Assembly: GCF_044704955.1 (NCBI RefSeq)
Contig: NC_091982.1
Coordinates: 235,166,001-235,230,000, forward strand
Reading direction: 5' to 3'
Source of the DNA: Pristiophorus japonicus
Lineage: Eukaryota
DNA: 64,000 nucleotides
Position numbers and translations under genes: made by a program. Below, in pieces: positions 1 to 64,000 of the stretch (positions are counted from its first letter, which is position 1; every line of letters starts with the position of its first letter). Below the pieces are notes generated by a model. That model was not told the origin of the DNA, made no database searches, and worked only from the letters and a program-made list of their open reading frames with translations.

Positions 1-33
1 GCGGCACCAAGCACTATTGTGAATAGCAATCGT

Positions 34-2273
34 GGCCCGGATTTTACCGGGCCTATTATTGCATGCGCACAGCTTACGAGGCTGTATGTGCCCCACAAGT
101 TCCGGATCTCTGCCTACGCGAAGTGCATGCGCGAAAACCCGGAACTTGCGATCTGTCGAGTTTCAGCTCAACAGATCGGCTGCGTGCGCAGGAAATGGGC
201 CTTCGCTGGTGGAGCCCAACTACTGCCCAGTGAATGCCCACGAAACTCTTACGCCTGGTAAAAGCAGATGTAGGGCCTTTTTTTTTACCAGCGTAAGGAT
301 GGAAATAAATATTAAAATACATTTTTTTTTAAATCATTTAAACACTCAAAAATCTTTAATGTTAGTTTAGGTTATTTTCGGCCCCTTTAAAAATGTTTAA
401 ACTTATTTTTCAAGAAATTAGATTTTTGTTCCAAATGTTTAATTAAATTGGAACTTTATTCATTTTATACATGTGGTGATTTATTTTATTCGGGTTGTGT
501 GAGAGTGCTGCTTTTTATATAATTTCTAATTATGCTTATCGGGATTCCGTACGTAAATGGAATCCCCATAAGCATAATGGGAATCCCCCTTTGTGATTGG
601 TTGGGGCGGCCCACGCGATCCCACCTGCTCCCCTGGATAGGTGGGCAGGCTCAGGACTGCAAAAGTCCGAAGAAAGGGAGGCACCAGGGAAGTGCATACT
701 TTTCTTGCGGATAGAAACATAGAAACATAGAAAGTAAGTGCATTCGGCCCTTCGAGCCTACACCACCATTCCTGCCTTCTCTCCATACCCCTTGATCCCA
801 TTAGCCACAAGAGCCACATCTAACTCCCTTTTGAAAATATCTAACGAACTGGCCTCAACAACTTTCTGTGGTAGAGAATTCCATAGGTTCACAATTCTCT
901 GAGAGAAGAAGTTTATCCTCATCTTGGTCCTAAATGGTTTACCCCTTATCCTTAGACTGTGATCCCTGGTTCTGGACTTCCCCAACATCGGGAACATTCT
1001 TCCTGCATCTAACCTGTCCAATCCCGTCAGAATTTTATATGTTTCTATGAGATCCCCTCTCATTCTTCTAACTTCCAGTGAATATAAGCCTAGTCAATCC
1101 AGTCTTTCTTCATATGTCAGTCTTGCCATCCCGGGAATCAGTCTGGTAAATCTTCGCTGCGCTCCCTCATTAGCAAGAATGTCCTTCCTCAGACTGGGAG
1201 ACCAAAAGTGCACACAATACTCAAGGTGTGGTCTCAACAAGGCCCTCTACAACTGCAGCAAAACCTCCCTGCTCCTATACTCAAATCCCCTTGCTATGAA
1301 GGCCAGCATGCCATTTGCTTTCTTTACTGCCTGCTGTACCTGCATGCCTACCTTCAATGACTGATGTACCATAGCACCCAGGTCTCGTTGCACCTCCCGT
1401 TTTACGAATCTGTTACCATTCATATAATAATCTGCCTTCCTGTTTTTGCCACCAAAGTGGATAACCTCACACTTATCCACATTATACTGCATCTGCCATG
1501 CATTTGCCCATTCACCTAACCTGTCCAAGTCCCCCTGCAGCCTCCCAGCATCCTCCTCACAGTTCACACTGCCACCCAGCTTAGTGTCATCTGCAAACTT
1601 GGAGATATTACATTCAATTCCTTCGTCTAAATCATTAATGTATATTGTAGATAGCTGGGGTCCCAGCACTGAAACCTGCGGCACTCCACTAGTCACTGCC
1701 TGCCATTCTGAAAAGGACCCATTTATTCCCACTTTTTGCTTCCTGTCTGCCAACAAATTCTCTATCCACGTCAGTACATTACCCCCAAGACCATGTGCCT
1801 TAATTTTGCACACTAATCTCTTGTGTGGGACCTTGTCAAAAACCTTTTGAAAGTCCAAATACACCACATCCACTGGTTCTCCCTTAGCCACTCTATTAGT
1901 TACATCCTCAAAGAATGCTAGAAAATTTGTTAAGCATGATTTCCCTTTCATAGATCCATGCTGACTTGGACCGATCCTGTCACTGCTTTCCAAATGCGCT
2001 GTTATTACATCTTTAATAATTGATTCCCATTACCGATGTCAGGCTAACCGGTTTATAATTTCCCGTTTTCTCTCTTCCTCCTTTTTTAAAAAGTGGGGTT
2101 ACATTAGCTACCCTCCAGTCCATAGGAAATGAACCAGAGTCCATGGAATGTTGGAAAATGATCACCAATGCATCTACTATTTCTAGGGCCACTTCCTTAA
2201 GTTCTCTGGGACGCAGACTATCAGGATCAGAGGCGTTCGCCCACGGGAAGCCTCCGACCACGAGTTCGGGTCC
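34..2273. mobile_element. PIF/Harbinger-like MITE split by a CR1 insertion
   Basis: 34-710 and 2225-2273 align with the intact MITE at 26355-27153 (aaactcttacgcctg; gggaagcctccgacc; degenerate GGCC termini). Confidence 0.65.
711..2224 (-). mobile_element. CR1 LINE, 5'-truncated (RT remnant plus 3' UTR)
   Basis: ORF remnants with GVPQVSVLGP and FADDTKL motifs; (TTTCTATG)n tail at 711-735; frameshifts. Confidence 0.95.
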
Positions 2274-2519
2274 AATATATTTTATAAAGCTTTACAACAG
2301 AAACAGAACTGCATTATTATTCTGTAAAATCCTCTCTTCCTGTCAGCAGACTCCATCACTAGTTAAGTGCTTTTTGTTAACTTTTCATTCACGCTTGTTG
2401 CTGCTTTTGCTGTCATTTAGAACCTACCTCACTAGTTCTATTTTGTCACTTCTGAAGATGCTGCCTGGTGAAACATCGAGTTTTCCTTTTTATTCCATTC
2501 CTTTTCCTGGGGTTGTGCT

Positions 2520-2895
2520 CGCTGACCTACATTAGCTTCCGATCTGGCAATGCCTTGATTTTAAAATTCTCATCCTTATTTTCAAATCCCTCCATGGTTT
2601 CGCCCCTCCCTATCTCTGTAAGCTCCTCTAGCCCTATAACCCTGCAAGATCTCTGCGCTCCTCCAATTCTGGCCTCTTGTGCATCCTCGATTTTAATCGT
2701 TCCACCATTGGCGGCCGTGTCTTTGGCTTCCCAGACTCTAAAGCTCTGGAATTCCCTCCCTAACCCTCTCCGCCTCTCTTTCCTCCTTTAAGACGCTCCT
2801 TAAAACCTATCTCTCCTGCCCTAACATCTCCTTATGTGGCTCGGTATCAAATTTTGTTTGATAATGCTCCTGTGAGGCATCTTGGGACGGTGTTG
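2520..2895 (+). mobile_element. L2-like LINE 3' fragment
   Basis: ctctggaattccctccctaa...ctcctttaagacgctccttaaaacc motif, repeated at 3275-3485, 38900-39200, 59070-59310 and elsewhere. Confidence 0.6.
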
Positions 2896-4163
2896 TATAA
2901 CTTGATGTTGCTGAAGAACATTATAACCCTGTCTGGAGGAGGTTTTCCAGTGCTTACACTTGGAAATATTGGATCACCTGGGTGAGGCAAACAGGGAGAA
3001 TCGGGCTGGGAGGAATGCACCTTGTTCGACTGCTTGCTGATTTTCCATTCATTTATTTTAATGGATGGGAAATCAGGTAGCAACTCTTACAGATGTTAAT
3101 CTGCATGCTGTTCCTTTTAATAATGTCCGAATATGTTTCTGAGCTGCCCCTAAGGTAACGAAGAGAGAAAATGCCTGCACACCAGAATGTATGATTCCCA
3201 ACCCACGTGCGCTTTGGTTGAATGCAGCTGGTCCAGTGAGGTGGTTAAAATGACACCGCCACATTTGAGGTTTACTTGCATTTATATAGCGTCTTTAATC
3301 GTAGTAAAACGACTCAAGGTGCTTCAACAACAGCGCTATCAATAAACATTTGACACCGAGCCACAACAGGAGATATTAGGACAAATGACCCAAAGATTGG
3401 TCGAAGAGGTAGGTTTTAAGGAGAGTTTTAAAGGAGGAGAGAGAGGCAGAGATGTCAAGGAAGGGAATTCCGGAGCTTAGGGCTTTACTCCGCCACCGAA
3501 AACAGCACAACTGGAAAAATGGAGAAACTAAACCACAAAACCTGGGTAGGCGGAGCCACAGGCCCCCCACGATGGAGGGGACTGATGGGCAACTTATTCC
3601 TCCAATGCTTTTCTGCAAGTGGGTGCTGGGATGATCAGATCAGCCATGATCTTATTGAATGGCGGAGCAGGCTCGAGGGGCCGAATGGCCGACTCCTGCT
3701 CCTATTTCTTGTGTTCTTCTGTGCGCAACCACACTACATTCGCTCTTGTTTTTTTTCCCATCCTTCCTGTTAGGAAATTGTTAGGGTATTAAAGGATATG
3801 GAACCAAGGAGGGTAAATAGAGTTGAGATACGGATCAGCCACAATCTCATTGAGTGGCAGAACAGGCTCGAGGGGCTGAATGGCCTCCTCCTGTTTCTGT
3901 GTCTCTATGTTACTGTTACTGTTACTGTTCCATGCTCACCCCTCTTGTGCCCCTTCGCCAGCCTCCAATCAAATCGCAGCAACCCTTCTAAGGTCTTGNN
4001 NNNNNNNNNNNNNNNNNNNNNNNNNNNNNNNNNNNNNNNNNNNNNNNNNNNNNNNNNNNNNNNNNNNNNNNNNNNNNNNNNNNNNNNNNNNNNNNNNNNN
4101 NNNNNNNNNNNNNNNNNNNNNNNNNNNNNNNNNNNNNNNNNNNNNNNNNNNNNNNNNNNNNNN

Positions 4164-5510
4164 GGGGGGTGTAGGGGGGGAAAGAGAGAGTAGGGGAGAG
4201 AGTATAGGGGAGAGAGAGAGAGAGAGAGAGAGGAAGGATGTAGGGGAGAGAGAGAGAGAGAGAGATTGTGTAGAGGAGAGAGGGGGGGTGTAGGGGGGAG
4301 AGAGAGAGATAGAGAGAGAGAGAGAGTAGGGGAGAGAGTGTAGGAGAGAGAGAGAGAGAGAGAGAGGAAGAAGGGGAGGGAGAGAGAGAGGGTGTGGGGG
4401 TGGAGAGAGAGATTGTGTAGGGGAGAGAGAGAGAGAGGGGGTGTAGGGGGGAGAGAGAGAGAGGGAGAGAGATAAAGATAGAGATAGAGAGNNNNNNNNN
4501 NNNNNNNNNNNNNNNNNNNNNNNNNNNNNNNNNNNNNNNNNNNNNNNNNNNNNNNNNNNNNNNNNNNNNNNNNNNNNNNNNNNNNNNNNNNNNNNNNNNN
4601 NNNNNNNNNNNNNNNNNNNNNNNNNNNNNNNNNNNNNNNNNNNNNNNNNNNNNNNNNNNNNNNNNNNNNNNNNNNNNNNNNNNNNNNNNNNNNNNNNNNN
4701 NNNNNNNNNNNNNNNNNNNNNNNNNNNNNNNNNAGAGAGTGAGNNNNNNNNNNNNNNNNNNNNNNNNNNNNNNNNNNNNNNNNNNNNNNNNNNNNNNNNN
4801 NNNNNNNNNNNNNNNNNNNNNNNNNNNNNNNNNNNNNNNNNNNNNNNNNNNNNNNNNNNNNNNNNNNNNNNNNNNNNNNNNNNNNGAATATAGGGGAAAG
4901 AGAGAGAGAGGGTGTAGGGGAAAAAGAGAGAGAGAGAGACAGAGAGAGGGTGTGGAGGGGCGAGAGAGCGAGCGAGAGAGATTGTATAGGGGGAGAGAGA
5001 CAGAGATAGAGGGTGTGTGGGGGGGGGTGGGGAGAGAGAGAGAGAGAGAGAGAATATAAGGGAAAAAGAGAGAGAGGGTGTGGGGGGGGGAGAGAGAGAG
5101 AGAGAGAGAGAGAGATTGTGTAGGGGAGAGAGAGAGTGAGAGTGTGTAGGGGAGAGAGAGAGTGAGAGGGTGTAGGGAAAAGAGAGAGAGAGACAGAGAG
5201 AGAGAGGCGGTGGGGGGGGGAGAGAGAGAGATTGTGTAGGGGAGAGAGAGAGAGGGTGTAGGGGAAAGAGAGACAGAGAGAGAGAGAGGGAGGGAGGGTG
5301 TAGGTGAGAGCGAGAGAGAGAGGGAATAGGTGAGAGCGAGAGAGAGGGTGTAGGGCAGGGAGAGAGAGAGAGAGTGCAGGTGAGAGAGCGAGGGTGCAGG
5401 TGAGATAGAGAGAGAGAGAGAGGGTGTAGGGCAGAGAGAGTGAGAGAGAGAGAGAGAAAGAGAGAGTGAGTGTAGGGGAGAGAGAGAGAGAGAGAGGGTG
5501 TAGGGGAGAG
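4164..5510. repeat. GA-rich compound microsatellite with assembly gaps
   Basis: (GA)n runs with gtgtagggg spacers. N gaps at 3999-4163, 4492-4733 and 4744-4885. Confidence 0.95.
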
Positions 5511-5569
5511 TGCATACAGTGCACAGTGTCATTTACTAGCAGCAAATAACTGTCCGTCTCATTACTTAC

Positions 5570-5635
5570 ACAGTGTATCTGTTCAGCGATGAACTTCTGC
5601 AGCTTTCCCTTGTCGGTGAATTTAAAGAGCTGGAG
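5570..5635 (-). CDS. MINDY4B: MINDY4B exon 7 (LQLFKFTDKGKLQKFIAEQIHC)
   Basis: Acceptor atttttcctcag, donor TGT|gtaagt, 66 nt, phase 0/0. Matches the recalled segment [22 protein letters not shown]. Later exons were not found in the window. Confidence 0.9.
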
Positions 5636-6327
5636 CTGAGGAAAAATATGAAAAGTGTGAGGCAGTTTACACAGGCCACTCCAGAGAGACTTCCAGACTG
5701 ATTACAGACTGCCCATCAGAGATTTAGGGGAAAGTTTTCAAAAGCACCTTAGGGTAGACTTCTTGCAGGGGTTCTGCTGCTCTGCCTGGCAACCTTGTCG
5801 AGAGAGAGAAAGAAAGACTTACATTTATATAGCACCTTTCACGACCACCGGACGTCTCAAAGTGCTTCACAGCCAACTTTTGGAGTGTAGTCACTGTTGT
5901 ATTGTGGGAAACGCGGCAGCGAGCGAGCGCACAGCAAGCTCCCACACACAGCAATGTGATAATGACCAGATAACCTGGTTTTGTTATGTTGATTTTGCTA
6001 TGTCGATAAATACCCCGGGGAAATGGCGTAAGTAGCACCATGGCATGCGTTAACGACTGAACCCTGCTGTCGATACTTTCTCCGTTTCAGTGGGGTCAGC
6101 TATTCCCTTCAGCAACGTGAGCATCTTACTTTCACGGGAATTATTTCACTCTGCCCTATTTCTGCTTGTACGATAGCATAGCCCAGGGATTTAACGACAG
6201 CAGCCCCTTGTGAGCTGGACCAGACACTTCTATCTTCTGCATGTGTAGTTCTTCAATCTCTCTGAAGGTAGACCGAGCAAATACTTGATATGAATCTCGA
6301 AGGTTCTTTATTTCCTTGCAGGTTGAA

Positions 6328-6680
6328 ATATAGAAACATAGAAAATAGGTGCAGGAGTAGGCCATTCGGTCCTTCGAGCCTGCACCACCATTCAATATGA
6401 TCATGGCTGATCATTCACCTCAGTACCTCTTTCCTGCTTTCTCTCCATACCCCTTGATCCCTTTAGCCGTAAGGGTCATATCTAACTCCCTTTTAAATAT
6501 ATCTAACGAACTGGCCTCAACAACTTTCTGTGGTAGAGAATTCCACAGGTTAACAATGCTCTGAGTGAAGAAGTTTCTCCTCATCTCGGTCCTAAATGGC
6601 TTACCCCTTATCCTTAGACTGTGACCCCTGGTTCTGGACTTCCCCAACATCGGGAACATTCACCCTGCCTCTAACTTGTC
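6328..6680 (-). mobile_element. CR1 LINE 3' end
   Basis: Same 3' UTR and tail as the other CR1 copies; peptide MFPMLGKSRTRGHSLRIRG. Confidence 0.92.
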
Positions 6681-7551
6681 CACACAGAACAACAGTTACA
6701 ATCAGATTCATTTATTTCCATCAAACAACTGAGTCATTATCACATCGCTGTTTGTGGGAGCTTGCTGTGTGCAAATTGGCTGCTGCGTTTCCCTCATTAC
6801 ACTTCAAAAAAAAAAGTACTTCATTGGCTGCAAAGCACTTTGGGACATCCGGTGGTCGCGAAAGGCGCTATATAAATGCAAGTCTTTCTTTTTTTTTATT
6901 GGACTGTCAAACTATCTTTAATTGACTTCAGAACTGTGGTTCAGAAGCCCTGTTTGAAACCTAATTTACCCCTACCAGCTCTACTGGTCTTAACGTCATA
7001 ATATCAAAATAACTAACACACTACACTGCCCCGCTTTAGTGAGTCATCTTGCTTGATTTAAAGTTACTTTTCCAATTCTTCTGTGCTCCATTCCATCCTT
7101 CTCACAGTCCCTTGCTGCCTGACTACCTCGAGCTTTTACAGCACTCTCTGTTTAAAACGTCTGACTCCAGTGTCAGCTTTTAGCCTAACTGACAACCCCA
7201 CAAGCAGAATTCACCAACCTAACTTGTCTATGGCTCCTGCTGATTTGAAATGAAAAGAGTTGAGACAGCTACAATGAATGTGAATGATGAAATCAACATC
7301 ACTAAAACTGATTATCTGGTCATTATCACATCACTGTTTGTGGGAGCTTGCTGTGCGCAAATTGGTTGCCGCATTTCCTACATTACAACAGTGACTACAG
7401 TTAAAAAAAATTGGCTGCAAAGCACTTTGGGACATCCGGTGGCCGTGAAAGGCGCTATATAAATGCAAATCTTTATTTTTTATTGGACTGTCAAACTATC
7501 TTTAATTGACCTCGGAACAATGGTTCAGAAGCCCTGTCTGAAACCTAATTT

Positions 7552-7895
7552 TTTTTTTTTTTTAAATTCGTAGCCAATCGTTTCCAATTCTTTGTCAAGT
7601 CACAAACGCCAGAGGTCACCCTGCACCAGTCAAGGATCACTCTGCGCCAATGCTCTTAGCCAAAAGGCCTAGAGCCACTGCACCGTTCCTGGAAGTACTG
7701 CAATACCAGGTTCGTGCCATGGAGGTGGATGGGTCAGGTCCCCCACACACCTCCGTGGAGGTGGATGGGTCAAGCCATCCCACCCACCTCCTGTTTACAA
7801 AAATGTAAGCATATACCTTCCTGACCAGGGAGAAACTACCCGGAGGTCATGGTGGCTGGTCAGGTTAGTTATGCAGATCTTAGCCAAAAGGCCGA
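7552..7895 (-). mobile_element. snRNA-derived (U2/U1 chimeric) SINE-like retroposon, SINEU-type
   Basis: Minus strand order: U2 5' end TCGGCCTTTTGGCTAAGATC, U1-like segment, U2 Sm site ATTTTTG, duplicated stem-loop III, stem-loop IV CCTGGTATTGCAGTACTTCCAGGAACGGTGCA, second U2 5' piece, unique tail, poly(A). 12-bp TSD gaaacctaattt at 7540-7551 and 7896-7907. Confidence 0.85.
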
Positions 7896-8287
7896 GAAAC
7901 CTAATTTATTCCTACCAGCTCTAGTGTCTTGTGAATTTAACCGCCTGGGAGCTAGGTTTAGCTCAATGGCAGCATGTTTCACATACATCGTACAGCAGAC
8001 TGGACTATGGTGAATAGGAAATCTGTCACAATTCAGATCATAGCTGTTATATTTTTAATAGCTAAAAGATGCGACAGGTCACTTTAAATTTGGTTATTGC
8101 TATCTTGCTCTTCAGAGATCAAAGAGGATACACATTACAGTCTGATATGCAAACTGACACTTCAAAGACGTTGTTCTGGTGCAAATACCTTTTGATTGCG
8201 GAGCCAAGTAGAAACCGCTTAAGCCATTCTTAATACTGAAATCTATCTAATTAAAGTCAAGCATGAGGCAACACATGCAGATATCCT

Positions 8288-9175
8288 GGGGGCTTGCACT
8301 GGGGCGATGGGGGGCTTGCACTGGGGCGATGGGGGGCTTGCACTGGGGCGAGGGGGGGCTTGCACTGGGGCGAGGGGGGGCTTGCACTGGGGCGAGGGGG
8401 GCTTGCACTGGGGTGAGGGGGGGCTTGCACTGGGGCGAGGAGGGCTGGCACTGGGGCGAGGAGGGCTGGCACTGGGGCGAGGAGGGCTTGCACTGGGGCG
8501 GGGAGGGCTTACACTGGGGCGAGGGGGCTTACACTGGGGCAAGGAGGGCTTGCACTGGGGCGAGGGGGGGCTTGCACTGGGGCGAGGGGGGCTTGCACTG
8601 GGGCGAGGAGGGCTTGCACTGGGTCATGGGGGGGCTTGCACTGGGGCGAGGAGGGCTTGCACTGGGGCGAGGGGGCTTGCACTGGGGTGAGGGGGCTTGC
8701 ACTGGGGCGAGGAGGGCTTGCACTGCGGCGAGGAGGCTTGCACTGGGGAAAGGGGGCTTGCACTGGGGCGAGGGGGCTTGCACTGGGGCGAGGGGGCTTG
8801 CACTGGGGTGAGGACGCTTGCACTGGGGTGAGGGGGTTCGCACTGGGGTGAGGGGGTTCGCACTGGGGTGAGGACGCTTGCACTGGGGTGAGGGGGTTCG
8901 CACTGGGGTGAGGGGGTTCGCACTGAGGCGAGGAGGCTTGCACTGGGGCGAGGGGGTTTGCACTGGGGTGAGGGGGCTTGCACTGGGGTGAGGGGGCTTG
9001 CACTGGGGTGAGGGGGCTTGCACTGGGGCGAGGGGGCTTGCACTGAGGCGAGGGGGCTTGCACTGGGGCGAGGAGGGCTTGCACTGGGGCGAGGAGAGCT
9101 TACACTGGGGTGAGGGGGCTTACACTGGAGCGAGGAGGGCTTGCACTGGGGCGAGGAGGGCTTGCACTGGGGCAA
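8288..9175. repeat. G-rich minisatellite, 20-22 bp unit (ggggcttgcactggggcgag[ga])
   Basis: About 40 tandem copies, directly visible. Confidence 0.95.
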
Positions 9176-9286
9176 GGGATGGTGGGCGGCGGGGGTGCGA
9201 GAGTTTCAGAAGCTATCACATCAATTTGATGATGTTGATTCACCTATGGGACGGAGCGACTGTTCTCCTGTAGTCCGACTTTTTTA

Positions 9287-9944
9287 GGGCTGGATTTTCG
9301 GGGTTCTCCTGCCTCTGTTAGCGCCCCAGAGGGGCAGTAATGGTGGCGATAAACAATTCCAGGCGGGTGGCCAGCTTCCGGCGTCGTGCCGGGACTTTCA
9401 GTGCCGGTTTCGGCGGGGGCACGGAGCATTACCACCCGGAAGAAGTGAGCCGGCGTGCAATGCCCCTGGTTTTGACACCCGCTCAATTTTTGATTCCCGC
9501 CCGATCGGTCACGCTACGTAGAGCGCCCCCTGCTGGGACCGCCTGTGAAAGTGGACGGCCCAACCTGTAGCGGCCACAGTGGGGTAAGTAATGTCAAGCT
9601 CAGGTAAGTGTCATTGTTTCTTATTTTATATTTTTTGCGATTTATGTTGTGGTGGCGTGAATTATTTATTGCGAATGTTTTTGGTGGGTTTTTTTTCAGG
9701 GTTTTTTTCTCCCTAATCCTCTCCCAGAGCGCTCCGAGGCCGGATGTTTAGCTCAGGATTTTCCCATGCTCAGCCGGCCTAGCGCTCTTAGAGAGGTGTG
9801 CAATGCCTCCCTTAGCGCTCCGCCCCACACTCAGGGCCCAGCTGCCCAATATTGCCGACCGCGGCGCTAACTGTTCCCGGGTGCAAACTTTCCCGCCCCG
9901 CCGCCATTACCGCCCCGAAATCAGCAGGACTGAAAATCCAGCCC
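9287..9944. mobile_element. Non-autonomous DNA transposon (Harbinger-like MITE)
   Basis: 13-bp perfect TIR gggctggattttc ... gaaaatccagccc; GC-rich arms around a T-rich core; TSD not cleanly matched. Confidence 0.75.
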
Positions 9945-10437
9945 GTGAACGTTAAAAGTTCTGAGTTAAATTGCAGCCAGCATATGTTCCGAGTTTGCCA
10001 GTTTTGTTCTGTATCACTGCACCACAACCCTAGTGGAGGCCGTGTGTCAAGATTCTGTAATTGGTGAATGAGACTCACAGACTTAGAATTAGCGAAGTGT
10101 TGCATCTTAGTGTATTTTTATATACGAACAGACTGCGTGATTTAAATTTCCTGTAGAAATAGTTCAAGCTGCAGTACTGCCTCTTGCTACTGATCGTATG
10201 TTACTTTTCATAAACCTGCTCCAAATTTTATAGCCTGAATCATGTTCTGATGGTGTTTTTTCTTCTGCTCTTCAAAGTTCAGAAGATCATGAAAGGGCTT
10301 GAGCCACATCCAGCTGAACAGAGGCTCAAGTGTTTGATCCCCCTAGGCGGCACTGCACTAAATATAGTAACATGGGTTTGACCCATAGACAGTTCTATAC
10401 TAAATATGTAACTGTGTGGCTCAATGGGTAGCACTCT

Positions 10438-12735
10438 TTCAGTGGGAGGGGCTAGGAGTGAGCAGGTACTGCTGATTACCGCAGGAGTTGGAGTGAGTAT
10501 GTAAAAAGCAGGTCGTTGGTTTTTGGGTTGGTTTTTTTTTCAAATTTTAGGGCCTTTTTGGCCCATAAACCTCAGCCAGATAACTGCTGAGGGGCCTGGA
10601 ATGCCCCCAGTGTGAATTTAACCAGGGGAGAAAATGTCTTGAGAAGGGTGAATAAAAGGTCCAAAGATTTGGGCCAGGACCCCAGGAGGTTTGGAAAAGA
10701 AAACACGGTGGTGGTTCAGTGCCAGGATAAGGAGATGTGAGCTTGGGATATTATCTAGGCAGTACATGAGGACTGCGGGAAGGGAAGTTGCTTTGCCTGC
10801 CGACCAAAGCCGAATGTTGGATTCGAGGTGACGGTCAGTGGCCGAGAGGAGGTGGAAAGACTTTTACTGAGCCTGAAGGTTGGTGAAAAGTACTTGGATG
10901 TATCTTTGCTGTATTCTGAAGAGGTGGTGGTCTCATTGTTAAACATGCCGGTTTATGTTGAGGGTGATGTGTTGATAAAAATGTTGGAGTCGTGGGACAT
11001 TAAACTTTGCTCAGTAATAAAGAGGAGATACTATCCTGGAACTCAGGTAGCTGATGGAACACGTTATGTAAAGGTACAGTTCCCAGAGGGGGTGAAGTCA
11101 TTAGCCTACAGCATGAAATTCGAGACAAATGGAAGGAGTGCAGTACTTCCGGGTTCTGCATGATAACTAGGTGAAGGTTTGTTATTACTGTCTTGGACAC
11201 GTCCATCTCGTAAGAAGCTGTCCAGACTGTTATAACTGCGGCAAGTGTGGACACATCGCTCGGAACTGCAAGGCAGAGAGCTGTGCGGTTTGTCACAAAG
11301 GCCCCACCCGCTGTGAGTGTGAGGCAGAAGGAAGCTCCTTGAGCGACGAGGAGATGGGAGAGGGAGCAGGAGGTGTGATGGAGTGGCCAGAAGAGCGGAG
11401 CAGGCGGAGGACACAGCCGCCGAACGGAATGAGGAAAGAACGCAAGAAGAGGCAGAAAATTGCGGAGCAGAAAACAGGATGGAGATGGTGGAAAACACAC
11501 CAAGTATGGTGGAAAAGACCAAAGTCAGCGGAGGACATCACGGGTCAGGGACAGCGCCAAGCCACAATATGGCTCACCTTCAGGTATCCGTGGGGGGAGC
11601 AGAGGCGGGTGCGGGGTACGGGGTAAGTGTAAGTACTCCAAAAAGAGATGGGGAGTTGTACATCTTGGGGAGCAGGAGGGGGCAAGGCCAGGAGAGGGTG
11701 CAAGAGGCAGGAGCCTTAAAGGGGCAGCAGGACACGAGCAGGGAGACAAAGACGCCAAAAGGGAGCCAAAGACGCCAAAAGGGAGCAGGATGGGTGGAGA
11801 CGCGCCATTGTCCCAGAGAGAGAAGAAACAGGGAGCAAGGGTCAGCGGTGGAGGTGAGGCCGAAGGGAGTGACACTGTTGGAGAAACCAGGTTAGCAGGA
11901 GGACTCTCTAAGAGAGATTCTGTATCTGACGGGGAGCAGGGAGGGGAGATTATAGAAGAGCTGGAGTGTGAGGAGTCAGGGGAGGATGGAAACATGGAAT
12001 TGGGGGGTGGGAGGGGCATCATGTGGAAAAGGAAAGGTTAGTGAGGGGCAGAAGGAGGGAGAAGGGGCAGTTCCACGGCCTAAATTTAATGTAAGGAAGA
12101 GGCTGAAACTGCAGGGAAAGTTCAAACAAGAGGTGAAAAAGAGCCGGAGGCTGCAGGAGAAAGCAACTGGTGCCCAAAGTTTGGGAAGGAGCCTGAGAGG
12201 AGGGAAGAGCCAGAGATTTAATGATGGTGGGGGGATTATCAGACACACTTCTTTTATTAGGAGCAATGATTACATTGGTCTCGATTAATGTGAACGGACT
12301 GAGGGGGGAGAAGAAATTGCAGCAGTTGTTGCAGTGTTTTAAAGGCATGGACCTGTTGTGTCTGCATGAAACCTTTTAGGATAAGGAGATCCTAGAAAGA
12401 GTTCGGAGGGTTTGGAAGTGAGAAGAGTTTGCAAGTTGCGCAAGTTTCAAGGGGTGGCTATTTTAGTGAGTTCGTCCATAAAAGAGAACGTTGCATTGGT
12501 GGACAAGGACACTGAGGGGAGGTTTTTACAGCTAAAGGTACAAATGGATGAATTGAATTGGCAGCGTCGTGAGTTTTTTTGGTGGTTATTCACAGAAGTG
12601 GCAGAGGCAGAAAACCCTTGTAGTTTAATGTATTTTTATCTCAGATGGACATTTCAGCCCAGATGACCTTTAAGGATGATAACAGCAGAGAGATGATCGG
12701 AACCCCTAAAAAGGGAGTTCTCCAGAAGAGTTTAA
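10438..12735 (+). mobile_element. Tx1/L1-clade LINE, decayed: 5' UTR, ORF1 (zinc knuckles) and start of the ORF2 APE endonuclease
   Basis: ORF1 remnants RRYYPGTQVADGTRYVKVQFPEGVKSLAYSMKFET, CYYCLGHVHLVRSCP and CYNCGKCGHIARNC, then an acidic tail. ORF2 starts at ATG 12266 (MITLVSINVNGLR...LLCLHETF). Stops and frameshifts present. A probable 3' end lies at 13710-13800. Confidence 0.85.
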
Positions 12736-13709
12736 CATAGAAATATAGAAAATAGGTGCGGGAGTAGGCCATTCGGCCCTTCGAGCCTGCAGCACCATTC
12801 AATAAGATCATGGTTGATCATTCCCTCAGTACCCCTTTCCTGCTTTCTCTCCATACTCCTTGATCCTCTTAGCCGTAAGGGCCATATCTAACTCCCTCTT
12901 GAAGATAGCCAATGAACTGGAATCAACAACTCTTTGCGGCAGGGAATTCCATAGGTTAACAACTCTCTGAGTGAAGAAGTTTCTCCTCATCTCAGTCCTA
13001 AATGGCCTACCCCTTATCCTAAGACTATGTCCCCTGGTTCTGGACTTCCCCAACATCAGGAACATTCTTCCCGCATCTAACCTGTCCAGTCCCGTCAGAA
13101 TTTTATATGTTTCTTTGAGATCCCCTCTCATCCTTGTAAACTCCAGTGAATAAAGGCCCAGTTGATCCAGTCTCTCCTCACATGACAGCCCAGCCATCCC
13201 TGGAATCAGTCTGGTGAACCTTCGCTGCACTCCCTCAATAGCAAGAATGTCCTTCCTCAGATTAGGAGACCAAAACTGAACACAATATTCCAGGTGAGGC
13301 CTCACTAAGACCCTGTACAACTGCAGTAAGACCTCCCTGCTCCTATTCTCAAATCCCCTAGCTATGAAGGCCAACATACCTTTTGCCTTCTTCACCGCCT
13401 GCTGTACCTGCGTGCCCACTTTCAGTGACTGATGAACCATGACACCCAGGTCTCGTTGCACCTCCCCTTTTCCTAATCTGCCACCATTCAGATAATATTC
13501 TGCCTTTGTGTTTTTGCTCCAAAAATGGATAACCTCACATTTATCCACATTATACTGCATCTGCCATGAATTTGCCCACTCACCTAACCTGTCCAAGTCA
13601 CCATGCAGCCTCTTAGCATCCCCCTCACAGCTCACACCACCACCTAGTTTAGTGTCATCCGCAAACTTGGAGATATTACACTCAATTCTTTCATCTAAAT
13701 TGTTAATGT
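12736..13709 (-). mobile_element. CR1 LINE 3' part inserted into the Tx1-like element
   Basis: ORF 12826..13833 contains FADDTKLGG and [13 protein letters not shown]; CR1 tail at the left end. Confidence 0.95.
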
Positions 13710-14065
13710 GTGAGTGATGTTTTAAAACAGAGCTGAATAGATTTTGTGTTAATGCGGGAAGGGTTAAATTCTGAGATGATAGAGATTTATTATAAAAAAA
13801 GTATTTTTTAGTGACCACTCGGCTTTGGTTCATAGAAACATAGAAACATAGAAATCAGCTGCAGGAGTAAGCCATTCAGCCCTTCGAGCCTGCACCACCA
13901 TTCAAAAAGATCATGGCTGATCATTCAACCTCAGTACCCCTTTTCTTAAAATTAGGAACAGCTGAGTTAAGACTGGTCCAGGGGTGTGGATTTTAAACAG
14001 TACCTGAAAGAAATTGCTTTTACAGAAGTGATTTTAAATACAATAAAGATAGCTTGGAAGGAACT

Positions 14066-14423
14066 GCCAAAGGTGGGCAGCGGAAACGTTACAAGGACAA
14101 TCTCAAAGCCTCCCTGATAAAGTGCAACATCCCCACTGACACCTGGGAGTCCCTGGCCAAAGACCGCCTAAGTGGAGGAAGTGCATCCGAGAGGGTGCTG
14201 AGCACCTCGAGTCTAATCGACGAGAGCATGCAGAAATCAAGCGCAGGCAGCAGAAAAAGCATGCGGCAAACCAGTACCACCCACCCCTTCCCTCAACGAC
14301 TGTCTGTCCCACCTGTGACAGGAACTGTGGCTCTCGTATTGGAATGTTCAGCCACCTAAGGACTCATTCTAAGAGTGGAAGCAAGTATTCCTCGATTCCG
14401 AGGGACTGCCGATGATGATGATG
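14066..14423 (+). mobile_element. RTE-clade LINE 3' end
   Basis: GGQRKRYKDNLKASL...WESLAKDR, a C2H2-like tail, and a (gat)n terminus. Confidence 0.8.
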
Positions 14424-14694
14424 CATAGTAATATTCCAATTTTTAAGGAAAGATGGGTTGCTATGGGAGTGGTCTCCGACGCAGAATTAAGGGAAAAATA
14501 TCTTGCTCTTCTTGAAATAATGCCTGGCATATTTAATGTCCATCCAAACAGGTAAACTGGACCTTGCTTCAGTGTTTCATTCAAAGAATAGCAAACTTTT
14601 CAAAGTTTACAACATGCAAGCTATCATACATGATTCGAATGAAATAAACATTTTAGCTTAATAATTGCGACGAATGTGTGAGAATGGGTCTTAC

Positions 14695-14860
14695 TCTCTC
14701 TGTGTAGCTATCCATCTTGTAGTCAATTGACGGAGCGAAGTAGCAGTCAGTGGTCACCAAACAAACAATGCTCCTAACTCCTTCCCCTGCTGTCCACAGA
14801 ATGTCACAGAGCGCTGATGCCAATGCTTTCACTTGTTCTTTTTGGCTCACTTCAAGCAGG
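14695..14860 (-). CDS. MINDY4B: MINDY4B exon 6 (LLEVSQKEQVKALASALCDILWTAGEG...DYKMDSYTER)
   Basis: Acceptor ttttctgcattcgtttacag, donor AGA|gtaag, 166 nt, phase 2/0. Overlaps track ORF 14653..14850. Confidence 0.93.
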
Positions 14861-15200
14861 CTGTAAACGAATGCAGAAAATATCAGTCACTGGTTGTAGC
14901 GTCACTCAGAACCAACTTCAGAACCAAGAGGCAGGTGGCAGCTGAGGGCTGACTACATTAAGGAAGCTTTGACGGCTCGGGTCCACATAGAGCGAATCAT
15001 TTCTTGGCATGTTTCTACTAACTTTGTGTCAGGGCCCTACTTTCCCGCTCACGGCATCCTCCCCATGTTGAAATCAAGATTCCTCACTATCTCCTGCTCT
15101 AATTCTAACTCTGATCAGCCATGATCATATTGAATGGTGGTGCAGGCTCGAAGGGCCGTATGGCCTACTCCCGCACCTTTTTTCTATGTTTCTATGTAAC

Positions 15201-15451
15201 TAGGGTTGCCAACTCTGGTTGGACGTGTTCCTGGAGGTTTCATCACATGACTTCCTGCCTCCAACTGCCCCACCCTGTCAAACAGCCTTTTTAACTTTTA
15301 TAACTAAAGTGATCAAAGAAAATGAAAAAAATACAAGCCATCTTTTTGAATGCTGCTGGTTTTTTTCTGGAGTTGCTCACAAGAGCGTCCAGGAGATTAA
15401 TCTCGAATTCCTGGAGATTCACAGGACAATCCTGGAGGGTTGACAACGTTA
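15201..15451. mobile_element. hAT-like MITE
   Basis: TIR tagggttgccaac ... gttgacaacgtta. The 8-bp attctaac occurs at 15452-15459 and 15102-15109; the left copy is displaced by a later CR1-tail insertion. Confidence 0.7.
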
Positions 15452-15684
15452 ATTCTAACCTATGTAAATGAGGGGCTTAACGCTCGTTCTCGGAGAGCTC
15501 TCCCCAGGTCCAAGACACTCCTGAGGGTGGTTGCTAGCCTGTGATTAGGCTCTCCGCCCCTCCCCTCCCCGAGCCCCCCATTATCCTTCCCCCTTCTCCC
15601 TGGGACTTACTCATGGGTCTCTGCCCCAAGTATGATAGAGACATCTGAAAACTAATTGAAAACAATCAATAAAATCTCACACAA

Positions 15685-15970
15685 ACACTAAAGCAAAATA
15701 CTGCGACGGCTGGAATCTGGAATAAAAACAGAAAATGATGGAAATCTAAGCGGGTCAGGCAGCATCTGTGGAGAGAAAGCAGAGTTAATGTTTCGGGTCG
15801 ATGACCCTTCGTCAGAACTGGAGAGTGTTCAGAACGGACAGATTCTTAACAGGCACTGAAAGGGGGAGGGGAAGAAAGAACAAAAGGGAAGGTCTGTGAT
15901 AGGGTGGAAGGCAGGAGAGATGAGAGAGACAAAAGGGATGATGGACCAAATTCAAATGGTAATGCCAATA
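15685..15970. mobile_element. Common shark interspersed repeat (V-SINE/HE1- or Penelope-associated)
   Basis: caggcagcatctgtggagagaaa...gagttaatgtttcgggtcgatgaccctt motif; reverse copy at 32200-32290. Family assignment uncertain. Confidence 0.5.
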
Positions 15971-16032
15971 AAATCTCACAATTATTTTCAAGAGTTTACT
16001 GAATAAGACAAGGTCGAGAGTATTTTTTTTAC

Positions 16033-16130
16033 CATTTTATGTTGTGGCTTTCCACTTCACTACTTCCGTTGAACAGTAAGTACTTGAGGACATGTGCTTG
16101 TACGGCCATCTGAATAGTCCGTGTACCACC
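16033..16130 (-). CDS. MINDY4B: MINDY4B exon 5 (GGTRTIQMAVQAHVLKYLLFNGSSEVESHNIK-C)
   Basis: Acceptor tttttggaag, donor TG|gtaaa, 98 nt, phase 0/2. Matches the recalled MINDY4B segment [20 protein letters not shown]. Confidence 0.92.
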
Positions 16131-16635
16131 CTTCCAAAAAAATAAATAACTTTTAAAACACGGACACAAATAGTATCAACACTATTTTATACATTAGAAT
16201 CCAATAAGTCTGCTAGAACAGCCTGAGAAAAGAATATTTTAAATGATAAATGGGTGCACATATACAACATACCATCTGGATGTACATACTCTAGTTGACT
16301 CTTAAAATGTAGCAGATGGGCACCTTAACCGTTTCCATCTTTGGCAGCATTTCCCCAAACCCACGACCTCCACCACCTACAACAGTGGTGGGCAAAATAC
16401 AGCCCGGGGATCTGCATCCGGCCCGCCAATTCATCCCGCTGGGCGGGAGAGAAATAGAACGCGAGCCGGTGCTCGAGCTACACATTAGTCTGAGTCGAGT
16501 TGCGGCTGCTTATCGCGATGACCCTGTTACCAAAGAAAGAGAATGGCACTGAGCCTATCCTCTCCTGGTACCTGGAGTACGGCAGCATTGGGATTCGTAT
16601 CGCCATCTTGGACACGGGAGTGGATCCCAGAGCAC

Positions 16636-17115
16636 TCGAGAGGGTACAGAAGAGATTTACCAGGATGTTGCCAGGACTGGAGAATTTTAGCCATGAGGAA
16701 AGATTGGATAGGCTGGGGTTGTTTTCTTTGGAACGGAGGAGGCTGAGGGGAGACCTTATTGAGGTGTATAAAATTATGAGGGGCCTGGATAGAGTGGATA
16801 GGAAGGACCAATTTCCCTTAGCAGAGGGGTCAACAACCAGGGGGCATAGATTTAAAGTAATTGGGAGAAGGATGAGAGGGGATTTGAGGAGAAACTTTTT
16901 CACCCAGAGGGTGGTGAGGGTCTGGAACTGACTGCCTGAAAGGGTAGTAGAGACAGAAACCCTCACCACATTTAGAAAATACTTGGATGTGCAATTCAAG
17001 TGCTGTAACCTACAGGGCTACAGACCAAGAGCTGGAATGTGGCTGGATAGTCAGCCGGCACGGCCATGATGGGCCGAAAGGCCTCCTTTCGTGCTGTAAA
17101 TTTCTATGATCCTAT
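16636..17115 (+). mobile_element. CR1 LINE 3' fragment (second subfamily)
   Basis: LERVQKRFTRMLPGL...RGDLIEVYK. Related copies at 29165-29640, 44305-44595 and 60235-60595. Confidence 0.9.
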
Positions 17116-17739
17116 GACAACAATTCCAGGTAATGGCACGCAATTGTAGTTCAGGCCTTGCGAAGCCTCGGGCTCCCGTACTCAGCACTCTAAAAGGAGA
17201 ACTACTCTTGCATTCCCGCAGACTCGAGCCGCTCTGTCAAACAGCCACATTGACTTTCAGTACAACATACAATCGATCTATCAATCATTTCATTCATTAC
17301 TATTTTATACTACATTTTGTGTATTTAAGATAATATCTGACGTCTATCTGAATTTATGTTCACAAATTATTGGGAGGGTGGAAGTGGGAGTGATAGTCAG
17401 CACTATGAGCTGGCCTGTTTCAAATTGACCAATTGAACACTTTGCTCTCACCAATGACTGTTATTAATTCTTGCACAATTATTCACTCATTTTAATATTT
17501 TAATGTTTTAATATTATCCCACTTAATTAGCAGGCATAAATAAATGGACCGGGGTATATTTGACATTGCATTCATTGTTTTTAATTGAAGCCCTTTTTTC
17601 CCCCCCCCCTCCAAGAACAAATTCAGTTTATTGTCATGACTGGAAGAGGGTGATAGAGATTGATGTTGGTGGCCAGTCCCAGTAATAAATCGCACCATAG
17701 GGAAGGAATGTGCAGTATAATGGTGCATTACTTGTGCCA

Positions 17740-18256
17740 GCGGCAGGTCGGGGCCATAAAAGGAGCGGAGGTGCGGTGGCCCGGGAGCAGCGTGTAGGCC
17801 ACATCAGAGAGCAGCACGAGCTGGTGCAGGAGGGCGACGGCAGCGAAGAGTGACATCATCAAGGTCCAGGTCAGTGATTGGAGCGTGGGCAGACACAGCA
17901 GGAGCAGCAAGAGACTGTGGAGGAATGTGATCGGGGCCCAGGAGAGGTGTGAGTTCGGAGCTAGGGGCCCAGGGGCAGCACGGTCCAGCCCACACTGCGA
18001 TATGTGTGTGCACTAGGTCCGTGCAGCAGAGCAGGTCTCCAGTCGTCTTGGTCAATCCTTGCCACTGGAGCAAGACCGAGCTCTATCAAGCCCGTGTGTT
18101 GGCTGGTGTGCAACGGTCACCACACGTTTAAAAAAATCCACGCACAGGCATCTTCCACCCTTCAGGATGTAGTTCAGGTCCTTCATTCGAAACACCTGTG
18201 AACTCATCCTTTTTTGGCGTGGAAGCAAGTCATCCTCGTTTCAAGGGACCGCCTGA
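17740..18256 (+). mobile_element. Non-autonomous RTE-tailed SINE-like element
   Basis: Shares its body with 52775-53083 (+) and 53455-53990 (-), and shares the 3' tggaagcaagtcatcctcg...gagggac(t/c)gcct end with the RTE copies. Confidence 0.75.
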
Positions 18257-18367
18257 GGTGTCTTGGCTTTCCTCAGGAGTGACAGCACGTTGACAGTGAA
18301 CAAGCCCAAATTGATGGCTGATCCAGGACGCAATTTGCAGATTAAATAATTATTTCTTAGAGAGGTT

Positions 18368-19414
18368 TGTAGGATCCGTTCCTCTACCCCGCAACCTCCA
18401 ATGGGACTATTAAATATAAAAATCCAGAACTGCATTACAGCCCGCAAAAAGAGCATTGCAGCCAAACCATCAGACATCACGAGAGACAATAGTACAGGAT
18501 ATCTGCCATCGACCTAAATCACCAGACAATGGCAGCAAAAGCGAGACATTCATCATCAGAGCATCAGGAGCAGGACATTCACAACCTTAATGGTTTTCTG
18601 TCTGAAAAGATACAGGCACATTCACATATTCGTTTACCTTATGGGGTCACATTGCTAAAAAACATACCTTAGACCATGGCTTCCGAAAGGCTGGTATCAG
18701 TGTAGGCCCAGACAATGGACCTTACCCTGAGCCATTTGAATACGAATGCTACTAGAAACCAACAATTGTCACCTTGGGAAGGTTACTTTGTAAAGGACCT
18801 CACCCTATAGACAGGCAATGGTCAAAGTAATCATGGACAATGACCCTAAATGAAGGACAATTAGCCATCAAGGGTGCACACTTGATACTGCCATTGAGTT
18901 AAATCTGTTTCAAGATTGCAAGTTGGTTTTCGGTATAAAGAAGACCCATTTTTCGAAGGCATGGGAGCAGTACAGGATAGAATTGAAACAGCAACAGGAG
19001 CCAGCGGTATGTCTTCAGGACACAAGCTGCAATTGAGAAAAGGGCCTTCAGTCAACCTCAGAAGACAGCCGAGGAATTGGTGATTGTATATTTGTTCCAG
19101 CCATGAGTCTGGGTAGTTTTATGTGTAGCAGTAAAATCACAGATGGGTTTCACTGTGTCAGGTTGTGCCGATGCAAATGACCCTTTCGTAGCGGCTTGTA
19201 TTCTGGGGTTTATTCGTCCCACATCGATCGTAGGGAGGGGCGGGGTGGTGGCGGGGGGGAGGGGGGTGGTGGTGAAGGGGGCGGCAATTGTGTGTTCAAT
19301 AAAACGAACAAATCTTGGTTGAGCCAAAATCCTATGCCATGTGTATTTTGTTCTTATAAATCCTGACGTCAAAGAACTGTGTTAAGAGGGGCTAGGTAAT
19401 TAGAAACCCTTACA
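18368..19414 (+). mobile_element. 5' LTR of an LTR retroelement/ERV, followed by a tRNA-Arg-like PBS; internal region truncated
   Basis: tgtagg...ccttaca termini, AATAAA near 19298, then TGGCGACCACGGCAGGA at 19419-19435 (one mismatch to the recalled tRNA-Arg 3' complement). Left boundary approximate. Confidence 0.65.
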
Positions 19415-20261
19415 GAATTGGCGACCACGGCAGGATGTTCAAGGTTTAGAACAACAATCATGGACAGTGTTAAGGGCAAGAAACCTGCGATGGAGGATAG
19501 GATATCCACGTATATATTTGGAAAAGTAAACATTTCCATGACAAGAATGAATTTAGGCCATTTGGAATAAGCCGACTGCACTTTTCAATGTGACTCGTAA
19601 ACCTGTTTCGTGTTTGTTAACCTGTTAATGTTGTTATTTTTATTAAGTGTGGAAATGACAAGACGGGTTCTTTATGTAATAAATGCCATATCAGATTTTA
19701 ATGGTAACTGTTGTTAACACAATACATTTTCTGTGTGCAGGCCTCAACAGCTCAATAAAACTTGTTAAGAGGTCCTCCAGCCCAAATATTTGTGCACCCC
19801 TGAACTAGAAGGAAGGCGCATGGGAGCACCATCACCTCCAAGTTCCCTTTAAGTCACACACCATTCCGACTTGGAAATATATCGCCGTTCCTTCATTGTC
19901 GCTGGGTCACCATCCTGGAACTCCCTCCCTAACAGCACTCTGGGAGCACCTTCACCACACGGACTGCAGCGGTTCAAAGAGAAGGCGGCTTACCACCACT
20001 TTCCCAAGGGGAACTAGGGATGGCCAATAAATGCCGGTCTTACCAGCGGCGCCCAAGAATGAATATAAAAAGAAACAATCTTATTGGTTTGCCTCAATTT
20101 TAAAAGTAAGTAATTGTGTGAAGCACTTTGAGGCATTGTTTACAGAGGATTACTTAGGATGTACGTCACAGAAACAGGCTCTTCGGTCCAACCAGTCCAT
20201 GCTGACGTTTATGCTCCACTCGAGCCTCCTCCTGTCTTTCCTCATCTAACACTATCAGCAT

Positions 20262-21140
20262 AACATAGAAACATAGAAAATAGGTGCAGGAGTAGGCCAT
20301 TCGGCCCTTCGAGCCTGCACACCATTCAATATGATCATGGCTGATCATGCAACTTCAGTACTCCATTCCTGCTTTCTCTCCATACCCCTTGATCCCTTTC
20401 GCTGTAAGGGCCACATCTAACTCCCTTTTGAATATATCTAACGAACTGGCCTCAACAACTTTCTGTGGTAGAGAATTCCACAGGTTCACAATTCTTTGAG
20501 TGAAGAAGTTTCTCCTCATCTCAGTCCTAAATGGCTTACCTCTTATCCTTAGACTGTGACCCCTGGTTCTGGACTTCCCCAACATCGGGAACATTCTTCC
20601 TGAATCTAACCTGTCCAATCCCGTCAGAATTTTATATGTTTCTATGAGATCACCTCTCATTCTTCTAAATTACAGTGAATATCAGCCTAGTCGATTCAGT
20701 CCTTCCTCATATATCAGTCCTGCCATCCCGGGAATCAGTCTGGTGAACCTTCGCTGCACTCCCTCAATAGCAAGAATGTCCTTCCTCAGATTAGGAGACC
20801 AAAACTGCACATAATACTCAAGGTGTGGCCTCACCAAGGCTCTGTACAACTGCAGTAAGCCCTCCCTGCTCCGATACTCAAATCCTCTCGCTATGAAGGC
20901 CAACATACCATTTGCATTCTTCACACCTACTGTACCTGCATGCCAACTTTCAATGACGGATATACCATGACACCCAGGTCTCGTTGCACCTCCCCTTTTC
21001 CAAATCTGTCACCATTCAGATGATATTCTGCCTTCCTGTTTTTGCCCCCAAAGTGGATAACTTCACATTTATCTACATTATACTGCATCTGCCATACATT
21101 TGCCCATTCACCTAACCTGTCCAAGTCACCCTGCAGCCTC
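20262..21140 (-). mobile_element. CR1 LINE 3' part
   Basis: Three frameshifted RT C-terminal ORF remnants plus tail. Confidence 0.93.
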
Positions 21141-21959
21141 TATTCCCTTCTCCCTCATATGCTTCTCTAGCCTCCCCATAACGTATCATTGTAAATGTTA
21201 CTTTTTTGTAAAATCTTTTAATTTATTGAATCATTCTTCACGTTCTCTCGGGTAATTTGTGCGGTTTGAGTTGGTTAATCTTCGGAGAGCTCCCTCACAA
21301 TACTTGAAGGCATAAAGCCCTGGGCCTCGGCTTTTACCAACCTGCACTTAAACTTTCAGGACTTAAGTATAGAAGACTGAAGGGTGTTTAAAATGATGAA
21401 AGGATTTGATAGGATAGATACAGAGAAACTATCGGGCAATCAAGGACGAAGGGGCATAGTCTTAAAATTAGAGCTAGGCCGTTTATAGGAGGAACTCAGG
21501 AAACACTTTTTCACACAAAAGGTAGGAGAAACCCTCGCTCCCAAAAGTCTGTGGACGTTGGGGGTGAATTGGAGCTTTTCATACTGAGCTGATATATTTT
21601 TATTGGGTGAGGGCATCAAGGGATATGGAGCTAAGATGTGTTAGTGGAGTTGAGGTGCAGATCAGCCAAGATCTAACTGAATGGCACAGCAGCCAGGGAG
21701 GTTTGAACGGCCCACCCCTATTCCTATGACTTAAGTGAGTTGGGAGTTGCCCTAATGAGGATAGAGGGGCAGATTTTCAACTTGCTTGCCCGGGTTTAAA
21801 ACTGGCACTGCGTATCAGCCGCCCATTATAGAAACCGCCCCATTAACTTTCAATGACTGGTGGTGATGTTTTTTTTGCATGTGTTAGATGCCCGGACAAA
21901 CCCAACCAAAAGAAATGTTCCCCTCGGACTGATTTTGTACAGTCTTTAACAACACTGAC

Positions 21960-22079
21960 CCTTTCTGCTTCCAGTGCGTATGACAAGTCTGAATAAGCGT
22001 CTCGGAATTTGAAGTGGGATTTCTTCCATTCATAATTGAAAACTTGAAATGTTGTTCCGAACAGAATTTTCCGTAACGC
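21960..22079 (-). CDS. MINDY4B: MINDY4B exon 4 (ALRKILFGTTFQVFNYEWKKSHFKFRDAYSDLSYALEAER)
   Basis: Acceptor tttttgttaatatag, donor AGG|gtcagt, 120 nt, phase 0/0. Start of the MINDY-3/4 (DUF4205) domain. Confidence 0.92.
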
Positions 22080-22436
22080 CTATATTAACAAAAAAACATC
22101 AGAAATCATTACACAGCAACTGTAAAGATACAAAAGGCACCCATTTTAAACCTGTATTACGACATGCATCCAACCAACTAGGTCTCAGGCAATGTTTACT
22201 AAACATTGTTCCAATCCTAAAATGGTAGCTCAATAAACCGGCACAAGCTGTCCTTATCCTTCGAGGTCAGAAGGAATGGCCTCCTTCTGTGCTGTATCAT
22301 TCTAGGATTAAAAATAGATTCATTTTAAGCACACTATATTGTTTCTATTACCTTTGGAGACAGTTCTTTAATCGAAATATAGAATTTATAGCACAGGAAC
22401 AGACCTTTCGGCCCAACAGGTCTACATTGGTGTTTC

Positions 22437-23065
22437 ATCATAGGCAATCCTTCGGAATCGAGGAAGACCTGCTTCCACTCTTAACATGAGTCCTTAAGTG
22501 GCTGAACAGACAAATATGAGAACCACAGTCCATGTCACAGGTGGGACAGATAGTCGTTGAGAGAAAGGGAGGGTAGGACAGGTTTGTCGAACATTCCTTC
22601 CGCTGCCTGCGCTTGATTTCTGCATAACCCTCTATTCCATTCTCCCTCATATGCTTCTCTTGCCTTCCCTTAATTTATTATTGTAAATGTTACTTTTGTT
22701 GTAAAATCTTTTAGTTTATTGAATCATTATTCACGTTCTCCCGGATGAAATTCCTCCACTTAGGGCAGTCTTTGGCCAGGGACTCTCAGGTGTCGGTGGG
22801 GATGTTGCACTTTATCAGGGAGGCTTTGAGGGTGTCCTTGTAACGTTTTCTCTGCCAGTTTTGGCTTGTTTGCCGTGAAGAAGTTCCGAGTAGAGCGCTT
22901 GCTTTGGGAGTCTCGTGTCTGGCCTGTGAACAGTGTGGCCTGCCCAGCGGAGCTGATTGAGTGTGGTCAGTACTTCAATGCTGGGGTTATTGGGCTGGTC
23001 GAGGACGCTAACGTTGGTGCGCCTGTCCTCCCAGGGGATTTGCAGGATCTTGCGGAGACATCGTT
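22437..23065 (-). mobile_element. RTE LINE fragments (rearranged)
   Basis: CLRKILQIPWEDRRTNVSVL...LRWAGH...RLPKQALYSEL; 3' end at 22437-22625. Confidence 0.8.
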
Positions 23066-24554
23066 TATGCTCCACGCGAGCCTCTTCCCACCCTGCCTCA
23101 TCAGCATAACCTTCTATTCCTTTCTCCCTCATGTACTTATCCTCACACTTTGCTGTTCCAGAGTGATCTTCTTCTGACACGGGACAAGGTGGGTTGTGCA
23201 TGCATAGCTGTTTGAGGTCACCTTTGCTGCCTTTCAACGAATGCAAACTTTTAATGTTGCCGCCAGTGATTGGGATTCATATCGCGGGTGGAGATGGAAA
23301 ACCAAAGATGTTGGCACGATGTGGAATCACTTCCTAGAACGATAAGCGAGTCGAGGGTTATGGGGAGCGGGCAGGGAAGTGGAGCTGAGCCCATGATCAG
23401 ATCAGCCATGATCTTATTGAATGGCGGAGCAGGCTCGAGGGGTCAAATGGCCGACTCCTGCTCCTATTTCTTATGTTCTTATGTTCTAGAATCATATGGA
23501 GGAGCCATTCGGCCCTTCGCACCTGTGCCGGTTCTTGGAAACTCCCCGGCTCTTCCTCTATAGCCCTGCAAATTTTTCATTTTCAAGTATACATCCGATT
23601 CCCTTTTGAAAGTTGCGATTGAATCTGCTTCCACCACCCTTTCAGACAGTGGATTACAGATCTTAACAACACGCTCTATAAAAAAATGTTTCCTCATCTC
23701 CCCGCTCTGTTCTTTTGCCATTACCTTTGAAGTGGTTGCACATCACAAATGGGTTAATGATCAGTCTGCAAGGAGACATCAATGACCAATCTTGTATCCT
23801 GTTGTCCCCGAATCTGAGGTCACTAAAGTTAAAACTCATCACAATCCAATGTGCTTGACACAGAGAAACACTGAAATGGATTGCAAAGTCTTGCCTAACT
23901 TGGAGGTGAATGCATGGTGATGGGAACCTGATGTCATTGCAACATTTCTAATTGACTGTAATGCACAATGGTGTAACACAATAGCTGCAATAGGTTCACG
24001 ATGACTCTAGACAAAGGTGATAGAAATAGTTACATTAACGGCACTGATCTTGCAAAGTTTCCTTTCTCTGCATGCTCCCCAGCACAAAAGTTCTCTTGAA
24101 ATTACAATAAATAGTCCTGTCTGTGTCTGAATGGGAGGGAGTGGAACAGACAGAGTACTGAATAAAGCAGGAAATGCCACTCATTTCTTTCCTGATTTCC
24201 AGCACGCTTGTTCAACACAAAACCTAGGAGAGCATCCATTAATATCGCATTAGATTGGTGTAATGATTGAGCTGCACAAGTTGGATTCAGACTGTAAATG
24301 TAGATTTATAATAAAGAATTTGTATTAATTTCGTGATTCTCTTGGTGAGAAATGTCAGTGTTGGATAAAGGAACATTTTTACAGTGAGAGCCAGCTAGAT
24401 TTCTGATTTATGCCGAGCAAATTTATTGAAGGTCTCTGTCAACAAGGCCTGTCTTTTCCTCATGGGAATTGGGTGGATCTAATATATTTGGCCCTCGGCA
24501 AAGCGTTAGATACCAAGCCATACAAATGATTAGTCCGCAAGGGTGCGGTGTAGG

Positions 24555-25975
24555 TGTAAGGTTCGAAAATCAACGGCCGCATTTTATTGGAACACCCTAA
24601 GGACAAGAAAACTAAAAGGGATCATCCTATACATTTTAAATGAACATTTTTGGCCAAGTCAAACCCTCAAACCAGGCAGGCTGGGAAACGTGTGGACGGA
24701 TACAGACATTGTGAAGTCTGGCTCACAAGCGAGACAGAGGCACTGGCCAATGGGGGAAAGGTGCATTCTGGCAGGCCAATCAGGGGTCGAGTCGGGCCTG
24801 AAGCGGGGAAATCCTCAACCAATGGGGAACTATCCGGCACAGTTTGAAAATATGACTCACCCATAATCAAATTATGAATGTGGACCATTATCTACCTAAT
24901 TAATATGGACAATGGACAATAGACCAGAGATCACTGTAGTAATTGATTCCTGTGATGTTACAATGGACCAACAGACGTTGAGGCACCAATGTGCACAGAA
25001 ACAATACCCCGGTCCTCACACCTACCTGTGACATCTTCTGATTACATTGTGGAGTCTGCCTCAAAAGCGAGATAGAGGCACTGGCCAATGGGGGAAAAAT
25101 GCATTCTGGCAGGCCAATCAGGGGTCAAGTCGGGCCTGAAGCGGGGAAATCCTCAACCAATGGGCAATACCCGGCTCTGTTTGAATATAGTAGGAAAAGC
25201 AGCTGGAGGAGTAGGACCTAGAGAACTACAGACAACAGAGAGGAAGCAACATACCATCGTACGGGCCCTGGACTCGACTTGTGTGCAGAATATACAACCC
25301 AACTACTGAAAGGCCCAACATCATCTCAAGAAGCCGAGCCGTACACCGAACAACCTCCGAGGTCAACCAGCTGAAGAACCGGAGACCGAAGTAACTGGGA
25401 GAGGCAACATTCACTCCAGCTACCCCGTAAACCAACCATCCAAAGGCTAAAAAGATAACTGTCAAAAGGGATGGTAAGTATTATCCTGGGGTTTTCTTTT
25501 CCCAACTGTCAGCCTAGGTCAGTCAGGTAAAAAGGGGGGTGGGGGTGGTGTTGGAACTGTCTTGTAACGATAAAATTGTGTAAGGTTTTTGTTGTGTCTG
25601 TTTCTTCCCATAGATTTTCATAGTTTATAAGTGTGTGTCAGATATGTGTTTTGATGAAGTTTGACCTTGTTGGAAACTTACCGTGGTTAATAAATTGGAC
25701 TTACCCGTTTTTTTGTTCCAAGTACCACTTGTCTCTGAGTGTTTTGTTTTCCCTTGTGGAAGCTCATAATCCACCAAAATTCTGAGCTTAGAACCAGATA
25801 GGGGTGCTAGGGCGCTTCACAACCGCCAGTTTAGTGGTCAGCGAGCCATAAGCTGCTGGACCGTCCCCTGGAAGGGACAGAGAGGCCCAATACACCAACA
25901 GCCACCAAAGACCCCCGTAATTGGGCAGAGCAAAAACCCCCTACCTAGGAGACGAGCTTCGGGATGGGCTTTACA
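24555..25975 (+). mobile_element. Large solo LTR (1.42 kb) inserted into an old CR1
   Basis: TGTAAG...TTTACA termini; 4-bp TSD tagg at 24551-24554 and 25976-25979; internal ~140-bp direct repeat with CCAAT boxes; AATAAA near 25690. Confidence 0.8.
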
Positions 25976-26204
25976 TAGGCTAAACCAGGGAAAGTAAAAG
26001 GTGGTTATGAACGAAGGCGTGCCAACATGGCAAAGAGCCATTAGTGGATGCTGGGGATCAGTGCCGGGGCCATTGCTGTTTACACTGCAGATAAAGGACT
26101 TGGAACAGCAGACAAAAAAAAAAGACAAAACTGTCTACATTTGCAGTCGACATCAAAGCCTGCAAATTTCCACATTGGGTTCTTTCGACCTATGGCCTAA
26201 GCTC

Positions 26205-27450
26205 AGCCATGGCTCAGTGGGTGGCACTCTCACCTCTGAGTTTTGGGTTCAAGTCCCACTCCAGAGACTTGAGCACAAAATTTTAGGCTGACATTCCAGT
26301 GCAATGCTGAAGGAGTGCTGCACTGTCGGAGGTGCCGTCTTTGGATGAGATATTGGCCCTGAAATTCCGGCCTCCCCGGGTCCGTACAGAGTGTGTACGG
26401 AGTGTGTACGGAGTGTGTACGGACCCGGGAAGGCATCACAAAAGCTGGTTTTCAGCGCACAATGCGCATGCGCTGAAAACAGGCTTTTCCGATCTGTCAA
26501 ACTGGAGCTGGAGCTGGACAGATCATCCACATCTCGGGAGTGAGGAAATTTGCACGGGCAAGATTGCGGGATTTACCCATATCTTGCCCGGCAAATGTCC
26601 TCAAAACTCTTACGCCTGATAAAAGCCGGCAGATAGCCTACTTTTACAGGTGTAAGAGTTTTAAAACACACAAAAATATGATTTAATTAAATTTAAAAAA
26701 CACATTTTATTTTTTTAAACGCTGCCTACTATGTTAAATTAATTTTAAACCATAATTAAAAAAACTTTTTAAAAACTCAAAAAATTTTTGTTTCTCTAAG
26801 ATTAACTGTAATTTCAATTAATTTTAATTATGTGAGGTGTGCTTTTTTATTTTTTATTTGTTTAGTATTTGTTTTTTTTCTCATTAATAGTTATGAGAAC
26901 TGGTAGATACGGAGTTCCCATTGCTATTAATGGGAAAGCTGTGGAATACTGTACCTGATTGGCTGAGCAGTCACACGTGACTGCACCTTCTGCGTGGGAA
27001 CCTGGAGGACGGGAGCGTGCTTCGCAGCGCGGGAAGAGAAGGCCTCCCCCACCGGAATCCCACGCTCCTCCCGGACCACCAGGTACTTTCGTAGAAATGG
27101 TTCAGGTCGGAGGTAGTTGCCCGTGGGAAGCCTCCGACCGCAATTTCTGGGCCATCAAACTTGAACCATGTCTGCCCTCTTGGGTGGATGTAAACGATAC
27201 CATGGCACTATTTTGAAGAAGAGCAGGGAAGTTCTCTCTGGTGCCTTGACCAAAATAAATTCCTCAATCAACATCACTAAAAATAGATTATGTGGTCATT
27301 ATCACATTGCTGTTTGTGGGAGCTTGCTGTGCGCAAATTGGCTGCCGCGTTTCCCACATTACAACAGTGACTGCACTTCAAAAGTACTTAGTTGCTTTGG
27401 GACATCCTGAGGTCTAAAAAAGGAGCTGTATAAACGCAAATCGTTCTTTC
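26205..27450 (+). mobile_element. tRNA-derived SacSINE1-like SINE interrupted by a MITE
   Basis: A-box tggctcagtgggtggcactct, B-box ggttcaagtccc, body gtttgtgggagcttgctgtgcgcaaattggctgcc. Confidence 0.8.
26355..27153. mobile_element. PIF/Harbinger-like MITE (799 bp)
   Basis: TIR ggccctgaaattccgg / ccgcaatttctgggcc; 3-bp flanks att/atc; internal palindromes. Confidence 0.8.
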
Positions 27451-27556
27451 TTCTTTAAGTTTGGTGGATATCCTGCAATAGTTAGTTTGCACCATTTCTC
27501 TGGGATTTACTCTGATCTTCCACTGAAGTGTGTGTGGGGTTGGGGGACTCATTTCC

Positions 27557-28803
27557 ACATAAAAACATAGAAAATAGCTGCAGGAGTAGACCATTCGGCC
27601 CTTTAAGCCTGCACCACCACTCAATAAGATCATGGCTGATCATTCACCTCAGTACCCCTTTCCTGCTTTCTCTCCATACCCCTTGATCCTTTTAGCCGTA
27701 AGGGCCATATCTAGCTTCCTCTTGAATATATCCAATGAACTGGCATCAACAATTCTCTGCGGTAGAGAATTCCACAGGTTAACAACGCTGAGATGAGTGA
27801 AGAAGTTTCTCCTCATCTCAGTCCTAAATGGCTTACCCGTTATCCTTAGGCTGTGGCGCCTGGTTCTGGACTTCCCCAACATCGGGAACATTCTTCCTGC
27901 ATCTAACCTGTCCAGTCCCGTCAGAATTTTATATGTTTCTATGAGATCCCCTCTCATCCTTCTAAACTCCAGTGAATACAGACCCAGTCGATCCAGTCTC
28001 TCCTCATATGTCAGTCCTGCCATCACAGGAATCAGTCTGGGTGAACCTTTGCTGCACTCCCTCAAGAACGTCCTTCCTCAGATTAGGAGACCAAAACTGA
28101 ACACAATATTCCAGGTGAGGCCTCACCAAGGCCCTGTACAACTGCAGTAAGACCTCTCTGCTCCTATACTCAAATCCCCTAGCTATGAAGACCAACATAT
28201 CATTTGCCTTCTTTACCGCCTGCTGTGCTTGCATGCCAACTTTCAATGACTGATGTACCATGACACCCAGGTCTCGTTGCACCTCCCCTTTTCCTAACCT
28301 GCCGCCATTCAGATAAGATTCTGCCTTCATGTTTTTGCCACCAAAGTGGATAACCTCACATTTATCCACATCATACTGCATCTGCCATGCATTTGCCCAC
28401 TCACCTAACCTGTCCAAGTCACCCTACAGCCTCTTAGCGCCCTCCTCATAGCTCACACCACCACCCAGCTTAGTGTCATCTGCAAACTTGGAGATATTAC
28501 ACTCATCTAAATCATTAATGTATATTGTAAATAGCTGGGGTCCCAGCACTAAACCTTGCAGAACCCCACTAATCACTGCCTGCCATTCTGAAAAAGACCC
28601 GTTTATCCCGACTCTCTGCTTCCTGTCTGCAACTAGTTCTCTATTCACGTCAGTACATTACCCCCAATACCATGTGCTTTAATTTTGCACACCAATCTCT
28701 TATGTGGGACCTTGTCAAAAGCCTTTTGAAAGTCTAAATACACCACATCCCCTGGTTCACCCATGTCCACACTACTAGTTACATCCTCAAAAAATTCTAG
28801 AAG
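27557..28803 (-). mobile_element. CR1 LINE, 5'-truncated
   Basis: RT motifs YLDFQKAFDKVPH and FADDTKL; frameshifted. Confidence 0.95.
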
Positions 28804-30027
28804 ATAGGGAAGAGGCAAATCAAATACACAAGGGGATCCGATGGTGAGCATTCTTCTTCTAAATTCTTCTAAACTCCAATGAGTACAGGCCTAACCTGCT
28901 CAACCTTTCCTCATAAGTCAAGCCTTCATCTCAAGACAGCTTTTTTAAAACAAAAAATATCTTTCCTGTTTTCAGCAGCGATGATTTTTCTTTTCGGACT
29001 CGGTTGGCGGAGGATGGCACGAAAGTAAAATCTCCACTCGGCCTGCCGTAATGAAAGAGCTACTGCTGTTTCTGCCCACTGGGTTGGCGCTTAACATGGC
29101 CTGAAATCGGGGCGCATTTTCACCGAAGCGTCCTCGCCTCTCAGTCCAGCTCGTGCCTCATGTCATTACCAGGATGTTGCCTGGACTGGAGAATTTTGGC
29201 TATGAGGAAAGATTGGATAGGCTGGAGTTTGTTTTCTTCGGAACAGAGGAGGCTGAGGAGAGACCTGATTGAGGTGTATAAAATTATGAGGGACCTGGAT
29301 AGAGTGGATAGGACGGACCTATTTCCCGTAGCAGAGGGGTCAACAACCAGGGGTCAGAGATTGAAAGTAATTGGGGGGAGGTTTAGAGGGAATTTGAGGG
29401 GTATGTTCTTCACACAGAGGGTGGTGCAGGTCTGGAACTCACTGCCTGAAAGGGTGGTAGAGGCAGAAACCCTCATCATGTTTAAAAAGTACTTGGATGT
29501 GCACTTGAAGTTCCGTAACCGACAGGGCTACGGACCAAGAGCTGGAAAGTGGGATTAGGCTGGATAGCTCTTTGTCGGCCGGCACGGACACAATGGGCCG
29601 AAATGGCCTCTTGCGCGCTGTAAATTTCTATGATTCTATGATTAAAAACAGTTTTTATTGTCAGCAAATTCAAAGTCATGAGACCAGTGAAGGGAAATAA
29701 ACAGTGGGAATATGAGCTGACTAGCTCAAGGCCACAAGACATGGCATAGGAGACGGATCTGGGGATACTGGTTGGAACCATCAGCAAAGCGTGCGGCAGT
29801 CCATTATAGTTCAATCACCTTCCCACCTTCTCCTCACGAGGCTTAATACATTCCCTGTTCCAGAAACACACTTAATTCTCTCTCAAACCTATTTTTATTG
29901 CCCACTTCCATGACCTCCCCATGTAATTTATTCGACAAATCTATTGCACCAACAGCTTAGCCAAACCCATTCATAATCTTGAAACCTTCAAGTTAATTTA
30001 CGTCTCATCTTTTCCAGCTGAAAGGAG

Positions 30028-30180
30028 GGCCTCGAAATTGGTCTCGGGCGGGGGCACAAATCATTCAGAATCGGATCGGCCGGCCATTATACGCAACGTC
30101 TGATAGTCAGCTCCACTGCAGCCAATGACCAATCCCATACCGCTCGTTTTGCACCCCCGCTCGAGATTAATTTCTAGGCC
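30028..30180. mobile_element. Short MITE (153 bp) with ~33-bp imperfect TIRs
   Basis: ggcctcgaaattggtctcgggcgggggcacaaa ... tttgcacccccgctcgagattaatttctaggcc. Confidence 0.7.
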
Positions 30181-31099
30181 GATAGGTTTTAAGAACTTTT
30201 ACATAAGAACATAAGAACAGAAGAATTAGGAACAGGAGTAGGCCATCTAGCCCCTCGAGCCTGCTCCGCCATTCAACAAGATCATGGCTGATCTGGCCGT
30301 GGACTCAGCTCCACTTACCCGCCCGCTCCCCGTAACCATTAAATCCCTTATTGGTTAAAATGTTTGCCAGTGCCGCCCTATAGTCGTCTTCTAGGAGATG
30401 TGCAAGGATGACATGGGACAGCTACCATTCTGATTTTACCTCCCTCCCAGTGCAGAAGAGCTTGGGAGCTTTTCCCCATTAGTCGAGATAGGTCACTTGT
30501 CTTCTTACGCTCTCAACCCACCTTCCTCTTTCAGTGGGCCTAGGTCAGTTTGCCTCCTCCCACTCCCAACAGTCAGGGAGAAAACCTGAAGCATGTTATA
30601 GTTCCAGCACCATCTTCACCCCCACTGCGTTATCTTCTGATACGTTTAATCACATCTACTCCTCTTCCCAAGCCGCCATTTCCATTTTCCAGGAACACCA
30701 ATAACCTTCTGCAATGTGTTTGCTTCATGGGTTCTTTGCTTAAGAATTCATAGCAACACGTCGCTATTAAGAACCAGTTGGTTTAACAATCACACGACAC
30801 ATTGCCAGTCCATTACAACACAACTGGCTGGGGTTTTATTGAGTCTTGTGAACATCATGTGACTGGCCAAGCCACTCCCAACTCAACAGTTCCACCAACC
30901 TGTGATGTGTACATTACACCTTCCATTGCTGTGGTGCAAAGGGAAGCAGTAAGGCAGCTGGTAGCACTTGTCCGACCAACAAAGGTTGGACTCATGGGGT
31001 TAAAGAGGCAAAATCATAGGGGTTAGATTTTCAACTTATAGCCGAGGCATAATACTTGTAATCAATGGAAATGAAGGTTCGGCAAATGAAGGTTCGGCA

Positions 31100-31661
31100 A
31101 GAGGCCACACCTGGAGTATTGTGTACAGTTTTGGACTCCTAATCTGAGGAAAGACATTCTTGCTATTGAGGGAGTGCAGCAAAGGTTCACTAGACTGATT
31201 CCCGGGATGGTAGTACTGACATATGAAGAAAGATTGGATTGACTAGGCTTATATTCACTGGAATTTAGAAGAATGAGAGGGGATCTCATAGAAACATATA
31301 AAATTCTGATGGGACTGGACAGGTTAGATGCAGGAAGAATGTGTTGGGGAAGTCCAGAGCCAGAGGTCACAGTTTAAGGATAAGGGGTAAGCCATTTAGG
31401 ACCGAGATGAGGAGAAACTTCTTCACTCAGAGAATTGTGAACCTGTGGAATTCTCTACCGCAGAGAGTTGTTGAGGCCAGTTCGTTAGATATATTCAAAA
31501 GGGAGTTAGATGTGGCCCTTACATCTAAAGGGATCATGGGGTATGGAGAGAAAGCAGGAATGGGGTACTGAGGTGAATGATCAGCCATGATCATATTGAA
31601 TGGAGGTGCAGGCTCGAAGGGCCGAATGGCCTACTCCTGCAACTATTTTCTATGTTTCTAT
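31100..31661 (+). mobile_element. CR1 LINE 3' end
   Basis: [11 protein letters not shown] through to the (tttctatg) tail. Confidence 0.92.
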
Positions 31662-32384
31662 AGCAGGTAGCCAATCCGCAATGATGTTTTTATGCCCATG
31701 TAGCAAGTTGAGTCCATAAAGTCAAAGAATGGTACAGCATGGAGGAGGCCATTTGGCCCATTGTGCTTGCACTAGTGTCTGAAAGAAATAACCACTTAGT
31801 CCCACTCCCGTGACCTTTCACCAGATGCTTTTAATTTTTTCTTTTGAAAATAACCAACCTATTATTAATTCTGCTTCCCTCAGTGTTTCTGTTGGGCATG
31901 CCACATCCTAACAACCTTTTGTGTCAAAGTGAAAATCTCCCAATCTCTCCCTTCATTCTAACGGTGATGATTTTAATTTGACGGCCTTCAGTTACAGTCT
32001 CGTTGACCACCAACATTACTAAAAGACATAAAATCTGGGACATTATCACATAGCAGTTCGTGGGAGCTTGCTGTGCTTAAATTAGCTGCCGTGTTTCCTA
32101 CATTACACCAGTGACTACACATCAAAAAAGGTACTTCATTGGCTGTAAAGGGCTTTGAGGTTGTCAAAAGGCAACATATAAATGCACGTTATATAATGCA
32201 GAAAGGTCACCGACCTGAAACGTTAACTCTGTTTCTCTCTCCACAAATGCTGCCTGACTGCTGACTATTTCCAACATTTTGTGTTTTTAATCTCCTCTTA
32301 ACCTCTCTATTCTACTGAAAGGAGTTCCATTTACTTTAGTTTCTCCTCATAACTAAAGCCTCTCATCTCTGGTGTCAACTTAAA

Positions 32385-32835
32385 GAAAGAAAGACTTGCA
32401 TTTATATCGCGCCTTTCACGACCACCGGACGTCTCAAAGCGCTTTACACCCAATGAAATACTTTTGGAGTGTAGTCACTATTGTAATGTAGGAAACGCGG
32501 CAGCCAATTTTCGCACAGCAAGCTCCCACAAACAGCAATATGATAATGACCAGATAATCTCTTTTTGTTATGTTGATTGAGGGATAAATATTGGCCAGGA
32601 CACCGGGGATAACTCCCCTGCTCTTCTTCGAAATAGTGGCGTGGGATCTTTTCTGTCCACCTGAGAGGGCAGACGGGGCCTCGGTTTAAAGTCTCATCTG
32701 AAAGATGGCACCTCCGACAGTGCAGCACTCCCTCAGCACTGCACTGGAGTGTCAGCCTAGATTGTTTTTGTGCTCAAGTCCCTGGAGTGGGACTTGAACC
32801 CACACCCTTCTGACTCAGAGGCGAGGGTGCTGAGT
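32385..32835 (-). mobile_element. Near full-length SacSINE1-like SINE
   Basis: tRNA-like head (gggacttgaaccc on the + strand), conserved body, and ataaatgcaagtctttc tail. Confidence 0.85.
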
Positions 32836-33643
32836 TACCTGAGCGATATTTCTTCTGCACATTCTGCAGAGCCTTGAATCCTTTCTAAAGTAAGGTGTGA
32901 AAAACAATGCATTTTGCTGTTGGTAGGTATCTTTAGTAACATCGGGACACTAGGAACAGCAGGAGGCCATTCAGCCCCTCGCGCCCATTCCGTCATTCAA
33001 TTAGATCATGGCCAATCTGCACCAAAACTCTGCTTTCCCGCTTTAGCTCCATATTCCTTGACACCCTTACCCAACATTAATCTACCGAGCTCAGTCTTGA
33101 ACGCTCCAATTAATACAGAACCCGGAGCCTTCTGCGGGCAGAGTTATAATTTTTGACTAATCTTTGTGTGAAGAGGTGCTTCTTAATTTCGCTCCTTAAC
33201 AGCCTAGCCCTAATTTTAAGATTGTGCCCCCTTGCTCTTGATTCCCCTGCCAGAGGAAGTTGTTTTACCGTATCTACCCCTTCAAATCCTTTTAATAATT
33301 TAAACACCTCGATCAGATCACCCCTCATTCTGCTATACTCAAGGGAAAATAAGCCAAGTTTATTCAACTTGTCCTCATAATTTAACCCTCCAAGTCCCGG
33401 TAACATTTGAATGAATCTGCACTGCAGCCCCTCCAAGACCACTATGTCCTTTCTGAGGTGTGCTGCCCAGTACTGAGCACAGTTACTCCAGGTGGGGTCT
33501 GACCGAGGCTCTGTACAACTGAAGCACCTCTTCCTCCCCTTTTGTATTCCACCAGCAGCTGGGAAAAATGCAAGTCACAAAGTCCCCTTTCAGGAAAGTC
33601 TACCCTAACGTGGTTTTGGTACACAAGCACACTGCATTATAAT

Positions 33644-36600
33644 GGGCTCAGGTTTCGGACCCCCGCTAGAACGACACACATCGGCGAGGTCCGCTTAATT
33701 TGTAGATCAGAAATTGCGCCGAATACTTACCTCGCGATTCTCCGATAGCTGTAGGCCTGTTTCCAGCTCGGCGCGGCGCAGCAGGAGCTGCTGGGGGGCG
33801 GAGCTACAGCCCTGCGCCAAAAACAGTGCTGGCAGCTGCGCGTATGCACAGTAGCTCCTGGCTCTCCCAGCGCATCCTGTCTCCGGGCGACGACCCTATC
33901 CCTAGCCGAAGGGACATAGAAACAAGGATAGACATAGAAAATAGGTGCAAGAGTAGGCCATTCGGCCCTTCGAGCCTGCACCGCCATTCAATGAGTTCAT
34001 GGCTGAACATGCAACTTCAGTACCCCATTCCTGCTTTCTCGCCATACCCCTTGATCCCCCTAGTACTAAGGACTACATCTAACTCCTTTTTGAATATATT
34101 TAGTGAATTGGCCTCAACAACTTTCTGTGGTAGAGAATTCCACAGGTTCACCACTCTCTGGGTGAAGAAGTTTCTCCTCATCTCGGTCCTAAATGGCTTA
34201 CCCCTTATCCTTAGACTGTGACCCCTGGTTCTGGACTTCCCCAACATCAGGAACATTCTTCCTGCATCTAACCTGTCTAAACCCGTCAGAATTTTAAATG
34301 TTTCTATGAGATCCCCTCTCATTCTTCTGAACTCCAGCGAATACAAGCCCAGTTGATCCAGTCTTTCTTGATATGTCAGTCCCGCCATCCCGTGAATCAG
34401 TCTGGTGAACCTTCGCTGCACTCCCTCAATAGCAAGAATGTCCTTCCTCAAGTTAGGAGACCAAAACTGTACACAATACTCCAGGTGTGGCTTCACCAAG
34501 GCCCTGTACAACTGTAGCAACACCTCCCTGCCCCTGTACTCAAATCCCCTCGCTATGAAGGCCAACATGCCATTTGCTTTCTTAACTGCCTGCTGTACCT
34601 GCATGCCAACCTTCAATGACTGATGTACCATTACGCCCAGGTCTCTTTGCACTTCCCCTTTTCCTAATCTGTCACTATTCAGATAATAGCCTGTCTTTCT
34701 GTTTTTACCACCAAAGTGGATAACCTCACATTTATCCACATTATACTTCATCTGCCATGCATTTGCCCACTCACCGAACCTATCCAAGTCACTCTGCAGC
34801 CTCATAGCATCCTCCTCGCAGCTCACACTGCCACCCAACTTAGTGTCATCCGCAAATTTGGAGATACTACATTTAATCCCCTCGTCCAAATCATTAATGT
34901 ACAATGTAAACAGCTGGGGCCCCAGCACAGAACCTTGCGGTACCCCACTAGTCACTGTCTGCCACTCTGAAAAGTACCCATTTAATCCTACTCTTTGCTT
35001 CCTGTCTGACAACCAGTTCTCAATCCATGTCAGCACACTACCCCCAATCCCATGTGCTTTAACTTTGCACATTAATCTCTTGTGTGGGACCTTGTCGAAA
35101 GCCTTCTGAAAGTCCAAATATACCACATCAACTGGTTCTCGCTTGTCCACTCTACTGGAAACATCCTCAAAAAATTCCAGAAGATTTGTCAAGCATGATT
35201 TCCCTTTCACAAATCCATGCTGACTTGGACCTATCATGTCACCTCTTTCCAAATGCGCTGCTTTGACATCCTTAATAATTGATTCCATCATTTTACCCAC
35301 TTCTGATGTCAGGCTGACCGATCTATAATTCCCTGTTTTCTCTCTCCCTCCTTTTTTAAAAAGTGGGGTTACATTGGCTACCCTCCACTCCATAGGAGCT
35401 GATCCAGAGACTAAGGAATGTTGGAAAATGACTGTAAATACATCCGCTATTTCCAAGGCTACCTCCTTAAGTACTCTGGGATGCAGTCCATCAGGCCCTG
35501 GGGATTTATCGGCCTTCAATCCCATCAATTTCCCCAACATAATTTCCCGACTAATAAGGATTTCCCTCAGTTCCTCCTCCTTACTAGACCTTCTGACCCC
35601 ATTTTATATCCGGAAGGTTGTTTGTGTCCTCCTTAGTGAATACCGAACCAAAGTACTTGTTCAATTGGTCTACCATTTCTTTGTTCCCCGTTGTGACTTC
35701 CCCTGATTCTGACTGCAGGGGACCTACGTTTGTCTTTACTAACCTTTTTCTCTTTACATATCTATAGAAACTTTTGCAGTCCGTCTTAATGTTCCCTGCA
35801 AGCTTCCTCTCATACTCTATTTTCCCTGCCCTAATCAAACCCTTTGTCCTCCTCTGCTGAGTTCTAAATTTCTCCCAGCCCCCAGGTTCACTGCTATTTC
35901 TGGCCAATTTGTATGCCACTTCCTTGGCTTTAATACTATCCCTGATTTCCCTTGATAGCCACGGTTGAGCCACCTTCCCTTTTTTATTTTTACACCAGAC
36001 AGGGATGTACAATTGTTCTAGTTCATCCATGCGGTCTCTAAATGTCTGCCATTGCCTATCCACAGTCAACCACTTAAGTATCATTCGCCAATCTATCCTA
36101 GCCAATTCACGCCTCATACCTTCAAAGTTACCCTTCTTTAAGTTCTGGACCATGGTCTCTGAATTAACTGTTTCATTCTCCATCCTAATGTAGAATTCCA
36201 CCATATTATGGTCACTCTTCCCCAAGGGGCCTCGCACAACGAGATTGCTAATTAATCCTCTCTCATTACACAACACCCAGTCTAAAATGGCCTCCCCCCT
36301 AGTTGGTTCCTCGACATATTGGTCTCGAAAACCATCCCTTATGCACTCCAGGAAATCCTCCTCCACCGTATTGCTTCCAGTTTGGTTAGCCCAATCTATA
36401 TGCATATTAAAGTCACCCATGATAACTGCTACACCTTTATTGCATGCACCCCTAATTTCCTGTTTGATACCCTCCCCAACATCACTACTACTGTTTGGAG
36501 GTCTGTACACAAGTCCCACTAACGTTTTTTGCCCTTTGGTGTTCTGCAGCTCTACCATATAGATTCCACATCATCCAAGCTAATGTCCTTCCTAACTATT

Positions 36601-37370
36601 GCATTAATCTCCTCTTTAACCAGCAATGCTACCCCGCCTCCTTTTCCTTTTATTCTATCCTTCCGGACGTCGCCCTTATCCCGGGCTGAGTGGCCTAACA
36701 GCCGTTACCTCGCCGGCGGCGGGGCTCGCCCGCCCGGCATCTCGCTGGGTGCGGGCCCCACCCAAAGTGGCGTCGTCATCGGCAGCGGGGTCCGCCTGAC
36801 CGGCATCTCCTGTGGGGCCCCCATCCTAGCAGGCTGTTGGAGGGCTCCCGGTGCTGCAGTAGGTGAGTAGAAACTTAATTTTTTATTTATTGATTGATTT
36901 ATTTTAAATTTTTTTATTTTTTTTGTTTGATTTTTTTATTATTTTAAATTTTTTAATTTTTTTTGATTGATTTATTGATTTAGTTATCATTTATTATTGA
37001 TGATGGCTCTTTATTTGTAAAAGTGAAGTGTTTAATGTTTGTAAGCTTCCCTTCCCCGCTCACCCCCGTTATCTTTCGTTCACTACGCCTGATTTCTAAG
37101 TGTAGGCAAAGTTTTTCTGAGCATACAAAAATCTATACTTACTCCATTCCAGTTAGTTTGGAGTAAGTTTTCGCTGCCTAAACTTGAAAAACAGACGTAA
37201 GTGGCCGTACACACCCCCTTTTGAAAAAAAAAATCTGTACTAAAATGAAACCGTTCGAACTCACTAGAACTGGAGCAAACTAAATGCCGGGAATTGCAAT
37301 TTCTAAGATACTCCATTCTAAACTTGTTGCTCAAAAAAAATAGGAGCAACTCAGGCCGAAACTTGAGCAC
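33644..37370. mobile_element. PIF/Harbinger-like MITE carrying a 2.75-kb CR1 insertion
   Basis: TIR gggctcaggtttcgg / ccgaaacttgagcac (13/15); perfect 3-bp TSD aat at 33641-33643 and 37371-37373. Confidence 0.85.
33916..36664 (-). mobile_element. Longest CR1 LINE copy: ORF2 endonuclease C-terminal part plus reverse transcriptase, one frameshift near 35585
   Basis: ORF 35584..36558 (VYRPP, GDFN, SDH) and ORF 34017..35540 (GVPQGSVLGP, FADD); flanked by ggac/ggac. Confidence 0.97.
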
Positions 37371-37424
37371 AATAGGCCCATGCTTTCGTACGCCTCAGTA
37401 AATACGTCGACTATGTCTGGAGTT

Positions 37425-37957
37425 CAGCCTCTATGTACGCAGACGCAGGCGTCATCCACATTATAGCTCGATGACAGAGGTTGGGGTGGTCTTGGACCTG
37501 GCCTGGAGATAGCGCAGGTTGAACACGTTCCCACTGATTCTGTAGTTTAGTTCCACTCCAGCGGGGAGCTTGTTGACTGTGAGGTGACGCATGGCAGCGA
37601 GGAAAATTTAGAAGAGGGTTGGGGCAATGATGCAGCCCTGTTTGACCCCGGTCCGGACGTGGATTGGGTCAGTAATGGATCCGTTGGTAAGGATCACAGC
37701 CTGCATGTCATCGTGGAGCAGGCGGAGGATGGTGATGAAATTTTGGGAACATCCGAAACAGAGGAGGATGCTTCAAGCGCAGGCAGCGGAAAGAGCGTGC
37801 GGCAAACCTGTCCCACCCACCCTTTCCCTCAACGACTATCTGTCCCACCTGTGACAGGGACTGTGGTTCTTGTATTGGACTGTTCAGCCACCTAAGGACT
37901 GATTTTAAGAGTGGAAGCAAGTCGTCCTCAATTCCGAGGGACTGCCTATGATGATGA
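37425..37957. mobile_element. RTE LINE copy with an inverted 5' segment
   Basis: 37425-37770 encodes RT (GVKQGCIIAPTLF) on the minus strand; 37772-37957 is the RTE 3' end with (gat)n on the plus strand. Confidence 0.7.
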
Positions 37958-38392
37958 CGACAGTATAATACCACCAGTCGTGCCCCGCCTGCTCTCTCAG
38001 ATAAAAGATCCCACGGCACTATTTCGAAGAAGAGCAGGGGAGTTACCCCCGTGTCTTGGACAATATTTATCCCTCAATCACGACTTCTTAAAAGAAAATC
38101 GTCTCAAACCTCCTCAGCAACTTGTCAAGAACTATGAATGATTTCTGGAACATCTGCAAACCCACAGCAACCACAGGACATACAATGTCTGTGTTCGGAC
38201 TCAACTCCATTTAGTCAAGCTCATAAACCTGTCCGAGAAAATGTGCTGCGCTCGCCAAACATTAATCTTCCTCATGTACACATGTATCAGATGACATTTA
38301 ACTGCTTGTAAGAAGACAAATGTCAACAGTATTGTAACAAACATGTATAGGTTTGGGGTTTTGGGTGATTATTAATACCAGGGAGAACTTTA

Positions 38393-38835
38393 AATAAGAA
38401 CATAAGAAATAGGAGCAGGAGTAGGTCATACGATTCCTCGAGCCTGCTCCACCATTCAATACGCTCATGGCTGATCTGATCATGCACACAGGTCCACTTC
38501 CCCGTCCGCTCCCCATAACCCCTTATCCCCTTATCGTTTAAGAAACTGTCTATTTCTGTCTTAAATGTATCCAATGTCCCAGCTTCCACAGCTCTCTGAG
38601 GCAGTGAATTCCACAGATTTACAACCCTTTGAGAGAAGAAATTTCTCCTCATCTCAGTTTTAAATGGGCGGCCCCTTATTCTAAGATCATGCCCTCTAGT
38701 TCGAGTCTCCCCTATCAGTGGAAACATCCTCTCTGCATCCACCTTGTCAAGCCCCCTCATAATCTTATACGTTTCGGTAAGATCACCTCTCATTCTTCTG
38801 AATTCCAATGAGTAGAGACCCAACCTACTCAACCT
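38393..38835 (-). mobile_element. CR1 LINE 3' end ((TTCTTATG) tail subfamily)
   Basis: RGDLTETYKIMRGLDKVDAERMFPL; same subfamily as 54170-54923 and 62645-63522. Confidence 0.9.
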
Positions 38836-39198
38836 TTGTGACTACTTAATTCAGCGTCGAGGCTGACTCTAAGCAAAATGCACCAAGTTTACCCATTAAT
38901 AACAACTTGCACTTGTATAGCACCTTTAATGTTGTAAAATGTCCCAAGGAGTTTCACAGGAGCGTTATCAAGCAAAGTCTGACACCGAGCCACATAAGGA
39001 GATATTAGGACAGGGGACCAAACGCTTGGTCAAAGAGGTCAGTTTTAAGGAGCGTATGAAAGGAGGAGAGAGAGGTAGAGAGGCGGAGAGGTTTAGGGAG
39101 GGAATTCCAGAGCTTGGGGCCTTGGCAGCTGAAGGCACGGCCACCAACAGTTGATGAAAATCGGAGATGCTCAAGAGGCCAGAATTGGTGGAGCGCCA

Positions 39199-39566
39199 AA
39201 ATTCTGATGGGATTGGACAGGTTAGCTGCATGAAGAATGTTCCCGATGTTGGGGAAGTCCAGAACCAGGGTCACAGTCTAAGGATAAGGAGTAAGCCATT
39301 TAGGACCGAGATGAGGAGAAATTTCTTCACTCAGAGAATTGTGAACCTGTGGAATTTTCTACCACAGAAAGTTGTTGAGACCAGTTCATTAGATATATTC
39401 AAAAGGGAGTTAGATGTGGCCCTTACGGCTAAAGGGATCAAGGGGCATGGAGAGAAAGCAGGAATGGGGCACTGAAGTTGCATGATTAGCCATGATCATA
39501 TTGAATGGTGGTGCAGGCTCGAAGGGCCGAATGGCCTACTCCTGCACCTACTTTCTATGTTTCTAT
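39199..39566 (+). mobile_element. CR1 LINE 3' end inside an L2-like fragment
   Basis: GHSLRIRSKPFRTEMRRNFFTQR plus tail. Confidence 0.9.
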
Positions 39567-41946
39567 CTCGGGGGTGTTGTAGGGCTTGGGAGACCAGCCA
39601 AGAGTGCTTTGGAATAATGAAGTCTAGGGGTAACAAAGGCATGGATGAGGGTTTTAGGGAGTGCCTTAAAGGAAGAGAGAGAGGTATAGAGGTTTAGGGA
39701 TGGAATTCCGGAGCTTCGGACCTAGACAGCTGAATGGCTGCAAATGTTTTAATGCAACAATGACAGTTTATCTGTGCCCACACCAATATTTCAGAGTAAT
39801 GTTAACATTTTAGTGTGATATATATATCAGTTGCAGTTGATAGAAATCGATTATGAGGAACAGTCACTTTATTCGAGCTGCAACTAATGAGTTTTGCCTG
39901 AATCAGTTTCAAATTACTGTTAGGCTTCCTTTGTGAATTCCAACAGTGGTCACGCTGTGTAAATCCGTGCGTCTTGCTTAACCCAGAGCGATTGTCACAA
40001 TTCCACGCCGTGTGCGGGCCTGGAGTGAACAAGCATGGCAGCAGAGAACAGCGGCGATCCTTCTCATTCCAGGACCTTGAGGCCTGATTTTTAACCCTTC
40101 CAGACCCTCACCTCAGGGCCGACGGTAACAGGCCAAGTGAGGGGTTAAAATCTCTGACCTCGTGCCATGCACCATTTTAGGAGGTGCGCTTTAGTCAGCC
40201 GGTGAGGGCCTTGTTGAACCGGGATCTGATGACATCACTCAGAGCCCGAGGTGATTTTGACTTTATGTCGTGAAGTCAGTACCGAGTGCTGGCGTCGCCT
40301 GGGAAGCCCAACGGCAAGGGGCAGCGGGTCCCACAAGGACACTTAGTACATCTGCTTCCCTGGGATTCCTCCCCCCACACTCCCTCACCGATCGCCTCTG
40401 GAACTTCCCTCGTCCCCTCCCTCCTCCTCCGCCCCCAGACATCCTTTGCCAGGGATCATAGTGTGCATCCCTCGCCGTGGACGCCTGCTGTGCACACCCA
40501 ATCCCACCACGGCATTGACGCTGGGTTCTGGCGAGAGTCAGGCCTGATTGAGAGGGCCCGAGAGTTAAAATGGCCGAATGTATCCATGCAAGTGTAAAAA
40601 AAAAGGTCTGAAATGGTCGGCAGTTAAGATGTTAATGAGTTAACTTTAACACTGTTTCCTCATAATCTATAAATAATAGGCAATTTGTTAGCTTGTTTCA
40701 GTAATTAATAAATTGATACCTAACACCTATTGTTCTGCAGATACCCAACACCTCAGGCCTATTGTACCTGAACAGAACCTTGGTTCGACCACACTTGGAT
40801 TACTGTGAACAGTTCTGGTCTCCATATTATGAAAAGGATATAGAGGCATTTGAGAAGGTGCACAAAAGATTTACTAGAATGATGTCAGAACTGAGAGGTT
40901 ATACCCATCAGGAAAGACTGAAAGAAATAAGAAGGCTAAGAGGATTTCCCCAGCGATTGGATCCCCCCAGTGATCGGACCCCCTGCAATCTGATGCCCCC
41001 CCCCCCTGCCCCCATGACCTCCATGAGCCCCCCCACGATCTACTCCCCTCCAGCTCCGATCTCTCCAGCTCCCTCCATCGATGTCGCCTCCTCCAATCTC
41101 TCTGGACCCCACATCAACGTCCCTCAACCCCCAATCTTTCAGGACCCCATCGATGACCCCCTGACCTCCGATCTCTCCAGCCTCACCCCCCCCATCGATG
41201 TCCCTCAACTCTCAATTTCTCCGAGCACCCCATTGATGTCCCTTCCCAATCCCGCCCTCCCTCTTCTCCGTTCCCTGACTGGGGCCTGGTGCTGAAGGCC
41301 TAACCACCTGACAGCCAGCCAGCCTCTCAATCTGGCCGGTTGAGGCCCGGAAATGGGTTCCAAAAATGGTAATCGTGTCCTCGGGAAGGATCTGTGGGAA
41401 ACCCGTTCTTCCGAGTTTCCCCACTGCAAAGCTCCCGCCCCTCACCTGCTCCCTCCCCACCTCCCTGTTAAGATGGGGGTCACTGAGGCCATGCACATGT
41501 GAATGACTTGAATATCCAATTTTGTGACATCTGAGGGTTACACTATCACACAAGTAGATACAGGGCGGAATGGCTCGACTCCTACAACAGGAAGATGCTC
41601 AGGTGCCTTACTGGGGCAAATGACACCACTGATCCCAGAAAGATATCTGCAGCAAACATTAATTTGTAACAATCATCTATAAAGCTGGATTTCAGCTACA
41701 ACACTGGGTTTTAAAAAGGCGTCTGCTTCTGTACCATAGGCGTATAATCTCACTGGGAGGCAGCATCCATTGGCTGATCTCCAGGACCTCATTAAAGTGA
41801 TTATTCCTCACTATGATCCTCGACAGAGAGCATCAGTAGGCTATTTGACTGTGGAGCCTTCCGCATCCAAGGTCAAGAACAGGAATCTCAGATTATTTTT
41901 CCCCTTCCTGTTCTCTGTGCCTCAGTTCCACACTGGGTTTGTGCAC

Positions 41947-42286
41947 TTGCTCACTGGTCCATCAGACAGCTCCCTGACCCATCAGACAGCTCTCTGACCC
42001 ATCAGACTGCCCACTGACCCATCAGACTGCCCACTGACCCATCAGACAGCTCCCTGACCCATCAGACAGCTCCCTGACCCATCAGATTTCCCACTGACCC
42101 ATCAGCCTGCTCACTGACCCATCAGACTGCTCACTGACCCATCAGACTGCCCACTGACCCATCAGACTGCTCACTGACCCATCAGACTGCTCACTGACCC
42201 ATCAGACTGCTCACTGACCCATCAGATTTCCCACTGACCCATAAGCCTGCTCACTGACCTATCAGACTGCTCATTGACCCATCAGA
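41947..42286. repeat. 21-bp minisatellite (ccatcagactgctcactgacc)n, about 16 copies
   Basis: Head-to-tail copies with variant middles; no spacers. Confidence 0.95.
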
Positions 42287-42782
42287 GAAACACAGCTGAT
42301 TGTCTTAACATTTTCATTGTTAGATGCGATCATTAAGATCACATTACATAAGAAATAGGAGCAGGAGTCGGCTATCTGACTCCTCGAGCCTGCTCCGCCA
42401 TCCAATAAGATCATGGCTGATCTGATCTTGGCCTCAGCTCCACTTCGCTGCCCGCTCCCCATAACCCTTGACTCTCTTATCGTTCAGAAATCTGTCTATC
42501 ACCACCTTAAATATATTCAATGACCCATTTAACCTACTTACGCAGGCTTTTCTCAGAGGAACACAAGGCGGAATAGTGAACCAGTTTGGCCCTCAAAGGG
42601 AGAGAGAAATACAATGAACTCGTTTCTCTATTGTTCAATATCACCTATTGTCGGCTGTGCATCACTAAGTGATATTTCATCGAGACAGAGATTACGTTCC
42701 ATCACTTCTTTGTTAAAATGCTATACAGTTTCAACCCCAACTTATTTCCCCAGAAAATCCTGCAGGGAGTAGATAGGCTTAC

Positions 42783-42962
42783 CACTGCCGCCTCCAGTGT
42801 GATGGGCAGACCACCGAGGTTTGAAGACAGAACCAGCGTTTTTGGCACAGAGTAGGGGGCACTGAATGCGGACAAGTGGCTACGGGACTTGACACTGGTC
42901 GACTGAGGCGCCCCTGCCCCATCTTCACTGTCATCCTCCACCTTGCGGCTGTCCGGATATTT
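42783..42962 (-). CDS. MINDY4B: MINDY4B exon 3 (KYPDSRKVEDDSEDGAG...SSNLGGLPITLEAAV)
   Basis: Acceptor ttctgttttatcacag, donor GTG|gtaag, 180 nt, phase 0/0. The C-terminal part matches the recalled MINDY4B segment SSKLGGFPISLAMA. Confidence 0.88.
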
Positions 42963-43126
42963 CTGTGATAAAACAGAATAAAGTAGATCTTATCTTGTCC
43001 AAGTCTTATTTGACAATAGTTGGTTTTGCAGAACACAATCTATTGTGGGATCCAACAGAGAAAAGAGAAAAAAAAATACAAGTTACATTTAACTGTGAGA
43101 TTCTGACTGGAAAGAGTTTTACTTAC

Positions 43127-43228
43127 ACCCTGGCTCTTTTTAACTTCCTCCTGCAATATCGCAATGTAATTCTGTGTTGAACCACCTGCTCTTTCTTTGG
43201 CTTGCAATACATCATTACACAATTCCAT
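43127..43228 (-). CDS. Candidate alternative first coding exon of MINDY4B (MELCNDVLQAKERAGGSTQNYIAILQEEVKKSQG)
   Basis: Kozak ACCATGG with an in-frame TAA just upstream, 102 nt, donor GGT|gtaagt in phase 0, 164 bp from the exon 3 acceptor. No homology recognised. Confidence 0.4.
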
Positions 43229-45002
43229 GGTTTATGGAACAGGGTGAAAGAGAATCGCGACCCGGGGATGAAGGGCTTCAGTGTGGCAGGTGAAACCTAG
43301 GAAGATGCTTTATTCTTTGACTCTACCCTCCAATCCCGGACCATGTGAGGGTTGCAGCAGAGAGCACCTGAGCTGCCGGCAATTGAAGCGTCATTCATCA
43401 CCTCAGCCTGTGGAAAACACGCGGGCTGAATTCCTGATGACACTTCATGGGGAGAGAGAAAATAAATTGCCAGATGTCACGAGGCGTGAATGGCCCCGAA
43501 ATACTTTCATTTGGCTCAGCTTTCCAAAATCTGCAAGAGGGTCGTCGACTATTTTATCACTGATGTTAAATATTCAGTGTTTCTTTGTGCAAATGACATG
43601 GGATTTGCATGTGCAATTTAAAGAGACAGTCTCGTCCATTTTTAATTTAAAAAAAATGAAATTGTTAAAGTGAATTATCTTTTTTTTGTCCCTTTCACAA
43701 TTTCTTATACCACTTCAACCAACTCACTTCAGAGACTTGAGCATATTGGCCTCCTTCAGTGCCATTAATTCCTATGATTCTATGATTCACTGTACTGCAC
43801 TTTACCGTAATATTTAACTTCCTTCTCTTCGGCTCTGTCATTTGCTGTAGATGTTATTTTCAAATATTTTGGGTACTGCATTAAAATCCAGCAGCGACAT
43901 AAAGCTATATAATTAATAGAAAATAAACAAGTAATTTAATTTTTCTCCCTTTCACAGATTACCAAAATAAAACAAAACCAATATTTTTTGATTTAGAGAA
44001 CACAAAATAATCTGCATATATAAAAGTGACATTATATTCTACATGTAATTTTTAAACTGTTCATACTGTAGTTCACCATTTTCTGCTTTTTTAAATTATA
44101 CCTTAACTTTTTGCGATCATGCACAATGTATAAGCAGCAACAATGAGGTCAAATTTCTCTTGCCAAAGATCTTCGAGTATGATTGCACAGGTGCTGGGTG
44201 GCCAAGTTCATGTCTGAGCCTATAAAGTGAAACTATTCGCCCGCAATGGGCATCACAGCCAAGTCTGATTCTGTCCGGATACAACATCTGCGTGCATGCA
44301 CGTTCAATAACCAGGGGGCACAGATTTAAAGTCGTTGGTAGAAGGATTAGAGGGAGATGAGGAAACATTGCTTCACCCAGAGAGCGGTGGGGGTCTAGAA
44401 CTCACTGCCTGAAAGGGTGGAAGAGGCGGAAACCCTCATCACATTAAACAAATACTTGGATGTGCACTTGAAGAGCCGTGACCCACAGGGCTTCGGGCCT
44501 AGTGCTGGAAAGTGGGATTAGGCTGGGTAGCTCTTTTTCGACCGGTACAGACAGAATGACCTCCTCCTGTGTTGTAATTTTCTATGATTCTATGCATTCC
44601 AGCAGTGGCTACTGCATGGCGATAAGGAGCAAGAACTCCAGCTGATTTTCGGCTCCTTAACCTGGGGTTACTGCGGGAAAAAGCGACACACCGCAGCCGG
44701 GTTCAGTTTATTCAGCAAATTGGCGCAAGACCAGGAAATTTGTGCTCGCTGCTGTTTTGAATGGGGTAGAGCTATGTCAATGAGCTTTGGAGGGTTTGGG
44801 CGGAGGTCTCGGAAAAGCGGTGCCAGGAAAGTACAGAGTAACCTGAAAACTGACTGAAAAACTGAGAAACATAGAAACATAGAAAATAGTTGCAGGAGCA
44901 GGCCATTCGGCCCTTCGAACCTGCACCACAATTCAAGAAGATCATGGCTGATCATTCACCTCAGTACCCCTTTCCTGCTTTCTCTCCAAACCCCTTGATC
45001 CC

Positions 45003-48000
45003 TGTGATGTATGTAGCACACAAATCACTGACTCCACACTGTCTGGTGTTGATCTAACTGCTGTGACCTTAGTCCTTTATTGAACAGCTCCAGAGTGCTC
45101 CACAGGTGTGGTGGCCAGCCTTTTATACTGCCTCGTGCAGGTACTTTCAGGTCTCCCACCACAGCGCCCTCTGTGGTGCACCATTGTACTTATCATACAT
45201 TTAACGTACCAGAGCAACACACAACATCATTGCTCCCCCCAACCCCCACCGAGTTCTAAAAGCCGTTGCTTGAATCCCCTAAATCGAAAAACACATTAAC
45301 CCATTGGTAATGTTAGTCACAGATCCACGTCCCTGAATTTAAACACAGTGACCATTCAGCATTGAAATATTACTCTTGTCGTAATTCGCAATTCATGTCC
45401 ATTATTTTAAACACAGTGACCACCCAGCATTAAAATATTATTTCTTGTCATAAATCCATCATCCTACATTCACATAGCACACTTAGACTCGCTCTAGCCT
45501 TACAAAAGTCCAAAAGTATTTGATACGTCCTTACTATACAGTATAAATGCACATGAGGCCCATGCTTGAGAGAAGGTCAGTCTGTGACCTGTCCTTTATT
45601 TCATAGCACTCAAGTGATGGAAGTGGGTGGAGCTTCCCCTTTTATATCTGAAGGTCTAGGTTAGGAGTGTCTCCCACAAGTTCACCACCTAGTGGTCAGT
45701 GTTCTCACAGTGTACAACTTCGGTCAGATTATACATGGGTTACAATGCTGGTTGAATACATGACATCACCTCCCCCCCCAAAGTCTTATTGGGATCACAG
45801 GTTGAGTCTCTCTGGTGGTTTACGCTTCCTTGTAGAGCGCCTGAGTTGGGGCTCCGATTGTTGGGTGCTGGCCTGAATGTCTGCTGTTTGCGGTGCCTCA
45901 GGCCTGTCCGGACTGCCCACAGTGACTGGGCTCTCCTCCCTTTGGTTCCTGTGTTCGGTCACCTGTGGTGGAGTGAACTCTACATTGTGTTCTTCCTCTG
46001 CTTCTTCTATGGGGTTGCTGAACCTCCTTTTTGTTTGATCCACATGTTTGCGGCAGATTTGTCCATTGGTAACTTTAACTACCAGAATCCTATTTCCCTC
46101 TTTGGCAACCACAGTGCCTGCGAGCCATTTGGGCCCTGCAGCTTAGTTGAGGACAAAAACAGGGTCATTTACATCAATACATCACGCCCTCGCATTCCTG
46201 TCATGGTAGTCATATTGTGACTGGCGCCTGCTCTCGACAATTTCTTTCATGGTGGAGTGTATAAGGGATAACCGGGTTTTGAGCGTCCTTTTCATTAGCA
46301 GCTCTGCGGGTGGAACCCCTGTGAGCGAGTGTGGTCTGGATCTGTAGGCCAACAGGAGGCGTGATAAGCGGCATTGGAGGGAATCCCCTTGGATTCTGAG
46401 CATCCCCTGTTTGATTATGTGCACTGCTCGTTCTGCCTGGCCGTTTGAGGCCGGCTTGAACGGTGCCGTTCTAACATGGTTAATTCCATTGCCTGCCATG
46501 AAGTCCTGGAATTCATTGCTTGTGAAGCATGGGCCATTGTCGCTGACCAAGCTGTCTGGTAGACCGTGGGCGGCGAACATTGCCCGTAGACTTTCTACCG
46601 TGGCAGAGGATGTGCTTGAATTTAAAATGTCACACCCGATCCATTTGGAGTAGGCATCTACTACAACCAAAAACATTTTTCCCATGAAAGGACCTGCGTA
46701 GTCCACATGGATGCATGACCAAGGCTTGGCGGGCCATGGCCAGGGGCTAAGGGGGGCTTCCCTGGGCGCATTGCCCAGCTGGGCACACGTGTTGCACCTG
46801 CAAACACAAAGTTCCAGATCTGCGTCTATCCCCGGCCACCAAACGTGTGACCTGGCAATTGCCTTCATCGTGACAATGCCCGGGTGCTCATTGTGGAGTT
46901 CTCTGATGAACACCTCTCTGCCCATCTGGGGCATGACTACGCGGTTTCCCCACAGTAGGCAATCGGCCTGAATCGAGAGTTCATTCTTGCGCCTGTGAAA
47001 TGGTTTAAATTTTTCAGGGCATGCCCTGTACGTGGCTGTCCAGTCCCCATTCAGGACACATTTCTTGACTAGAAACAATAGCGGGTCTTTATTTGTCCAG
47101 ACTTTAATCTGACGGGCTGTCACGGGTGAGCCTTCGCTTCCGAAAGCTTCAACAGCCATGACCATCTCAGCAGCATGTTCGGTAGCCCCCTCAGTGGTGG
47201 CTAGTGGGAGCCTGCTGAGTGCATCGGTGCAGTTTTCGGTGCCCGGTCTATGCCGAATTGTGTCGTCATAGGCGGCTAACGTGAGTGCCCACCTCTGTAT
47301 GCGGGCCGATGCGTTTGCATTTATGGCCTTGTTGTCGGCCAAAAGGGACGTTAGGGGTTTGTGATCTGTCTCCAGCTCAAATTTCCTGCCAAACAGGTAC
47401 TGGTGCATTTTCTTTACCGCATATACACATGCGAGCGCCTCCTTTTCTACCATCCCGTAGCCCCTTTCTGCCTGGGACAGACTTCTGGAGGCATAAGCTA
47501 CCGGCTGTAACTGACCCTTGGCATTGACATGCTGCAACACACACCCGACACCATAGGACGACGCATCGCACGTTAACACAAGTTTCTTACATGGGTCATA
47601 TAGTGTTAATAGATTGTCGGAACATAACAAATTGCATGCTCTATTCCCCCTCGACCCATTCGCGACCTTTGTGTAGCGGCTCTAGCAGCGTGCTCAATTT
47701 GGGAAGAAAGTTACCAAAATAGTTCAGGAGCCCCAGGAATGAATGCAGCTCCGTCGTGTTACGGGGTCTGGGTGCTCTCTGGATCGCTTCCGTCTTGGAC
47801 GCAGTAGGGCTGATCCCGCCTGCTGCTACCCTCATCCCCATGAATTCTACCTCTGGAGCTAGGAAGACGCACTTCGCCTTTTTCAGTCGCAGACCTACCC
47901 GGTCCAGTCTGCGTAGCACCTCCTCCAGGTTGTGGAGGTGTTCTTCAGTATCGTAACCCGTAATGAGGATGTCGTCCTGAAAAACCACCGTCCCTGGAAT

Positions 48001-51000
48001 CGACTTGAGGAGGCTTTCCATATTTCGTTGGAAGATCGCGGCGGCCGAGCGAATCCCGAACAGACATCTGTTGTACTCAAACAACCCCTTGTGTGTCGTG
48101 ATGGTGGTCAGCTTCTTCGACTCACTCGCCAGCTCCTGGGTCATGTAAGCTGAGGTCAGGTCCAATTTTGAAAAAAGTTTGCCACCGGATAGCATCGCAA
48201 AGAGGTCCTCCGCTCTCGGTAGCGGGTACTGGTCTTGGAGTGACACCCGATTGATGGTGGCCTTGTAATCGCCACATATCCTGACCAACCCATCCGCCTT
48301 GAGTACTGGCACAATCGGGCTCGCACAGTCACTGAATTCGACTGGCGAGATGATGCCTTCCCTCAGCAGGAGGTCCAATTTGTCTTCTATCTTTTCCCGC
48401 ATCACGTACGGCACCGCTCTGGCCTTGTGGTGTACTGGCCTGGCGTCCGGGTTTATGTGAATGCCGGGTTGAAATAATGAGTCAAATTTGTCCAGGATCT
48501 GTGAGCATGATACTCGCTCCACAGAGGAAATTGCATTGACATCGTCCCATTTCCAGTTCATGACAGCAAGCCAACTCCTCCCCAGCAGTGCGGGACCGTC
48601 CCCTGGGACAATCCAGAGTGGCAGTCTGTTCTCTGAATCTTTGTGGGTCACGACTACCGTGGCGCTGCCTAGCACTGGAATGATCTGCTTTGTGTAAGTC
48701 CGTAGCTGTGCATCAATCGGCGATAATTTTGGCCTCCTGGCCTTGGACGCCCACAACTTTTCGAACGGTTTGATACCCATCAGGGACTGGCTGGCCCCCG
48801 TGTCTAGCTCCATTGACACTGGGATGCCATTGAGGAGCACTTTCATCATTATCGGTGGCGTCCTGGTGTATGAACTGTATACGTGCTCCACATGAACTCG
48901 CTGAACTTCAGCTTCCAGCGATTTCCCCCAGCGTTCATTTCTGCAATTTCTGCAAGTATTTTGCTCACCTCTGCAAACTCCGGCTGAATGTTTGCCTCCA
49001 CGCCTCCAGCATGAGCTGCTGTTTGAAACAAAAGGTCCGTTGCCAGTCGATCGTCCCTGACTGCCCCTGTTATTGCCCTTGAGTGCGCCATTAACAGTTA
49101 TTGATGGCCCCATTACTGGCCGCATTGTCCCTTGCAATGGCGTGAATCGCTGTTCAGCTTGCCATTGTCTCTGTCGAGCTCCCCCTCTGGGTTCAACTAC
49201 ATGTTGGGGCATGCCCGACTGCCCTTGTCTGCCTGGAGAACTGTGTGCTGCTTTAACAATGTTGAATCTCTGTCCCAATCATTCCTTAACACAGTACCAC
49301 TCGTCTGTTCTGCTAGTGGCCATGCTCGCGTGGTTTAAATCCCAGTTTTTTGTCGCCATTGATACGTTCTTACTATACAGTATAAATGCACACGAGGCCC
49401 ATGCTTGAGAGAAGGTCATTCTGTGATCTGTCCTTTATTTCATTGCACTCAAGTGATGGAAATGGGTGGAGCTTCCCCTTTTATATCTCGGTTAGGAGTG
49501 TCTCCCACAAGTTCACCACCTAGTGGTCAGTGTTCTCACAGTGTACAACTTCGGTCAGATTATACATGGGTTACAATGCTGGTTGAATACATGACAGAAT
49601 TTATGTGGGGACCGCAGTGGTGTGAGGCCCTTTTAAGACGCCCGGGAGCATTTCCCTTTTAAGACGCCATCTTGTGGCTCCCACGAGGCTTCCATTGGGC
49701 GCCCCCATCTTAGGTGTTCAGCTGGCCTGGAAATAAGAAGAAGGAACACGGAAGGAGGGAAAGGGAAACACAGAAGGTGGGGAGAGGGAATTTTGCAGTG
49801 TTTTTGGGAAAGGTTTCAGGCATTTGTCCAAGATCCTCTTCCTCTGGCGTTGCTGGAAATATTCGATGCTGGCGCTCTCAAACTCAGCGCGGCATTTTGT
49901 TAACAGAATGAGAAACAACAAACATCAGCGGCAGCGCCAGTTTGCTTGCTGCCGCGCCCGCCGTTGCCGCAGTCTCCATTCCCACCGTGGCCGCCCCTCC
50001 TGCGGCCACCTCTCCTGCTGCCTACGTGGCCGCCACCATCGCGGCCGCTGCCGCCGCCAGACTGTCAGCTGCGTGGGTCCGCCGGCCATCGATGGACCGC
50101 AGCGCCCCGCCAGCCCACACCCCAGCAATGGGCCCGCACCTGTAACCTTGAGTGGAGGCTGAGGCTGCAGGATTGCTTGGGGCCAGGAGTTCTGGGCTAC
50201 TGCTGCAGCTCCAGCTCGGTTGGCGCTGCTCTTTGGAAACCCGGGGAGCAGCAGTCTGTGGAGGAGTGAAGAGGTCTTCCCAGCTCCCACGGACGTTTCC
50301 CATCCATCTTCTGCCGAGTAGCATTGGCCCATCGCCTGCAATGACCCATAAAGGTAAACCGTGCGTCTCGCCCCCGTGAGATACCTGTACATCCGGTCTG
50401 CCGAGAACAGGTATTAGTTCCCTGGTGTAAGTACGCAGCTTTGCCGTGACCGGGACCAGCTTGGGTCGTGGAGCTGGGTTACCCCACAGTTTATCAAAAG
50501 TTCTCTGACTCATCAACGACGGATCCGATCCCGTATCCACTGCCATACTCACTGGGACTCCGTCAATTTTTACTTCCATTATCACTGGGGGCGAATCATC
50601 GGTGCACGTATACAGTCCCAACACCTCATCTTCTTCTGCCTGCTCCTCGCTGAACAGTGGATCATCCCCCATCACCTCAGCCACACGGTGAGTCCGATTT
50701 CTTTTACACATACGCTGAAGGTGGCCTTTCAGGTGGCAGGTATTGCACGTATACTCTGCAAACCTGCACCGGTGAGCCCCATGGCTTTCTCCGCAGTGCC
50801 AGCATGGTGCTGCTTGATTGGCCCCCCTCAGCGGACTCTGAGCTCCAGGACCCCGAGGTCCATGCTCTCTGCCCCGGGCAGAGCCACGTTCTGCAGTTTT
50901 GTCCGTGGTGGGCGCTATCCTGTGGACAGCGCCTGCCGGGTTCGAGACTGTGTGGATCATTTGCTTGGTGCTACACGTCGAGGTCATATATGCCCGGCTG

Positions 51001-51745
51001 ATGGTGATGGCCTTTGTCAGGGTGACTGTGGGTTCCGTGGCTAGCAGCTTGTGAAGGAGGCCCTCGTGGCCAATCCCCATGACGAAAACGTCCTGCAGCA
51101 CCTCGTCAAGGTGTGCCCCAAAATCACACGGCGCCGCGAGTCTCCTGAGGTCTGCAGCATATTTGGTGACATCCTGGCCCTCGGGTCTGCAGTGATGGTA
51201 AAATTTGTATCTGGCCGTGAGGATGCTCTCCTTCGGTTTCAACTGGTCACGAATGAGTGCGACCAGCTCCTCATATGACTTGTCCCTGGCGCTCGCGAGT
51301 GCCAGCAAATCTCTGACGAGTAAACCTCATCGCCACAACTGGAAAGCAATATCGCCTTACGCTTCTCTCTCAGTGCGTTCGTGTCCTCCGTCAAGTCATT
51401 TGCTGTGAAGTAGTACTCGAGCCTTTCTGTAAAGGCCTCCCAATCATTGCCCACGGTAAAATCCTTTAGTGAGCCCAGAGTAGCCATGGTTGCGTGGAGT
51501 TCGTCCGCTTCCTCGTCGCCAATATGATGTATGTAGCACACAAATCACTGACTCCACACAGTCTGGTGTTGATCTAACTGCTGTGACCTTAGTCCTTTAT
51601 TGAACAGCTCCAGAGTGCTCCCAGGTGTGGTGGCCAGCCTTTTATACTGCCTCGTGCAGGTACTTTCAGGTCTCCCACCACAGCGCCCTCTGTGGTGCAC
51701 CATTGTACTTATCATACATTTAATGTACCAGAGCAATACACAACA
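45003..51745 (-). mobile_element. Outer Ty3/Gypsy LTR element (gag-protease only), inserted in a CR1 3' end
   Basis: LTRs 45003-45226 and 51523-51745; 5-bp TSD atccc (44998-45002, 51746-51750); PBS TGGCGACGAGG (tRNA-Ser type); PPT next to 45227; gag MATLGSLKDF...CCHC knuckles (one frameshift near 51320); protease VDTGS; no RT or integrase of its own. Confidence 0.92.
45521..49596 (-). mobile_element. Inner Ty3/Gypsy LTR element (gag largely deleted; protease-RT-RNaseH-integrase)
   Basis: LTRs 45521-45765 and 49360-49596; TSD gtatt/gaatt; PBS TGGCGAC; ORF 47641..49278 (LDTGA, FQDDIL) and ORF 46182..47630 (CDASSYG, HHCC, SDNG, SNGQAER). Confidence 0.95.
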
Positions 51746-52178
51746 ATCCCTTTAGCCGTCAAGGCTATATCTAACTCCCTCTTGAATATATCGAACGAAC
51801 TGGCATCAACAACTCTCTGCGGTAGAGAATTCCAGAGGTTAACAACTCTTTGAGTGAAGAAGTTTCTCCTCATCTCAGTCCTGAATGGCTTACCCCTTAT
51901 CCTTAGACTGTGACCCCTGGTTCTGGACTTCCCCAACATCGGGAACATTCTTCCTGCATCTAACCTGTCCAGTCCCGTCAGAATTTTATGTGTTTCTATG
52001 AGATCCCCTCTCATTCTTCTAAACTCCAGTGAATACAGGCCCAGTCGATCCAGCCTCTCCTCAAATATCAGTCCCGCCAATCCGGGAATCAGTCTGGTGA
52101 ACCTTCGCTGCACTCCCTCACCAGCAAGAATGTCCTTCCTCAGATTGGGAGACCAAAACTGAACACAATATTCCAGGT
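51746..52178 (-). mobile_element. CR1 LINE 3' part (continues at 44867-45002 across the LTR nest)
   Basis: ccccttgatccc|tttagccgt rejoins the CR1 3' sequence exactly once the LTR element is removed. Confidence 0.92.
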
Positions 52179-53454
52179 AGCCCTCACTTCACTCACTTAG
52201 ACCGTTATTTTCTTCAATCATTTGTGCTGGAAAATGGCTTCACGTCATGTGCAAGTTTCCAGGAAATTCCCGGCCATTATTTGCTGTTGCGGGATCTTGC
52301 TGTGCGCAGATTGGCTGCCATGCTTGCTCACAGAACAACAGTCATGGCACTTCAAAGTGGTTCAGGCTGAACAAGCAATGTGAAGCGTTTGGCAACGGCA
52401 CAGTTTTAACAGATAAAATTCTAGCATTACCCTGCACATTTGAAAATCCTTATCTCTTTTTTATTCATTCGCAGGATGTGGGCATCGCTGGCAAGACTGG
52501 CATTTATTGCCCATCCCTAATTGCCCCTTGAGAAGGTGGTGGTCAATTTTGCATAGTGAAAACGGCGAACACTGACATTTTCGCCGTTATTACAACCGCA
52601 CATTCCGAGTCATTAATTTAATAAATATGCTGTTGGATTACACCTTATTGCAACAACAAAAAAACTGTATAACCATAAAAATCAGCAGGGTATAGAATTT
52701 GACTCAACAGTGATCAAAAGACAGGTGTACATAACAAATCTAATTCAATATTCAAGAAGACCTTATACAATGGCTCAGGGGCAGCACGGACCAGCCCACA
52801 CTGCGATATTTGTGCGCACTAGGTCTGTGCAGTAGAGCTGGTCTCCAATCATCTTGGGTAATCCTTGCCACTGGATCAAGACCTAGCTCTGTCAAGCCTG
52901 TGTGGTGGCTGGTGTGCAATGGCTACCCCACGTTAAAAAAAATCTACGCACAGGCATCTTCCACCCTTCAGGATGTAGTTCGGGATCTGGAATATTAAGT
53001 CCTTCATTGAACACCTGTGAACTCATCCCTTTTTGGCATGGAAGCAAGTCATCCTCGCTTCGAGGGACTGCCTATGATGATACAACTGAGTGGCTCGCTG
53101 GGCCATTTCAGAGGGGCAGTTAAGAATCAGCCACATTGCTGTGGGTCTGGAGTCACCTGTCGGCCAGATCGGGTAAGGGCGGTAAATTTCCTCAGGACAT
53201 TAGTGAACCAAATGGTTTTTTACAACAATTCGGTAGTTTCATGGTTACCATGACTGACACTAGCTTTTTATACAAGATTTAGTTAATTAAGTGCATTTAA
53301 TCTCCCCAGCTGCCATAGTGGGATTTAAACTCATATCACCAGGTTATTAATACAGGCCTCTGGATTACTAGTTCAGTAATATAACCACTATGCTACCATA
53401 CTCTGCCAACATTTGCCTAAACTCTAAGCAGGTTGTGTTTTTGTGCAGAGAGTC

Positions 53455-53990
53455 ATCATTATCATCATAAGCAGTCCCTCGAAATGAGGATGACTTGCTT
53501 CCATGCCAAAAAGGGATGAGTTCACAGGTGTTTCAATGAAGGACCTAATATTACAGATTCCAACTACATGCTGAAGGGTGGAAGATGCCTGTGCTTGGAT
53601 TTTTTTAACGTGTGGTGACTGTTGCACACCAGCCACCACATGGGCTTGACAGAGCTAGGTCTTGGTCCAGTGGCAAGGATTAACCAAGACGACTGGAGAC
53701 CAGCTCTGCTGCACGGACCCTGTGCGCACACATATCGCAGTGTGGGCTGGCCCGTGCTGCCCCTGGGCCCTCGGCTCTTCTGGGCCCCAGATTCACACCT
53801 CTCCTGGGCCCCGGTCACTTCCCTCTACGGACTCTTGCCGCTCCTTCGCCCCTCCTGCTGTGCCTGCCCGCGCTGCAATCAGCGGCCTGGCTTCGCAGCC
53901 GTCGCCCTCCTGCACAGCAAGCGCTGCTCCCTGCAGTGGTATGCAGCCACACGCTGCTCCCTCCAATGGCCCCGGCCTGCTGATGGTCTT
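53455..53990 (-). mobile_element. RTE-tailed SINE-like element
   Basis: Reverse copy of 17740-18256 with a (gat)n tail; further copy at 52775-53083 (+). Confidence 0.75.
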
Positions 53991-54169
53991 GTAGGGACGA
54001 GCAGAGAGAGTGCGCACTTCATATCAGCCAAACAAAAACTCTAGCTGTACAGACTTCTCGTAAGTTAGTCTTTACGGTGAGTAATTTTGACTTTAGGTGA
54101 AAGTGCAAAACCTGCGATATTGTATCAGCTGCCCGTTTATCATCTCTCCCAATTTTAACTCCCATTGAA

Positions 54170-54923
54170 AATAGAAATGCAAAATATTATTTAAATGGAG
54201 AGAGACTACAGAATGCTGCGGTACAGAGGGATCTGGGTGTGCTCATACATGAAGCACAAAAAGTTAACATGCAGGTCAAGTAATTAGGAAGGCAAATGGA
54301 ATGTTGGCCTTTATTGCAAGGGGGATGGAGTATAAAAGCAGGGAAGTCCTGTTACAACGTACAGGGTATTGGTGAGACCACACCTGGAGTACTGCGTGCA
54401 GTTTTGGTCTCCTTATTTAAGGAGGGATATACTTGCATTGGCAGCTGTTCAGAGAAGGTTCACGAGGTTTATTCCTGGGATGAAGGGATTGTCTTATGAG
54501 GAGAGGTTGAGCAGGTTGGGCCTATACTTATTGGAGTTTAGAAGAATGAGAGGTGATCTTATTGAAACATAAAATTCTGAGGGGGTTTGACAGGATAGAT
54601 GCTGAGAGGATGTTTCCCCTCGTGGGGAAATCTAGAACGCGGGGGCATAGGTTCAGAATAAGGAGTCGCCCATTTAAAATGGCGATGAGGAGGAATTTCT
54701 TCTCTCAGTGGATCATGATTCATTGGAATTCTCTACCCCAGAGAGCTGTGGAGGCTGTGTCATTGAATATATTCAAGGCTGAGATAGACAGAGTCAAGGG
54801 TTATAGGAAACAGGCAGGAAAGTGGAATTGAGGCCAAGATCAGATCAGCCATGATCTTATTGAATGGCGGAGCAGGCTCGAGGGGTCAAATGGCCTACTC
54901 CTGCTCCTATGTCTTATGTTCTT
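54170..54923 (+). mobile_element. CR1 LINE 3' part
   Basis: [20 protein letters not shown] plus tail. Confidence 0.9.
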
Positions 54924-56173
54924 ATAAAGTTGTGCTCTGTCGCCCAATGTCAAAATGGCCCCCAGACTCGTAAACATGGAGCTGGGATTCCACACATCAG
55001 ACACTTGTGTTTTTATTTGTATCATTTACCAATTAATTTGCAGATAGATCCAGAATGGTAGCCAACATGGTGGGCAGTCTACATATTCTTCAATAAGCAA
55101 TTTACCATGATAGGAGTTTATTAATAGACCTAGATAAAAGCATATTAGGCTGACAAACCATTACACCCAGTCTCTATTTCTATTGCTCATAGTTTGCTTT
55201 AAGCTCTAGAATTATATAGAATTTACAGCACAGAAACAGGCCATGAGGCCCAACTGGTCTGTGCTCCACAGGAGCCTCCTCCCACCCTATCTCATCTAAC
55301 TCTATTAGCATATTCTACTTACCCCTCAATTTAGAGTGACGAGGCTCCAGCTATACCTCCGGGGGGCGGGGGGGGGGGGGGTTAGTCTTTGGCTTAGTGG
55401 TAGCATTCTTATAATGTGTCGTGCATGCTCAGTCATTGAGTTTATTCAAGGTTGAGATAAATAGATTTTTGGACTCCAGAGGAATCAATGGCTATGGGGA
55501 TCGGGCAGGAACGTGGAGTTGAGGTTGAAGATCAGCCATGATCTTATTGAATGGCGGTGCACGCTCGAGAGACCGTATGGCCTACTCCTGCCGCTCCTAA
55601 TTCTGAGTCATGAAGGTGAAGGGTTTGAGCCCTGGTTTGTCCAATACTCGTGAGTGGAGATTACAATATGGTCATTAAATACTGGGTCAACATCCATTGG
55701 GGTACTCACATCTGCCATGGGACCTTTTACATCCACCTAAGGGAGTAGATGGGGCCTCGGTTTAATGTCCCATGGCACCTCCAACCATGCAGACTAGATT
55801 ATGTGCTCAAGTCTCTGGAGTGGGGCTTGAATCCACTACCTTCTGACTCAGGGGCAAGGGTGCTACCCACTGAGCCACGGCTAATGCAAAGGCACCACCT
55901 CGGACCATTGCTACTCCAGCCCTTGCCCTGGGGAGTGAGAGCTACATATTCTACCCTACTCCGGTGGGGCTAACTGAGGTTTCTAACTTAGCTGAATAAC
56001 AACGATTGAGAAATTAAGATTGTGCTCTGCTGTGGTTCAAGAGCAGAGCAAAGGCAAGCATCCGAATGTTAATTGGCTTTTGCCATCAGAATGAAAATAT
56101 TCACAAATATTCATAATGACTGACTGCTTTGATGTGGATATGATAGGATACTCAGCTTGCTTAAATCACTTAC

Positions 56174-56201
56174 CTTCACATCAGTGTCCTTGAACGGTAA
56201 T
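56174..56201 (-). CDS. MINDY4B: MINDY4B exon 2, 28-nt micro-exon (G-LPFKDTDVK)
   Basis: Acceptor ctttgtttttgatttgcag, donor AAG|gtaagt. Its 28 nt convert phase 2 (exon 1) to phase 0 (exon 3) with no stop codon. Confidence 0.8.
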
Positions 56202-56744
56202 CTGCAAATCAAAAACAAAGCAAATATTATAATTTAGAATGGAAAGCTGCAGGAAAATTTCCTGCCGTAATTTGCCCATATGAAGAGTTCCCCATCTCCA
56301 CCTGGTTGGCTGCAGAAAGCAGAGAGCAGAATCGAAGCCATTGCTTAAATGACGAAAATGTGTCAACAAGTATCACAGAGCGAATCAACAGATGCCGGTC
56401 TCACACATAGAGCCTGCCAGCTGGATCAGAACTTGGCTGCTCTTCTTCGAAATACTGCCATGGGATCTTTTTCATCCACCCAAGAGAGCAGACGGGGGCC
56501 TCGGTTTAACGTCTCATCCGAAAGACAGCACCTCTGACAGTGCAGCGCTCCCTCAGTACTGCACTGGAGTGTCAAGCCTAGATGATATGCTCAATTCTCT
56601 GGAGTGGGACTTCAACCCATAACCATTGATATTATGGTTACGACCATAATGTCAATCAGACTGGCTTCCGGGCGGAGAAACTGTTCAAAAAAAAGAACAG
56701 GCACGCCATGGGGTTGAAACATCATGGTTTTTAGGGATCCTGAC

Positions 56745-57110
56745 TGTTATGTCAGTAATGCACTTATGAATGACTCCACGAGGCACTGTGTTGTACTCAA
56801 ACTGTAGTGACCTTGGTCCTTTATTCGTAACTCCAGAGTGAGGCATAAGCATGGTGGGCAGCCTTTTATATTGGGCCCTGCACACCTATGCAGGTGACCT
56901 TCAGGTCTCCCACTGCAGTGCCCTCTGGTGGACAGCCTCTGCCACAGGGGCAGAAAACCCCGGTCTCCACCAGTTGCACCCTCTAGTGGTGCCAGCATAG
57001 TGTATACACAGTGTAAACCTTATTGACAGTACCTCAGTTAACAAGTCTCCATCTTATGTAACTATACAGTGACTATACAGAGAGTATATCTATAGTCTGC
57101 ATATATAACA
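56745..57110 (-). mobile_element. Solo Gypsy LTR (366 bp)
   Basis: TGTTAT...ATAACA termini; 5-bp TSD ctgac/ccgac; shares gtgacctt(a/g)gtcctttatt and gccttttata blocks with LTR 45003-45226. Confidence 0.85.
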
Positions 57111-58114
57111 CCGACCATAAATCCTCCCCTTTCCCTGCTCCGAAATCTGGCCCCAGTAAATATCGGGGCCAAACACTCTGCTCCAGCATCTGTGATGGCT
57201 GACAGGGCAAGTCCCTGGAGTAAATTTGAATCGGCTGATTTAATTGGCTGCAAGGGGCATGTGTGCCCCCAGCCAGCAAATCACAACAACAACAACTTGC
57301 ATTTATATAGCATCTTTAACAGAGAAACAACATCCCAAGGTGCTTCACGGGAGGGCTTTCAGACAAAAATTGACACCAAGGAGACATTCGGAAAGGTGAC
57401 CAAAAGGTTGGTCAGAGATCTCGGAATTAAAGTTGGTCTTGAAGGAGGAGAGAGAGGTTGGAGAGGCGGAGAGGTTCAGGAAGGAAGTTCCAGAGTTTGG
57501 GGCATAGGCAGTAGAAGGCACAGCCTTGGATGGTAGGTTGAAAGAAGTGGGGGTTAAGGCAATCATTTCAAATTGGAGGACATTCCTAGCCCCAATATTA
57601 ACAGTGGGGAGGAGTTTCTCTCCCGGCTCTAGCAAGTCAGCCATCTATGAATGAAAATGCAGTGAGACTAGCTCACCGGATGCTGCATTTGGTGTTTCAA
57701 AAGAACACAAGGGGAATATTCAGAGTAGTTATGACCATAACATCGACAAAGACAAAAAAGGTTGCGATGGAGGTAGGAGTTGAGAGAAGGATCACTCATC
57801 AGATGACTAAGCCTTTTCTTGTATCCTCTCCGAACGACTCCTTGGTGTCAATTTTTGTCTGAAAGCCCTCCCGTGAAGCACCTTGGGATGTTGTTTCTCT
57901 GTTAAAGACGCTATATAAATGCAAGTTGTTGTTGTTGTGATTTGCTGGCTGGGGGCACACATGTCCCTTGCAGCCAATTAAATCAGCCGATTCAAATTTA
58001 CTCCAGGGACTTGCCCTGTCAGCCATCACAGATGCTGGAGCAGAGTGTTTGGCCCCGATATTTACTGGGGCCAGATTTCGGAGCAGGGAAAGGGGAGGAT
58101 TTATGGTCGGTGTT
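57107..58114. repeat. 290-bp near-identical inverted duplication with a 428-bp spacer
   Basis: Arms 57107-57396 and 57825-58114 are reverse complements with only a few mismatches. Confidence 0.92.
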
Positions 58115-58462
58115 GGAAAAACCTCCCAGATACTGGGGCAGCATTCAAGCCTTGGACAGGCAGGCTTTATAGAGCATTAAGAGTTATTAAATGCGGATAT
58201 TTATCATATTTTATTATTGCTGATGACGTATCTTCAGTTTACTGAGATGAATGATATTTTCCTCAGAAAGTATCAATGAACTAATTTCAAGAATGACATT
58301 TACATTTCTACAGCATCTTTTAACACAGTAAACATTGCAAGGCATTTCATAGCGGAGAAAGACATACCAAGCAGCAGTGGAAGAGTTAGAGGGGATGACC
58401 AGAGAGGTGGTCGTAAAGATAGAATTTGAGGAGGCTTTTAAACAACAACAACTTGTATTTAT

Positions 58463-59070
58463 ATAGAAACATAGAAAATAGGTGCAGGAGCAGGCCATTC
58501 GGCCCTTCGAGCCTGCACCACCATTCAATAAGATCATGGCTGATCATTCACCTCAGTTCCCCTTTCTTGCTTTCCCTCCATACCCATTGATCCCTTTAGC
58601 CGTAAGGGCCATATCCAACTCCCTCTTGAATATATCCAACGAACTGGCATCAATAATTCTCTGCGGTAGGGAATTCCACGATTAACAACTCTCTGAGTGA
58701 AGAAGTTTCTCCTCATCTTGGTCCTAATTGGCTTACCCCTTATCCTTAGACTGTGACCCCCGGTTCTGGATTTCCCCAACATTGGGAACATTCTTCCTGC
58801 ATCTAACCTGTCCAGTCCCGTCAGAATTTTATATGTTTTATGAGATCTCCTCTCATCCTTCTAAACTCCAGTGAATACAGGCCAGACGATCCAGTCTCTC
58901 CTCATATATCAGTCCTGCCATCTTGGGAATCAGTCTGGTGAACCTTCACTGCACTCCCTCAATAGCAAGAACGTCCTTCCTCAGATTAAGAGACCAAAAC
59001 TGAACACAATATTCCAGGCGAGGCCTCACCAAGGCCCTGTACAACTGCAGTAAGACCTCCCTGCTCCTAT
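58463..59070 (-). mobile_element. CR1 LINE 3' part
   Basis: Standard CR1 3' sequence and tail. Confidence 0.92.
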
Positions 59071-60722
59071 ATAGCTCCTTTAACGTAGTGAAATGACCCA
59101 AAGCGCTTCTCAGGAGTATTATGAGCTAAAATATTTGACACCGAGCCACATAAGTAGAAATTAGCACAGGTGACCAAAAGCTTGGTCAAAGAGGTAGGTT
59201 TTAAGGAGGGTCTTGAAGGAGGAAAGAGAGGTAGAGAGGTGGCGAGGTTTAGGCAGGGAGTTCCAGAGCTTGGAGCCTAGGCAACAGAAGGCACGGCCAC
59301 CGATGGTTGAACATAGAAACATAGAAAATAGGTGCAGGAGCAGGCCATTCGGCCCTTCGAGCCTGCACCGCCATTCAATATGATCATGGCTGATCATGAT
59401 CAATTATAATCAGGGATGCTCAAGAAAGCAGAGTTAGAGAAGCACACATCTCTGGGGCTGGAGGAGATTACAGAGAGAGAGAGAAACAGTGGTAGAGAAG
59501 TAGTGAGGCAGAGAGGTTTAGGAAGGGAGTTCCAAAGAGTAGGGCTGAGACAACTGAAGATGGAATGGTGGGCGGCGAGGGCGTGTACAGAAAGCAAGAG
59601 TCATAGGGGCTGGAAAGTCAGGCTGGAGGGGGTTGCAGAGGTAAGGTGGGACAAGGCAACTGAAGGACTTGTAAGTAAGGATGAAGATTTTGAATTTGTT
59701 GTGTTGGTGGACAGGAATCCAATGGAAGCTGGCGAGGTTAAGCAAATGGTACTTAGCACAGGATAGGATACGAGCGATGAAGTTTCGGACAAATTGAAAT
59801 TCATGAAGGGTAGAGCTTTGGTAGCCAGGGACGTGGGATTTCGTGGAGACCAAGTCTGGAACTAACAAAAGTGTGGGTAGGGATTCCCTGGTGGGGAGCT
59901 AATGAGAGAAGCAGGCAATATTGTGATGGTACAGGTAGGCGGTCTCGTTAATGCACAGGATATGGGGTTAGGGTTCAGCGATGCACCAAGGTTGGTTTCA
60001 GCTTGAATGACCAACCAAGGAGGAGGAAGGAGTCGGGAGCAAGGGCATAGAGGTTTTGGCAGGAACCGAATAGAATGGCTTTGGTCTTCCAAATGTTCAA
60101 CTAGAGGAAACTTTTGCTCATCCATGACTGGATGTCCTGACAACACAGAAGTAGTTGCAGAGTTGTAGGTGTGGGCAGAGAGGCAGAGTTGGGTGTTAAC
60201 CTCAGACATCTATGGATGTTGAACACCTATCAGAGAATCATGGAAATTTATAGCACGGAAGGAGGCTATTTCGGCCCATCATGTCTGTGCCGGCCGACAA
60301 AGAGCTATCCAGCCTAATCCCACTTTCCAGCTCTTGGTCCGTAGCCTTGTAGCTTACGGCACTTCAAGTGCATATCCAATTATGTTTTAAATGTGGTGAG
60401 GGTTTGTGCCTCTACCACTGTTTCAGGCTGTGAGTTCCAGACCCCCACCACCCTCTAGGTGAAAACATTTCTTCTCAAATCCCCTCTAAACCTCCTACCA
60501 AGTGCTTTAAATCTATGTCCCTCTGGTTATTGACCCCTCTGCTAAGTGAAATAGGTCCTTCCTATCCACTCTATCTAGGCCCCTCATAATTTTATGGTGT
60601 TGCTGAGCGGCAACAGGTAAATGAGGAAAAGACAAGGGTCTTGGGGGTACTATAGAGGCGACAGCGTCATGCAGAAACTGGAGATAAACAGTTGTGAAGG
60701 AGGAGAGAAAACGTTGCTTTAC

Positions 60723-60835
60723 CCTTTTTGGCTGAAGATATCTCTCCATTTGCCTAGGTCACTGATCTTGCTGGTGATCGCATCTAAATCGCACTCACTG
60801 AAGTGGTGGTCACGATTGCCCAGGCTCTTGTCCAT
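60723..60835 (-). CDS. MINDY4B: MINDY4B coding exon 1 (MDKSLGNRDHHFSECDLDAITSKISDLGKWRDIFSQK-G)
   Basis: Not in the ORF track. ATG at 60835, 113 nt, ends in phase 2 at a GG|GTAAAG donor. Peptide resembles the recalled human MINDY4B N-terminus ([21 protein letters not shown]). Confidence 0.85.
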
Positions 60836-61243
60836 CTGTGAATTACACCTTGCGAGTTAGCACTGCTCTCAATGCAGAAGATCCAGGTTCCTCCAGCTCC
60901 CAGGACTTGTCCTAATGTCAGTCAGCCTGACTTTTGTATTTAACACGGCGCATTATCAGTGATCGGCTAAATTGCAAACCTTAGACTGACATCAAGATGG
61001 CCCTGGGAGCTCAGTCACGCTATCATATTACGCTAAATAATTCACTGCATGTCAGAATAGTGCTCCTCTCCCCTGCCATCACCAAGTGAATAGTAAAGAG
61101 AAAGGCAGAGATTTCTCATTCACAAAGATGTATCTGGTCTCACGCAGATAGATAATTAATTACGTTCAAGCAACAAGTCATTTAGCGGGTTGTTTTAGTT
61201 ACATAGTGATTGCGTTTCCATGGTAAAATATCCAGTTGGAGAG

Positions 61244-62643
61244 TGTTGAGAACATTCCCTCTGTACCACATCATGAGCCATTGCCATCAGGGATGGAGGG
61301 AAGGAAGAAAAAAAGGAGAGTATTCTTCACGACATCAAAAACACACAGACTACAAGATGGCTCTGCAGGAACTTGTCACTTTGTCACATGATCCTTTTAT
61401 TGTATTTACATCAGCAGTTGAATTAAATCGGTTGTCCACCAGGTGGAGCAGTAGTCCACTAGGGGGAGCTCTATTACACTTCTCCCTCCTTAATGAAGAT
61501 GTAATCATAACAAATAATCATCACACATAACTTGCATGGTTATACATAACTAAAGATATGGACTTATTTTGCCATATTTACAAATCAAGCTTAATCACTG
61601 ATTTTCTGTTTCGAAGAGGATACCTTCGCTCTCGAACAGAACTTTCCAAACATGGTGTCATTCTAGCAGGAGGAGAGTTTTTCTCCAAGGGCAACCCTTG
61701 ATCTACATTTGGACTCTCTACAACTTCAGACTGTTTGTCTGCCTGACTCTGAGTCAGACTTAAATTCTGACTTTCTCTTGGACTTGTTTCTAATACATCT
61801 GAGGTAGGATTCGCTACTCGTACTCTACTTGTAACAAGACTATCTGATGAGTCAGAAATAATCGAATCATTCCAACTTTCACTCCTTCCACATCTGTAGG
61901 TAAAATATCAATGTGAACAAGCCTAACCTTTCCATGATCAAACAGCTTGACAAAATATGTGTGAGGGCCACATATCTTCACTACTCTTCCTGGTAACCAC
62001 CTTAAACATTTATGTTGATTTGGTCTTCACTCTAACCTTCTGATTCAATTTCACACTTCTCTCTCTTACTCTACCTCTATCATGATTCTCTTTCTGTCTT
62101 AATTGTTTCTCTTCTACTGACTGTGCCAAGTTCGGCTTTAACAACGAGAACCTGGTTTGTGGCTGTCGTTTGAGAAACAACTTTGCTGGTGTTCTACCAG
62201 TAATTATTTGAGGAGTATTACGATAAGTAATTAAAAAGTTTGCTAGTTTGTGATCCAATGACAACTGTCATTTCTTTGGATGTGGATCTAACATTTGTTT
62301 GATGAGGGCACGTTTTGCCACACCATTTAAAGCAGGGTGGTACAGTGGAACTTTGATATGTTTCACACCGTTTCTGCTTGTGAACTGTGCAAATTCTTCT
62401 GAACTAAATTGCAGCCCATTATCAGACACAATTTCTTCTAGGAGGCCATATGAAGAAAACAATCTTCGCAAATTGTCTAGTGTTTTACTTGTTGCTGTTT
62501 TCCACATTGGAAACACCTCTACCCACTTCGAATGGTTATCAATCACAATGATCAATTGCTGTCCTTCTAGCTCAGCAAAATCTACATGTAACCTTTGCCA
62601 CACCGTGGGAGGCCATTTCCATGGCTGTAATGGTACTGGTGGT
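61244..62643 (-). mobile_element. Decayed Gypsy element 3' end (integrase, PPT, 3' LTR)
   Basis: WQRLHVDFAE...SDNGLQFSSEEF; C-terminal RRYPLRNRK near 61610; PPT aaggagggagaag at 61479-61491 next to the LTR end at 61478. Left LTR boundary approximate. Confidence 0.82.
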
Positions 62644-62644
62644 G

Positions 62645-63522
62645 CAAAGGGATATAGACAGGCTAAGTGAGTGGGCAAAAATTTAGCAGATGGATTATAA
62701 TGTGGAAAAATGTGAGGTTATACACGTTGGTGGAAATAATAGAAAAGCAAATTATAATTTAAATGGAGAAAAATTGCAAAGTGCTGCAGTACAGAGGGAC
62801 CTGGGACTCCTTGTGCATGAAGCACAAAAAGTTATATGCAGGTACAACAAGTAATCAGGAAGGCAAATGGAATGTTGGCCTTTATTGCGAGGGGGTTAGA
62901 GTATAAAAGCAGAGAAGTCCTGCTACAACTGTACAGGGTATTGGTGAGGCCACACCTGGAGTACTGCGTACAGTTTTGGTCTCCGTATTTAAGGAAGGAT
63001 ATAGTTGCATTGGAGGCAATTCAGAGAAGGTTCACGAGGTTGATTCCGGGGATGAGGGGGTTGACTTATGAGAAAAGGTTGAGTAGGTTGGGCCTCTACT
63101 CATTGGAATTCAGAAGAATGAGAGGTGATCTTATCGAAACGTATAAGATTATGAGGGGGCTTGACAAGGTGGATGCAGAGAGGATGTTTCCACTGATGGG
63201 GGAGACTAGAACTAGAGGGCATAATCTTAGAATAAGGATCCGCCCATTTAAAACTGAGATGACGAGGAATTTCTTCTCTCAGAGGGTTGTAAATCTGTGG
63301 AATTCGCTGCTTCGGAGAACAGTGGAAGCTGGGACATTGAATAAATTTAAGACAGAAATAGACAGCTTCTTAACCGATAAGGGAATAAGGGATTATGGGA
63401 AGCGGGCAGGGAAGTGGAGCTGAGTCCATGATCAGATCAGCCATGATCGTATTAAATGGTGGAGCAGGCTCGAGGGGCCGTATGGCCTACTCCTGCTCCT
63501 ATTTCTTATGTTCTTATGTTCT
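62645..63522 (+). mobile_element. CR1 LINE 3' part truncating the Gypsy element
   Basis: ORF 62836..63423 and (ttcttatg) tail. Confidence 0.93.
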
Positions 63523-64000
63523 TACCTGGACTGACCAGCAGGTGGTGTGCAAGGCCTGAGCTGGTCTGCAGTTCAGGAACGTGGATAATGTTGAAGTGGA
63601 TGTGAACTGGCCTGCTTTGAGGATTGTGTAATAAGGCCCTAATCCTAGGGTCGCGACGAGTGAATGATAAAACACTGACTCTAACTGCCAATCTAGAGGT
63701 GGAAAATATTCACGAGATGGGAATCACTTGGTTTGATTTCAAAATCCTTAATCTACAAAAATTCAGTTATGACCTTGCTCCTTCCTACCTACTCAACCTC
63801 CTCCAACCCTACATCCTGGCTTGTATTCTTCTCTCTTCCGCATCTGAACTAATACACGGCCCCTCTCCTTCCACTCCACCATCATGCCCCTGTTCTGTGG
63901 AGACCCCCCCGTTACTTCATCGTTCTCTGTCTTCAACAGCCCTCTGAAGACCTGTCTCTTCAACCTCGCCCTTGGTCACCTCCCCCTAGCGCTTATCCCT

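Follow-up and report, generated by a model that had tools for sequence, protein, structure and literature searches.

A U2-U1-U2 chimeric retroposon family in Pristiophorus japonicus that may be transcribed from invaded U2 genes and copied by a Keno-type LINE

We analyzed a window of 64,000 nucleotides from Pristiophorus japonicus (assembly GCF_044704955.1, contig NC_091982.1, positions 235,166,001 to 235,230,000), within which a short retroposon copy lies on the minus strand (Table 1). The element is non-coding, about 340 nt long plus poly(A) and under 500 bp in all. Its U1 and U2 parts were recognized by comparison with the genome's own U1 and U2 genes. Elsewhere in the window there are Gypsy-type protease, RNase H and integrase frames (46185-47681 and 50025-51326, minus strand) and a reverse transcriptase frame, which we take from its appearance to be CR1-like (34020-35603, minus strand). 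Minisatellite-like low complexity at 8223-9205 and 4885-5701 generates spurious long open frames.

Table 1. The U2-U1-U2 chimeric retroposon copy and its parts, in the order of the strand that encodes it, with window positions.
Feature	Position	Strand	Basis and remarks
Whole retroposon copy, including both TSDs	7540..7907	-	U2-U1-U2 chimera
TSD, 5' copy, 12 bp	7896..7907	-	Exact match with 7540-7551; last 3 bases overlap the element start (microhomology)
U2 nt 6-28 (stem-loop I)	7876..7898	-	Same as the U2 gene of the genome
U1-derived segment, U1 nt ~3-57, decayed; enclosed by a 9-bp stem	7819..7872	-	U1 comparison and MFE fold
U2 Sm site remnant, without consensus flanks	7798..7805	-	Alignment to the U2 Sm site; variants across subfamilies
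U2 stem-loop III-like hairpin, copy 1	7757..7791	-	U2 comparison and fold
U2 stem-loop III-like hairpin, copy 2 (duplicate)	7718..7754	-	U2 comparison and fold
U2 nt 153-186 (stem-loop IV)	7678..7711	-	32/34 identity to the major U2 gene; no subfamily-diagnostic changes
Second U2 stem-loop I fragment	7654..7673	-	Also present in the U2-only sister family A
Tail	7563..7651	-	Homologous to the family A tail; 3' part diagnostic of subfamily B2
Poly(A) tract of 15 nt, with the three leading A of the TSD counted in	7549..7563	-	Read from the sequence
TSD, 3' copy	7540..7551	-	Exact match with 7896-7907

The initial annotation described this copy as a U2/U1-chimeric, SINE-like retroposon, and most of the anatomy that it proposed is borne out. 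Both U2 stem-loops I, the near-perfect U2 stem-loop IV, the unique tail, the poly(A) and the exact 12-bp TSD all lie where it had placed them, and the MFE fold of the window copy contains the tandemly duplicated stem-loop III-like hairpins, stem-loop IV and the 9-bp stem around the U1 part. The U1-derived segment stands in place of U2 nt 29 to ~95, a stretch that includes the branch-point pairing sequence. Loss of that sequence had also been proposed, and the Rfam U2 model, run as had been recommended, matches 7904-7673 on the minus strand (46.6 bits, E 9e-8) with the branch-point region absent. The window copy lacks U2 nt 1-5, and full-length family members begin at U2 nt 1. No AATAAA occurs in the tail.

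That the element belongs to a multicopy, SINEU-like family had been predicted from this single copy, and many genomic copies with a common structure confirm it. The genome search that had been called for returned 1,893 candidates; the 40 that were scored are 98-100% identical and lie on many chromosomes. Family B, as we name the U2-U1-U2 chimeric retroposon family here, has at least 5,796 copies, counted genome-wide as exact matches of one internal 20-mer. The window copy represents subfamily B2, which has 211 exact tail matches in the genome; its sister B3, 94.5% identical to it, has 202. A single B2 copy is matched without a difference by 37 of 80 near-full-length ones and with one difference by 25, and B2 is a young subfamily. 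The other subfamilies are B1, which is U1-like and older, and B4, whose head is U2 1-38. TSDs of at least 7 bp flank 78 of the 148 copies examined (median 13 bp among non-tandem copies), whereas 48 are solo copies with no TSD detected and the remainder are tandem units. The 5' ends of 85 of 114 copies, sampled in chromosome order, fall within nt 1-15.

Tandem stacks with a common TSD place these subfamilies in a series. All 25 mixed pairs of classified units run B3>B2>B4>B1 from 5' to 3', and one unclassified unit lies 5' of a B2. The most diverged units sit 3', so B3 appears to be the youngest subfamily and B2 the preceding wave. Hundreds of near-identical copies with common internal junctions and diagnostic changes point to source elements rather than to independent template switches. 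The sister family A consists of an internally deleted U2, a second U2 head and a tail homologous to that of family B, an arrangement that resembles SINEU-3. Family A is probably the ancestor of family B.

The proposed U1 origin of the central segment is marginal in the window copy and clear in an older relative. In the window copy, both the 5' splice-site pairing sequence and loop I are altered. When its U1 segment was shuffled, 38 of 3000 trials reached the segment's score against the genome's U1, as did 240 of 1000 when the whole element was shuffled. The Rfam U1 comparison, suggested alongside that for U2, came out negative for the window element and for its U1 segment; U2 alone was matched, plus one sub-threshold match at chance level. 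Subfamily B1, on the other hand, is identical to U1 nt 3-57 at 45 of 55 positions, and none of 5000 shuffles reaches its score. Because this older subfamily aligns so clearly to U1, we regard the chimera as real.

The Sm site is not conserved. The consensus is RAU4-6GR, and the ATTTTTG that had been read as an Sm site is present, but B2 and B3 lack both flanking purines and the A is missing in 21 of 22 B1 copies. Family B thus departs from the consensus of Sm-class snRNAs. Since the site is not retained, assembly of the RNA with Sm proteins into the snRNP-like particle that had been envisaged is doubtful, although stem-loop IV does lie in a stretch free of diagnostic changes. This stretch spans alignment columns 161-268 (about 109 columns, comprising the second hairpin arm, stem-loop IV and the second stem-loop I). 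It contains none of the 21 runs of subfamily-diagnostic changes, and a comparable gap arose in 32 of 20000 random placements. The pattern suggests constraint, perhaps through binding of U2B''/U2A' or of the LINE Keno; recombination among copies could be an alternative cause.

The expectation of a Tx1-type rather than a CR1 partner is upheld by a Keno-type LINE with targets in common with the SINE, and that of a cartilaginous-fish host by the relatives of its ORF1. What the first reading overlooked is this U2-gene-specific LINE as the partner, together with the family members that lie inside U2 genes behind the upstream region. The candidate partner is 5.7 kb long and encodes an ORF1 of 569 aa (ZCCHC3-type plus zinc-knuckle) and an ORF2 of 1145 aa (APE, RT and zf-RVT), with the Pfam domains PF03372, PF00078, PF13966 and PF00098. 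Keno has been described as an APE-type U2-targeting family (PMC4640811), and the 3' flank of the LINE found here is the Keno U2 target published in PMC6136364. We assign it to the Keno type by its domains and its U2 target site; its protein matches carry no Keno label, and one of them is the Takifugu reverse transcriptase BAD04856.1, at 39% identity. ORF1 has eight matching relatives, and the five that are named to taxon are all sharks or rays. The Keno 3' motif occurs 126 times in the genome. Family A retains the nt-38 target; both Keno and family B insert into family A, and family A also enters U2 genes.

Target sites were compared after setting aside 13 of the 78 TSD sites, all at one Gypsy pol position, which leaves 65 dispersed sites. 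Compared with U2 positions -12 to -2 they score 3.94 of 11, against a background of 2.85 (0 of 20000 resamples, z 6.0), and shifting the U2 target by 1-6 nt gives 2.35-3.29. B2 sites alone reach 4.0/11 (0 of 10000 resamples). The dispersed sites have no downstream preference, and the site of the window copy agrees with the U2 target in no more than 2 of 11 positions. Six of 30 Keno 3' ends coincide in insertion point with SINE copies; four different repeats are involved, B2 copies take part in three of these, and a control shifted by 40 nt gave none. By eye, 10 of the 30 Keno 3' ends run into SINE sequence. The TTT|A site read in the initial annotation fits the window copy but is not general: TT|AAAA is found at 0 of the 65 dispersed sites, which rules out an L1-type target for the SINE and with it the L1-like TTTT/A preference inferred at first.

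Both the SINE and Keno cluster at the excluded position, a single exact antisense hot spot where the RNase H region of a Gypsy-type pol ends. It holds 13 of the 78 SINE TSD sites, yet its match with the U2 target is only 2/11. At G000:C4:75,020,700-75,034,300, two Keno copies, separated by a truncated SINE, occupy Gypsy-type target sites, and an age-ordered stack of about ten SINE units lies 3.5 kb beyond the pair. A nearly full-length Keno is found in the same Gypsy-site region as a stack of SINEs.

The tail gave no comparable link to the LINE. The proposed alignment to Tx1-type LINE UTRs yielded no significant similarity between the SINE tail and the Keno UTRs, and beyond the U2 head and the poly(A) nothing detectable is held in common. 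Recognition of the SINE RNA would therefore run through the poly(A) or through U2 structure. Derivation of the tail from the Keno 5' or 3' UTR was also considered; 6 of 1000 mononucleotide shuffles seemed to favor it, and it failed with dinucleotide shuffles and with other subfamilies (22-554 of 1000).

Could another L1/Tx1 family be the main mobilizer, with the sharing of sites with Keno incidental? The lack of a common tail would fit, as would the low U2-target match of the Gypsy site, and the partner survey was confined to Keno among the LINE families of this genome. Set against this are the insertion of the SINE exactly at U2 nt 38, the bias of its dispersed sites toward U2-like sequence, the occupation of the Gypsy site and of three further SINE sites by Keno itself, and the absence of TT|AAAA from all 65 sites. 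We judge a different mobilizer to be improbable, and take Keno as the candidate partner in what follows.

The U2 genes themselves are heavily invaded. Units of the major U2 array are about 765 bp long, and of 148 that we classified, 116 hold an intact U2, 17 a B3 copy fused at +1 (which need not equal 17 loci, since unplaced array contigs may be redundant), 13 a Keno and 2 a U2 variant, which leaves 30 of the 148 sampled units disrupted by one of the two mobile elements. Eleven of the 13 Keno units are fused at U2 +1, and two after a longer piece of U2. The B3 units read, in order, upstream region, U2 1-28, SINE body, poly(A) and U2 38-191, with U2 29-37 lost. The upstream motif is intact in 17 of 17, and U2 resumes at nt 38 in all 16 with a readable 3' junction. 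One seamless SINE fusion at +1 occurs in a second U2 class, which lies on another chromosome and has a different upstream region. Genome-wide, we counted 51 insertions in which poly(A) runs directly into nt 38 of true U2 sequence: 29 of Keno, thus inserted 37 nt into U2 genes, 20 of B3, one of an older B element and one of family A. B2 accounts for none of the 51 and has no promoter fusion either; under the model proposed below, its source must be lost or unassembled.

One end of the array (G000:C19:69,620,000-69,726,000) comprises 17 units, of which 11 are Keno, some of them in tandem and with intact ORFs, 5 are SINE and 1 is intact. Keno carries there a variant of U2 1-44 of its own, by which it is fused at U2 +1, and may thus also use the U2 promoter. 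At G000:C19:69,632,000 the 3' end of a Keno abuts nt 38 of a B3 copy, the equivalent of the U2 target, which suggests that upstream U2 sequence sets the cut. The second U2 class (G000:C9:111.0 Mb and 113.4-113.8 Mb) forms an 18-21-kb repeat; behind each of its U2 genes lie the truncated 3' end of an old Keno and a piece of U2 (38-191), both amplified with the array.

Only three distinct promoter-fused B3 variants exist, and one of them is found in 15 array units. From nt 31 on, 12 of 41 dispersed B3 copies are identical to a promoter-fused variant; the variants have 1, 2 and 9 such copies, and none is without. The other 29 dispersed copies differ from all fused variants. Identity between fused and dispersed copies gives no direction, and array copies could be daughters of dispersed ones. 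No dispersed U2 38-191 transduced 3' by B elements was found: 7 of 7 matches, and the 21 B-type junctions among the 51, lie within U2 clusters.

The arrangement of the fused units also bears on transcription. We infer promoter activity of the upstream region from its position ahead of the 116 intact U2 units. No convincing PSE is shared between U1 and the upstream region of the major U2 array, and a PSE-like motif of the C9 class was recognized purely by visual inspection. Within the element, T4 or T5 runs at three places are evidence against Pol III. The promoter end is absent from all 26 dispersed copies that extend to nt 1, as is any 5' extension common to them other than a shared target site, in agreement with transcripts that begin at U2 +1. 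If family B were a classical SINE driven by Pol III from within, mostly near full-length copies would be expected, as is the case here (85 of 114). But the full-length head has T4 at nt 14-17, there are two further T runs, U1 and U2 genes have external promoters (PMC4494074), and Rfam finds no tRNA-, 5S- or 7SL-type head, so that this reading is hardly credible.

A more serious competitor retains Keno as the mobilizer and places the masters among dispersed copies that run on flanking host or transposon promoters, as Kojima proposed for crocodilian SINEU (PMC4494074), with the copies in U2 genes as passive daughters. It would accommodate the absence of B2 from assembled U2 genes and the 29 of 41 dispersed B3 copies without an identical fused variant, and many copies do sit at one Gypsy site or downstream of Keno, where read-through is possible. 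Read-through should leave shared 5' extensions, however, and 0 of the 26 copies has one; in addition, all three fused variants have identical dispersed copies. Dispersed masters are thus an unlikely explanation, if the least unlikely of those weighed here against transcription from invaded U2 genes.

Alternatively, the fused units may be variant snRNA genes maintained by the host, with an RNA that enters an snRNP-like particle and dispersed copies that arise as by-product retrocopies. The stretch free of all 21 diagnostic change runs and the spread of one variant through 15 array units would be expected of such genes. Yet the Sm site is not kept, the pairing sequences of both U1 and U2 are altered or absent, one subfamily has rapidly replaced another, and the units carry poly(A) followed by U2 38-191, the scar of an insertion. 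Host maintenance therefore seems very improbable to us.

We return to transcription from invaded U2 genes, which suggests the following cycle. The Keno endonuclease would nick U2 genes at nt 37/38, and its reverse transcriptase would prime on the SINE poly(A). The U2 1-28 head of the SINE takes the place of target nt 1-37, so that the insert begins exactly at +1; this structure is seen in the array, and the process that generates it would be a docking of the head. Transcription of the invaded gene would run to the U2 3' end signal and give a SINE-poly(A)-U2(38-191) RNA. Keno would mobilize this RNA in trans and insert it mostly off target, into degenerate U2-like sites. Such off-target spread may have generated thousands of promoterless, dead-end copies, the window copy among them. 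Turnover of the U2 tandem array would both gain and purge source units, and could account for the successive subfamilies B1, B4, B2 and B3.

On sequence grounds, we consider it probable that the window element is a dispersed copy of a high-copy chimera that is copied by Keno and transcribed by Pol II from the U2 promoters of invaded genes. Somewhat less firmly, we lean toward a broader reading, in which family B is a promoterless Pol II SINE that lives by invading snRNA genes: the U2 head docks it at +1 of a U2 gene at Keno's site, expression comes from the U2 promoter, and the succession of subfamilies is timed by array turnover. SINEU in general, the crocodilian elements included, would then owe their origin and transcription to this cycle.

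With family B, which appears to have been active recently, snRNA-derived SINEs extend to a second vertebrate class. One genome contains its candidate source genes, an intact LINE as candidate partner and subfamilies in dated succession, and this combination makes the question of SINEU transcription directly testable. If true, the model in which Keno inserts, the U2 promoter transcribes and Keno spreads would answer the question that Kojima raised. It points to a way of becoming a SINE through capture of a Pol II promoter in an snRNA array, comparable to that of the R2 SIDEs in rDNA. The disrupted array units also show a three-way contest in the U2 locus.

So, how does family B compare with known systems? 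Crocodilian SINEU-1, -2 and -3 were described by Kojima in 2015 (PMC4494074), in an account that places none outside crocodilians, calls their transcription an open question, notes T runs as an argument against Pol III and groups their partner, Tx1-Mar, with Keno. As published there, SINEU elements share with family B their U1/U2 parts, recurrent exchange of heads, partial duplications, poly(A), TSDs, tandem copies that sandwich a TSD, T runs that exclude Pol III and a Tx1 partner near Keno. Of the features that define SINEU, family B has the U1/U2 head, the multicopy occurrence with common structure, a length below 500 bp, the poly(A) and the TSD, and mobilization by a Tx1-clade LINE is suggested through common targets. 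Like SINEU-3, family A combines an internally deleted U2 with a tail, and family B has a U1-to-U2 switch as in SINEU-2. Judged by the published description, family B differs from SINEU in its cartilaginous-fish host, in a partner that is of the U2-specific Keno type rather than Tx1-Mar, and in its copies fused at +1 within U2 genes, which do not figure in the main text of PMC4494074. We assume that the two originated independently. In the literature searched, as distinct from Repbase and Dfam, we found no report of an snRNA-derived SINE in cartilaginous fish and none of a Keno-dependent SINE; the relevant passages of PMC5381603, PMC12054243, PMC7245038 and PMC5786205 cite snRNA-headed SINEs solely via the crocodilian paper.

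Relative to Keno as published (PMC4640811, PMC6136364), the partner has the APE and RT domains and the U2 3' target, and the SINE uses the identical site but is non-coding. Retropseudogenes of snRNAs and U6/L1-type chimeric retrocopies likewise combine snRNA sequence, poly(A) and a TSD, but family B has hundreds of near-identical copies with common junctions and diagnostic changes. A parallel to the model proposed here is offered by the R2 SIDEs of Drosophila, which, as described in PMC3414825, are non-autonomous, sit at the site of their partner in a tandem RNA-gene array and are expressed from the transcription unit of the host gene. R2 SIDEs derive from R2/R1 by internal deletion, have a ribozyme and lie in Pol I 28S genes (PMC3414825), whereas family B is built from snRNA pieces; that family B is itself a SIDE, in the sense of an internally deleted LINE, is ruled out by the lack of a significant match to the Keno UTRs. 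Unlike R2 SIDEs, family B starts at the host +1 and so would need no 5' cleavage, and it has spread into thousands of off-target copies.
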